In this document: one piece after another, positions 1 through 64,000 of the stretch | How the letters are laid out: each line of letters starts with the position of its first letter | How positions within the stretch are numbered: position 1 is the first letter of the stretch | Assembly: GCF_001194135.2 (NCBI RefSeq) | Contig: NC_068990.1 | Span: 70,545,550 to 70,609,549 of the forward strand | Direction: 5' to 3' | DNA length: 64,000 nucleotides | From: Octopus bimaculoides | Lineage: Eukaryota | Translations under genes and position numbers: made by a program | The notes under the pieces: generated by a model | Seen by the model: the letters and a program-made list of their open reading frames with translations, nothing else | What the model was told of the DNA's origin: nothing | Database searches by the model: none

Positions 1-287
1 TTTAAAAAATAAATAAAAAAAAAAAGAAAAAAAAAGGATACTTTCATGCTAGAAAGGGTTTTAATCAAAGAAATTTTAATTCTATTATTCTGTAAAATAA
101 TATTTAATTAGTTTAAATGTACACAAATGCATAAAAATCATTTTTAATTCCATTAGACATTCTAAAATACTATTAAATTTCATTCAATTTTAGAAAAGGT
201 AAAATCGGACAGAACTTATGGGATTACCTGATATATATAGATGTATGTGAGTATACGTCTATATGTATATATATGCATGTATGCTTG

Positions 288-334
<47 letters not shown>

Positions 335-774
335 CCACACACCATGTCAGTTATATATAAGATATCACATTAGAATATTAAAAAGCATCCTAGTCAGTAC
401 TTAACAGTCAAGTGTCGTGTTCAAATATACACACACACAACAATGTTAAAACTATTCAGTGCAAATTGAATATCAAAATGTCTGTCTTATCCTTTATACT
501 GCTAAAAGATCACAGTCTTTGTAAAGCACTGCTAAAAGTTCAGTCTTTGTATAGCATCTAGCTACACCTTTTGTAAATTTTATATGATAATCCTTTTAAG
601 ACAGTTACCGTCTATACATAAAACTTACATCATTCCTTGTGATTAAAAGCTCCAGAGGAATGTTAAAATAGCAAAACCTATTTATATAGCACTTATATTT
701 CTGTCTCCAATGCATAGCTGGATTTGAAACATCTCCCTGATAGTTTAATCATATTCCTGAACATTGTTTAATTT

Positions 775-1173
775 TGGTTTCAAATTTTGGCACTGGGCCA
801 GTATGTTTAGGCGAGGGGTTACGTCAATTAGATCTGCACCGGTGTTCAGCTGGTACTTATTTTATGAGCCCTAAAAGGATGAAAGGCAAAGTTGACCCCA
901 GCTGCATTTGAACTCAAAACATAAAGGTAGACGAAATGTTTATTTCTTTACTGCCCACAAGGGGGCTAAACATAGAGGGGACAAACAAGGACAGACAAAC
1001 GGATTAAGTCGATTACATCGACTCCAGTGCGTAACTGGTACTTATTTAATCGACCCCAAAAGGATGAAAGGCAAAGTCGACCTCGGCGGAATTTGAACTC
1101 AGAACGTAGCGGCAGACGAAATGCTGCTAAGCATTTTGCCTGGCATGCTTATGATTCTGCCAGCTCACTGCCT
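775..1173 (-). mobile_element. Two adjacent or nested tRNA-type octopus SINE copies
   Basis: The core ggatgaaaggcaaagt(t/c)gacc...atttgaactca occurs twice; the younger copy (950-1173) matches the reverse complement of the copy at 11839-12072. Confidence 0.8.
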
Positions 1174-1917
1174 TAACAATGTTTAATATTTAAAACAAAG
1201 ATTAGGGAAGTAATTTGGCAGAATTGTTTGCATGCCATACAGAATGCTTAGTGGCATTTCATTTGCCCTTATGTTCTGAGTTCAAATTCAGTCAAAGTCA
1301 ACTTTGCCTTTAATCTTTATGGGGTCAATAAAGTAAGTACCAATTGGACACTGGGTTGATGCAATCAACCTACCCCTCCTTGAAATTGCTGACCTTTTGC
1401 CAAAATTTGAAACCAATATTAAAACAAAGACTGTATATTAACTACTGTCTTGCTGTCAGCTAATCTGTGTGTGTATCTGTGAGCATTTAAAATTATGAGA
1501 ATGCCATTAAATGTTCCTATGTATGTGTGTGTATTTTTTTAATTTTTGTTACGTGTATCAGACATTAGACTGCAGCCACACTGGAACACTTCTTTGAAGA
1601 ATTTTTTGTCAAATGAGTTGACCCTAGTACTTTTTTTAAAGCCTGATACTTATTCTATTGAGCTCTCTTGCCAAATCACTAAGTTACAGGGACATAAGCA
1701 CACCAACATAAGTTGTCAAACAGTGGTAGAAGACATGCTCAGTTATGTGTGTGTGTGTGTGTGTGTATTATTATTATGACAGGAATCTTTCGGTTTCTGT
1801 CTATCAAATCCACTCACAGGGCTTTGGTTGGTCCGTGGCTATAGTAGACACTCACCCAAGGTGCCATGCAGTAGAACTGAACCTGGAATCATGTGGTTGA
1901 TGACACACTATCTGTAA

Positions 1918-2380
1918 TGTATATTCCTACTCTCCAGGAATACAAAAGCAATCATTGTGGTCAAACTCACAGTGCCCTGGGAGGATAGACTTGATATTTC
2001 CCATCAGGTAAAGAATTCAAAATATCAGGATTTGGTCGATGCAGCCCTTGTCAAACACTGGCATGTGGCCTCATTCCCCACTGAAGTCAACTCTCATGGC
2101 TTTCTATCTAGATCCATGTCCTATTTCCTGCTGAAGATAGGCCTGGGACCCAAACAACTGAAGAAAGCCACCAAGGACATAGGCAACTGAAACTAGCTCA
2201 AGATGGTTATGGTTGATAAGAGACTGCAAGTGGAATTCTTCTGTAGATGAAGACTAGCTCAGTACTTGCTGCCCCACTTTGGTAAAGTATAAAGGCTAAG
2301 GGGTGATATGCTTGTGACCCTGAGATGCCTGCTGATGATGCAGAAGTGTTTCCAGCATTGCATTGGATTTAGATAGCTTG
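1918..2380 (+). mobile_element. 3' fragment of an R2/HERO-type non-LTR retrotransposon (REL endonuclease and 3' UTR)
   Basis: IIVVKLTVPWEDRLDISHQVKNSKYQDLVD...FPTEVNSHGF...SSRWLW matches the ELTVPWE...K.KY...EVG.RGF...SRWLW signature. Confidence 0.8.
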
Positions 2381-3561
2381 CAAAACCTCCGAGTGGCTCC
2401 TGCAGTTTTTGCAAGAGGCATAGCATCTCTGATGTTTATTTCACCTCTGTGTGTGTGTGTATGTGTGTGTGTATAATCTTTACATATAACATGTGTGTGT
2501 GTGTATCATCATTATTTTAACATCTGTTTTCCATGCAGGCATGGGTTGGATAGCAAAACAGGAGCTGGCAAGGCCAAGGGCCATAACAGGTTCCATAGTC
2601 TGTTTTTGGCTTGGTTTCTGTAATTCTGTAATTTAGCAGTTGACAATATGAAATTGATGATGTAAACACTAGCTTGAAATAAGCGCAGGGGTCAATATGA
2701 TCAACTAAATAAAGCAGTGCTCCATCATGACTTTAAATAAATGATGGAAACCACTAAAAAGGAAGAAAAGTGTATTCTTTGCTTTTGTTTTTAGTATCAT
2801 ACTTCTGGATATAAAACAGTCTGTGATATATGAGAGGAATATATTAACAATGGGATATTGGTGAAGTGCAAGGGCATAGGATAATATAGTCCTTGATTAA
2901 AAAAATAATGATCATAGTGTAGTGCAGCACTTTGATCATGGTCAACTGGATGAAGGGATTGTTTAAAATCAACATGACCTGTGACAAAGAAATAATGTAT
3001 GATGACATATATACTCTATTATAATCTAATATATAGAGACAAACTGTATCAGTTATACATACAATATAACAGTATCATGGTAAAAACTGTACAAGTCAGT
3101 AAGTATGTAATTGATAAGATTCAGTGACTATTTCATAAGATAGTCTAAGAGACACTTCCATGAGACACTTCCATTTGAACCATATTTACTATATTCTAAA
3201 TTGGAATAACTGAACTGTAAATAAATAAACCATTCAGGTTTGGTCACATTGTCTGAGTAGTAATGTTCTTTCATTGATTTATTGATTTTCTGATAGCCAA
3301 AAGGAGAGGTGAAGTTATTGTGTACAAGGAGAGAGGGCAGTTTTATTGAAAGTAGAGATACCAGAGAGGTGAAGTTGTTGGATATAAGGAGAGAGGGCAA
3401 TACTGCTGAACCCACAGTTCATGAATTCAAATTTCTCTTGGCGTTGCTAACTGAATTGCCATCTCTTATTCCCTGCTTACACACTCTGTGCTACACACTG
3501 TATGATTATTTTCACAACTAGTCAGTCTTTTACTTTATCCTCTCATAATGGATCTCCTTTG

Positions 3562-3595
<34 letters not shown>

Positions 3596-4074
3596 TTCTC
3601 TTTTCAGTTGTTTGATTAATATTTGAGTATCTTGTAGAGCAGAAAACTGTCTCTATGTTCTGAGTTCAAATACTGTCAAAATCAATTTTCCCTTTCATCC
3701 TTTCAGGGTTGAAAAAATAAGTGTCAGTTGAGTACTGGGGCCGATGTAATCAACTTATCCCCTTCCCCAAAATTGCAGGCTTTGTGCCAATATTTGGAGC
3801 CAGCATTTCAGAATCTTGTAGGGTGGTGAGCTGGCAGAATTGTTAGCATACTGGTTAAAATGCTTAGCAGCATTTCGTCTGTCTTTTGAGTTCAAATGCT
3901 GTTGGGGTTGACTTTCCTTTCATCCTTGCAAGGTCAATAAAATAAGTACCAGTTGAACATTAGGGTCAATGTCATCAACTTAGTCTCTCCTCTGAAGTTG
4001 CTGGCCTTGTGCCAAAACTTGAAACCAATACATCAGTATCTTCTTCTTTTACTTTGCTTCTGGTCTTCAGAAGT

Positions 4075-4118
<44 letters not shown>

Positions 4119-6640
4119 TGTTTAACATCCGTTTTCCATGCTGGCATGGGTTGAATGGTTTGACTGGGGACTGGCAAGCCAGGAGGCCACACCAGGATCC
4201 AATCTGATCTAGCAGTGTTTCTACAGCTGGATTCCCTTCCTAACAGCAACCACTCTGAGAGTGTAATGGGTGCTTTTTATGTGTCATTGGCACGGAGATC
4301 CAGTCAGGCGGCACTGGCAACAACCCACGCAGGCATGGTGCTTATTGCGTGCCACCAGCACGAGAGCCAGTCAGGTGACACTGGCATCAGCCACAACTGC
4401 AATTTCATATGATTGTGATTTGATTTGATTTTGTTTTTGATTTTGATTTTACTTGACTCAATAGATCTCCTCAAGCATGGAATGTCGCCCGATTCAAAGG
4501 AACCTTTTAAATAGGCTGGTTATCCAACACTGGTGTAGACTACAGCTGTGATCTCACTTTACTTGCCAGGTCTTCTCAATCACAGCATACTCCAGTGGTC
4601 TCGGTCTTTCATCATTGCCTCTGTGAGGCCCAACGTTCAAAAGTCATGCTTCACCACCTCATTCCATGGTTCCTTCCACTGTTAGGGAGTGACACTTCTT
4701 CACACAGCTCCCCTCATCCATATGCAGCACATGACTATATCAGCACAGTCGTCTCTCTTGCACTCCACATCCCAATGCTTCTTATGTCCAACATTCCTCT
4801 CAGGGCACTTACACTCTGTCGTGTGTGCACACTGACATTACACATCCAGCGGATCATACTAGCTTCATTCTTTCAAGCCTATGCATGTCTTCAGAAGTCA
4901 TGGCCCATGTTTCACTGCCATGTAGCATGGCAGTTTGCACACATGCATCATGCAATCTACCTTTCACTCTGAGCGAGAGGCCCTTTGCTACCAGTAGAGG
5001 TAGGAGGTTTCTGAACTTTGCTCAGGTTATTCTTATTCTAGTGGCAATGCTCTCCAAGCATCTCCCTCCATTACAGACTTGGTCACCTAGGTAGTGGAAG
5101 CTATCAACTATTTCTAGTTTCTCCTCCTGGTATGTGATGGAATCAATTTTCTGAGCATCTGTGGTGTTTATTGCCCCTGTGCATCTGCTGCACACAAAAT
5201 CTATCTTCCTGGTTAACCTTCCTTTGATGTTGCTGCACCTCTTATGCACCCATAGCTTACACTGGGTACATCTTATGGAGTTTCTACCCACACCTTTTCT
5301 ACAGATTGAGCAGAGTCACCTACCTGAAAGAGGTTTGTGATGTGTTCGCCTTCCTACTTACTAGGATTTGGTTTTTGCAACATTGACTCTAAGGCCCTTC
5401 GATTCTAAACCTTGCGTCCACACCTGAAATTTCTTCTCTAGTTCTGGCAGTGATTTTGCTATGAGAGCAAGGTCATCAGCATAGAGGAGCTCCCAGGGGA
5501 AACCTGTCTTGAATTCTTCTGTTATTACCTGGAGGACTATGACGAATAAAAGGGGACTGAGGGCTGATTCTTGGTGAACCCCTACTTCTACCTGGAATTC
5601 TTCACTATACTCATTGCTGACCCTTACCTTACTAACAGCATCCCTGTACAGCTCTTATTAACCACTCGTCTATCCCCAGTTTCCGCACTGACCACCAGAT
5701 AAGGGATCAGGGGACAGTGTCAAAGGTGTTGTCCAAGTCAAGAAAAGCTAAGTATAGGGGTTTATCTTTGGCTAGGTATTTCTCCTGCAGTTGCCGTACC
5801 AGGAATATAGCATCAGTGGTGCTTCTACCTGGCACAAAACTGAACTGCATCTCATCTAAGCAGACTCTCTCCCTAATTAGTTGGGTTATGACCCTCTCCG
5901 TGACCTTCATCATCTGATCCAGCAGTTTGATACCCCTGTAGTCATTTCTATCTAAAGCATCACCTTTACCCTTGTAGCAGTTGACTATAGTGTTGCTATG
6001 CCAGTCATTAGGTATGACTCCATCATGAACTACCTGGTTTACAATATGTGTGACTAGGCCATAACCCACAACACCAGAAGTTTGAAGCATCTCATCAATG
6101 ATGCCTGATGGGCTGGGGGATTTTCCTGACTTCATATCCTTAATTGCTTTATCTATTCGGGTAGCTGGACCCTCTATTGTGTCAACATTTGGCAGACTCT
6201 CCTCCTCCCATTCATTCTCCACATTCAGTAGCCTTTCATAATGGCTTCTCCAAGCCTTTTTTCTTTGCAGAATCAGTAAAAGCAAGTGCACCATCATCCA
6301 TGCAGACACATTTCTCTCCTGTGACATTACAATTTTCTCTCACACACCGTCTTCAAATCTGAAATACCTCAGTTCTTTGGTCCTCACATTGCTGAACATT
6401 GGCAAACTAATTCTTTTCTTCTTCTCCCTTGGCTAGATATGCCTGTCTCCCAGCCTCCCTTCTGGCTATCTGGTACAGTCCCTTGCTACTCCCACTCTTC
6501 CAGGCTTTCCAGGCTTGTTTCTTTGCTTTAATGGCCTTGTCTACTGTATTATTCCACCACCACATTACTCTAGGTCTGGACGGGACTTTGCGCCAAATTT
6601 CTTTTTTCACGATGAAACACACCAGCAATTAGAATATTCA
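4075..6640 (-). mobile_element. RTE-clade LINE, 5'-truncated and decayed
   Basis: RT motifs YRGIKLL, DEMQFSFVPGRSTTDAIF, LLYADDL; internal zinc-knuckle CTQCKLWVHKRCS; (CAT)n tail at 4075-4117. Confidence 0.95.
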
Positions 6641-7103
6641 TATTCAAATCTACCAAGACATATTAAGAATAAATATACACATCATCATTTTGATTTTCAT
6701 GTTCATACACATAGCAATTTTTTATGTATCAAACTATACTTCTATAGAATCGGTTGTTTTTACTTCCAGTTCTTCAGCCTCATCTCCCCAACAAACAAGA
6801 TTCATCACACACATACAGGCATACATGAAAGTAATATGGCAGGAAATTGGCATTTTTGCAGAGATATAATCCTATACCATGTCATCTACTAAAGAAACCT
6901 TACAGTGTATAGAATTTAGCACGCTAGACAAAATACTTAGCAGCATTTCACCATTTTCAAATTCTACTAAGGTCAACTTTGCTTTCCTCTTTTTGGAGTC
7001 AATAACGTAAGTACCAGTTACACACTGGGGTTGGTGTAATCAACTAGACCCCCCCCCCCAAATTTCTGGCCTTGTGCTTTTACTACAAAGGAATATTATT
7101 TTT

Positions 7104-7557
7104 AGCTATATTAAATCTTTGAGCGAGATATGAACAATAGCAGTATGGAATTGTAACATATAATTGCCAACCAAGTGTGGCGTCCTATACAGGACAGTGC
7201 TACTGATGTTTATAGCCCCAGAAAGACATCTCTTCCAGCTGGCTAACAACACCCATTCTGTGTCCGATTAGTGTTTGTGAGGGGAGGTCATCGCTCCCAT
7301 CTCTAGCCTTATATGATACGCACGGACTTGAGTTTCTGGGTGGTTACCCTTCCTCAGCATGTGCTAATCACAAGCTAGTGATGAAAACTCATTCCACTCG
7401 CAAAATTCTCTATGCTTTTTCCAGTGACAAGCTGTTGCTGAACTCGAAAAAGGAGAAATAAGCTATATTAAATCTCTGAGTGAGATATAAACAGTAGCAG
7501 TACAGAATCGTAACATATAATTACCGACCAAGTGTGGCATCCTATACAGGACAGTGC

Positions 7558-7559
<2 letters not shown>
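7104..7559 (-). mobile_element. Retrozyme-like or Penelope pseudo-LTR non-autonomous element (357-nt unit, about 1.3 copies)
   Basis: 99-bp direct repeats at 7104-7202 and 7461-7559 (10 mismatches, all transitions), no meaningful ORF, internal hammerhead, flanked by ATT repeats. Confidence 0.65.
7303..7378 (-). ncRNA. Type I hammerhead ribozyme motif with minimal stem III
   Basis: - strand reads ctagcttgtgattagcacatg-CUGAGGA-a-GGGU-aacc-ACCC-a-GAAA-c-ucaa-GUC-cgtgcgtatcatataaggctag. Core boxes are in the correct order, stem II is 4 bp, the cleavage triplet is GUC, and stem I is extended and closed by ctagc/gctag. Confidence 0.8.
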
Positions 7560-7624
<65 letters not shown>

Positions 7625-8916
7625 ATAAGCCAGCAAGCTGGCAAAAGCATTAGCATGTTGGACAAAACTGTTTCACAGTATTTTTCTTGCTCTTTATGGT
7701 CTGAGTTCAGATTCTGCTGAGGTCAACTTTGCCTTTCATCTTTTCAGGGTAGATAAAATAAGTACCAGTTGAACACTAGAGTTGATGAAATTGACTAGCC
7801 CCCTCCCCATAAATTTCAAACCTTGTGCCTGTAGTAGGAAGGATCTCATTTTAAAAAGTAGTTTTACTTTATTTCATTGTCATCATAAACAAGAAAAACA
7901 TCTCATGCTTTTCACATCATTACTATTCGGTAATGTTCTTTATATCTATTTTGGTACCACTCTGCAGTGAGGTAGCAAGAGTTCTCGGTGTCAGGGGGAG
8001 GAGGGAGAGCAGGAGGGTAAATACACTTCTGGTTCTTCCCCTCCTTCTCCTTAATTAACAGGCACCCCTTCAAACCTGCATGTGAGGTGACATGCCTGCC
8101 CCATTTCTCCCCTCTCTTGCTATCCTTCTGGTCAGGGTCAATTTATTTTTAGTCCCACTAACTGTGTATAGCTTTAGCGTTTCAATGTAAAGCCATTGTT
8201 GTTTTGTGAACTAAAATAAGCAACACCAGTGTGAGTGTGGAGATTAGTTTTAAACAAATTACAACTCACAAACATGTCTGCCTTGGGCTTCTGAAATCTA
8301 ATCACTTGACCTCAGATCCAGGGAACACCTAACCTGTCTAACTTTCAGATGAATATTACTTTAAAACTCCTAAGTGTATTATACTTTTAGCTCTTTTGTT
8401 ACCATATTTCACCTGAAATAGACTGATTGCGTTTCAATTAATTTAAAAAATAATGAAGACTTTAGTGTATAACTTTTGTTATTATTAAGCTGATGTTTCA
8501 AACATAAATTAACATGAAATTATGATGGCAGGTTTTAACTTAGGTCTCTTTAAAACCGGAAGTTTGTATCATGGAGCCAGAGTTGTTCTCATTTTGATTA
8601 TTATGAAAAGGATTAGAGTCAGCTGTCCTCGAGCAGTGGTTTTATTTTTCTCTTCTTTTTAACCTTTTTACAGTTACAATTTAGTAACATATTAGAATTA
8701 GTTATTAAATTACTACTATGCTGTAGGCTCTTTTTATCTCCTGTAAACTGAGTAATTTCCTGAAAATTGAGAATATCATTTTACCTTTTATATACTAAGT
8801 CCAGCTGAATTACATAATTTAACCTTAGCCTTGAGGTTGTATTATAAGCCTTTTACATTTGGTTTTACTAACACTTTGTCTCCTTTAACAGTTTTAAATT
8901 TAATGCCCTTTTATAG

Positions 8917-8948
<32 letters not shown>

Positions 8949-9451
8949 NNNNNNNNNNNNNNNNNNNNNNNNNNNNNNNNNNNNNNNNNNNNNNNNNNNN
9001 NNNNNNNNNNNNNNNNNNNNNNNNNNNNNNNNNNNNNNNNNNNNNNNNNNNNNNNNNNNNNNNNNNNNNNNNNNNNNNNNNNNNNNNNNNNNNNNNNNNN
9101 NNNNNNNNNNNNNNNNNNNNNNNNNNNNNNNNNNNNNNNNNNNNNNNNNNNNNNNNNNNNNNNNNNNNNNNNNNNNNNNNNNNNNNNNNNNNNNNNNNNN
9201 NNNNNNNNNNNNNNNNNNNNNNNNNNNNNNNNNNNNNNNNNNNNNNNNNNNNNNNNNNNNNNNNNNNNNNNNNNNNNNNNNNNNNNNNNNNNNNNNNNNN
9301 NNNNNNNNNNNNNNNNNNNNNNNNNNNNNNNNNNNNNNNNNNNNNNNNNNNNNNNNNNNNNNNNNNNNNNNNNNNNNNNNNNNNNNNNNNNNNNNNNNNN
9401 NNNNNNNNNNNNNNNNNNNNNNNNNNNNNNNNNNNNNNNNNNNNNNNNNNN
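8949..9451. other. Assembly gap (503 N)
   Basis: N run; other gaps at 13081-13167, 33141-33195, 42998-43633 and 47504-47513. Confidence 1.
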
Positions 9452-9766
9452 TATATATCATTATTTGTTTTTTAATCACCAAAAGCAACAAAATGGGTTA
9501 AAGTCTGTGAGTTTCTAAAACTCTAGTTCCTTGAGTTCCATTTCAATTTATACCAATTAAGAATAAAATACTTCTACTCATGTTTTAAAGTTCTATTTAT
9601 TTCATTTGTTGTCCCAAACACACACACACATATGTATGTATGTATCTAACTATCTAATTGTGTATATATATATAAATATAACAGAAACACAGCAAATAGA
9701 AAATTTTACAAAAACATAACAAACAGAAAATTCGTAGCTTATTCCTCTTCAATGTCCAAAAGATCA

Positions 9767-9863
9767 TTATAATTTCGTGCCTTTAACGTTGATATTGTTC
9801 ACTCTTGGTGGTGCCAGTGGCGAAAAGCCACTGGGAATAGCTAATGAATGTTCAGGACAATGA
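9767..9863 (-). CDS. Candidate terminal coding exon of an unidentified - strand gene: (S)HCPEHSLAIPSGFSPLAPPRVNNINVKGTKL*
   Basis: Acceptor tgtttgttttag|, open frame to TAA in non-repetitive sequence; ends in -TKL, which resembles a PDZ ligand. Confidence 0.55.
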
Positions 9864-10140
9864 CTAAAACAAACACAACAAAATAAAACATACATACACA
9901 ACAAAAAAGCTATGTGGCCACAAGACATACAGATATGGGGGAACACAAAGGAAAATGAAAATGTCCTATAGGACTGGAGATGAGAGAAGGGCAGATAGAA
10001 AGTCAGAAGAAAGAAGTAAAGTATTGGGAGGGGGAGAGAAAGAAAGTGAGAGGAAGACAGAGGTGAGGCAAAAAAAAAAAAAAGAGAAAGAGACAGAAAT
10101 ACATGTCACACAAAAAATATTCAAAGAATATTTTAGAAAT

Positions 10141-10558
10141 GGCATGGGAGTGGCTGTATGGTAAGTAGCTTGCTTACGAACCACATGGTTCTGGGTTCAG
10201 TCCCACTGCGTGGCACCTTGGGCAAGTGTCTTCTACTATAGCCTCGGGCCGACCGAAGCCTTGTGAGTGGATTTGGTAGACGGAAACTGAAAGAAGCCCG
10301 TCGTATATATGTATATGTATGTGTGTGTGTCTGTGTTTGTCCCCCCAACATCGCTTGACAACCGATGCTGGTGAGTTTACGTCCCCGTAACTTAGCAGTT
10401 CGGCAAAAGCAACCGATAGAATAAGTACTAGGCTTACAAAGAATAAGTCCTGGGGTTGATTTGCACAACTAAAGGCAGTGCTCCAGCATGGCCACAGTCA
10501 AATGACTGAAACAAGTAAAAGAGTAAAAAGAGTAAAAGAGAGTAAATGAGTAAAAGAA
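10141..10558 (+). mobile_element. tRNA-headed SINE (second family) with internal (TA/TG)n and (GAGTAAAA)n tail
   Basis: Head ggttctgggttcagtcccactgcgtggcaccttgggcaagtgtc; related copies near 37480, 47260, 48010 and 61410. Confidence 0.8.
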
Positions 10559-10852
10559 TCGGAAGTGTGTATTGTCTATATATATATATGATCTTAGAAT
10601 AACAACTCAGAGTAGCCAGTTGAAGGAATTTGGACAAAAAAGACAAATAAAGCCATGCTAAATGCCATACAAGATAATTTCTTCTTTTATTGATACTATC
10701 TTGGAGAGAAAGTAAACAAATGCTTTGTGGCAATAGGAGAGAGAGATAATCTCAAGGAAGCAACAGTCAATCTCCTAAATTAACATGTCATTAAGGAAAA
10801 GGCAATCTGTTTTTATCTGAACTCAAGGGTATAGCTGTAAGCACGTTTCTAC

Positions 10853-10897
10853 CTCAGTGGGCATCATCTGCCCCCTTGTCTCCAGCCAGGTCTATGA
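10853..10897 (-). CDS. Candidate 45-nt exon (S)HRPGWRQGGR-TGA-CPL(S), phase 2 to 2
   Basis: Acceptor cttctttatgtctcag|, donor ag|gtagaa; TGA at 10864-10866; all three frames contain a stop. Confidence 0.45.
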
Positions 10898-11000
10898 CTG
10901 AGACATAAAGAAGCATAAATTGCTTGATTCAAACAAAAATGACCCAAGAGAAATAACATAGAGTAACCAGTAGCATGAATATTTGAACAATATGTATGTG

Positions 11001-11038
<38 letters not shown>

Positions 11039-11536
11039 CATACATACACACAGACACACATACATACATACATACATACACACACAAGTGAGCACATAAG
11101 TGCAAAACAAGGTGGAAAAACTAGTACTTGAATACCAAAGGTAGAGTAATATGCTTTTTATTAAAGCTGAAAAGATCTTTACAAACTGTTACTCAGATTT
11201 TTACATTACTGTTTTTTTTGAGATTTGTGATCATATATATACACACTCATGCACGTACATACACACATACATTCTACATATATACATACCTGTCTATCTA
11301 TCTTATCTAGTTCTCTTTAATTTAAATCTTTTCTGAAAGAACTGCACAAAACTGTACTGTTTTCCTGGTATCTCTAAAGTCTAATATTGACACCTAAGTA
11401 ATCCTTTCTCCATTTTAATTCATTAAACTATTCCTGTGTTGCTTCTAACAAGATTAACTAAAAACATTATTCAGAGATAGATTGCCATTAATCCATGTCA
11501 TTATAATGACATTAGCACCAAATGATAGGCATTTAC

Positions 11537-11547
11537 CTCCACAACAC
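11537..11547 (-). CDS. Candidate 11-nt microexon VLW(S)
   Basis: ttgttaatcag|gtgttgtggag|gtaaat, phase 0 to 2. Confidence 0.45.
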
Positions 11548-11766
11548 CTGATTAACAACTAACAGACAAGAAAAGTATATGTTTATATAAATACACTACA
11601 TAGTTTACAAGCTCTCTTATTCACTGTTCTGTGGCCAAGCCTTATGGTTTTTTGCCAAGAGGATCTCTTCTACTATCCTTGAAGATAGCTTTTAACCATT
11701 ATTACTAAGCCAAGATGTTTGTAGCACTCCCACCCATGAAGTCACTGTATTTGTTGCCTGCTTTAC

Positions 11767-11779
11767 TTCATAGGCCAGA
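11767..11779 (-). CDS. Candidate 13-nt microexon (C)LAYE
   Basis: gtgtacag|tctggcctatgaa|gtaaag, phase 2 to 0. Confidence 0.4.
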
Positions 11780-11796
11780 CTGTACACACACATGCG

Positions 11797-11828
<32 letters not shown>

Positions 11829-11838
11829 TATGTTAGTG

Positions 11839-12072
11839 AAGGCGGTGAGCTGGCAGAAACGTTAGCACGCTGGCTGAAATGCTTAGCGGTATTTCGTCTG
11901 CTACTACGTTCTGAGTTCAAATTCCGCCGAGGTCGACTTTACGTTTCATCCTTTCGGGGTCGATTAAATAAGTACCAGTTACGCACTGGGGTCGATATAA
12001 TAGACTTAATCCGTTTGTCTGTCCTTGTTTGTCCCCTCTGTGTGTAGCCCTTTGTGGGTAGTAAAGAAATAA
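11839..12072 (+). mobile_element. Young, CpG-rich SINE with a putative target-site duplication
   Basis: atgttagtg at 11830-11838 and 12076-12084; intact head ggcggtgagctggcagaa and tail gtaaagaaataa. Confidence 0.85.
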
Positions 12073-12861
12073 CACATGTTAGTGTCCTTTCCCAAATCTC
12101 TACATCAACTCTGCATATACTCATGAAAAACAAGAGCGAAACCTTTACTAATTATTCCAACCTTAACAATGTGTCTAATTCTGATGGTGTTCCTTCTACC
12201 ACACTGAAATGACTTGTCCCAAACCTGTCTCTGGGTTCACCCAATTCCCCCAATCTTTACACCTCATTAAAGATTTAGCCAAATCAATGGAAACGCGTGT
12301 CCCATTCTCAAGCAGAACAACATCTTTGATCCTGTAACTATCATTCTAATTTTCTAAATACTTGGGTCTCAGAGAAAATGAAAACAGTGATAAACATCAC
12401 CTGTGTTATCATCTTCACCCTCATTTCTTCACTCTTGTTTCCCTTCTTGCATAATACCAAGATTTGGTTCTCGCAAGAAATTATAACTTTTTTATATGAT
12501 TATTTATAAATTCTATATGTATGTGTGTGGTGTTTATGTGTGTGTATGCATTTATGTATATTTGTGCATGTGTATCTGTGAGTGCTTGTGTGTATATCTG
12601 CTTTAAGCATGTTTTTTTTTGTGTCTGTTTGTGTGTGCATTTACTTGTGAGTTTTGAATGTCTATGAGTATGTCTCTATGTGTATGTGAGTTAATGTATG
12701 TATTTCTTAGTTAAATATTTCAAAAATATCTTAGAGTAAGGAAATATGAATCATCACAGTTTGTTTATATATTATTTTATTTCCCCTGAAGCTGCTAGCA
12801 GCAATGTATACAGTGTATATAACAACTGTATATAGCTTCTAACAACAGTGTATGTATATAG

Positions 12862-12894
<33 letters not shown>

Positions 12895-12966
12895 CAGCAT
12901 AGCATATAGCTAGTTCAGTAATGAATGTAAACTAGAGATTGAATAAATCATTCCCTTGGCCTTTAC

Positions 12967-12980
12967 CAAAATGTAAGAGA
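12967..12980 (-). CDS. Candidate 14-nt microexon SLTF(C)
   Basis: ccttttctttagtaatcttctag|tctcttacattttg|gtaaag, phase 0 to 2. Confidence 0.42.
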
Positions 12981-13247
12981 CTAGAAGATTACTAAAGAAA
13001 AGGAAGTGTTAGTGGTGGTGGTCATAATAGTCAGTGGGGGGAGAGTGATGGTGATGGTAGTGATAGTGGTGACAAAGACTNNNNNNNNNNNNNNNNNNNN
13101 NNNNNNNNNNNNNNNNNNNNNNNNNNNNNNNNNNNNNNNNNNNNNNNNNNNNNNNNNNNNNNNNNNNTAGTGTAGTTGTAGTGATAATGATAAAGTTGGT
13201 GAACATTATGATAACAGTAATTCAGCTCTATTCCATTTTAATTCTTC

Positions 13248-14040
13248 CTATGCATTTTCTACAGATTGAGCAGATCCATTTATCTAAGGGAATTATGATT
13301 TGTCTGCTCTCCTCCTTACTAAGACTTCGGTTTTTGCTAGATTAAACCTAAGCCCTTTAATTCTAGACCTTGCTTCCACACCTAAAATTATTCTCTAGTT
13401 CTGGTAGTGATTCAGCTCTAAGAACAAGTTCATCAGCATAGAGGAGCTCCCAGGAGCAGCCTATCTTAAATTCTTGTTATTTCTTGGAGGATTGTGATGA
13501 ACAAGAAGGGGCTGAGGACTGATCTTTGGTGAATCCCTACATGTACTCTGAATTCCTTGCTATACTTGGTGCTAACCTTCCCCTTACTGACAGCATCTCT
13601 GTACATGGCTTGTACAGCTCTCACCAACCACTCATCTATCCCTAGCTTCTGCATTGAGCACCAGATAAGGAAGCAAGGGACTCTGTCAAAGGCTTTTTCC
13701 ATGTCAACAAAAGCTAGGTACAGTGGTTTATTTTTAGCTAGATATTTCTCCTGCAGTTGCCTAACCAAGAATATAGCATCGGTCATGCACCTGCCTGGCA
13801 CAAATCTGAACTGCATCTCATCTACACTAACTCTTTCCCTAATTAATTGACTAACTTTGTGACCTTCATTCCTTGGTCCAGCAGTTTGATGCCTCTGTAA
13901 TTATTCCTGTAATTATTCCTGTCTTAGGCATCGCCTAAGCAGTTAACTACCATGCTGCTACACCAATCGTTGGATATGACTTCCTCAAGGACAATCTGAT
14001 TGACTATACGGGTGATTAGGCTATATCCTTCTCTACCAGA
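13248..14040 (-). mobile_element. RTE LINE RT fragment
   Basis: MQFRFVPGRCMTDAIFLVRQLQEKYLAKNKPLYLAFVDMEKAFDRVP (ORF 13466-13816). Confidence 0.92.
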
Positions 14041-15177
14041 TGTAATATAAGGAAGATTTGGCTGCTATTTCTAGCAGGTCAAGGGATTACTTAGGAACTC
14101 ATTTGTGGGCTTATTTTGTGTGTGAGAGTGTTTCATAATTAGATCTTCAGGCTCATAATTAAGGTTTTGTTTAGTTTGCATCATCGTCATGACAAGGATT
14201 CACAAACATATATGCCCTCTCAAACACACACACATATATACATACATAATACCTACATAGTATACACGTGCACACTCACACATACATAATACATATACAG
14301 CATGTGTGTGTGTGTGAGACAGGCTTCTTTCTGTTTCCTGCTATCAAATCCTCTCACAAGGTTTTGGTTGTCTGTGGCTATTGTAGAAAACACTTGGCCA
14401 AGATGCTATTTTTAGCCAGTTGAGTGATGACATAGACACTCTCCCATTCACTTTATCTGTAATTAAGTACCATATGTCTACTGGAGATAAGTAACTTGAT
14501 TAAGCCCGTCTCATGGACACTGGGGTCACTGTCCACACTATGACTTGCATTTTTTTACTGTTTACTTCTGAGAATGGGCCTTTCCATCAGAAATATTAAA
14601 AGGTTTTAAACTTTCCCTTTCTGCTTTGTAAGAAGCTCTCTGTTTTCACTATTTTGCTATTTTACTTCTTTATCGCAATGTTTCAGTCATGCTACACTGC
14701 TCTTCTGTCACATTGTACCAGTGTGAGTTAATTCTGGACAAATTCTACAGTGCTATAATCTGGTGGATACAGATGAAATAATGTATGCTTTTTCCAAGTT
14801 ACAAGAATGTAATATACCTGTGTTAACATTCCTGTCTAGTAAATAGGTGTATGTTCTGATATCAATCAAGTATTACATATTCAAAGCTAAAGTCTGTGGA
14901 GTTGATCACCTACTTCATAAAACTCAAAACTAACGTCTTAAAGGAGTAGTTCCAGAGAAGTAGTTCTTCACTGGACAGGAAGTTGAGATACAGGATAAAC
15001 CTTATATTATAAGAGAGAAGCTGATCTCCATCTTTCTGTCCAGCACATGATATATGTGAAGGGGAGGAAGAAGGGGAGGAGAAAAAGTTGTTGAGAGAGG
15101 AATACAGTGAGATAGAGAGTGTGTTTGAAAGATAGATAGATAGGTAGGTAGATAGATAGATAGATAGATAGATAGGT

Positions 15178-15197
15178 AGTGTTGTCACCATAGTAAC
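15178..15197. promoter_or_regulatory. RFX X-box-like motif, copy 1
   Basis: agtgttGTCACCATAGTAAC fits GTNRCC-N0-3-RGYAAC. Confidence 0.35.
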
Positions 15198-15560
15198 GAA
15201 CAATTTCTGAATAAAAACGTGTGAACTTAAACTGTAAGTCTATCAGCACAATGCAACATAGACGTCAAAATAAAATAAAAAATATAGATAGTTATTGCTT
15301 TGGTTGTTTATGTGTGTGGATTTCTGTGTGTGCTTCCATGTGTCTTTCAACATAAAGACAATGCAACACAGACTTTAAAACAATAATGACAGGTTGTTGT
15401 TGTTGTGGCCAAGGAGGGGAGAGAGAAATTCATTTAGAGAATGTGTGATGTAGATTTAAGATTTGATTCAAGAAAAAAAACTTGCTGTTCAGAAAGGATT
15501 ACAGAGAGAAAGAGTGAGAAGGGGGGAGTGAGTGTGTGTGTGTGTAAAATAAATATGTAG

Positions 15561-15580
15561 AGTGTTGTCACCATAGTAAC
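15561..15580. promoter_or_regulatory. RFX X-box-like motif, copy 2
   Basis: Identical 20-mer to 15178-15197 in otherwise unrelated flanks. Confidence 0.35.
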
Positions 15581-15718
15581 CAAGGAGACTTTCACTATAT
15601 AACAGTGTAGGTGCATAATTAACAAATATTTTTACTGAGAGCATAGATATGGGTAAAGACATAGTTCTAGATAAACTATAAGAAATTTACATTCAAAATG
15701 AAATAAATAACCCCTTGT

Positions 15719-15920
15719 TTGACCCTTTTATTACCATATTTTTGTTGAAATAAACTGCATTTGTTTCATTCAATTTTGAAAATGATAAGGACTTTAATAA
15801 AGTAATCTGGTGTTTGGTGTATAATTAACATGAACATTTTAATTTAGATTTCTTTAAAGCAAGAAGTTTGTATTATAAAACCAGAGATGGTCTCAGGTGG
15901 ATTGGTATTAAAAGGGCTAA
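15719..15920. mobile_element. MITE with CCCTTTT..TACC / GGTA..AAAAGGG ends (piggyBac-like)
   Basis: Inverted termini gacccttttattacc and ggtattaaaagggctaa; related copies near 8385-8610 and 58880-59060. Confidence 0.55.
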
Positions 15921-16325
15921 GTAAAATAAATCTTTGTTAGTTAAACTCTCCTTGGTGATATACATATACACACATATATTTATATATACAGGCATAATAT
16001 ATACAGTGTACCATAGTCAGTAACCAGCTGTGAGCAAGTATGGCTTAGTAATATGTACCATGCTTCCACTAAGTGTTTTAGGTGCCTGTGTAATCATGAG
16101 TACACTTAAACACTCCCAGTTCTGTTTCCAGTGTCAGACAAGTACTGGGGGCAGTTTCTCTGTCTGTCTGTTCTCCCCCTCCCCACCTCTCTCTCTCTCT
16201 TTCTCTCTCTCTTACTCACACATACACACACATACACACACACTTATATGTGCACATACCATTGCCTTCCTTACAATTTTCATCTACCATTTCCACTCAA
16301 GTATTGATCATCCAGGGGTTATATA

Positions 16326-17205
16326 CGACGTGGTATCAAAAATACTCCCAGACTAGTTATGTTTAATAAAAAATAAGTTATTTACCTTAAGTTTTAACAT
16401 CATCTCCTTTGGAATAGTCACCTTGCACAGCAATACACTGGTCCCAGTGTTCCTGCCATTTTTGGAATCTGGCTTGGAAGTCACTTCCATAAGCAAGTCA
16501 AAGACCTTCTGTGATTCACTTTTGATCTCGACAACAGTGTTAAAACAGCAACCTTAGAGCTGCATTTCCATCTTGGTGAAGAGATGGAAGTCTACAGGTG
16601 CTAAATTTGGTGAATGGGGTGGGCGCAGAAGCAGTACCATTTTATTTTTGGTGAGAAACTCATGAGTGAGGAGAGCTCATTGACAGGATGCATTGTCATT
16701 GTGAAGAATCCAATTCTTCATGCTTCACAGATCCGTTGCTTTTGCCAAAATTGCAGTAGAATTATTGATTGATGGTATGGCTCTGGGGGACAAATACTTG
16801 ATGCACAATACCACAGATGTCGAAAAAAGCAATGAACATGCTCTTGATTGAGCTGTGGCTCTATTATGCACCTCTGCCATTCGAAGCATTGCATAAGACC
16901 CATTGCCTCATCATCGTAAGCTTGCCAAAGCATGCTCAATGTCTCTGTAGCAGACTTCCCAAGTTTAATGCAAAATTTCATGTTGGCTCTTTGTTCCAAC
17001 TTCCTGTCCACAACAAAAATCGCAGACTACAGCATACATGTGATACAAAAACATAAGTTTCACAACTTGCAAAGTAAACACAGTGATGCCACTTGGCACA
17101 CTGCCTCATGAAGGTCACTGCTAGCTCTCACTGTGCACGCAACTGTGTGCTACCATCAGTTGGAACACTACAGACCTAGTCCAGCAACTTTTTGATATCA
17201 CTTGG
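16326..17205 (-). mobile_element. Internally deleted mariner transposon
   Basis: TA-flanked inverted ends cgacgtggtatcaaaaa / tttttgatatcacttgg; MDRKLEQRANMKFCIKLGKSATETL transposase N-terminus. Confidence 0.88.
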
Positions 17206-18855
17206 TATGCCATGATGTTGTGCTGAGGAATGGAACCTGAAACAGCATGATTGCAAAATAGTCAAACCTATTATATCTATGGAAATACCACTAGTTTTTT
17301 AAGACACCATTACTAGTTTATTTCTCATTTCCTAGTTATATTTTATATTCCTGTTGACAGCAAATGTAAGCCACACTTGAAATAAATTACTTTCTAACTG
17401 TCTGGTGTTGGCAACTGTTCTTAAAGATACACATGATCTTTTTGACACAATTTCAAAGGTTTATAGTGCAAGAATTCGTCATTTGTTTCTTTGAGATGAG
17501 TATTCTTACTTTCAACTTCTTTCTTGTACACTTAATGAAAACCTGCTTCTGTGAGCTTTCTTTCTTCTTTCCTATTGTATTGGACTTTTAGACTATTTAG
17601 TTGGTTTTTGTCTTTAAGGAACTTTAATTTTCCTGTCTCTCCTAACCACACACATCAGAAATTAAGTGAAGTTTACAAAGTATTGATTTAAAGGATTATA
17701 GCAAACCACAATAGAATAAATGTCCCATTAATGTGGCAATAGGAGTTGGGTTGCTTAAACAATGGTACCACACCACAGCTTGATGGTTTAAACCAAACAC
17801 TACTGTAAAACTCACATGCACCCATGCGTACACGCACACACACACGACATCAAAATATGTCATCATTGTAGCAATTGATTGAAAGTAAAATACAAACATT
17901 CTTTAGTTTATTCTTTCAATATTATTTCTAGATCCGTTTGTATGTTATATTAGGTCTAGTCTGTATGTTTTGATATTTGTTTATGAAGTAATGGAGAAAG
18001 TTTCCTTCTCCTTATTTGAATATTCTTCTTCTTTTTCTTCTTTTTAATGTCCATTGTCCATGCTGGCATGGGTTGGACGGTTTGACCAGGGCTAGCAAGC
18101 TGGAACACAGTGTTCAACTAGTACTTATTTTATTTACCCTGGAAGGATGAAAGGCAAACTTGACCTCTTTGGCATTCAAACTCAGAAGTTAAAATTGGAA
18201 GAAATGCCACTAAGCATTTTTCTCGGCATAGTAATGACTCCACTAGCTCGCTACCTTCACTGTTATTCTACCATATTGCCAACTGACTTCTCTTTCACTC
18301 CACACCACCACCACCAACACCACCTATTACCAATTGTAACAAAATAACCAGTTCCTGCTATGAAGTTTGAAGCTAAAATTCTAGCATGTTCTTTGTTTGG
18401 ATAAACTCTCTCTGTTACAATTGTTTTTAATTTAGGCACAAGGCTAGAAATTTGGGGGAAAATGAAAAGTTGATCATATTTGCCCCAACTTACTAGTACT
18501 GTATTCTCCCATCTCTGTAGGGATGAAAGGCAAAATTGATTTCAGCAGGATTTGAACTTGAAACAACAAAGTGCTGGAACAAATACTGCAATGTATTTTG
18601 TCCTTTGCTCCAGTGATCCTACCTATACTCCCTCCCCACACAACTCTAAAAGCTAATCTGCAGCCTTTAATAATGTAACAATGGTTAGGATTAGGTTTTC
18701 TGATTGAAGTAAATGTCAATTTTCTGGTGGTGATGGTGGGTGATGGTGAGGTTTCTATTACATGACTGACACTGGACATTGGTGGAATAGACAGATGACC
18801 TTAACCTCCTTTCAATTGAGAACTGCAAAGCATCAGACAAGATATTGTAAAACAC

Positions 18856-18903
18856 CTGGTCAGGCTTTCTATTCTTTGTACTATCACCACTGTCTATGTA
18901 CAG
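18856..18903 (-). CDS. Candidate 48-nt exon LYIDSGDSTKNRKPDQ
   Basis: Strong acceptor gtgttttcctttag|, weaker donor cag|gtgttt, phase 0 to 0. Confidence 0.45.
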
Positions 18904-19884
18904 CTAAAGGAAAACACATGCACACAGGCATGCGTGCGTGCACGCACGCACACACACACACACACACACACATATGTATACATAAGGAGTTGTTATAAGT
19001 GAGATAAAGAAATAGGTGATTGTGGCTTTTGCATCCTTCTCAAAAATGTCGGTGTTACTGTTAAAATCCTTGTGACCTAATTGAATATTGTATTCCAGCT
19101 ACAACCATTCTGTCATCTTTTAAATCTTAGTGTAGCTTCGACTATTTTATCCAGTATGTTTCCCCTTCTTTTAAGACTCTAGGATATGATTTGATAACAA
19201 TTTGCCTGCTATTTTTAACACGTCAAGCAACTACTGAGAAGCCTATTTCACTGGTTTCTCATGTAAATGTTTGCTCTAAACCTGATTTGAAGCTAAGTAG
19301 GAGTTAAGTTGGGTTTGTCAAGAACATACAGCTGTAACACAGTATTTTATATTTGTCTTTGTTATCTTTATCTTCCTGTCTTTTTAATCTCCCCTTCTCT
19401 CTCACCCTTTCCCCTCTATATATTATTTGCTCTCTCCCCTCTTTCTCTCTCCCTATCGACCCCTCTCTTTCTCTTCCAAAAGACAACAAAAACAGAACAT
19501 CTACTTCAAATATGACGCTAAGTGCTTAATGTTAGACTATCAAATTGCCCAAAAACAATTGAAGCAAATATCTGAGTTTATTGAAATATAATACATTTTC
19601 CAGAATAAATTTGACAAAAAAAAAAAAAAGAAAAAAGAAAAGGAAAAATGTTTAAAAATAAAAACAAAGAGCAATAAGACCAAAACATTTATTGTTCTGC
19701 AACAATCAGAGATTTATATTAACTTGTCTTTTTGTAGAAGGGTTGAACATGATTGAACTTAAAACTTAGTTCTGAATCAGCCAATAGTGGAGCCTATGCA
19801 GTTGCTTGCCTTGCTAGAAATAGAAGCCAAAGCATCTATCAATCACATTTTATTGTAAAGTAAGACATTTTTCTTTGTCTTTTA

Positions 19885-22800
19885 TTCAAGCGGAGGACGC
19901 TTGAAAGGAGACATGTCAATGTATGCTGCATACAAGAGGTAAGATGGAGAGGAGCTTCAGCTAGGATCCTCACAGGCAAGGTACCTAGGTATAAAATCTT
20001 CTGGTAAGGTAACATGGATGGAGTAGGGGGTGTAGGCATCATCCTTGCGGAGAAATGGGTAGATAAAATCATAGAGGTTGTCAGGGTATGCGATAGAGTG
20101 CTTAAGCTCAGGCTAGTCCTGCAGAACAGCACAGCTACAATTATCTCTGCCTGCGCCCGACAAGCGGGCCTACCAAATGATCAGACAGACCATTTTTATG
20201 ATACCCTTCTACAGGCTACCTCAAAGATGAGTGGCAATGACCTCATCTTTGCGACTGGAGATTTTAATGGGCATGTTGGGCGGCAATCCAGTATCTTTAC
20301 TGGTGTACATGGGGACCATGGTATTGGTTCTTGAAACAATGAGAGAACTAGGCTACTGGAGTTCTGTGATGCATGTAACCTTTCAATCTGCTACACTAAC
20401 TTCAGGAAGCCAGACAGCCACCTGATAACCTATCAATCAGGTGACTCTGCTAGCCAGATTGATTTCATCTTCACCAGACAGTGAAACGCAGGGCTGCTCT
20501 TAAATACAAAGACCCTCCCAGGTGAAGAATGTACCCCCTAGCATAGACTACTCGTTAGTGACTTTAGGCTCAAGGCCAGAAGGATGCCAAGAAGCAGACC
20601 AATACAGAAAAGAAAGATTTGGAAGCTAAAGCACCCTTCACATGGTCAGAGATTTAGGGACATCCTCATCAAGAAATTTGATGAAAGGGAGGAGGAGCTA
20701 CAGACCTCGGACATGGAAGGTAGCTGGAAATTCCTACAAGACAGCTTATTGAGTGCCACAGACTGAGTCTGCGGATGGTGCAAAGTTCCCTCCAGACCTA
20801 GAGTAATGTGGTGGTGGAATAATACGGTAGACAAGGCCATTAGAGCAAAGAAACAGGCCTGGAAAGCCTGGAAGGGTAGGGGTAGCAGGGAACTGTACCA
20901 GATAGCCAGAAAGGAGGCTGAGCAACAGGTATACATAGCCAAGGGCGAAGCAGAAAAGAAGTTTGCCAATGTCCAGCGACATGAGAACCAAATAACTGAA
21001 GTATTTCAGATTTGAAGACAGTGTGTGAGAGAAAATTGTGATGTCACAGGAGAGAAATGTGTCTGCATGGATGATGGTGCACTTGCTTTTAATGATTTGG
21101 AAAAGAAAGAGGCCTGGAGAAGTCATTATGAAAGACCACTGAATGTGGAGAATGATTGGGAGGAAGACAGCCTGCCAAATGTTGACCCAGTAGAGGGACC
21201 AGCTATCCGAATAGACAGCACCCTGATAGATAAAGCAATTAAGGGTATGAAGTTAGGAGAATCCCCCAGCCCATCAGGCATCATTGATGAGATGCTTCAA
21301 ACTTCTGGTGATGTGGGTTATGGCCTAGTCACCTGCATTGTAAACCAGGTAGTTCGTGATGGAGTCATACCCAATGACTGGCATAGCAACACTATAGTCA
21401 ACTGCTACAGGGGTAAAGGTGATGCTTTAGATAGAAATAACTACAGGGTTATCAAACTGCTAGATCAGGTGATGAAGGTCATGGAGAGGGTCATAGCCCA
21501 ACTAATTAGGAAGAGAGTCTGCTTAGATGAGATGCAGTTCAGTTTTGTGCCAGGTAGAAGCACCACTGATGCTATATTCCTGGTACGGCAACTGCAGAAG
21601 AAATACCTAGCCAAAGATAAACCCATATACTTGGCTGTTGTTCACTTGGAGAAAGCCTTTGACATGGTCCCCCAATCCCTTATCTGGTGGGCAATGTGGA
21701 AACTGGGGACTGACAAATGGTTAATAAGGACTGTACAGGCCCTATAGAGATGCCGTTAGTAAGGTTAGGGTTGGCAATGAGTATAGTGAAGAATTCCAGT
21801 TAGAAGTAGGGTTACACCAAAGATCAGCCCTCAGTCCCCTTCTATTCATCATAGCCCTCCAGGCAATAACAGAGGAATTGAAGACAGGTTGCTCCTGGGA
21901 GCTCCTCTATGCTGATGACCTTGCTCTCATAGCAGAATCACTACCAGAACTAGAGAAGAAATTTCAGGTGTGGAAGCAAGGTTTAGAATCGAAATGCCTT
22001 AGAGTCAATGTTGCAAAGACCAAAGTTGTAGTAAGTAGGAAGGCAAACTCATCACACACCCCTTCAGGTAGGTGGCCCTGCTCAATCTGTAGAAAAGGTG
22101 TAGGTAGAAACTCCATAAGATGTACTCAGTGTAATCTATGGACATATAAGAGGTGCAGCAAAGGAAGATTAACCGGGAAGATAGCTTTCATGTGCGGCAG
22201 ATGCACAGGGGAAATAAACACCACAGATGCTCAGGAAACAGATTCCATCACTTGCCAGGGGGAGAAACTAGAAGTAGTTTATAGCTTCCCTAGGTGACCA
22301 AGTCTGTCGTGTGAGTGGATACTCAGAGAGTGTTACCACTAGAATGAGAATAGCCTGGGCAAAGTTCAGAAAGCTTCTACCCCTACTGGGGACAAAGGGC
22401 CTCTTGCTCAAAGTGAAAAGTAGATTCTACAATGCATATGTGTGAACTGCCATGCTTCACAGCAGTGAAACATGGGCCGTGACTGCTGAAAACATGTGTA
22501 GGCTTCAAAGAAATGAAGCTAGCATGATCCGCTGGATGTGTAATGTCAGTGTGCACACACGACAGAGTGTAAGCACCCTGAGAGAAATGTTGGACATAAG
22601 AAGTATCAGATGCGGCGTGCAAGAGAGACATTTGCATTAGTACAGTCATATACTACAGATGGGTGAGGAGAGCTGTGTGAAGAAGTGCCTCTCCCAAACA
22701 GTTGCAGGAATCCAGAGTGGAGGGTGACCCAGGAAGACATAGAATGAGGTGGTGAAGCATGACCTTTGAACATTGGGCCTCACAGAGGCAATGATGAAAG

Positions 22801-23310
22801 ATTGAGACATCTGGAGATATGTTGTGACTGAGAACATCTGGCAAATAAAGTGAGTCCATAGCTATAACCTACACCAGTGTCATATAACCAGCCCACTCAA
22901 AAGTACCCTGGACCGTAGGGCAACATTCCATGCTTGAGGAGACCTTTTGAGTCAAGTACATCAAAATGAAAATCAAATGGAAATCATAGTTGCGATCCCT
23001 GTGCCAGTGGCACTTAAAAAGCACCATCTGAACGTGGCCGATGCCAGTGTCGCTTTGATTGACTTCCGTGCCGGTGGCCCATAAAAAGCACCAACCGACT
23101 GGGGTCATTGCCAGCTTCCACTGGCCCCTGTGCCAGTGGCACGTAAAAAGCAACCATTACACTCTCAGAGTGGTTGACGTTAGGAAGGGCATCCAGCTGT
23201 AGAAACACTGCCAGACCAGACTGGAGCCTGGGGCAGCCTCCCAGACCCCAGTTGAACCATCCAACCCAAGCCAGCATGGAAAACAGACGTTAAACAATGA
23301 TGATGATGAC
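19885..23310 (+). mobile_element. Near full-length RTE LINE (endonuclease, RT, 3' UTR, (GAT)n tail), inactivated
   Basis: VCCIQEVRWRG, GDFNGHVG, RT ORF 21025-21747, LLYADDL, C-terminal region and tail; several stops and frameshifts. Confidence 0.96.
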
Positions 23311-23313
23311 ATA

Positions 23314-24880
23314 CAGTATCTCATAGAAGTACATCCCTAAAACATTTCAGTAAAATTGCTTTTACTCTGATAATATCGAAAGAAACCAAAGAAAATTTAT
23401 ACTGAATAAAATATATTATACATGCAAACATTATATAAACTTGGAACACAAAGCAATAACCATTTTCAAAGATATGAACGAAATATTAATTTTCAAATAT
23501 TACAGAAATATGTATACCCTAAAGGAAATTTGCTATATTCAATATTTTATCTCCTTATTTTTAGTATATTCAGATATTGCTGATAATTTCAATTCTAATA
23601 AATTATTTCTCCTGGCATTTTTGTACTGGTCATTGTTATTGCATCTGCAGGAATTCTGATTTGTGTACCGTGGTGAAAATCTTCTTCATAATGATTAAAA
23701 TGACACCAAAAGGAAAAGAATTGTCTGCAGATTTGAAGAAAATTATTTTTAATTTGCACAGGAATGGTTTAGGATACAAGTTAATTTGCAAACGAATACA
23801 TATTAGTCTAAATACTGTTGCCGAAGTATTTCAGAAGTACAAAGCTACTGGCCGGCTAAGCAATAAACATCATCCAGGTTGTCCTTCTATTTTAACTGCA
23901 CATAATATTCACTCCATCCAACATAGCATGATGGACAACAGGCATCGTACCACTTCATCTTTGGCCCAAGATGTGTCTTCTGTTAGTGGAAAGAGTATAT
24001 CTGCCCAAACAGTTCACCAAAGTTTAAACCAGTGTGGTCTTCATGGCCACATTTCTCGTAAGAAGCCTCTCTTTACTACCAGGTATAAATCATGTTGTCT
24101 TTCTTTTGCTGAAACCTATGTGAGTAAAGGGAAGGAGTTTTGGAATACAAATTTTTTTTCTGATGAGACTAAAATCAACTTGTTTGGGTCAGATGGTATT
24201 AAATGAGTATGGCGATGACCAGGTGAAGATAATAGCAACACATGCACTGTACCTGCCATGAAACATGGCAGTGGAAGTGCTTTGGGGATGCACAAGTGCA
24301 GTTGGTGTGGGAGGACTCACGTATATTGAGAGAACAATGGATTCAAGGCTTTATTGTAGCATATTGCAGAAAACAGCATTGAAAAGTATCAAGGAACTAG
24401 GAAGACATTCCATGTTCTAACATGATAATGACCCTAAACACATTTCAAAGATGACAACTAAGTTTTTATCAGATCAAAAGGTAAAGGTGTTGCCTTGGCC
24501 TACCATGTCACCTGATTTAAACCCAATAGAATATCTGTGGGATGTTTTGAAAAAGAAAGTTGAAAAGAAAGACCCCATAATGTAACACAGTTGAAAGACA
24601 TCATTCAGGATGAATGGAGGTCGATTTCATTGGTTATATGTGGAAATTTAGTTGACTCTATGCCCAGAAGACTTAATGTAGTCATTGAAAGCAAGAGCAG
24701 TCACACCAAATATTGAATATAGCAAATAATCATTTAGGGTGTACATATTTTTGTAGAGTTTGAAAATTAATATTTCGTTCATATCTTTAAAAATGTTTAT
24801 TGTTTTGTGTTCCAAGTCAGTATAAATTTCATTTGATTACCTTCGATATCATCAGAGTAATGGCAATTTTACTGACATTT
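23314..24880 (+). mobile_element. Tc1-family transposon with long inverted repeats; transposase pseudogene 23700-24716
   Basis: TA|CAGT start; MTPKGKELS...RKKPL...FSDETKINLFGSDG...HDNDPKH...SPDLNPIE; ~230-bp left TIR mirrored at 24708-24875 with a deletion and a missing tip. Confidence 0.93.
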
Positions 24881-25336
24881 AAGTGTGGTGATAAATATTC
24901 TATGTTAAATTTACTTAACTGTCATTTATTCATTTAACTGTTAATCATTCTTTGTGGTTCTGAAAATAGTTTGTTTTTTATCTTATCAGTATAAATCGAT
25001 TTTCCATTTCTGCATAGCTTGCAACTTCCGGTGTACATACTGTAAATGGTTTGTTATGGAATTGATAAAGACTTCGACTTCCTACCCCAAGCGGACGTGT
25101 AACTGCCAATAAGATCATTCAAAAGTGGTTGTCCCATTTCCATCCTTGGATATTTGGGGTACTTCAACAAAACAATACTACAAACAGTAGAACAATTCAA
25201 CTGGGTTCTACAATACAATTTTTTCTATAAGCTTTAAAGCAGAGTAATTCATTTTCTACTTCTAAATATGATTACATTAAGGTTTACTGTTTTCTCTGTA
25301 CAATGTTTACGATGTTTGATTGTTTGTCACAAGAAC

Positions 25337-28300
25337 ATGAAGCATGCTTTTCCTAAAAAAGAAAGTGGAGCTGAAGGAAGGAAAAGGCGGAAGCGGGAGA
25401 CTGAAGAAGCTTTGAAGCAAGACCCTTATTCATTATTTTGGCAACAAAGAATCAAATCATTCAACAAGTTCACTGACGTTAGTTGAAGCTTGTGAAAATC
25501 TTCTTGCCACTGAAACTGAATATTGCAGAAAAGTTGGAAGTTCTTTCAGAATTCAGACAGTCCTTTCTTACCAACAAACAACTGAGCAATGAACAAGACA
25601 TGGTTTAGGAGAAAAGTAAGAAATGGCAGCGGTGAGGAAATACTATGCTCATGGCTCCCTTACTCACCCTCTAAGAATGCAGCATTTTGCATCTGCTGTC
25701 TACTTTTTTTGCAGTCCAATCTTCAGTCCTCATTAGAAAAAGAATGTGGATTCTACCAATGGAAGAGAGCAGAAAGAATACCTCTCCATGAGAATTCACC
25801 AAATCATTGTGATTGTTTCACTCAATGGAAAAAGAATTTTAGTTGAGAAGAAGGGACTAATCGATGCTAAGCTACAATAAGTAATTGAAGGTGAAAGACA
25901 GAGTATCTTGACAAGAGCTCTTCATTGTATCAAATTTCTTGCAACACACAACCTCGCATTGCAAGGACACAGAAGTCACTTAGGTTAAAAGATGGGTCAG
26001 ATCTTGGTAATTTCATCGAGTCGTTAAAACTTTTGGCCACATTCAACCCCATCACAAGAGAATTTTTTTGTCATGTAGAAAGCCACTTGGATCTACATCT
26101 TATCTTTCACCATCCGTTCAAAACGCATTTATCCATATCTTAGCTGTCAGTGTAAAAAACAGTCTGTTTCGATGCATTCAAAAAGCATGTTACTACGCTT
26201 TGATGATCGACACAAATCCTGATCAAGCCCAAATGTCACAAGTCATGCAATATGTCAACATTGATTTCGAAAAAATGGCAGTTTGTGTTTCGGAGTCGTT
26301 CCTAAGCTTCTCCCAAATTAGCCAAAAGGATGCCACCGGTTTGGTTAAGGTAATTTTGAATGAATTAGATAATGATGGCTTAGTGTTGACCGACTGCAGA
26401 TCAGGTGCTATGACAATGCTGCAGTTATGGCCAGGAATATAATCGGTGTTCAACACAGAATCAAGGAGTTGAATAGTAAAATTTTATCCGTGAATTGTGA
26501 CAATCATCCACTGAATCTTATTGGTTTGAATGCAGCAAAAAGTGATATACCTGTCATTTTGTTTTTTAATGTTATTGATTTGCTTTTTGCCTTCTTTTCT
26601 CAATCAACACGGCTTTGGGAAAAACTGAAGCATGCTATTCCTCTTGTTCTCAGGTCTCCATCGGACACAAGGTGGAGTGCAAGAACAGATGCCGTAAAGA
26701 CTGTTGTGAACTTCCTCAATGAACATTTGATGGATAATGGTGATGAGACAGCCGATACATTCTGTGATGCCGTCAATCTCCTTAACCGAATATTAATGTT
26801 TAATTTTTTGGAATTGATTGGATTTTGGAACTGGGTTCTTGCTCGCATCAATCGCATTCAACAGTGGTTGCAAGATCCTGAAATAAATTTCTGAGATACT
26901 GCAGCTGATCTCAAAGACCTCAAACAGCAGCTTTTAAAAGACAGACATACTATTATCCACCAATCACTAGAAGAAGGCATTGATCTTTGTCAAAAGTGGA
27001 ACATAGAAATCAGAAAGCATCAAGGGAGACAAAAGAGATTACCTCTTGATGATGATGAAGATGAAAAGTCAGCATCAACCAATGAGATGGACAACCATTA
27101 TGAATGCTGTTCTTCGTTGTCTTCAATCAGAAATGGAAGAAAGATTCATCCATCTTAATGTTATCGATGCCAAGTCCGGGTTCCTCCTCAATATCCACTC
27201 TCTTGCTATCCAACATATCCTGACAAAGTTGGCCTTCAATCAAAATGTGATTTATTGGCTTCTCAATACTGTGGCGAAATTGACAGCAAACAGCCTTTTG
27301 AGGAAATAATTGATTGCTGGGTATTGCTCTCTACACAAACAAAATCTGCAATAATGAGACCAGAAAAACTCCTGGAATTCATTGTTCTGTATGGCGATAA
27401 CGTTTTTCCAAATTTGTACGTTGGCCTTCAGATTCTGCTCACAATAGCTGTATCAATTGCAAGCTGTAAACAATTGTTCAGCAAGTTTAAGTTAATCCTA
27501 TCTTATTTGCAGACATCAGTGTCACAGAACCGCATGCATGACCTTGCTCTTCTGAGCATTGAAAGTGACGAGACAAACAAAACTAATTTTGAAGATATAA
27601 TCAATCAGTTCACCTCATCAAAAGCAAGAAAGATGAGACTTTAAACAATTGTATTTATTTTTTTTTTTTTTGTTACATCTCATTTCACACATTAGGTTTT
27701 TTAATGTTTCAGTGGGGGAAGCTAGTGCATTAAATGGTTAAAATAAGGAGGTTTCGTAAAAGTAAACATTCAAAAAATATATTTTGAATTACAGGCTGTA
27801 TTGAACCAGCAGGTAAATGAACCCTGATAAAGTATTAGGTTGTCAAGAAAGTTCTTGCAGAATTTTTAATTTTGGTTTTAAATGATGTATTTTCAAATTA
27901 ATTTTTGTTAAATTACTTTGACTTTATATATCATTTTAAAGCCCATTTTTCGCTCTATCTAATCATGTTACTCTTTTCCTTTTTGAATAATTAAGCCATT
28001 TTTTCCAGAATGTTGAATACAACATGGACAAAAAACAAAATCGCACAATTTTCTTATTCCAGTTTAAGCTAGGCTGAAAAGCTGCTGAAACAGCTTGCAA
28101 TATCAACGATACGTTTGGCCCAGGAACCACTAATGAATGTACAGCACAAGAAATTTCGCAGCGGTGACAAGAGTCTTGAAGATGATAAGCATAGTGGTCG
28201 GACATTGGATGTTAACAACAATCAACTAAGAGCCTTAGTCGAAGCCAATCCACACACAACTGTTCAAGAGCTTGCTTCTGAATTAGACGTAACATATACG

Positions 28301-29247
28301 GCAATTTCCAACTACTTGAAAGAGATTGAAAAAACAAAAAATACTTGAGAAATGGGTGCCACACGAATTGAACAACAACCAAAAGAAACGCCGTTTTGAA
28401 GTCATCTTCCCTTCTTTTATGCAACAAGAATGACCTGTTTCTCGACCTGATTGTGACTTGGGATGAAAAGTGGATTCTTTACAACAACCGGTGACACTCA
28501 GCTCAGTGGCTGGATGCCAACGAAGCTCCTTGGCACTTCCTGAAACCAAAGTTGCACCAAAAGAAGGTCATGGTGACTGTTTGGTGGTCTGCAGCTGGTT
28601 ACATCCATCACAGCTTTTTGGATCCAGGCGAAACCATTACAGCGGAGAAGTACTGTCAGCAAATGGATGAAATGCATAATAAATTCCAACAACAACAGCT
28701 AGCATTGGTCAATAGAAAAGGACCAATTCTTCTCCGTGACAACGCTCGGCCACACATCGCATAACTGACCCTGCAGAAGTTGAACGAATTGGGCTACGAA
28801 ACTCTGCCTCATCCGCCATACTCACCAGACCTCTCACCTACCGACTACCACTTTTTCAAGCATCTCGACAACTTCCTGCATGAGAAATGCTTCAAAAACC
28901 AAGACAATGCCAAACATGCCTTCAATGACTTCATCGCCACCAGAACACAGGATTTTTACGCTACTGGCATAAATAAACTTGTTTCGCATTGGCAAAAGTG
29001 TGTTTATTTTGATGGTATTTATTTCGATTAATAAAGTTTTGTTTGCGCCTAGATATGTGCATCTGAATTTAAAGGTTAAAAACCACAAGAACTTTCTTGA
29101 TAACCTAATATTTATTTCTAAAATATTGCTTTGAAACCTTAATTACTTGTAACAAACAAATACCATATAATATCATGGATTTTGTAATTGGGTGGGTGGG
29201 GGGTGCATTTTTGTGTCTTGCCCCAGGTGCAGTTTACCCTGGCTATG

Positions 29248-29253
<6 letters not shown>
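25337..29253 (+). mobile_element. hAT (Tip100/ZMYM1-like) transposon, decayed, interrupted by a mariner
   Basis: KKESGAEGRKRRK N-terminus, WLPYS...AAFCICC zinc finger, TRWSAR, hAT dimerisation region FPNLYVGLQILLTIAVSIASC; right terminus ggctatgccaccg at 29241-29253. Confidence 0.9.
27835..29108 (+). mobile_element. Full-length mariner (Hsmar1/cecropia-like, DD34D), inactivated
   Basis: TA-flanked TIRs ttaggttgtcaagaaagttcttg / caagaactttcttgataacctaa; WVPHEL, TWDEKW, LRDNARPH, YSPDLSPTDY; stops and frameshifts. Confidence 0.95.
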
Positions 29254-29296
<43 letters not shown>

Positions 29297-29310
29297 TAAT
29301 AATTACTCAC

Positions 29311-29360
29311 CATATCATGGTTCACTTGTTGTGCCCTCAGTGCATTATAGATTTTTCTGG
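29311..29360 (-). CDS. Candidate 50-nt exon xRKIYNALRAQQVNHDM
   Basis: Acceptor catatattag|, strong donor atg|gtgagt, phase 1 to 0. Confidence 0.45.
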
Positions 29361-31499
29361 CTAATATATGTAAATGTATATTGTGGACTCCTCAGTATAT
29401 TGCACGTTTCTGCAGCCGATAAGTATTTATATTTATTTTAGATTTCAATTATTTCTTTGGTAAAATAAGCATTTTCAATAAATTAATAAATAAAAATGCA
29501 GTATAGTACTGCACTGTATAACACATAAATTAAAATATATTAAGAGAAAATACACGGTGTACTGTAGATGAGTAAACAAAGAATTGCTCATATTGTATGG
29601 AAAACAAAACTTGGGAGGCAAGTGTGTGGTGTTGTTTTGTATTTATAATAAAATGAATATATACATTTTCTTATGATGGTTGAAATGGTTTTGGTATATA
29701 CTCTTTTACTTGTTTCAGTCATTTGACTGCAGCCATGCTGGAGCACCGCCTTTAAAGACAAGTGTTGTCATTATGGCTGTGTTTGTGGAATGTATTGTTT
29801 ATAACAGGAAGTAACAACAGTTTCTGTTTGTACAATTTGACATGTTTGGATTATTACAACTGACAACCCTTTAGAACAATACAAGTAACTTTATTACAAA
29901 GAGAAGTGGATGGAAAATGAGGAAAATTTTTTAATGTGACACTTTAATAAACATTTCTAATATAGTGCAAGGCCACAAAATTGAAGTGGGTGCAGGTCTG
30001 TCATTTATACAAAATCTTAGTACAAAATCCTTGGCTCAAAAGGGTGAAAATTTTTCTAACTTAGAGAGGTAGAACAAATACTGCAATGCATTTTGTCTGG
30101 TGCTCTAGTGATTTTACCATTCCATTACTGTAAATGATTTTAAGAAATATAAATGACATAAGAAACTGCATTAAAGAAAAACAAAATGTTTCAGATGTCT
30201 TTTTTCCTTTTACTTGTTTCAGTTACAGGACTGTGGCCATGCTGGGGCACAGCCTTGACGGGTTTCATTGAACAAATACACCCCAGTACTTGTTTTTAAG
30301 TTTGGCACTTATTCTTTTGTTGAACTGCTAAGTTACAGGGATGTAAACAAACCAACACCAGTTATAATGTGACTGCACCTGAAACAAAGTGGTTGTACAG
30401 CGAGTTTCTTAACTGCACTGCCATGCCTATGCCTATACAAAGTTGATCTTCACAGAATTTGACCTCAGAGTGTAATGAGTTGGAAGAAATATTGGTTTCA
30501 AATTTTGGTACAAAGCCAGCAATTTCAAGGAAGTGGGCAGCTTAATTACATTGACCCCAGATCTCAACTTATCTTATTGACCCCAAAAGGATGAAAGGCA
30601 AAGTCAACTTTGGTGGAATTTGAAATCAGAATGCAAAGATGGATAAAATATCATTGAGCATTTTGCCCTGCATGCCAGTGATTCTGCCACCTTGCTGCCT
30701 TAAAGTTGGAAGAAATATTACAAAGTATTCTTCTTGATACTCTAACAGTTCTTATCTATTAATTCTTTTATCTTTTATCTATTTGTTGCTCACAACAAAT
30801 AAAAGAAATTCGTTTTGGGCAGGATCAAAAGCCCTTTTACTGTTAAAAGGTTTATTTTGTTATTGGAAAGTTCTAGCCAACTTTAAAGAAAAAGTATAAT
30901 GTAATTCCTACACATTTTTTTCTCTCTCCATTTTTTTTCATTCTCTCTCCATTTTTTTCTTCTCAATCCTTTTATGTTGAAGAGCATAGGCCTGAAATAT
31001 CAAAGACTTTTCCATTCTTCCTGAGCATTAAACTAATACACCTGCTTGTTATTCCCTCACCTATCTTCGTCTTTTGTTTTCTGTAAATTTGAACTATAAT
31101 GTAGGAACCTTTGAGGAGAACCCACAAAACAACATGAACCGAGGAGGGAGCATGTATACAGTCACCTGCAAAAATAGCAACCAAATCTCTCTCATATCAC
31201 ATTATGCCAGCTTTAAAGAAGGAAAATATACAATGAATAATATTGTCCCAGGTACTCCTTATAAGGTGAAAGGGATGATCTCGGATGGAATGCCTTTGAT
31301 CACATGTCTCATCAGTTAATGTTGACCTGAGATCAGACAATAACACAGTGACCAGATTGGTGAGGATGTTGACACACTTGTCAGCTAGTGGTGATCATCA
31401 TATGACTGAAGATAGAAACATTAAAATGGATAAACAGGTGGAGCCTGTTGGTTTGTGAATACAAATTAAGAGTGGAAGTATTGAATTTGTTTGGTAATA

Positions 31500-31940
31500 T
31501 GGAAGCGGTAGACCCAGGAAGACATGGGATGAGGTGGTGAAGTATGATCTTGAATGAAATGATTTTCAGATGTTTAGTCTCACATAGGTGATGACAAGTG
31601 ACTGAGACCATTGGCGATTTGCTGTGCTTGAGAAGACATGTCAAGCTAAGAAAAATCATAGTCATGGCCAGTACTGGTGACACATGAAAGGCACCCATGC
31701 CAGTGATACATAAAAGGCACCCATACCAGTGATACATAAAAGGCACCCATACCAGTGACATGTAAAAGGCACCTAGTATACTCTGTGGAATGGTTGGTTT
31801 TATGAAGGGCTTTAAGCCGTAGAAACCAGGACAAAACAGACTGGAGCCTAGTGCAGCTCTCTGGCTTACCAGTCCCAATCAAACCATCTTACCTTGCTAG
31901 CATGGAAGCTAAATGACGACGATGATGATGATAATGATAG
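31500..31940 (+). mobile_element. RTE LINE 3' end
   Basis: [12 protein letters not shown] motif, three ~25-bp UTR repeats (31685-31770), (GAT)n tail. Confidence 0.85.
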
Positions 31941-32104
31941 TGGCATTTCGTCCATCTTTACATTCTGAATCCAAATTTTGCCGAGGTCAACTTTGCCTTT
32001 TATCCTTTCAGGGTCAGTAAATTAAGTACCAGTGAAACACTGGATTGATGTAATCAACTAGTTCCCTTCCCACAAATTTCAGGCCTGTGCCTTTAGTAGA
32101 AAGG

Positions 32105-32175
<71 letters not shown>

Positions 32176-32599
32176 GTGAGATATACTGGAACTATGATTC
32201 TGAGAAAAAAAAATTTTTTCCCTGCAAAATTTATTTTTTCAATATTTTTCTAAATATATATTTTGATTGCTTATCATGGTTTTGCACTTTTCACTTTTTA
32301 TCTTGAGCTAAAGTAGTAAAACAGTATTCATTGTTGATATATAGACACAAGATTTTGTGTTTATAGCTAAAGGGACAAATAAAAGGTGTCATTAATAACA
32401 TTATTGCTGTAAGAGAAGGGAAACAGAAAATTATCATTATCATATTTTCTTAAAATGGATTATTTCAAGGAAAATAACTCTGACGGTAAGAGATTGTCTC
32501 CCCTAGGTGTAACCCTTTTACAACTGATATTAAAACACCATTTTTTTTCTTTTCTTTCTTCATAATTTCTAATGTGATTATTGATATTTATATTTTCAG

Positions 32600-32711
32600 A
32601 GCTGAGGCTTGTTGTAAGAGAATTGCTGAATTAAACCCGTACGTCACAGTAAACACCACCTCAATTTCTCTTCAGGATTCCACTGATCTCACATATTTAA
32701 AAGATTATCAG
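32600..32711 (+). CDS. UBA6: UBA6 exon (R)[37 protein letters not shown]
   Basis: ttttcag| acceptor, |gtacaa donor, phase 2 to 0. Confidence 0.93.
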
Positions 32712-33370
32712 GTACAATGAAGATGATGATTATGATGTTGTAGGTTCTGTGTGTGTGTGTTTGTATTCTTTGGATATTTATTATAAAGAATAGGCTCTAC
32801 AAAGGAAGAATTTCAAGAACATAGCCTGATGGTTGTCAGTTCAATTCCCAGTGGCTTGTTATGTCCTTCATCTAGACGCTTTGCTAGACACAATGCTCCA
32901 GTCAACTCAGCTGGTAATTCAAAAGGCCAGCCTTGTCACATTCTGTGTCATGCTGAATCTCCCTGAGAACTACTTTAAGGGTACACGTCTGTGGAATGCT
33001 TGGCCACTTGCACATTAATTTTACGAGCATACTGTTCTGTTGATCAGGTAACTAGAATCCTCATCATCGTAATTGACAGAGTGCCAGTATTATACCAGCC
33101 AAAATCTGATCCATGCATGTACTTATATATATATATATATNNNNNNNNNNNNNNNNNNNNNNNNNNNNNNNNNNNNNNNNNNNNNNNNNNNNNNNTATAT
33201 ATAGGCATTGATGGTTCTGTGGTTAAGAAGTTTGCTTTGCAACAATGTGGTTTTGGGTTTATTCCTACTGCACAACCCTTGTGCTAGTATTGTCTAATAT
33301 AGTATTGGTCCAACCAATACCTTGTTGGTGAAATTTTAAAATTTTAGAAATGGAAACTGTATGGTCGCCT

Positions 33371-33406
<36 letters not shown>

Positions 33407-36400
33407 TCTGTCTCCTTATGTCTTCACACTGACACTGCTGAGGCAGAAATGACATATGTCTTTGTCTGAGTATGTCCCTTAGCTCAGCTGTTCAGCCTGT
33501 GAAGACCAGTGAAATATATTGCACAAAAAATAAACAAGGGTTAGCATCAGGAAGAACATCTGGCATAGAATATTTCTTTAAAGTTTCATCCAAACCCTTA
33601 TTGTGGCATTGAAAAAAGAGATGTAAAAACAATGTTTACCATGATGATGCAGCTATCATCATTTAATATCCACTTTTCTATGCTTGCATAGGTCAGGAGG
33701 AATATTCTTAGACAAATTTTCTATGTCCAGATGCCCTTCCTGTCACCAACCCCTTTCTGTTTCAAAGAAGGTAGTATTTATCTATGGCCAGACATGTTTT
33801 CATTGAAGAATGGAAACAAGGAATATCACTTGAATTTCATCAATTATTATTGGTATAAATGTGAATTCATAATCTGGATATAGAAGCTGGGGGTATCAAA
33901 GCAGTTGTCCATAGTTCTTCTCTTTCTTTTTGATTTTCAAAGAGATGGTCACATCAGCTGGATAGCTAACCTCTATAATAGTGCGTACTTTTTCTTGTCT
34001 ATGCCAAACAACAATATTCAGCCTGTTATGTTTGCCCTTAGTAGAAGCGTTAATGGAAATGTCCCAGCAATATTCCTTGTGCTGTATATATGCATGTGTG
34101 TATGTATGTATGTATGTATATGCACACACACACATACACACACTAAACTGTGAATTTAACTTAAAATTATTTTTTTTTATATTTCTAGTGTGTTATATTA
34201 ACTGAAACATCATTAAACCTTCAACGTAAAGTGAATAATTTCTGTCATCAACAGAATCCTCCAATTAAGGTAAGTTGTAATTATAGTAATTAGGAGAATG
34301 ATATTTCAAGCAATGTTCTTTTTCATAATTCTTTAAAATTACAGAATCATACTACATATTTTAGTTATGTGCTGTGTCTGTTTAGTAAAAATGTCTATTA
34401 GACTTTTTCATAACCAAAGGAATTTTGCAGCTTTTATGACTTCTCAAAAGTAAATTCAAATTGTGACATGCTTATCTCTTAAAAAAATATTAATCGTATT
34501 AGTGAAGTAGTTACAACTGGTCTTACATCACAAAATCAGGGGCTGTGGGGAGAGGTACTCACCATTTTTTTCTTAGAAAAACACATATTGGTCCTTTAAC
34601 TTTACCAAATTTAAACTGTTCATTTTGCCAAAATTCCTGTGACTTTTTGTTTCCTTTCTGATAAATTATTGTAGTCTACTCTCTGATTCTGTACACTTCT
34701 GTTATTTTATACTGAAAAAACTTATTGAATGAAAGCATATCACTACCAACACTGTATGACAAATTAATGATATCACATTCATCCAACACATGCATTACAG
34801 ACCAATATTTGCTAATCAAATACACCAGGCTGGTCTGCATTAGGTCAGAGTGCCTTAGGTCAATATATTCAACTAATGTTTAAGTATATATACCTATTAA
34901 TATACAATATATCATAATAATAAGCTCAGATCAACATTTCAAATTAACATAACTGCAGGCAATATACTACACCAACACACTATAGATATATTTGAAAAAG
35001 TGCCACATCCTAGCGGTTGAGGAAACCTGTGGAAGAGGTAGACCCAGGAAGACCTGGGATGAGGTGGTGAAGCACAACTTTCGAACATTAGGCCTCACCG
35101 AGGCAATGACTAGTGACCGAGATCTTTGGAAATATGCTGTGCTTGAGAAGACCTGGCAAGCCAAGTGAGACCATAACCCATGGCCTATGCCAGGGGTGTA
35201 ACCAGCCCACTTATTCATACCTTTCCTTCATTGGACACTAAACTCTGCTTGCGAAGACTTGTTGAGGCAAGTGAAATAGAAATTGAAGTCAAATTCGATG
35301 ACTGGCATCTGTGCTAGTGGAGCACTAAGAGCACCATCTGAGCATGATCGTTGCCAGAGCAGCTGACTGGCTTCCATGCCAGTCGCGCACAAAAAGCACC
35401 ATTCGAGCGTGATCATTACCAGTGTCGCCTTACTGGCACGTGAAAAAATATTCGAGCAAGGTTATTGCCAGTGCCGCTGGACTGACTCCTGTGCAGGTGG
35501 CATGTAAAAAACACCATTTGAGCGTGGCCATTGCCAGTACCGCCTGATTGGCCCTTGTGCGGGTGGCACATAAAAGCACCCACTACACTCTCAGAGTGGT
35601 TGGTGTTAGGAAGGGCATCTAGCTGTAGAAACTCTGCCAGATCAGATAGGAGCCTGGTGCAGCCAACTGGTTCGCCAGTCCTCAGTCAAATTGTCCAACC
35701 CATGCCAGCATGGATAGCGGACATTAAACGATGATGATGAGGATGATGAGATTATTGCGGTAGAGGGGAAAATGAATGTACCGAATTATCTGTTACTCAT
35801 AATGTTTGCTATTCTTATAAAAGCTTATAAATTTATTTTCAGTTTATATCAGGGGATGTATTTGGTGTCTTTGCTGGATGTTTCTGTGATTTTGGAGATG
35901 AATTTGACATTTTTGATGCTAATGGAGAAGAGCCAAAGGAAGTATTTATTGGTAATATAACCAAGGTACTAAGTTTTAAACTACTAACATGAAATTATCT
36001 TCATCATCACAGTGTTCTGTCACCAATTGAGTTTCGAATGTTCTACAATTCAAATCCTAACATTTTTAAAATTTTGTTTTTTATACCTGGAAATATTTTC
36101 TCAAAGAGCTTGTAATTTCTTATTGCCAGGCGAACCCAGGTGTTGTGAGTTGTTTAGAAAACACTCGACATTATCTTCAGACTGCAGACAAGGTCACTTT
36201 CAAAGAAATTAAAGGTATGACAGCTCTCAATGGAAAAGTTTGCACAGTTTCTGGTAGGTTCCATTTTTATATACTTTTATTCCTTCTATGTTGTTTTTGG
36301 TGGTTAGAAGTGTTGTTATATATTTTATGAACTTAGGTTTGTGCCAGGCTACTGTGACGGTCCATGGCCTGAGGGTTAGGGTTAATGTATTGGACTCATA

Positions 36401-37381
36401 AACATAAGGCTGTGTGTTCAATTCATGAACCAAATTGTACATTGTATCCTTGAGCAAGGCATTTCACTTCACATTGCTCCAGTCTACTCAGCTGTAAATG
36501 CATGCCAGATGAATATAATTGGTACAGCCCTCCTCCTCTCCCTCCAACTATCACATCCTTGATGTTCCACTGGGTCAGAGGTGAGAGACTCCCAAGAGGA
36601 TGTCTGTATCTGTTCATGATTACACAGGTACTTAAAACAATTAGTGAATCTATGGTGCCAGCAATCAGTCATATTCGTTTGTGAACGATGGCTAAACTTT
36701 AAGCTCCATGCTATTTTACAATTGTAATTATAATCTCCATGTTTTTATTAATACTATTGTTGTTGTTAGGTGTGACTAAACAGACATGTGGTTAAAACTC
36801 GTACAACCATGGGCAGCCTATAGAGAGTCTCTGTGTGGTTAGACAACAAGCCAGAAACAGCTGGCAGATTTCCCTCAAATAATATCCTATACTCTTACAA
36901 ATACTATTATTTCATCTTTTTTTATCTCCCAGCTAGCAATATAAACAAAAGTGCATTTTGCACCAAAAACCAACATCAGAATTTCTCAAATAGTATCTAC
37001 TGCAGTCTGGCTTGTTGTAACAGAACATCCTTGTTTAAGTAGAGATAAATATTACCTCTCAGTATTAACACTGCCTCTCTTGCTAATATATAACTATTAT
37101 TTCTGTTGTTAATAATGATGTTTATTGATTTATGTGTCTGATTGTATGTTACTTCTTAGAAGAAAGATGTATTACATTCATTTCTTTTCTTTCTGTTTTC
37201 CATGTTTAGTGTTAAATCCTTTCACATTCACAATTTGTGACACAAGCAGAGAGGAATTCAATGAATATGACCATGGAGGAATTTGTGTGCAGTTGAAGGT
37301 TTCAGAGAAAGGACACCATGTAATAATTATTTTCTCTCTTGACCTGACTTCATGTTCACACTCACAACAATGCACATTAGA

Positions 37382-37420
<39 letters not shown>

Positions 37421-40400
37421 CAAGCATGATAGCTAAGTGTAAACTAAAAATAAGTGGTGTATTAAAATCTTTGCTTCCCAACCACCTAGTTTCAAGATCT
37501 GTCCCACTACATGGTACCTTGGGTAAGTGTCTTCTACTATAGCCTTGGGCTGACCAAAACCTTGTGAGTGGATTTGGTTGACAGAAACTGAATGAAGCCT
37601 GTTGTGTTTGTGTGTCTTTCTAAAAGATAACAGAATATAACAGTTAGCTATATTAAGAATGTTTTATGGTCGACTAATCCATGATCTTTTAAAATGTGGA
37701 ATATCTTGGGAAACCAACACCAAAATATTTCCCTTCTGTTTCTTTTCTTTTCTTGGACGCTTCAGATTCCATTAAACAGAAAATGATTTTGTTCGTGTAA
37801 CATTTGATTTTTACCAACAGACATTGTATAATGATATATTTGAAGCAGCAACAGTTTATGGTCAGATGTCTTTCCTGTTGTAAAACCTTACTTATTTTTG
37901 CTCCAAATATGAGATTTTTTTATTATTATTTCACTGGCCTTTGAAAACACAGACAGTCTGGTTGTAATGTCAACAAGGAATGTAAACATCATTTCACTGT
38001 TTCACTTGGACATTGATAAACAAAGCAATAACACGTTAACATAGATGTGCATATGCATGCACACATAAATGCTCACAAGTGGGCACACACACACACGCAC
38101 ACACACACATGTAAATACACACATGCATATAAAACAAAAGATGTCTGTGTGTGTAGTACATATGCATTTCTACAGTTTTCAACTGATTTTCACCAAACTT
38201 TACACTCACATTACATATGTGCCAAGGATGGTCATGCATTTTAACATTTTGCCCAGAGCTCCTGCATAAATCGACAAACTGGAAAAATGGTGTTTTACAC
38301 AGGTTTTTTTCTGCAGTGTTCAACCGATTTTCTCCCTTCTCTCTCTCTGGTTATTTATCTCTTCTCTTGCTTTTTCTCATTCTCTGTTTCTCTTGCTCAC
38401 ATATTCTTTCTCACCCTCTGTAATAGTTCCTCTCTTTTATTCTATGTCTGTTTCTTTCACTCTCTCTTTCTCTCTCTCTTTTTAACTCACTCACACACTA
38501 ACTTCTGTCTAAAAAAATTTACTTCCGTGTGTTTCAATTAGTTGTGCGTAAAAATCTCTGTTATGATTTTTGTACATTCTCCCTGGAAAATAATTTAGTT
38601 ATTTTAAATTTTTGTTCACCCAGTGTGTTTAAATTCAGTTTTGCCACATCTGCCTAAAAATTGACTTCAGTGTATTTCAATTTTGTTGCGCGTAAATATC
38701 TTTGTCTTTACGGTATTTGTATGTTCTCCTCACAAAGGATGACTATGAGTTTGTGTGTGTAGTACATATATATTTCTACAGTTTTCAACCAATTTTCACC
38801 AAACTTTCTACACACATGTGCCAAGGATGGTCATGCAATATAACATTTTGCTCAGAACTCCCACTGAAGCCTCTAGGTGTACCCCCCGCTTATTCGTGGT
38901 TCGGCATTCAGTTATTCACGGAAGGAATAATTGTTCATGGAAACCACCGCATATTTATGGAATCGTAAATATCTGACAGGCTTCTGTAGAGTTTTTTTTG
39001 ACTAGTCTCACTCAAAACCCATTTGTTGATCTGGTTTATATTGAAGACATTTATTCAGAGTGCTGTGCAATATGGCTGAACCTGAAATCACATGGTTACA
39101 ATATGAACTTCTTAGGCACACAGCCATCTGAAAAACCCTGAAGTTTATTAAGAAACAGTTCTTTAATTTTACATTAATTTTCAACCTTATGGTTTTCATG
39201 ACTCCAGGACTACAAAAGTTTGTTGAATCAAACAGAACCAAAAAACTGGCAGCTCTGCTCTGCTATTATCTTTCAGAAAGAACATCATGATTGGGTTTTT
39301 TATATTTTTCGTAGCTCCACAAGAAAAGAAAATGTTAATTTCTTGTCCAAAAAAAAATGAAAGCATGAGAATCAAAAGCATGTTTTTCCAATTGGGAGGA
39401 GGGATGAGGAGAATTAGATCTGCTTAGAAAAGAACAACTGGGGGCAAGTTTGTGATTATAATCATGTGATGTAGTGAAGAATAATTTACTCAGTGTTGAT
39501 AAATACCATTCTAAGTGTTCTATGACATCAAAAAAAAAAAAAAAAACTATTTGTTTTTAGAATTCTATTAACTTAATGTATTTTAATAGTTTATTAATTT
39601 TTATATCATTGTTTGCATACCTGCTAATTCAATTACAAAAAAAGATTACTTCCTCCCCACCCCCTTTAAGGCCTGACAAAGACTTTGCTATAATTGTTTT
39701 TATGTGAATTAGAACGTGTTAGAGTATTTTGAAATATAAAGCTGTTCGTTATTTTCATTCAATTTACTATCACAATGGATACAGCCATAATGTGTGCAAA
39801 CACAATTGTTGGAGTCAAGTTAGAGGAACAAAAATGATAATAAAATTTGTAATATTAATTTGATTTATAACATATGATGTGTATTAAATAAAGGCATATC
39901 AATTAAATAACAATAATAATATATTAATAGTAATTATAATCTTCATTAATAACATAATCATTTAAACAAACAAACACATATCCACACACCTAGATACAGA
40001 GATCTTTTTATGAATTAATCTTTGATTGTATAATAGCATTGTCAACAGTTGTACTATTATAAATACTTGTGTAACATATATCAAAGAGCAGCAAGATTGG
40101 AAATCTCCTCTCTATAGATTAATTTAGAAAAAAATACATCAATAAATTGTTGAGTTGTCATCATTATCATCATTTAACATCTGTGTTCCATGCTGGTATG
40201 GGTTGGACAGTTTGGCAGGATCTGATGAATCCAAGGTCTGCCTTTTGCTCCAGTGTCTACTTTGACATGGTTACTATGACTGGATATCCTTCCTAATGCC
40301 AGCCCCTTTACAGCATGTACTGGGTGCTTTTCCTTGTACCACCAGCACAAAATAAGCATCCAATACATGCTGTTTATGTAATAATTTTTTCTCCTATGAC

Positions 40401-41150
40401 ATATACATATAAAATCATTATAAACAAGGGAGGAAAAAACATACTGAACAGACACTAAGTAAGATTCTAACATCCTGTCTGATGAACCAATATAGGAACC
40501 TTTACATAATAGCTTGATTTATTACAAATAGCAGCCAAATTTCCTTCAAGCAATAACCTCTTCAGGTTGTCTGTTTTCATTGGATTCAGTACCATGGATT
40601 TCCATGTCAACCTGTCTTGGACCCTCCTTTAATATATTCACTATATTTTAAATCTGTCTAATTCTTAATAGTATAATGGTCTTATTGATTTTGCCTTTTA
40701 TGAACAAACTTCATAATCTATTTTTTGTTTCAACTTGTCTGAAATATTTTCATTTTCTCCCCTTAAAGGTGTATAATGAAATTAGCATTTCATTGTAGGT
40801 TATATGCTCTGTTCATGCTATTCTCAAAATTCTTCCATATAACCACATCTCAAATTTATTTGATAGCAAGTCTGTTTAGGTTTATATTTCACTACAGTAG
40901 ACCATACACATTTCTTTTCTCAAATCACTTCATAGTTTTCTTTTTTAATCTGTAAATAATTTGTAATTATCTCTGTTCATCTTTTACTTTCTTAGTCTTT
41001 CTTTAGATTACTGCTTTACATTTTTCATCCTCTAATTTCATATGTCTCACCTTACCATCTCCAGGAAAGATACTTTGGTTAATGTAGTCTTGTATATGTG
41101 AAAGTACAGAATAGTCAAGGCTAGAATGTCTTTGAGATCAGGACTGTATT

Positions 41151-41186
<36 letters not shown>

Positions 41187-42281
41187 TCTCTCTCAAGTCT
41201 TTACAAGTCTCATTAATAGAGATGAGTACATCAGTATTATTCCTGCAATGAAAGTGTAGAAAAGTAACTAGTATAATGGGAACGTAGTTGCTCAATGGAT
41301 CTAAGTTCAAACCCTGACAGAGCTGGTTCAATATTTTATATTCATCTCACCCACTTCCCAGACACACTAAACAAAAACACATCTACTTGACTTCAGACTC
41401 CATGGTACCTCATGTAGTAGTTAAGGTTTCCACATTTAAATCATTTCATCATCTCTTGTTCTTCCAGGGGCAATAAATTAACCACCAGTAATAAACTTAG
41501 GTTATTTCAATCTATTATTTATCCTCTACTTACTGAAATGATTACAGATGGTTTGGTGACAGAAATGATTATTAACTCAATCATGATTGGGCAAATGATA
41601 ATAATACGATCAACATTAAATTCATCATTCTACAGAGTCCAGTACTTCCTAGATCTCAGTTCAGATATTGTCATCATGACCTTTATTTTTTATTTCTCTG
41701 ATTCATGAAATAAATACCAGTAATTTATTCAGTTTCTTATGCAAATGCACAGTTGGTTGAATTGATCCCAATATGCTACTGGTGTTAATTTTATCAGCAA
41801 CCCAAATATTCTGTATTTTTTTCTTTTTTTAATATTTCAGGAATGTCTTGAAACCCAGCTGACCAAGCCTAATTTGTTAACTCCTGATCTAAGTCGAATA
41901 AATGTAAGTATTTTATTTGCAGTAACTTTTTCTTTAAGTTTTCAGTAGATGCAAAGCTGAATTACCAAACAGTTTGATTTTTTGTATTTTTTATTTTTTT
42001 TTACCTTGCACTCTGGTGATTATTGATAACAAGGAAGTTAGCTGCCGTATGACTGGTGACTTTGGAAGTATAGTTTTGTCAGGAAATAAGGTTTACATAC
42101 AATAATTATAATTTAACTTCTTATCAAATTTCTTGGAGCTTATACAAAATAATGAAATGAACTAATATTTAAAAGAAAAAATATTTATTCACACAAAGTA
42201 GAAGAAACAAATTTCTTAAGTGTATAACTTCTCCTGTAACTACCTTATCATTTATCTCCTCCAATATCATGATTCTCTCTC

Positions 42282-42316
<35 letters not shown>

Positions 42317-42865
42317 TGTTCTTTTACTCTTTACCTGCCACCAAGGTTCATGTGCACTCATCCCACACCTCTTATGTTAAAGCTCTCTGAATCTTTCTTT
42401 TAGTCTCTCTCTCTCTTTCTCATCTCTCTATACAGTGTAAAGTATGACAAAAGATATCAACCCACCAACTAACCAACATTTATTTCAGCTATTATAATAT
42501 AGAGGTGATTTTTCTTTCTCTCTCTCTCTCTCTCTCTCGCTCTCTCTCTCACTGTGACATTCTTTTACTTATTACCTCTCACCAAGCACTCATCTTGTAC
42601 TTCTCATGATAATTCTTTCTGTCTCTCTTTTGTACTCTCTCTCCACATCTCTTTATATGTTGTAAAGCCTAACTGGAGAAATCAACCAGCATTATTATAT
42701 TGGCAGTTGTTATTATAGAGAGATATTTAAACACATTTTATAATGTAATATAAGTAGAACCATTAACAATAATGGCATTGGAGGGATTTTCTCTTTTCTA
42801 ATACAATACCAATCTGTGATATATTATTGCACATGCACATGCACCCATCTAATTTAATAGTTACA

Positions 42866-42916
<51 letters not shown>

Positions 42917-42964
42917 CAGAGTAAGAGCTAGACAGACTTGAAGATAGAAAACAATCTCTCTCTC

Positions 42965-42997
<33 letters not shown>

Positions 42998-43893
42998 NNN
43001 NNNNNNNNNNNNNNNNNNNNNNNNNNNNNNNNNNNNNNNNNNNNNNNNNNNNNNNNNNNNNNNNNNNNNNNNNNNNNNNNNNNNNNNNNNNNNNNNNNNN
43101 NNNNNNNNNNNNNNNNNNNNNNNNNNNNNNNNNNNNNNNNNNNNNNNNNNNNNNNNNNNNNNNNNNNNNNNNNNNNNNNNNNNNNNNNNNNNNNNNNNNN
43201 NNNNNNNNNNNNNNNNNNNNNNNNNNNNNNNNNNNNNNNNNNNNNNNNNNNNNNNNNNNNNNNNNNNNNNNNNNNNNNNNNNNNNNNNNNNNNNNNNNNN
43301 NNNNNNNNNNNNNNNNNNNNNNNNNNNNNNNNNNNNNNNNNNNNNNNNNNNNNNNNNNNNNNNNNNNNNNNNNNNNNNNNNNNNNNNNNNNNNNNNNNNN
43401 NNNNNNNNNNNNNNNNNNNNNNNNNNNNNNNNNNNNNNNNNNNNNNNNNNNNNNNNNNNNNNNNNNNNNNNNNNNNNNNNNNNNNNNNNNNNNNNNNNNN
43501 NNNNNNNNNNNNNNNNNNNNNNNNNNNNNNNNNNNNNNNNNNNNNNNNNNNNNNNNNNNNNNNNNNNNNNNNNNNNNNNNNNNNNNNNNNNNNNNNNNNN
43601 NNNNNNNNNNNNNNNNNNNNNNNNNNNNNNNNNTTAACACCCTACCTAACCCATGAAAATCATGCGGGTGTTAATCTGAAAATTTAACAATCTTTTTTAA
43701 AACACTTTTGCTTACTAACATTTTTTTATTTAGTGTGTGTGTGTGTTGCCCATATATATATATACACTTAAGACTTAGTTGTGGGTTGGGACTTTCATCG
43801 GCACAGGTCATTATTATTACGACCATATATATACATACACACAGAATGCACGTTAATACACACATACATACAAATACCTATCATTTTTTTTTA

Positions 43894-43932
<39 letters not shown>

Positions 43933-45137
43933 GCCCATCTTAATATACAATGCTGAAGTTCTGTATCTGTGTGAAGCCTTTTTAAAAGTTTATAGAAATC
44001 CACATTTTCCACTTTTTTGTCCTAACCCTAACACTGTAAGTGAAAATTGTGCTGGTGTTAATCTGAAAATTTAACAATCTTTTTTAAAACACTTTTACTT
44101 ACTAACATTTTTTAATTTAGTGTATGTGTGTGTTGCCCATATATATATATACACTTAAGACTTAGTTGTGGGTTGGGAGTTTGATCGGCAGGCGTCATTA
44201 TTATTATTATTATTATTATTATTTTAAATTTTTCCCCCCAAGGGCGGCTTCAGGCAGGTGGAGAATAGTCGATTATATCGACCCCTGTGTCCAACTGGTA
44301 CTTATTTTTAGACCCCGAAACGATGAAAGGCAAAGTCGACTTCGGCGGAATTTGAACTCAGAACGTAGAGATGACCTGTCGCTACACTGATTCTGCAGAA
44401 CAGAGTTGAGTGTGAAAACCAACTTTAAAGTGTAAATATAGATGTTTTTGAATACATATTCATACATACAAACTACGGAGCTTATGGACAACACATTGCA
44501 AATCAGTGAACTTCATTACAAATGTGGGTAATTTTTTAGATTAACACCCACACGATTTTCACTAGGGTGTTAGGGTTATGGTTTTTGGGTCAGGGTTAGG
44601 GTTTTAGGGTTACAGTTAGGGTTAGGGTTACGATGAGGGTTACGGTTTTAGGGTCTAAGGATTATGGTTACGTAATTGTTCTGGTGTTAGTCTGAAAAAT
44701 TACCGAAATGTGAAAACTACCGACCCTGCCAACTGTTATAACTTTTGTTGTTCTCTTTAATATGTACATAGATTATGCATCCAAACAAGACAATTTGCTG
44801 GGGAAAGAAAGCAACCGGTTTAAAAAGACAGCAACAAATTGCATCAATTCAACACATTCCAGAAGCTACTTTGATCAAGGCAGCGCAAAAAGTTGTTTTG
44901 CACAAGCATTTCTATAGCCAATTAGACAGATGAAATTTACATACGCTTAATAATGTTACGCAAAACAGCCTTCAGACTTTCCCTATTAATTTCATCGTCG
45001 TTTGAATTATGAACATATTTACACCATAAGGGTTTTTTCGTTGTTAGGCTTTCTTTTTTAGTTGATATTTACCTAGCAAGACTTATTGTAGATGGCGTAA
45101 TAAGTCACACCCGGACAACGTCGGGTTATACTGCTAG

Positions 45138-45169
<32 letters not shown>

Positions 45170-45554
45170 TATATACATACACACAGGTTTTAAATTTGAG
45201 CTGCTAATAATTTCATGGCTCTGAAAATACAATGTTGGACAAGTTTGTATTGCATACCATGTATTTTCAGGCAATAGTCTAAATGATTGCCTGAAAATAC
45301 ATGTCATACTCTAAAAGTTTGACCAATCATTGTATTTTCAGAGACATGAAACTAATTGTAGCTCAAATTTAAATCCTGTGTATATGAAATATATATTTAT
45401 ACTCACGCACATGCATGTATATCTAAATGCATGTGTATGCATGTATATATCAGTGTGTGTAAGGGTATATATATATACACATATATGTATATTCACACTT
45501 ATACATACATACCTACACACACACACACACACGCACACACGTATAAATATGTGC

Positions 45555-45593
<39 letters not shown>

Positions 45594-48500
45594 CATATAT
45601 CACATGTACCCCATATATAATGCAATACTTAATGGCGGTATTATTTCATTTTCTTCTTTTCCCTCCAAGGCCCCTTTTACCATTCATTGTGCATTTCTTG
45701 CTCTGCAATCATTTTACCAGATGAAAGGAAGACTTCCCAACACCAGGTAAGTAGGGAATTTTATAGCTTTGTGATTGATGTTGTTGTTGCCATGACACAA
45801 TTAGAAGTGCTTCATCTAACCCCCACCCTGTATGGCAGGGGTTGTCAAAGCAATACTGCAGACTTAGAGAAACACAGCCTCAAGCAGAATATATGCAAAC
45901 ATTAACACCTGACAAAACATTACAAATCCTCAAAATATAGCCTAGATATTCAAAACCCATTAATATTACATATATTTATATTCTATTTTTTGCAAATCTA
46001 CAGTCCCACCAAGTGACACAGTTTTCACTACACTTTCTAAATTTACTCTCTGATATCACTGCAGAGGGTTATTTTTTTAATGTATGCAATATATACATAA
46101 TGGAAAATTTCATATATAAATCTATCTATATTTATATAAAGATGAGAATGTGTGTCTGTCTGTTTGTCTGTCTGTGTGAATCCTTAAAACTTGAGAACTA
46201 CACAACCAATTTCATTCAAATTTTACACTTGCCTTACTTTGGGTCCATGTAGTGTTTTAGGCCCCTCCAAATTTTTTTAACTTTATGCCTAGTGCGAGCC
46301 CAGTCCAATATCACATCCCCTCCACTATTTCAGTATTACGTGTCAAAAGTGAAACAATAACATCTCTCTATTGTAATGTCAGATATTTTCACTTTAATAG
46401 TTTCACTTTAATACTGAAACTATTAAAGTGAAACTATTATCTCACATATATACAGGCATACATGCATATATACATACTTAAATATATTTATTACTAGTAG
46501 AGATACCCGGCGTTGCCCGTGTTACATGCAATAGAAGAATTAGACTTTTCTGTTATATTTTCTCTAATGAACTGGAATACCTATGATTCGAATTTCATCA
46601 AAATTGCAGATGAGGGTTCTTTCCCTCTTTACACACCATAAAAAATTCTAATCATGACACGTATCCCATACTACTGATCTTTATGTGCAGATTCCAAAAT
46701 TCCAGTCTTATGGAACCTGTTAAAAGGATTTTGCTCCTGAGAAATGGAGGTCATGGAGCTCTAAAATGTGGGAGTTAAGGACCCTGTTGGGGGTGGGTGT
46801 CTTAATGTCAACCAGAGAAGTTGAGAATTTTTTTGACTTGGGTGTTATATGTATTGTTTGAATTTCTTTGAAATAGGAAATATATGTATGTTCACTGGGT
46901 TTGTAAAAGAGAGCAAAGCTACAGGAAACCAAAAGACGAATGATCACAATAAGCAGTCAGCTACCCTAGCCTAGTCGTTACTACTCCCCAATGTAGAATT
47001 CCTCACAATACAGGTGACAGGCACATGTATATTTATAGATGTATATATATATATATAGATATAGATGTATATGTATACATGTATATGTGTAGATGTATAT
47101 ATTTAGATGTACATGCATATATATAGATGTACATGTCATATGTACACATATATATATACACATATATACATGCATACATATATACACTCATACACACACA
47201 CACATACACACACATACACACACACACACACACATACATAGGTGCAGGTGTGACTGTGTGGTAAAAAACTTGGTTCCAAAACACATGGTCCTGGGTTCAG
47301 TCCCTCTATGTGGTGACTTGGCATGTGTCTTCTGCTATAGCCTCACACCAACCAAAGCATTGTGAGTGGATTTTGTAGACAGAAACTGAAAGAAATCAAT
47401 CGTATATATATGTACGTATATATGTAAGTGTATGTGTGTGTCTTTGTCTCTGTGTTTCTCCCTCATCACTGCTTCACAACTGCTGTTCGTTTATTTACAT
47501 CCCNNNNNNNNNNATATATATATATATATATATATATATAATACACACACACACATACATGTATGTATATGTGTATATTCATATCTATTATATAAAAGTC
47601 AATGTCTTTATGTGTGTTCGTGTGTTACTTATACATTCGAAAACTACTGCACTGATCCTAATGAAATTTAGAACACAAAATCCAAGCCTAGGGAGAAGGG
47701 TAATGCTGTGTGTTTCATACAATTTCATGGACCAAAATTACTGAATGGATGCTTATGATATTTGGAACTTAGATTCAATGCGTAAGGGCAAGTATAATGC
47801 AGTATGTTTGGTTTGAATTTGAGATAGCTTAAAGGGGGCAGAACCCCCATGAAAATTCATAAATTTTCAATGTTGATGAAATTTCAATACATCAAGACGT
47901 ATTTTCAAACTTTCCACTTCTCATGAGTCTAAAACCATCTCTGGAACATAAACAATGGTGGTGGGGTCAAACACAAACACATACATAAATATATACATAT
48001 ATATATATGTATAACAGGCTTCTTTCAGTTTCTGTCTACCAAATCCACTCACAAGGCTTTTGTCAACCTGAGGCTGTAGTAGAAGACACTTGCTCAAGGT
48101 GCCATGTAGGGAGACTGAAACCGGAACCATGTACTTGGGAAGCAAGCTTCTTACTATACAGCCATGCTTTTATATATATATATATATATGGTGATGGCAA
48201 TAATAATGCGACCCTGAAGAGATGGAGTATCCGGCAGTTTATAATTTGTAATTTGTAATGTGTTATAATATGTTATAATATTTTATGAGACATTTTATGA
48301 TGTGGTTTATTTATCCTGGATACTCTATTGAAATGTGCGTAGGTTTGGCTTATTGTTGTTGTTTCTGCTATTATAATTGTTGCTGCAATAAAGTATCTTC
48401 AATGCATCGATTTTGAGCTCTATTTTTTAAGNNNNNNNNNNNNNNNNNNNNNNNNNNNNNNNNNNNNNNNNNNNNNNNNNNNNNNNNNNNNNNNNNNNNN

Positions 48501-49324
48501 NNNNNNNNNNNNNNNNNNNNNNNNNNNNNNNNNNNNNNNNNNNNNNNNNNNNNNNNNNNNNNNNNNNNNNNNNNNNNNNNNNNNNNNNNNNNNNNNNNNN
48601 NNNNNNNNNNNNNNNNNNNNNNNNNNNNNNNNNNNNNNNNNNNNNNNNNNNNNNNNNNNNNNNNNNNNNNNNNNNNNNNNNNNNNNNNNNNNNNNNNNNN
48701 NNNNNNNNNNNNNNNNNNNNNNNNNNNNNNNNNNNNNNNNNNNNNNNNNNNNNNNNNNNNNNNNNNNNNNNNNNNNNNNNNNNNNNNNNNNNNNNNNNNN
48801 NNNNNNNNNNNNNNNNNNNNNNNNNNNNNNNNNNNNNNNNNNNNNNNNNNNNNNNNNNNNNNNNNNNNNNNNNNNNNNNNNNNNNNNNNNNNNNNNNNNN
48901 NNNNNNNNNNNNNNNNNNNNNNNNNNNNNNNNNNNNNNNNNNNNNNNNNNNNNNNNNNNNNNNNNNNNNNNNNNNNNNNNNNNNNNNNNNNNNNNNNNNN
49001 NNNNNNNNNNNNNNNNNNNNNNNNNNNNNNNNNNNNNNNNNNNNNNNNNNNNNNNNNNNNNNNNNNNNNNNNNNNNNNNNNNNNNNNNNNNNNNNNNNNN
49101 NNNNNNNNNNNNNNNNNNNNNNNNNNNNNNNNNNNNNNNNNNNNNNNNNNNNNNNNNNNNNNNNNNNNNNNNNNNNNNNNNNNNNNNNNNNNNNNNNNNN
49201 NNNNNNNNNNNNNNNNNNNNNNNNNNNNNNNNNNNNNNNNNNNNNNNNNNNNNNNNNNNNNNNNNNNNNNNNNNNNNNNNNNNATATATATAAAATCATA
49301 TATATATATATATATATATATAAA

Positions 49325-49360
<36 letters not shown>

Positions 49361-52300
49361 ATCATCATATATCTATATGTATGTTTAGGTATGTCTAAAT
49401 ATTTTCAGATGCTATTTAAATGTCAGATTTTACTAACTTATTATCAAATACTGATTTCAGATTTTGGCACAAGGCCAGCAGGTTTGAGTGGGGTGGAAGT
49501 TAACTACATCAACCCCAGTGCTTAACTGTTATTTATTTTATTGGCCCTGAAAGGATGAAAAGCAAGGTCGACCTCAGCAGAATATGAACTCAGAATTTGA
49601 AGACATGAAATGCCAGTAAAAATTTAACCTGGTGTGCTAATGACTCTGCCAGCTTGCCCCCTTAAGTTACTGTTAAATGTTACTAAATACAGTATCCACT
49701 TTTTACCAAGTAATCAATCATATTGCGAATATCAAAAATGTTGAGATATGAGGAATAAAATATTTATCTGATCTTGCTATTTTATTAAATCTCATTAAAC
49801 TCATATTAGATAAGTAATAAGAATGTAACTAATTCTGTAAGTAATCACAGCTAACGTACTGCAATTAATTGTAAAACTACTTTGTGAAGTAATTCTGAGA
49901 AATAATGAGCAAAAATGCTAACAAATAATAGATTTTTGTATGGAAGAGGTAGGCCCAGGAAGACCTGGGCTGAGGTGGTGAGGCAAGACCTTCGTACATT
50001 GGGCCTCACCGAGGCGATGACTACGGACCGAGACCTTTGGAAATGGGCTGTGCGTGAGAAGACCCGGCAAGCCAAGTAAGATCGTTGCCAGTGCCCCTGG
50101 ACTGGTTCTTGTGCGGGTGGCACATGAGATGCACCATTTTGAGCGTGGCCGTTGCCAGTACCGCCTGACTGGCTCCTGTAGGATTTTCGAGCGAGATCGT
50201 TGCCAGTGCCCCTGGACTGGCTTGTGCGGGTGGCACATAAAAGACACCATTTCGAGCGTGGCCGTTTTCGTGCGGGTGACACGTAAAAGCACCCACTACA
50301 CTCTCTGAGTGGTTGGCGTTAGGAAGGGCATCCAGCTGTAGAAACTCTGCCAAATCAGACTGGAGCCTGGTGTTGCCATCCGGTTTCACCAGTCCTCAGT
50401 CAAATCGTCCAACCCATGCTAGCATGGAAAGCGGACGTTAAACGATGATGATGATGATGATGAAAAAGATAAACAATCTCTCCAATCAAGTTGTAATTTT
50501 ATTATTATTATGATTCCACCAAGGTTGACTTTACCTTTCAACCTTTTTGGGATCAATAAATTAAGTACCAGTTGAGTACTGGGATCGATGTAATTGACTA
50601 GCCCCCTCTCCCAAATTTCAGGTCTTGTGCCTATAATAGAAAGGATTATTATTATTATTATTATTATTGTTATTATTATTATTGTTGTTATTGTTGTTAT
50701 TAAGGTGGCATGCTGGCAGAATTATAAGCATACTACACAAAATGCTTAGCAACATTTTGTCTGTCTTTATGTTTTTAGTTCAAATTTCACCAAGGTTGAC
50801 TTTGCCATTCATACTTTTATCATCATCATCATCATCATCATCGTTTAACGTCCGCTTTCCTTGCTGGCATGGGTTGGACAGTTTGACTGTGGACTGGTGA
50901 GCCAGAAGGTTGCACCAGGCTCAATCTGATCTGGCAATGTTTCTACAGCTGGATGCCCTTCCTAACACCAACCACTTCAAGAGTGTAGTGGGTGCTTTTA
51001 AATGCCACTGGCACGAGGGCCAGTCAGGTGGTTCTGACAACAACCACGCTCAAAAGGTGTTTTTTACATGTTACCTGCACGGGGGCCAGTCCGGCAGCAC
51101 TGGCAACAACCATGCTCAAATGCTGTCTTTCACGTGCCACCAGTACATGTGTTGGTAAGGCAATGATCACGTTCGAATGGTACTTTTTACATGCCACCGG
51201 CACAGGAGCCAATCTATGGCCCTGGCAACTATCACACTCGGATGTACTTTTAATGTTCCACTGGCATGAATGCCAATAAGGCAGTACTGTCTAGAAATGA
51301 TACATTTCTAAATCTCTCAGAGAGATTTATGCAGTTGTGATACGATGAAGTAGTTGTACGCTGTCAACTTAATGTGACAGTCTCCTGAAGGGAATAATAC
51401 TACTGTTGGTTAGACCTAGGAAACTGCACTGCAATTACCCCTGCTCCATATCTAAGGAGTGAAACCACCTAGGTGTTGATAGCTTCGATCTTATTCCATC
51501 CGTTTAATTTCGACTTAAGGATCAGTCTCAGTCTGTGCAAGTATTCCACCTTAAATTTTTCTGTCATTTCTTTCTCCATCAATTTATCCATTTCCAAAAT
51601 CCCCAAGTACTTATAGCCTGTCTCTTCTATCTGCTTCATAACCTCCCCCGACTGTATCGTTAGCCCATCCATACATTTGATTTTGCCTCTCTTCAAGACT
51701 AACACACCACACTTTCTCAGTCCGAACTCCATTTTGATATCAGCACTGAAGGTATACACTATATCAACGAGGGAACTGACTTGGGCTTCATCTTTACCTT
51801 AAAGTTTGAGGTCATCCATGAATAACAAATGGTTAACTTTTTGTTGGTGGCTTTTGAATACATACCCAGCTTTTGCTTTCCTCAGAATCAGTGTTAGTGG
51901 TATCAAGCACAGTACAAAGATCAGTGGGGACAGGCAGACCCCTTAGGAGATGCTCCTCCTAATTTCTACTGTCCCTAAATTTCTTCCGTATGCTGTCAGG
52001 TCCGTCCTCCATTTCGCCATACTTTTTCCAAGCAATTGCTCAACATTCGATGTAATACGAAATAGGTTAATACACTCTATAATCCAAGAATGTGGGATCA
52101 TATCGTACGCCTTACGATAGACGATCCATGACATGGCTAAATTACTTTCTCTCCTCTTGCAGTCTATAAGTACAGTTTTGTCTATCAGGAGTTGATCCTT
52201 GGTACCTCTGCACTTACGCTTGCAACCCTTCTGCTCATGTGGCAGGACTCCATGTTTTTTCAGATGTTCATATATTGACTCCAGTCAGTAACTTCCACAT

Positions 52301-55300
52301 AAGTGGCAAACAGGATATCGGCCTGTAATTGTCTACCATATTGCTTTTTTCAATGTTTTTCAGGCACAGCACTGTCCTACCCAATGTCAACCACTCTGGT
52401 GTTCCTTGGTCGGCATTTAACAAAGTGTTGAGTTGCACAGCTATTCGTGCATGACATTCACCAAATCTTTTGATCCAGTAGCCTTGAACTCCATCTGGTC
52501 CCGGGGTCTTCCTGCTGCTCATTTTTTTGCTGATTTCCTTCACTTCCCTCAGTGAAATGACTAGTTCTGCCTGTTTTGGACAGACTACAGTTTGTTTCAG
52601 TTTTTGCAACCATTCAGCATCCTTCTTGTGCTCCTTGTCTTTGCTCCAGATGTCACTCCAAAACCTTTGACTTTCAATGTTATCTGGTATCAACTCTTCA
52701 TCTGTACACTCTATTTATTTCTTTATAGAATCTCTTCTTATCTATTCTGAATAACCTATTCTGATGGTAACCCTTCATTCTTTGGTCGTATCTTACCATC
52801 TTTGCTTTCTTTGCAATGAGGCGCTATTTCAGTTCCTCTGTTGCTACTTTCAGGCCCTTTCTTTCAATATTATACTTCCTTTTCAGCGCCTCATATTTTT
52901 ATTTATTTTTAAGCTTCCCTTTCTCTTTTTGGTCTAACACAGAGATTTCCTTCGAGAGCCTGGATTCTTTCTTTCCACCATGGATCTTTTCTTTTGTCAC
53001 TCCCATTATGTTTCTTTTTCTTGACATCAACACCCATGTTTTCTGCTACAACAATACTTGATCAAATTATTTGTTTCTGTGATGTTGTTTGTTCTGACGT
53101 ACTTCAGAATTTCATTGGCATTTTTCATTTCTTGGTTCAATTTCCATCAATCAACCTTTTTAAAGTTGCAAATAATGTTGCTATCATTCTCCCGTAGTCT
53201 TACCTTTATTCTGTCATAGATTGCCTTTTGTTCATCTGTCATGTCACCATTAGTTTAACTGTCCTCTTTTAGATCATCTATATGTCTCTCATCAAGTAAA
53301 CTACCACTGCTCCTTTCCTGCACTATGAGATTACTCTTATTAGTAAGAAATGTATTTTCATTGTTATCTCTGCTGCTATTTTCCATGACGCGTCCTTTGA
53401 TAGCTTCAAGCTCTACTTCTGTGAACCAAACCAATTTTTTCTTATTGCTCTAGCTTGATCTCACAGTCTCTGTTCCATGAGTTGAAACAATCCCTTTTCT
53501 CTCTAATGATCATACATAAGTTGTCAGTAGCCCCTAATTTCAGCACCATTTTCATCTACCGGGCTGCTCAGGTAGTAACACTCCATGACCACAGCATTAA
53601 TTTGCTTGCTCCATCTATGCCGTGTGTGGTGGTCCCTTTCTGGATATCAACAGGCTGGAGCTGAACCAGAATCTCTGAGCCTACCGGGTGTAACACTGTC
53701 ACTATCATTGGCTTCAGTTTCATTACCATTAGTAGTGTTTAGTATTAGCAGCTGCAGCATATTATTTTTATTTTTATTTTTATCACCATTAGCACCTCTA
53801 CCATTGCTGGAGGAAATAGTTGGGTAGTAGTTTGGTGAATAGATCATGTTCTACAGGTCTGTAAATAGATTTGGCAGATAGTGGGGAGGTCAGCCATAGA
53901 GACAAAAAATCTTCGCACCCTTTGGGTCAGCAGAGGTCAAATGTGTTTACTATTACCAGTGGCCACTGAAAGCACTGCCTTGAAAAGAAGCAATTCAACC
54001 TGTTCTTTTTGTAATTACTGGTAGAAAAACCAACAATAATAATACACTCACACACACATATATATATATATACATACACACACACATACATATATACTGA
54101 TATTCATGTCGTTGAATTTTTGAAGTTATGAATTCAATTGTGCTGTTGCAATAAAAGGTGTGTTTACGTATTTGGGTAATATATTAAAGTTTTAAAGTTT
54201 TCTTGAGAAGTTCGTTTGTCTGTCCAGTTGGAGAACACAGTAGGACTTTTGCAATAAAAAGGATGTTTACATTTTCGAATACTTAGGGAGAGTCAAAAAG
54301 AAAAGGAAACAAGTTGTAGATAGTAAAGTCTTAAGATTTACTAAATGTGGTCTTTTTTATGACCGCACAGAGAGAAATGGTAGTGTTCTTAGAATAAAAG
54401 GGAGGATGATGTTTACATTTTCAGGGAGAGAGGAAAGGATAAGTATTCACACAGTAGTTGTAGATATTAAAGGGTTTTGTTTTTTTTTAAGCTGATCATT
54501 TGTGTATTCGAAAGCTGTAGGTATGTAAGTTTCCTAACTGATTTTATTTTGAGGGAAATTTAAAATATTCACTGGAAATTGTAGATATTCCAGTCTTTGG
54601 GAATAGTAGGAAGAAGAGATGTTCACCTTGTTGGATTTTTGAATTTCTGAATTTCTTTTTCTTTTGGAATTTTTCTTTTCTTTTTAAAAATTTTGCTGTG
54701 GTTTACAGTTTTTTTAGTTGTGCAGTATGTATATATAGGCAGGTGTTTACTTCCTTAAATTTTATCGTGCATTTAATTGTGTTGTTACAATAAAAGGCAT
54801 GTTTACATATTCTGTTAGTCAGGGAAGAAGGGAAGACAAAATGTTCACACAAAATTAGAGATATTAAAGTTTCTAAATTTTTTGAGGTGTTTGTATGTCC
54901 ATTCAGAGAAAACTGTGGTGTGTTTTTTTCTTTTTCAATAAAAAGGATGTTTACATTTTCGAATATTCAGGTAAAAAGGAACGGAAAGTAAAGGAAGTTA
55001 AAATTTTTCCTCAGAAAATTGTAGATATGAAGCTTTCAAAATTTACTGGAGATGATCTTTTGACTGTCCGAACAAAGAAAACTGTAGTGTTCTTGAAATA
55101 AAGAGGATGTTTACATTTTCGAATACTCGGAGAAAAAAAAATGATAGGTATTCACAGAAGGTGTAGATATTAAAAGTTTCTAAGCTGATTGTTTATATGT
55201 TTGAAAGCTGTAGATATGTAAGTTCCTTAACTTATTTTGAGGGAAATTCAAAATATTCACAGGAAACTAGATATTCCAGTCTTTTAGAGTTATTTTTTCA

Positions 55301-55389
55301 GTTGTCCTGCTGGGTTGTATTAGTGTTTCTGTGTCTTCAGCTGCTGACAGGTCAAAGCAGCGAAGAACAGGTCCAGCCACTCCTATTAT

Positions 55390-55427
<38 letters not shown>

Positions 55428-58252
55428 TCTTTATTTATTATTTATTTATTTTTATGTTGGTTGTTCTTTCACAGTTTTATTTAGATGTGACAGATGTAAT
55501 GTTAAATGATGCCCCTGATAGCAGCTTCCATCCAAAGTAAGTGAAACAATTGGCTCTCAGTTAATATTTTCGTTCAAATTCTTTTCAGTTTTGCCTGTTA
55601 ACCACAACCATTTCTGTTATTTTTACATAGTTCTTCAATTTTATCATAGTTCCATTCTGTGTGACTTCATTTCTGTGTCAATATAACAACGCAAACATTT
55701 CACTACAACATAGCAAACCAACAGGAAGACACCACTTATATAAGGGCTCAAACTGCTAGGAATAGCAAACAAATCTCCTTCAAAAGACACAGAAAGCCTT
55801 TTGTATAGTTACTTATCCTGCCAGGAATAGCAACTAAATCTCTTTCAAAGGACACTCAACCATTTTAATATGTAAGCTACATTGAATGATAGGGAGCTAA
55901 ATGCAATGACCCTAGGGAAATACAGGAGGGCTGAGCTGGGGTTAAACAATAACAACATATATACAGCAGCTAAATGGTAAATGATCTGTGTCCTTAAAAT
56001 ATTGAAAGTATGTCTTGTGCTTCAAATCCCACTGAGGTCAACTTTGTCTTTCATCTTTCAGAGTTGATATGTCACAAAAATCAATATTAAATTTCACCTA
56101 CCTTACAATCACTGTAACTTACCCACAAGATGAACCAACAATATGTATACTATTTGGTGAACCAAAATACTTTACAGTCTGATATAGGCAACTTATCAAT
56201 CAGAGACTTTGAAGACACTGTCAACCTTTTACTTGTAAAAATAAGTGTGAGGATTTCTACTTAATTGTATTGGACTGTTTTTGTAACATAACTATACATG
56301 AAATCAAACACGGATATATACTTGTGTGTATGTATATATGTGCATAGCACTGAGAAGTAGCAGAGATTACTCTCTGTTACTTCTTGGTGCTTTACAGGTA
56401 TTACTGATCACCAATTCCTCTTCTTCTGACTACTAAGATAACAAAAATAGGCCATATTTTGTCTTTGATGTCATTTTATAATTACTAGTAAAGTGAAATC
56501 TTTAATCTGCCTTCATTAAGTTTTAGAACAATCTCCCAGATAGGAATGGTACTTGTTAACTGTCTCAAATTGTTAACATAGTGTCCAATGATGTTTGATT
56601 GTTAGGTCTTATTCTTAGTCAACTCTGTTTATAAACTGACAAATGGTTAAGAGATAGTTAATCACATGAATCCTTGAAGTCATATTTCTGGTTGTGATCA
56701 ATGATTCTTCTTTGTGATCATTTAAGATATGGAACATAAAACATGTTGTGATCTTTGTTTGAAAAATGATCAGGAAATTTACTGAGAGAGACTCAAGTCC
56801 TATATTAAACAGATTGAGCTGTGTCAATGTATGAACTCCTCTATTTGCTCAGCCCATTACTACTCCAAGCTGTTAATTTGATCAATAGATCAATAATTTT
56901 CATTTTGAATCTTCCCTAACAATAGAAGAAAGGGATTTTTTTGTGTTAAAAGTTTAATTCTGTTGTAAAACATTACCCATTGATGTTTGTTTCTCTTTAT
57001 AAAAATGTGTTGATGCTTGTTCTCTTCAAGGAATGACCGTTATGATTTGTTAAGACTGTGTATTGGAGACAACACCTTATATAAACTTAGGAACATCCAT
57101 TTGTTTATGGTGAGTAACATAATGTAAATGGCTTCAACACATATTATAAACTTTTTCATGACTGACTCTCCTGTAATTATTATTATTATTATTATTATTA
57201 TTATTGAGTGAGAGAGCAGCACATGCCATCAAAGTGACCCTGGGGTACCAATACATAAAGCCCAATATACCCATCATGACTACCTGTCTGATAAGGGTAC
57301 ACCAGGCACATGCATCACAACCATATGTGCATGATATGGTGATCTCATATCAAGATAAGCAGTATGTGATCTAGCAGGTGGGACCCAGTTAGAATTTTCT
57401 TCAGATCAAGTAGCCCTTCCTGCTCAAAAGTTACCCAAATAAAGGTTATTTAAGGATGATGAACGACACAACAATGTTTCCAGAGGTGAATTATTCAAAC
57501 CCCAAATAATTCCTCTCAACACATGGCTATGACACTCCCCCACTACTGCTTGTAATCAGAGATGCACATATTGTCAGCCACTAAGGGACATGCTCAACTG
57601 GTGATGGTCAAGTAACTGACAAACAAATCTGTGGTATTGAGCAGAATATTTGCTGTAGCCCATCTTTTATACCAAGACAAAACATGTACATGTGAACACT
57701 TACAATCAGTTAAGACCAGAAGCCATGAGAGCTACTGCCTGGTATTATTATTATTATTATTATTGCTAATTTCTGCTGAGGTTGATTTTGCCCTTTCATC
57801 TTTTCGGGGATCACTGAAAAAAGTACTGGGGTCAATGTAATCAACTATCTCCCTCCCCAAAAGTTCCAGGCTTTGTGCCTGTAGTGGAGAGGATTATTAT
57901 TATTATTGCTGTTGTAGATGTTGTTAGAGCATTGAAAGAAATGCTTTGCAGCTCTTGTTCTGGCTCCTTACTTTCTGATTTCAAATCCTGTCAATAATAT
58001 AAAGTACCAGTCAAACTCTAGTGCTGATGGTAGTGATTGATCCCCTCCCCTTAAAATTGCTGACCTTGTGCCTAAATGATAAACTATTGTTATTATTTTT
58101 GTTGTTATTATGGCTATGGTTCAGGGCGGTGGATTGGCAGAATTATTACAGCATCCAAGTGCCTTGTAGTATTTGTTTCAAATTTTTACATTTTGAGTTG
58201 AAATCCCACCAGAGCCAATTGTACTAATCATCCCCCCACACCCCATTGTCAC

Positions 58253-58286
<34 letters not shown>

Positions 58287-60667
58287 TGTTCAATATGATC
58301 ATTATCTAGCCGTTCAGTGCTAGTTATGTTATTTACTGATGTCTGGCCATTTAATTTTTTTTTAGGTTGGATGTGGAGCCATTGGGTGTGAAATGTTGAA
58401 AAACTTTGCTTTGCTTGGTTTAGCGACTCAAGGAGATGGTTTGGTTTGTACAATGACTGTATATCACTCCACTTTGAAGAACAGTGACATATAAACATGC
58501 ATTAAACACACAGAAACATTATTATTTATTCTGACATCATGTAAATTATCTGCTTGTTGTCATGTTGTGATGACTGGGTGGTTTAAAACAATGACCTGCT
58601 CACCACTAAAAATCAATATCCTTTAGTAGCAATAGGACAAACACATTAGTTTATGTGTGATAGTTGGTGGCTATGTAGTTAGTAAGCTTACTTCACAACT
58701 ATATAAATCTGGGTTTGATCCCACCAGGTGCCAACCTGGGGCAAGTGTCTTCTATTCTGGCTTGCCCTATTGTTTTTTTTTGTAAAATTTGGTTAATGGA
58801 ATTGTATTGAGCCTGTCATACATGCAACTAAAACCTCTCAGTTCTGTGTATAGAACAGATTCCATGGTTCACCTGATCTTTCGTTACCATGTTTCAATCG
58901 TGTCTTTGTTTTAATAAATTTTGAAAATAATGAAGATTTAATAAAATAACTGTCATTATTAGGCAGGTGTTTAGAACATAAGTTAGCATGAAATTTTTAA
59001 AGTTTCTATCACATACCTAGGAGTAGTCTCAGGTGGATACGGTGTATCATTGATGCTTTGTTAGCCATTTCAAAGAGATGAAAAGGAAAATTGTTTCCAA
59101 CTATGAATTAAACTAAGACTGAAAATTTAATTCTCATTCCTCAGTGTTAATTAACTCTTTCAATCAAGTCACAGAAGTGATGTAAATTTTAGTCTCACAA
59201 CCACTTTGGTAGCATACACAAGATGTTTCATTTTTATAAGGAATGAAACCTGAGAAAGCTAAACTTAATAAATGTCACTAAGATAAAAGCAAACTTAAAA
59301 CAAAAACAAGAACAGTTGAAGAATTAATCTCTAATCTTAATTTTTCATATTGCAGATTACTATCACAGATAATGATTTGATTGAAAAATCAAACTTAAAT
59401 CGACAGTTTCTGTTCCGACCTCAACATATTAGAGTAAGTCACTGGTTTTCAATAGGATATCTTGACAATTTCTTTTGCTTTTTTACAATTATCAACTGAA
59501 ACTACTAATTCTAAATATTTCCTTACCATTTTCTCCTGTAGCACCCTAAGAGTACAACAGCAGCCAATTCTGTCTTACAGATAAACCCTGGTGAGTTCTT
59601 AACATTTCACATGGGATGTGAAGCCATGGATTCATTCTTAGTTTTGGTTCTGATGTACTTGTAGAATATTGTCAACTTATTTCTTGAATCTTACAAATTT
59701 TTTAACAAATGCTATTTATGTAAAGTCTGGTATCATGGAAGCTATTTCAGTAAAATATGAGCTGTTTATCTCTTTAGGCAGAGATATCTTTGAAATATTC
59801 TTGCTTCAAGTACAAGCATGGCTGTGTGGTTAAGAAGCTCATTTTGTAACTACACAGTTTCAAGTTCATTCTCACAGTGCTGAAAAACTTCGACCATAGT
59901 TTTGGGTTCAAAAATGCTTTATGAGTGTAATTTGGTAGATGGAAACTGTAAAGAAGCTTTTTGTATATGTATATACATATATATTGCTATGTATATCAGT
60001 GAAAGATATACACATTGGTAAAAAAAAAAAAAACACTAAACCAGTATGTCAAACAAAATTATTTTGTGATATTTTATTCTGCCCATGTTGCACAAACAGT
60101 CTTTGATTATTTTCACCACTGGAAATATAGTGAACCACAGGCAGACCCATTGTTGTATGTGTTATTCCTCTGTGTGTGTGGATGTGACTGACAGGTACAG
60201 CTATTGACAATATTTTTCATAAAATAAATCATCTAAAAATGCTTCATTGATTCCAATTTTTTCTAATTTCAGCTCTCAAAATTGATGCACATCAAAATAA
60301 AGGTAAAGAATATATAATTCTTTGATTTCATTTCAATGATTACACATGTGTATGTGTGTTTTAAGGGATTTTTAGTTTTGCAGACTGTATGGCAATCTTA
60401 CTAGTGCTGGTGCCATGAAAAAATGCATCCCATACACTTTTAAAGTGGTTGGCATTAGGAAGGGCATCCAACTATAAAAACTAACGACAAACAGGCATTG
60501 GAGCTTAGCATAGCCTTCTGACTCATCAGATATTGTCATTTCCAGTACAACAGGGAAGATGGATGATGATGATGATGGTGATACACACACATAGTTTCTA
60601 TAGTTTGTATATATATGTCATCATCATCATCAATTAATGTCCTCTTTCTATGTTGGCATGGGTTGGA

Positions 60668-60720
<53 letters not shown>

Positions 60721-61147
60721 TGAAAACAATAGTGTCAACAAGAAGGAGTAAAGTTAGATAGCTATTTAATAAATACTACACATGTCTCGATACAACATAG
60801 ATCCACATATACACAAGATTTTAAATAAGCAATGGTTTACCTGTATAATGGGATCCAGATGTATCTCCTCAGATGATACTTACATTAAATCTTGTGTAAG
60901 TTGTTTATTTTATATCCTGTGTATATGTGGATCTATGTTGTATCAAAACCTGTGTAGTGTTTATTAAATTGCTGTCTAACCATACTCGTTCTTGTTGATT
61001 CAATTTTTTCAATTTTATTTTCACATGTGATGAATGCCTAAACCTAGATTTGGAAGTTTACCATAATACTACAGGCTATTTGGTAATTCTAAGGGTGAAT
61101 GAGCTCCATTTTGTACTCTATTATGTTCCTAATGGAATACACCTTAA

Positions 61148-61197
<50 letters not shown>

Positions 61198-61836
61198 TCA
61201 TTTGCATTTAATACACATTTAAGAAGTTTATGGTAACTGTCACTCTAGAGCAGGGCTGATCAACCTGAGGCCTGCAGACGTTTATCTTGCAGCCCACAGA
61301 CGTTTATCTTGTGGCTCACTTGATACTCTCTTGAAACAGGTTTATTTAAACATTTAAAAATTTTATCAGTAATTAAGGATTGTAATGAAAAGTGAAAAAA
61401 GAATGATACTACTAGGCTGTGTAGTAAGTGGCTTGCTTACCAGCCACATGGTTTCAGGTTCAGTCCCACTGCATGACACCTTGGGCAAGTGTTTTCTACT
61501 ATAGCCTCAGGCCGACCAAAGCCTTGTGAGTGGATTTGGTAGAAATAAACTGAAAGAAGCCCATCGTATTATATTATATTATATTTATCTTATGATATTT
61601 ACTTTGCTTTATATTATACTCATTTATTGTGCTTTTAATTGTTAATTTTTCTATATGTGATAGTGGATTTTCATCTATGAGTTCTTGAAACTTGGTTATT
61701 TTCCCTAAAACTATATATTTTATATATATTTTATCTATAAAGCTCAATTTAATTTTAATTTTTTATAAATTGATTTTAATTGAGTTTTTACCTGTAATTT
61801 TGGATTTTGTCCCTAATATTATTATATATATATATG

Positions 61837-61867
<31 letters not shown>

Positions 61868-62869
61868 GTAAATGTTTGTGTGACTGTGTTTGTCCCCCCA
61901 TCATTGCTTGACAACCAATGTTGGTGTGTTTACGTACCCATAACTTAGTGGTTCGGCAAAAGAGACCGATAGAATAAGTACTAGGCTTACAAAGAATAAG
62001 TCCTGGGGTCGATTTGTTCACAGTCAAATGACTGAAACAAATAAAAGAACACTGTTTTTACAATGATAATATTTCATGTTGAATCAACAATCATTCATTC
62101 ATTATTGTAATAATAGCATGAGAAAGCAAAATGCTTTCAATTCTGTTAGTATACAAGCAGCTCTCAAAAACCTTTCTGTGATTATAGTGACCTGCAATGT
62201 AATTCAAGTTGGCCAGGCCTTCTGTAAAGTGTACCTGACAAACTGCCATACCTTTAAAGTCTTAACATTGCTACAAAACAATGAAGTCAGCACCAATCTT
62301 TATGACTGTTATTAAAACTCAGTGTCTATAAATACCAAGTATTAAAGCATGATATCACAGATAAGCTTTTAAATTGAAATACATGTGGAGGCTGTAATTT
62401 AGATTTAGTATAAGAAATGAAAACTCTTAGCAAAGGTTTAGAAAAACTCTGAGGAAATTTCTCAAATAAACCCTTGGTAATACTTTCAAAACTCTGTGTG
62501 TGTACACTTTAGTTTTCCCAAATTAATTTTATCATCTGATGTTCCCAATATTGTGTACCAAGCTCAATACAATCAACATAATTGTCTCCCTGAAATTATT
62601 TGCCCTATACCATCATTATAAGCTATCATTAAAGGTATACCTTATTCTTACCTTTCATCTTTATCTTTTATATTTTACCTTTATTACATTGAAATATTTT
62701 TTCTGATAAATAAAATACAAAGATCTTTTTTCTTACATCTTCATTTTTCCTGTTTTTGTTTAGTGTGTCCCCAAACAGAACACACAATCTATACTGATAC
62801 TTTCTTCGAAAACCAACATATTCTAATTAATGCATTAGACAATGTTGAAGCACGGCGCTATATGGACAG
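32600..62869 (+). CDS. UBA6: Ubiquitin-like modifier-activating enzyme 6 (E1), partial multi-exon gene (14 exons visible)
   Basis: Spliced exons give [77 protein letters not shown] and [12 protein letters not shown]. These are collinear with UBA6 as I recall it ([20 protein letters not shown] and FLFRPQHI fit UBA6 better than UBA1). All junctions are GT-AG and phase-compatible except across 45747-55474. Confidence 0.92.
33815..34085 (-). mobile_element. REL endonuclease fragment of an R4/NeSL-type LINE
   Basis: WDISI...HNRLNIVVW...[10 protein letters not shown]...K.KNYGQLL...[14 protein letters not shown]. Confidence 0.78.
34189..34269 (+). CDS. UBA6: UBA6 exon [27 protein letters not shown]
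   Basis: atttctag| acceptor, |gtaagt donor, 81 nt, phase 0 to 0. Confidence 0.93.
34985..35750 (+). mobile_element. RTE LINE 3' end with tandem-repeat UTR
   Basis: [27 protein letters not shown]; UTR and (GAT)n tail. Confidence 0.9.
35843..35965 (+). CDS. UBA6: UBA6 exon [41 protein letters not shown]
   Basis: ttttcag| acceptor, |gtacta donor, 123 nt; conserved E1 FCDFG motif. Confidence 0.95.
36130..36253 (+). CDS. UBA6: UBA6 exon [41 protein letters not shown] (first catalytic cysteine half-domain)
   Basis: ttgccag| acceptor, |gtaggt donor, phase 0 to 1. Confidence 0.95.
37210..37319 (+). CDS. UBA6: UBA6 exon (V)[36 protein letters not shown]
   Basis: tgtttag| acceptor, |gtaata donor, phase 1 to 0. 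Confidence 0.92.
38030..39006 (+). mobile_element. Helitron-like element with an internal duplication
   Basis: Duplicated blocks near 38145-38270 and 38750-38860; ACAG-gctt-CTGT hairpin (38976-38987) followed by CTAG-T (39002-39006). Confidence 0.45.
41841..41903 (+). CDS. UBA6: UBA6 exon [21 protein letters not shown]
   Basis: atttcag| acceptor, |gtaagt donor, 63 nt. Confidence 0.88.
44562..44670 (+). repeat. Degenerate TTAGGG (telomere-like) tract
   Basis: ttagggttatg...ttagggttttagggttacagttagggttagggttacg. Confidence 0.7.
45110..45138 (+). mobile_element. Helitron 3' terminus
   Basis: CCCGG-acaacg-TCGGG hairpin, 8 nt spacer, CTAG followed by T. Confidence 0.75.
45670..45746 (+). CDS. 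UBA6: UBA6 exon [25 protein letters not shown](R)
   Basis: Polypyrimidine tract ending ccaag|, |gtaagt donor, phase 0 to 2. Confidence 0.88.
46121..46440 (+). mobile_element. Helitron/DINE-like 5' portion
   Basis: TCTAT...TATATAAA start, (GTCT)n, actacacaaccaatttcattcaaatttt block. Confidence 0.55.
46493..46980 (-). mobile_element. Helitron 3' portion on the - strand
   Basis: cacgg-gcaacg-ccggg hairpin (46506-46521) then CTAG-T at 46497-46493; the distal boundary is approximate. Confidence 0.6.
47584..47920 (+). mobile_element. Helitron-like 5' portion
   Basis: TCTATTATATAAAAG start and actactgcactgatcctaatgaaattt block, related to 46121. Confidence 0.5.
48432..49283. other. Assembly gap (852 N) inside the UBA6 interval that lacks expected exons
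   Basis: N run. Confidence 1.
49943..50462 (+). mobile_element. Young RTE LINE 3' end (CpG-rich)
   Basis: [48 protein letters not shown], (GAT)n tail. Confidence 0.92.
50818..51280 (-). mobile_element. RTE LINE 3' UTR, inverted relative to 49943-50462
   Basis: (CAT)n then gtttaacgtccgctttcc...ggatgcccttcctaac. Confidence 0.9.
51462..53830 (-). mobile_element. R4/Dong-clade LINE, 5' region and RT, 3'-truncated
   Basis: VVMECYYLS...EQRL.DQARAI N-terminus; [71 protein letters not shown]. Confidence 0.88.
54110..55290. repeat. Degenerate higher-order tandem repeat
   Basis: Motif (c)aataaaa-gg-atgtttacat recurs six times (near 54150, 54253, 54393, 54788, 54937, 55096); 54490-54600 closely matches 55180-55285. 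Confidence 0.7.
55475..55536 (+). CDS. UBA6: UBA6 exon [20 protein letters not shown](K)
   Basis: ctttcacag| acceptor, |gtaagt donor, phase 0 to 2; joins in frame to the next exon. Confidence 0.82.
57031..57109 (+). CDS. UBA6: UBA6 exon [26 protein letters not shown]
   Basis: ctcttcaag| acceptor, |gtgagt donor; conserved DRYD motif. Confidence 0.93.
58366..58443 (+). CDS. UBA6: UBA6 exon [26 protein letters not shown] (GxGAIG ATP-binding motif)
   Basis: tttttag| acceptor, |gtttgt donor, 78 nt. Confidence 0.96.
59356..59433 (+). CDS. UBA6: UBA6 exon [26 protein letters not shown]
   Basis: attgcag| acceptor, |gtaagt donor; canonical E1 SNLNRQFLF motif. Confidence 0.97.
59542..59590 (+). CDS. 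UBA6: UBA6 exon [16 protein letters not shown]
   Basis: cctgtag| acceptor, |gtgagt donor, phase 0 to 1. Confidence 0.92.
60273..60302 (+). CDS. UBA6: UBA6 30-nt exon (A)LKIDAHQNK
   Basis: atttcag| acceptor, |gtaaag donor, phase 1 to 1; supplies residues matching IKIDAHLNK. Confidence 0.88.
60715..61016. repeat. Palindromic MITE-like inverted repeat
   Basis: ~115-bp arms; 27-bp perfect core at 60789-60815 and 60918-60944. Confidence 0.85.
61251..61400 (+). mobile_element. hAT/Charlie-like MITE end
   Basis: cagggctgatcaacctgaggcc terminus; internal 22-bp tandem cagacgtttatcttg. Confidence 0.45.
62764..62869 (+). CDS. UBA6: UBA6 exon (V)[34 protein letters not shown](S/R)
   Basis: tgtttag| acceptor, |gtagga donor; [10 protein letters not shown] motif. 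Confidence 0.96.
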
Positions 62870-62996
62870 GTAGGAGAGGCAGATAACTTTTTCTAATTCA
62901 TAAAAATAAACTCCATATATCTATTTTCAATCATGTTCATGTTGTTTATAGACTTGTACTGATGTAGTTGCCTATATTTATGCATTTCTCAGTATA

Positions 62997-64000
62997 CAGT
63001 GATACCTCACAGTACGAGTTTAATTCATTCCATGACCGAGCTCGTTTTAGAATTTACTCATTTTACAAATCAATTTTTTCCATTGAAATTAACTAAAATA
63101 TAATTAATCCATTCCAACCCACCAAAGCCACCCCAAAATAAACAAATGGTGTAGCTACAAGTAAAATGATAATTATGAAAAATTATAAAAAAGAGAATGC
63201 ATAAGAAATATGTAAACTGGTTTTATTAACTGAATTACCTTAAAGATGGGACAATTAGTGTGTAAGGAAGACGATAGAGCAAAGAGGAGGAGGATTACTG
63301 TTTGGAAGGTGAATCTCCTTCCATTAAGACTTCATGAAGAATAATTTCTGATGTTTTCTCTCTCACTTAATTTCGGCTTTTTAGACACACTTTCTTCACT
63401 TTTTACACTTGCAGGTCGTTTCATTAGAAACATATCAAGAGAAGTCTGCTTTTTCCTGCCTTTCAAAATGTTACATAAATGCGCCAGAGCAGTGTCATTA
63501 AATAAAGCAGCTGCACAACCTGTAGCTACTTTTTCAGGATGATATTTTTCTACAAATTCAGAAACATATTGCCGCTTTACCAACACAACTTTTATGTCAC
63601 TCATAGAGATAGCATTCTCCATTACACTGTCCTCTGCTACATTGCCAGGCCATATCAATGATTTTTCAGGTGGTTTACAATGTTGTAGTGCTCCTTTCAA
63701 AAACTCACAAAGGGTTAGATTTGTAATTTCAATGACTTCAAAGCACCGAAGAAACAGGTGTTTGGTGTACAAGTTCTTAAAATTAGAAATTATCTGTTGG
63801 TCCATGGGCTGCAAGATAGTGGTGGTGTTGCATGAAAGGTACATAACTTTTATAAATTTAAATTCATCCTAGATATCATCTTCAAGGTTAGGAGGGTGAG
63901 CAGGAACATAGTTGAGGTTGAAGATTGTTCTCCACTAGATACTTTCTCACTGTTGGTCTGAAGACAAGGTTGACCCACTTGGAGAAGAATTGCCTGGTGA
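62997..64000 (-). mobile_element. pogo/Tigger-family transposon, decayed; runs off the window
   Basis: TA|CAGTGATACCTC terminus; NTTTILQPMDQQIISNFKNLY DDE-domain motif (ORF 63332-63844). Confidence 0.88.

Follow-up and report, generated by a model that had tools for sequence, protein, structure and literature searches.

Positions 7104-7559 of this octopus DNA hold a short repeat with a ribozyme-like motif, and the question that they raise is whether this is a retrozyme, i.e., a hammerhead-bearing derivative of Penelope-like elements (PLEs), and whether it is a working one. The locus was studied in a window, meaning the whole 64-kb stretch of DNA analysed, and was compared with sequence data (contigs and reads) of public runs for four related organisms (A to D). 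As the preliminary description had proposed, the element is bounded by two 99-nt direct repeats, R1 and R2, which are 90% identical and lie 357 nt apart from start to start. It amounts to 1.28 units of 357 nt with one ribozyme, and a blastn search of the element against the window found no further copy. On the minus strand, which is the sense strand, the full unit runs through the unique part U (7460 to 7203) and then R (7202 to 7104), and is preceded by a further R (7559 to 7461). The parts of the locus are as follows.

7093..7103, no strand: left flank AATATTATTTT, a remnant of the ATT tract at 7560-7625 (sequence read directly)
7104..7202, minus strand: R1, the 3' end of the full unit in the sense reading, including the 'tail' at 7104-7150
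7203..7460, minus strand: U, the unique part, 258 nt of the 357-nt unit, non-coding and carrying the hammerhead
7461..7559, minus strand: R2, a partial unit upstream in the sense reading, consisting of the last 99 nt of a unit, a pseudo-LTR-like 5' redundancy
7560..7625, no strand: (ATT)22 microsatellite, directly adjoining the element at its 5' end (sense strand)

The (ATT)22 tract is probably the target site. The element is flanked by ATTATTTTT and (TTA)n, and a target-site duplication of ATTATT is possible, if ambiguous, as the target is itself a microsatellite. R2 is nearer to the family majority sequence than R1, and the 10% divergence between the two is the only indication of age that we draw: the insertion junction (7060-7101) was covered in organism A only when organisms B to D were checked at an identity of at least 96%, which does not settle orthology and so permits no further claim about age. 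Outside the flanks lie two diverged copies of a highly abundant tRNA-like SINE, at approximately 6900-7092 and 7626-7843.

The element had also been described as having no open reading frame, and the longest start-to-stop frame overlapping it is indeed only 48 aa. On the plus strand there is a frame of 81 codons with neither a stop nor a start codon, and its sole relative among the 5.8 billion proteins searched was one spurious ORF in a 1.1-kb Logan contig; when the family-majority form of the frame was searched for further copies, a single contig was recovered. With a GC content of 41.7-42.9%, the locus corresponds to a non-LTR retrozyme as regards a non-coding unit of ∼170-400 nt, low GC and a type I hammerhead.

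That hammerhead, which had been reported as complete and on the minus strand between the repeats, was recovered at 7372-7312. It reads GUGAU-UA-GCACAUG / CUGAGGA / A-GGGU-AACC-ACCC-A / GAAA / CUCAAGU / C, followed after the predicted cleavage site by CGUGCGU-AUCAU, and is made up of the following parts.

7312..7372, minus strand: type I hammerhead motif of the minimal Penelope type (from core boxes, fold and descriptor)
7371-7358, minus strand: helix I, 5' strand (from sequence)
7351..7357, minus strand: core box CUGAGGA, C3 to A9, with G as N7 (from sequence)
7337..7350, minus strand: helix II with one extra nucleotide on each side (from the variant table)
7349-7346 and 7341-7338, minus strand: helix II, GGGU/ACCC, 4 bp, with the loop AACC (from sequence)
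7333..7336, minus strand: core box GAAA, G12 to A15.1 (from sequence)
7333-7326, minus strand: helix III, ACUCAAGU (from sequence)
7324..7325, minus strand: predicted cleavage site, GUC, after C17 (7325) and before C1.1 (7324) (from descriptor and sequence)
7324-7313, minus strand: helix I, 3' strand (from sequence)

The core CUGANGA ... GAAA is present with H17 after U16.1, as is the three-helix layout of a type I hammerhead, in which helix I is open and helices II and III are capped by loops. Helix I has seven positions (six paired, with one C.A mismatch), a 2-nt bulge and then 5 bp, and helix III consists of 2 bp (A-U and C-G) around a 4-nt UCAA loop. A type III fold, in which an upstream UGAGU would pair with the ACUCA that follows GAAA, was considered and rejected; its helix I is a poor hairpin with a 9-nt bulge.

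A descriptor that required both core boxes, four or more base pairs in helix II, the A15.1-U16.1 pair plus one further pair, H17 and at least six of the seven helix I pairs matched the 64-kb window once, at this site, and gave no match in 300 first-order Markov simulations of the window. The expected count of the 26-nt core-plus-helix-II pattern is 0.00. These figures tell against the reading that the hammerhead-like motif is incidental and that the element is an ordinary repeat, SINE-like or dependent on a LINE, or else a minisatellite duplicated on the spot, a reading that we consider very improbable. Among the points in its favour are the silence of Rfam, a non-canonical junction between helix II and the core, and the poor cleavage of PLE hammerheads in vitro (PMC4209133).

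The first of these points follows from a covariance-model check that the preliminary description had put forward and that came out negative. An Rfam 15 scan (cmscan) reported no hammerhead in the whole window at the gathering score, and none in 6900-7900 at E<=10. The same models also miss a control, a clean hammerhead of the same design in metagenome contig L006, and the negative therefore carries little weight for the subclass with a short helix III. That Rfam reports neither the motif nor the control, and that helix II has a conserved extra nucleotide on each side, suggests that covariance-model scans under-count this subclass. The L006 hammerhead is an independent, unrelated environmental sequence, and its sharing of the design with a different helix I is a further argument against an incidental motif. 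It was one of seven loci found by an exact-pattern core scan of metagenome contigs, none of which belongs to the present family.

As to the junction with the core, position 7350 (after A9) is A in this copy, and C in 69% and U in 25% of the family depth, and position 7337 (before G12) is A with no variant listed. Taken strictly, the 10.1-11.1 layer is therefore A.A here, C.A in 69% and U-A in 25% of the family depth; when one extra nucleotide is allowed on each side, a G10.1-C11.1 pair is present. The nucleotides that then flank helix II place C or A opposite A in ∼75% of the family depth. A strict hammerhead rule-set excludes a mispair beside the core (PMC3088659), and no description of an extra A between C11.1 and G12 was found in the literature on PLE hammerheads. 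The C...A arrangement of L006 is not independent evidence on this matter because the search pattern by which it was found fixed the A before G12 and accepted any letter after A9. Taken together, the sequence supports a genuine type I hammerhead of the Penelope/retrozyme kind, for which cleavage is predicted.

Evidence on the nature of the motif also comes from the other copies. Word depth within the element was 17,000-95,000 vs 42-64 in the single-copy flanks (run X1), giving a family copy number of ∼300-2,000 that varies by segment. Raw DNA reads, in which depth rose to ∼1,200 from 1.9 Gb read, pointed to the same order, and the majority letters were identical across organisms A to D. The earlier proposal of a retrozyme family mobilised in trans is broadly right as to class: there is a high-copy, non-coding family with a hammerhead. 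The present copy has one degraded ribozyme and only 1.28 units.

In the ribozyme region this copy departs from the family majority at eight places. Four of them (7359, 7320, 7364 and 7313) are wobbles or mismatches of helix I that become Watson-Crick pairs with the majority letter. With the majority letter at 7329, helix III reads ACUCGAGU and is fully palindromic over 8 nt, a property that this copy has lost through one change. Position 7350, already mentioned, is another of the eight, and the last two, 7312 and 7372, are at the distal end of helix I, where the majority has one pair fewer. The predicted monomeric hammerhead fold has an energy of -15.7 kcal/mol for the majority vs -10.7 kcal/mol for this copy. 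For a domain-swapped dimer with an intermolecular helix III of 8 bp the values are -47.9 and -31.2 kcal/mol, respectively, and that of the majority is near the unconstrained dimer MFE of -50.3 kcal/mol. The short palindromic helix III of the family majority (15.2-16.2 plus loop 3) is thus dimer-competent by predicted fold, and the fold modelling supports the majority sequence as the carrier of a better ribozyme than the one at this locus.

Variation within the family follows the same design. Read-throughs of diverged subfamilies have other palindromic or near-palindromic forms of helix III, ACCUAGGU and ACCUGGGU, with CUGAUGA cores and a helix II variant, GAGU...AUUC, in which pairing is kept. 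If the minor letters found at 7358 (22-32%) and at 7324 (34-42%) occur in the same copies, the first pair of helix I would there be A-U in place of G-C. Among the variants of at least 7% listed for 7330-7353, none falls in GAAA or in most of the 3' strand of helix II, and the CUGAGGA box has alternatives only at N7 (7353, up to ∼20%) and G8 (4-9%), with none reaching 25% at any core position. The least variable positions are those of the core apart from N7, which is expected to vary. That the majority letters both mend helix I and create a palindrome, and that different palindromes are kept in different subfamilies, is hard to reconcile with an incidental motif.

The position of a LINE nearby is the remaining point for that reading. 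A reverse transcriptase (RT) ORF lies at 6339-5710, on the same strand and ∼800 nt from the element, and continues in other frames to ∼4860. With these downstream frames it contains FVPGRST, YADD and a Cys-rich C-terminal segment, and is of LINE type. The family boundaries at 7104 and 7559, however, leave out both the LINE and the SINEs, and the R-U-R arrangement recurs elsewhere, which means that it did not arise by local slippage. The eukaryotic relatives of the LINE RT include just one with a name, a protein of Octopus sinensis (59% identity); its relatives are otherwise mostly ENA proteins at ∼50-57%.

The same ORF was assessed as a Penelope partner and rejected, being LINE-type and having no GIY-YIG domain. 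No PLE ORF (telomerase-like RT plus GIY-YIG) was found in the element or nearby. Since the neighbouring RT is of LINE type and lies outside the family boundaries, this copy has no link to a coding Penelope element, a point that the preliminary description had proposed to check. Octopus genomes contain many Penelope families, some of them with recent activity (PMC13282606, PMC8967140; 30 such recently active families in PMC13282606), and from these reports, together with the architecture of the insertions, we infer that a PLE may have been the mobilising partner.

This architecture is seen best in the other copies. The left boundary at 7104/7105 is common to several other contigs, and a still more frequent end of other copies falls at ∼7150-7159, each time beside a different (TA)n or AT-rich flank. 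The constant end is the 3' end on the minus strand, in agreement with the strand of the ribozyme. The 47 nt at 7104-7150 are common at internal junctions and mostly absent at the termini of other copies; PLE insertions have been drawn with a comparable 'tail' (PMC8557442). The R-U-R layout recurs as pieces spanning 7147-7531 in X14 and X15, and the junction 7460/7461 is found in other copies. One full contig, L001, has an R(72 nt)-U-R(20 nt) copy at 266-616, beside (GT)n, with an inverted, 5'-truncated copy placed head-to-head against the upstream R. Joints of the 'opposite strands' and 'goes back' classes are frequent among family contigs, and the copies stand beside (ATT)n, (TA)n or (GT)n. 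PLE integration has a signature of three features (PMC8557442), each of which was found in this family: a partial tandem, an inverted 5'-truncated partner and a microsatellite as the target, towards which PLE insertion is biased.

The search for tandem arrays had a mixed outcome. Partial tandems are present, and a few contigs have a U-R-U order, including one with the end of U, R and the start of U (joint 7494->7160, 94 nt on each side), but the raw DNA reads contained no recurrent 357-nt back-joints. In the same reads, depth drops on both sides of 7218-7249, a pattern that could be due to 5' truncation and/or mosaic subfamilies and that long, even arrays do not fit. The family looks mostly dispersed, as partial-tandem and inverted insertions of Penelope style, and not arranged in long arrays. 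Two or more ribozymes in tandem, from which a monomer could be excised, are absent from this locus. In the usage of a recent preprint that surveys vertebrates (bioRxiv 10.64898/2026.07.22.740005), this copy would be a monomer derivative.

An R-U-R layout is also that of a PLE minus its ORF, which raises the alternative that the locus is what an internal deletion has left of one autonomous Penelope, comprising a pseudo-LTR, a short internal part and a second pseudo-LTR, and does not represent a separate family. The hammerheads of PLEs sit in their pseudo-LTRs (PMC4209133), and frog retrozymes and pseudo-LTRs are related in sequence (bioRxiv 10.64898/2026.07.22.740005), both of which would suit such an origin. 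We nevertheless find it doubtful. The same U and the same R/U junctions are shared by hundreds of copies in four organisms, indicating that the short form was itself amplified. In addition, the hammerhead is in U and not in the repeated R, and there is no RT or GIY-YIG sequence beside this copy or L001.

Whether the element is still at work was approached through RNA. The preliminary description had predicted a circular RNA of ∼357 nt from this locus, a prediction that lacks support on two counts. Its production needs two ribozymes and one is present, such that a transcript of these 1.28 units would, as predicted, be cut once and release no monomer; and the RNA-seq data contained no back-joints. 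In three deep paired RNA-seq runs of organism A, family reads numbered 70-178 per ∼12 million sampled and came from both orientations. These runs showed no pile-up of read ends at the cleavage site, 7324/7325, where depth was only 20-45 reads, and no back-joint reads, in libraries of unstated selection from which small circles could be missed. Over the element, RNA contigs had a depth of ∼60-260, and over the neighbouring SINE one of ∼220,000. In another run this locus itself is present among the RNA contigs at a depth of ∼3, which fits read-through transcription or DNA carry-over.

These data bear on the possibility that the locus, or its family, is an active retrozyme, producing tandem transcripts from which the hammerhead excises 357-nt monomers that are ligated into circles and serve as the template of transposition. 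Published non-LTR retrozymes do act in this way (PMC7229834). The insertion is longer than one unit, and its template must therefore have held more than one; at least one other copy joins the end of U, R and the start of U in one contig; and a palindromic helix III is suited to the cleavage of multimers as dimers. Against this stand the single, degraded ribozyme of the locus, the scarcity of RNA-seq reads, their two orientations and their lack of end pile-up or back-joints, the low RNA contig depth beside that of the SINE, and the raw DNA reads, which lack recurrent 357-nt back-joints and have an uneven depth unlike that of long arrays. On this evidence, activity of that kind seems unlikely. 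We hold it equally improbable that this is a still-active cephalopod retrozyme that cuts as a dimer and yields circular RNAs of ∼357 nt in an unsampled tissue or stage, with a conserved extra N-opposite-A layer between the A9/G12 core and the G10.1-C11.1 pair.

The locus is, we think, probably an old, inactive copy of a non-autonomous, hammerhead-bearing element that was mobilised by PLEs, belonging to a non-LTR retrozyme-like family. The family would be mobilised in trans by the reverse transcriptase/endonuclease of a PLE. A template RNA of more than one unit, either a multimeric transcript or a circle, would be reverse-transcribed at a nicked, AT-rich microsatellite, with priming in AU-rich sequence close to where R ends on its 3' side. 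The cDNA would here have extended over 1.28 units before 5' truncation. In source copies, multimeric RNA would be cut by dimers of a hammerhead with an 8-nt palindromic helix III. Of this scheme, we infer the self-cleavage, the PLE as partner and what served as template. The extra 99 nt are better read as a partial tandem of PLE style that arose when a template of more than one unit was reverse-transcribed, and this copy, with its single degraded ribozyme, is most likely inert.

Comparison with known systems agrees with this placement to varying degrees. Plant LTR retrozymes resemble the element in being non-autonomous and ribozyme-bearing, with direct terminal repeats (PMC4918200). They differ in having type III hammerheads within true LTRs, a PBS and PPT, 4-bp target-site duplications and a dependence on Ty3/Gypsy elements (PMC4918200), none of which applies here. 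Closer are the non-LTR retrozymes of metazoans, described from Acropora, Mytilus and Ambystoma (Cervera & de la Pena, 2020; PMC7229834). These share with the present family a non-coding unit, a type I hammerhead, a GC content below 45% and a high copy number, and their published family averages in insects and a coral, ∼300-340 nt, are comparable to the 357-nt unit here. Monomeric 'offspring' copies are likewise common among them, and they co-occur with PLEs (PMC7229834; bioRxiv 10.64898/2026.07.22.740005). Unlike them, the element has 1.28 units and one ribozyme, its family is mainly dispersed, and neither circles nor abundant expression were seen in the RNA-seq data.

The PLE hammerheads have an unpaired nucleotide after A9, a G10.1-C11.1 pair and a palindromic helix III, with a proposed dimeric action and weak activity in vitro (PMC4209133). 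The nucleotide after A9, the palindromic helix III of the family majority and, when one extra nucleotide is allowed on each side of helix II, the G10.1-C11.1 pair are shared with the min-HHR of PLE pseudo-LTRs (Cervera & de la Pena, 2014; PMC4209133), as is high sequence variability within a genome (PMC4209133). The insertions themselves are built like those of PLEs: there are partial tandems and copies that are inverted and 5'-truncated, and microsatellites serve as targets (PMC8557442). In contrast to PLE hammerheads, there is no RT/GIY-YIG ORF, the ribozyme is in the unique part and not in the repeat, and an additional A stands between C11.1 and G12. The min-HHR has a helix II of 7-8 bp and a helix I of 4-5 bp, whereas the motif here has a helix II of 4 bp and a helix I of 7+5 bp, as in the 'canonical' metazoan type I.

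In the literature searched, no description of a cephalopod hammerhead or retrozyme was found. Corals, mussels, insects, fish, amphibians and reptiles are the animals in which hammerhead-bearing PLE derivatives, or retrozymes, have been recorded. With an octopus family, this range would extend to a lineage in whose genomes SINEs, LINEs and Penelope elements are unusually abundant, and annotators could name a repeat that they have probably filed as 'unknown' or 'unclassified SINE'. The best reading remains that the kind of element is one already known from other animals, and that this locus is a dead copy of it.

Repeats of similar form are the SM-alpha/W-element repeats of Schistosoma and satellite 2 of salamanders, which are ∼330 nt long and non-coding, with a type I hammerhead and a weak helix III. 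They are largely organised in tandem, satellite-like arrays, and both transcripts and self-cleavage have been demonstrated for them. The present element resembles SM-alpha and satellite 2 in unit size, in being non-coding and in its type I hammerhead, and differs from them in that it is mainly dispersed and that its cleavage is predicted.

The hammerhead element (7104-7559, minus strand) stands between two copies of a tRNA-like SINE:

6900-7092, plus strand: tRNA-like SINE, copy 1, with A-box and B-box-like motifs
7626-7843, plus strand: tRNA-like SINE, copy 2, with A-box and B-box-like motifs

The two copies have diverged (75-79% identity); GAGTTCAGATTC exemplifies their box-like motifs. Word depth over the 36 best-conserved nucleotides of the SINE reached 11.4 million, compared with 42 in single-copy sequence, indicating a copy number on the order of 10^5. 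Because copy 1 ends in ATTATT, the hammerhead element may sit in the ATT tail of this SINE, making the tail a possible landing site. Copy 1 also contains a C10 homopolymer (7050-7059), at which place copy 2 reads CCCCCTCCCC.

Further transposon remnants were identified in the window:

about 6630-4700, minus strand: degraded LINE with several frameshifts, reverse transcriptase (RVT_1)
21025-21747, plus strand: RVT_1 reverse transcriptase ORF fragment, separate from this LINE
23577-24206, plus strand: ORF fragment, HTH region of a Tc1/Sleeping Beauty-type transposase
63332-63844, minus strand: transposon ORF fragment, weak DDE_1 match

The LINE reverse transcriptase carries FVPGRST and YADD motifs, followed by a Cys-rich C-terminal segment, CSICRKGVGRNSIRCTQCKLWVHKRC, and its closest named relative is an uncharacterised protein of Octopus sinensis (59% identity). 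NCBI lists one fragment of 75% identity under Escherichia coli, probably a contaminated record. Several long "ORFs" returned by the ORF tool merely span assembly gaps, which total 2,143 N:

8949-9451, 13081-13167, 33141-33195, 42998-43633, 47504-47513 and 48432-49283: N runs

In all three RNA-seq runs, 6-12 of the reads from the repeat family of the element switch strand at 7274/7277, a junction belonging to a family copy elsewhere in the genome. The loose-end sequences agree fully where listed (run X30). The strand switch suggests either one transcribed inverted-repeat (head-to-head) copy or reverse-transcriptase snap-back at a hairpin.

Such motifs also occur in contigs outside the family, L006 having come from an exact-pattern scan of metagenome contigs for the hammerhead core:

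L006 (ENA metagenome contig ERZ1740055 NODE-19508) 569-635, plus strand: complete type I hammerhead
L004 (JACCDO01 contig) about 2135-2160, minus strand: hammerhead-like motif
L005 (JACCDO01 contig) about 7593-7618, minus strand: hammerhead-like motif

The L006 hammerhead (ACUCU / CUGAUGA / C-GGGU-GAAA-ACCC-A / GAAA / CUCGAGU / A | AGAGU) is alike in design to the octopus family, the C...A likeness not being independent of the search pattern, but differs in helix I. Rfam reported nothing for it at E<=10. The same contig bears a tRNA gene at 15-87. The L004 and L005 motif, CUGAUGA-A-GGGUAUUCACCC-A-GAAAC, has GACUAGU on one side and ACUAGUC on the other, two flanks that might form helix III by pairing with each other. 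As the space for helix I is nearly nil, the motif may represent a split or permuted hammerhead-like repeat of another organism.
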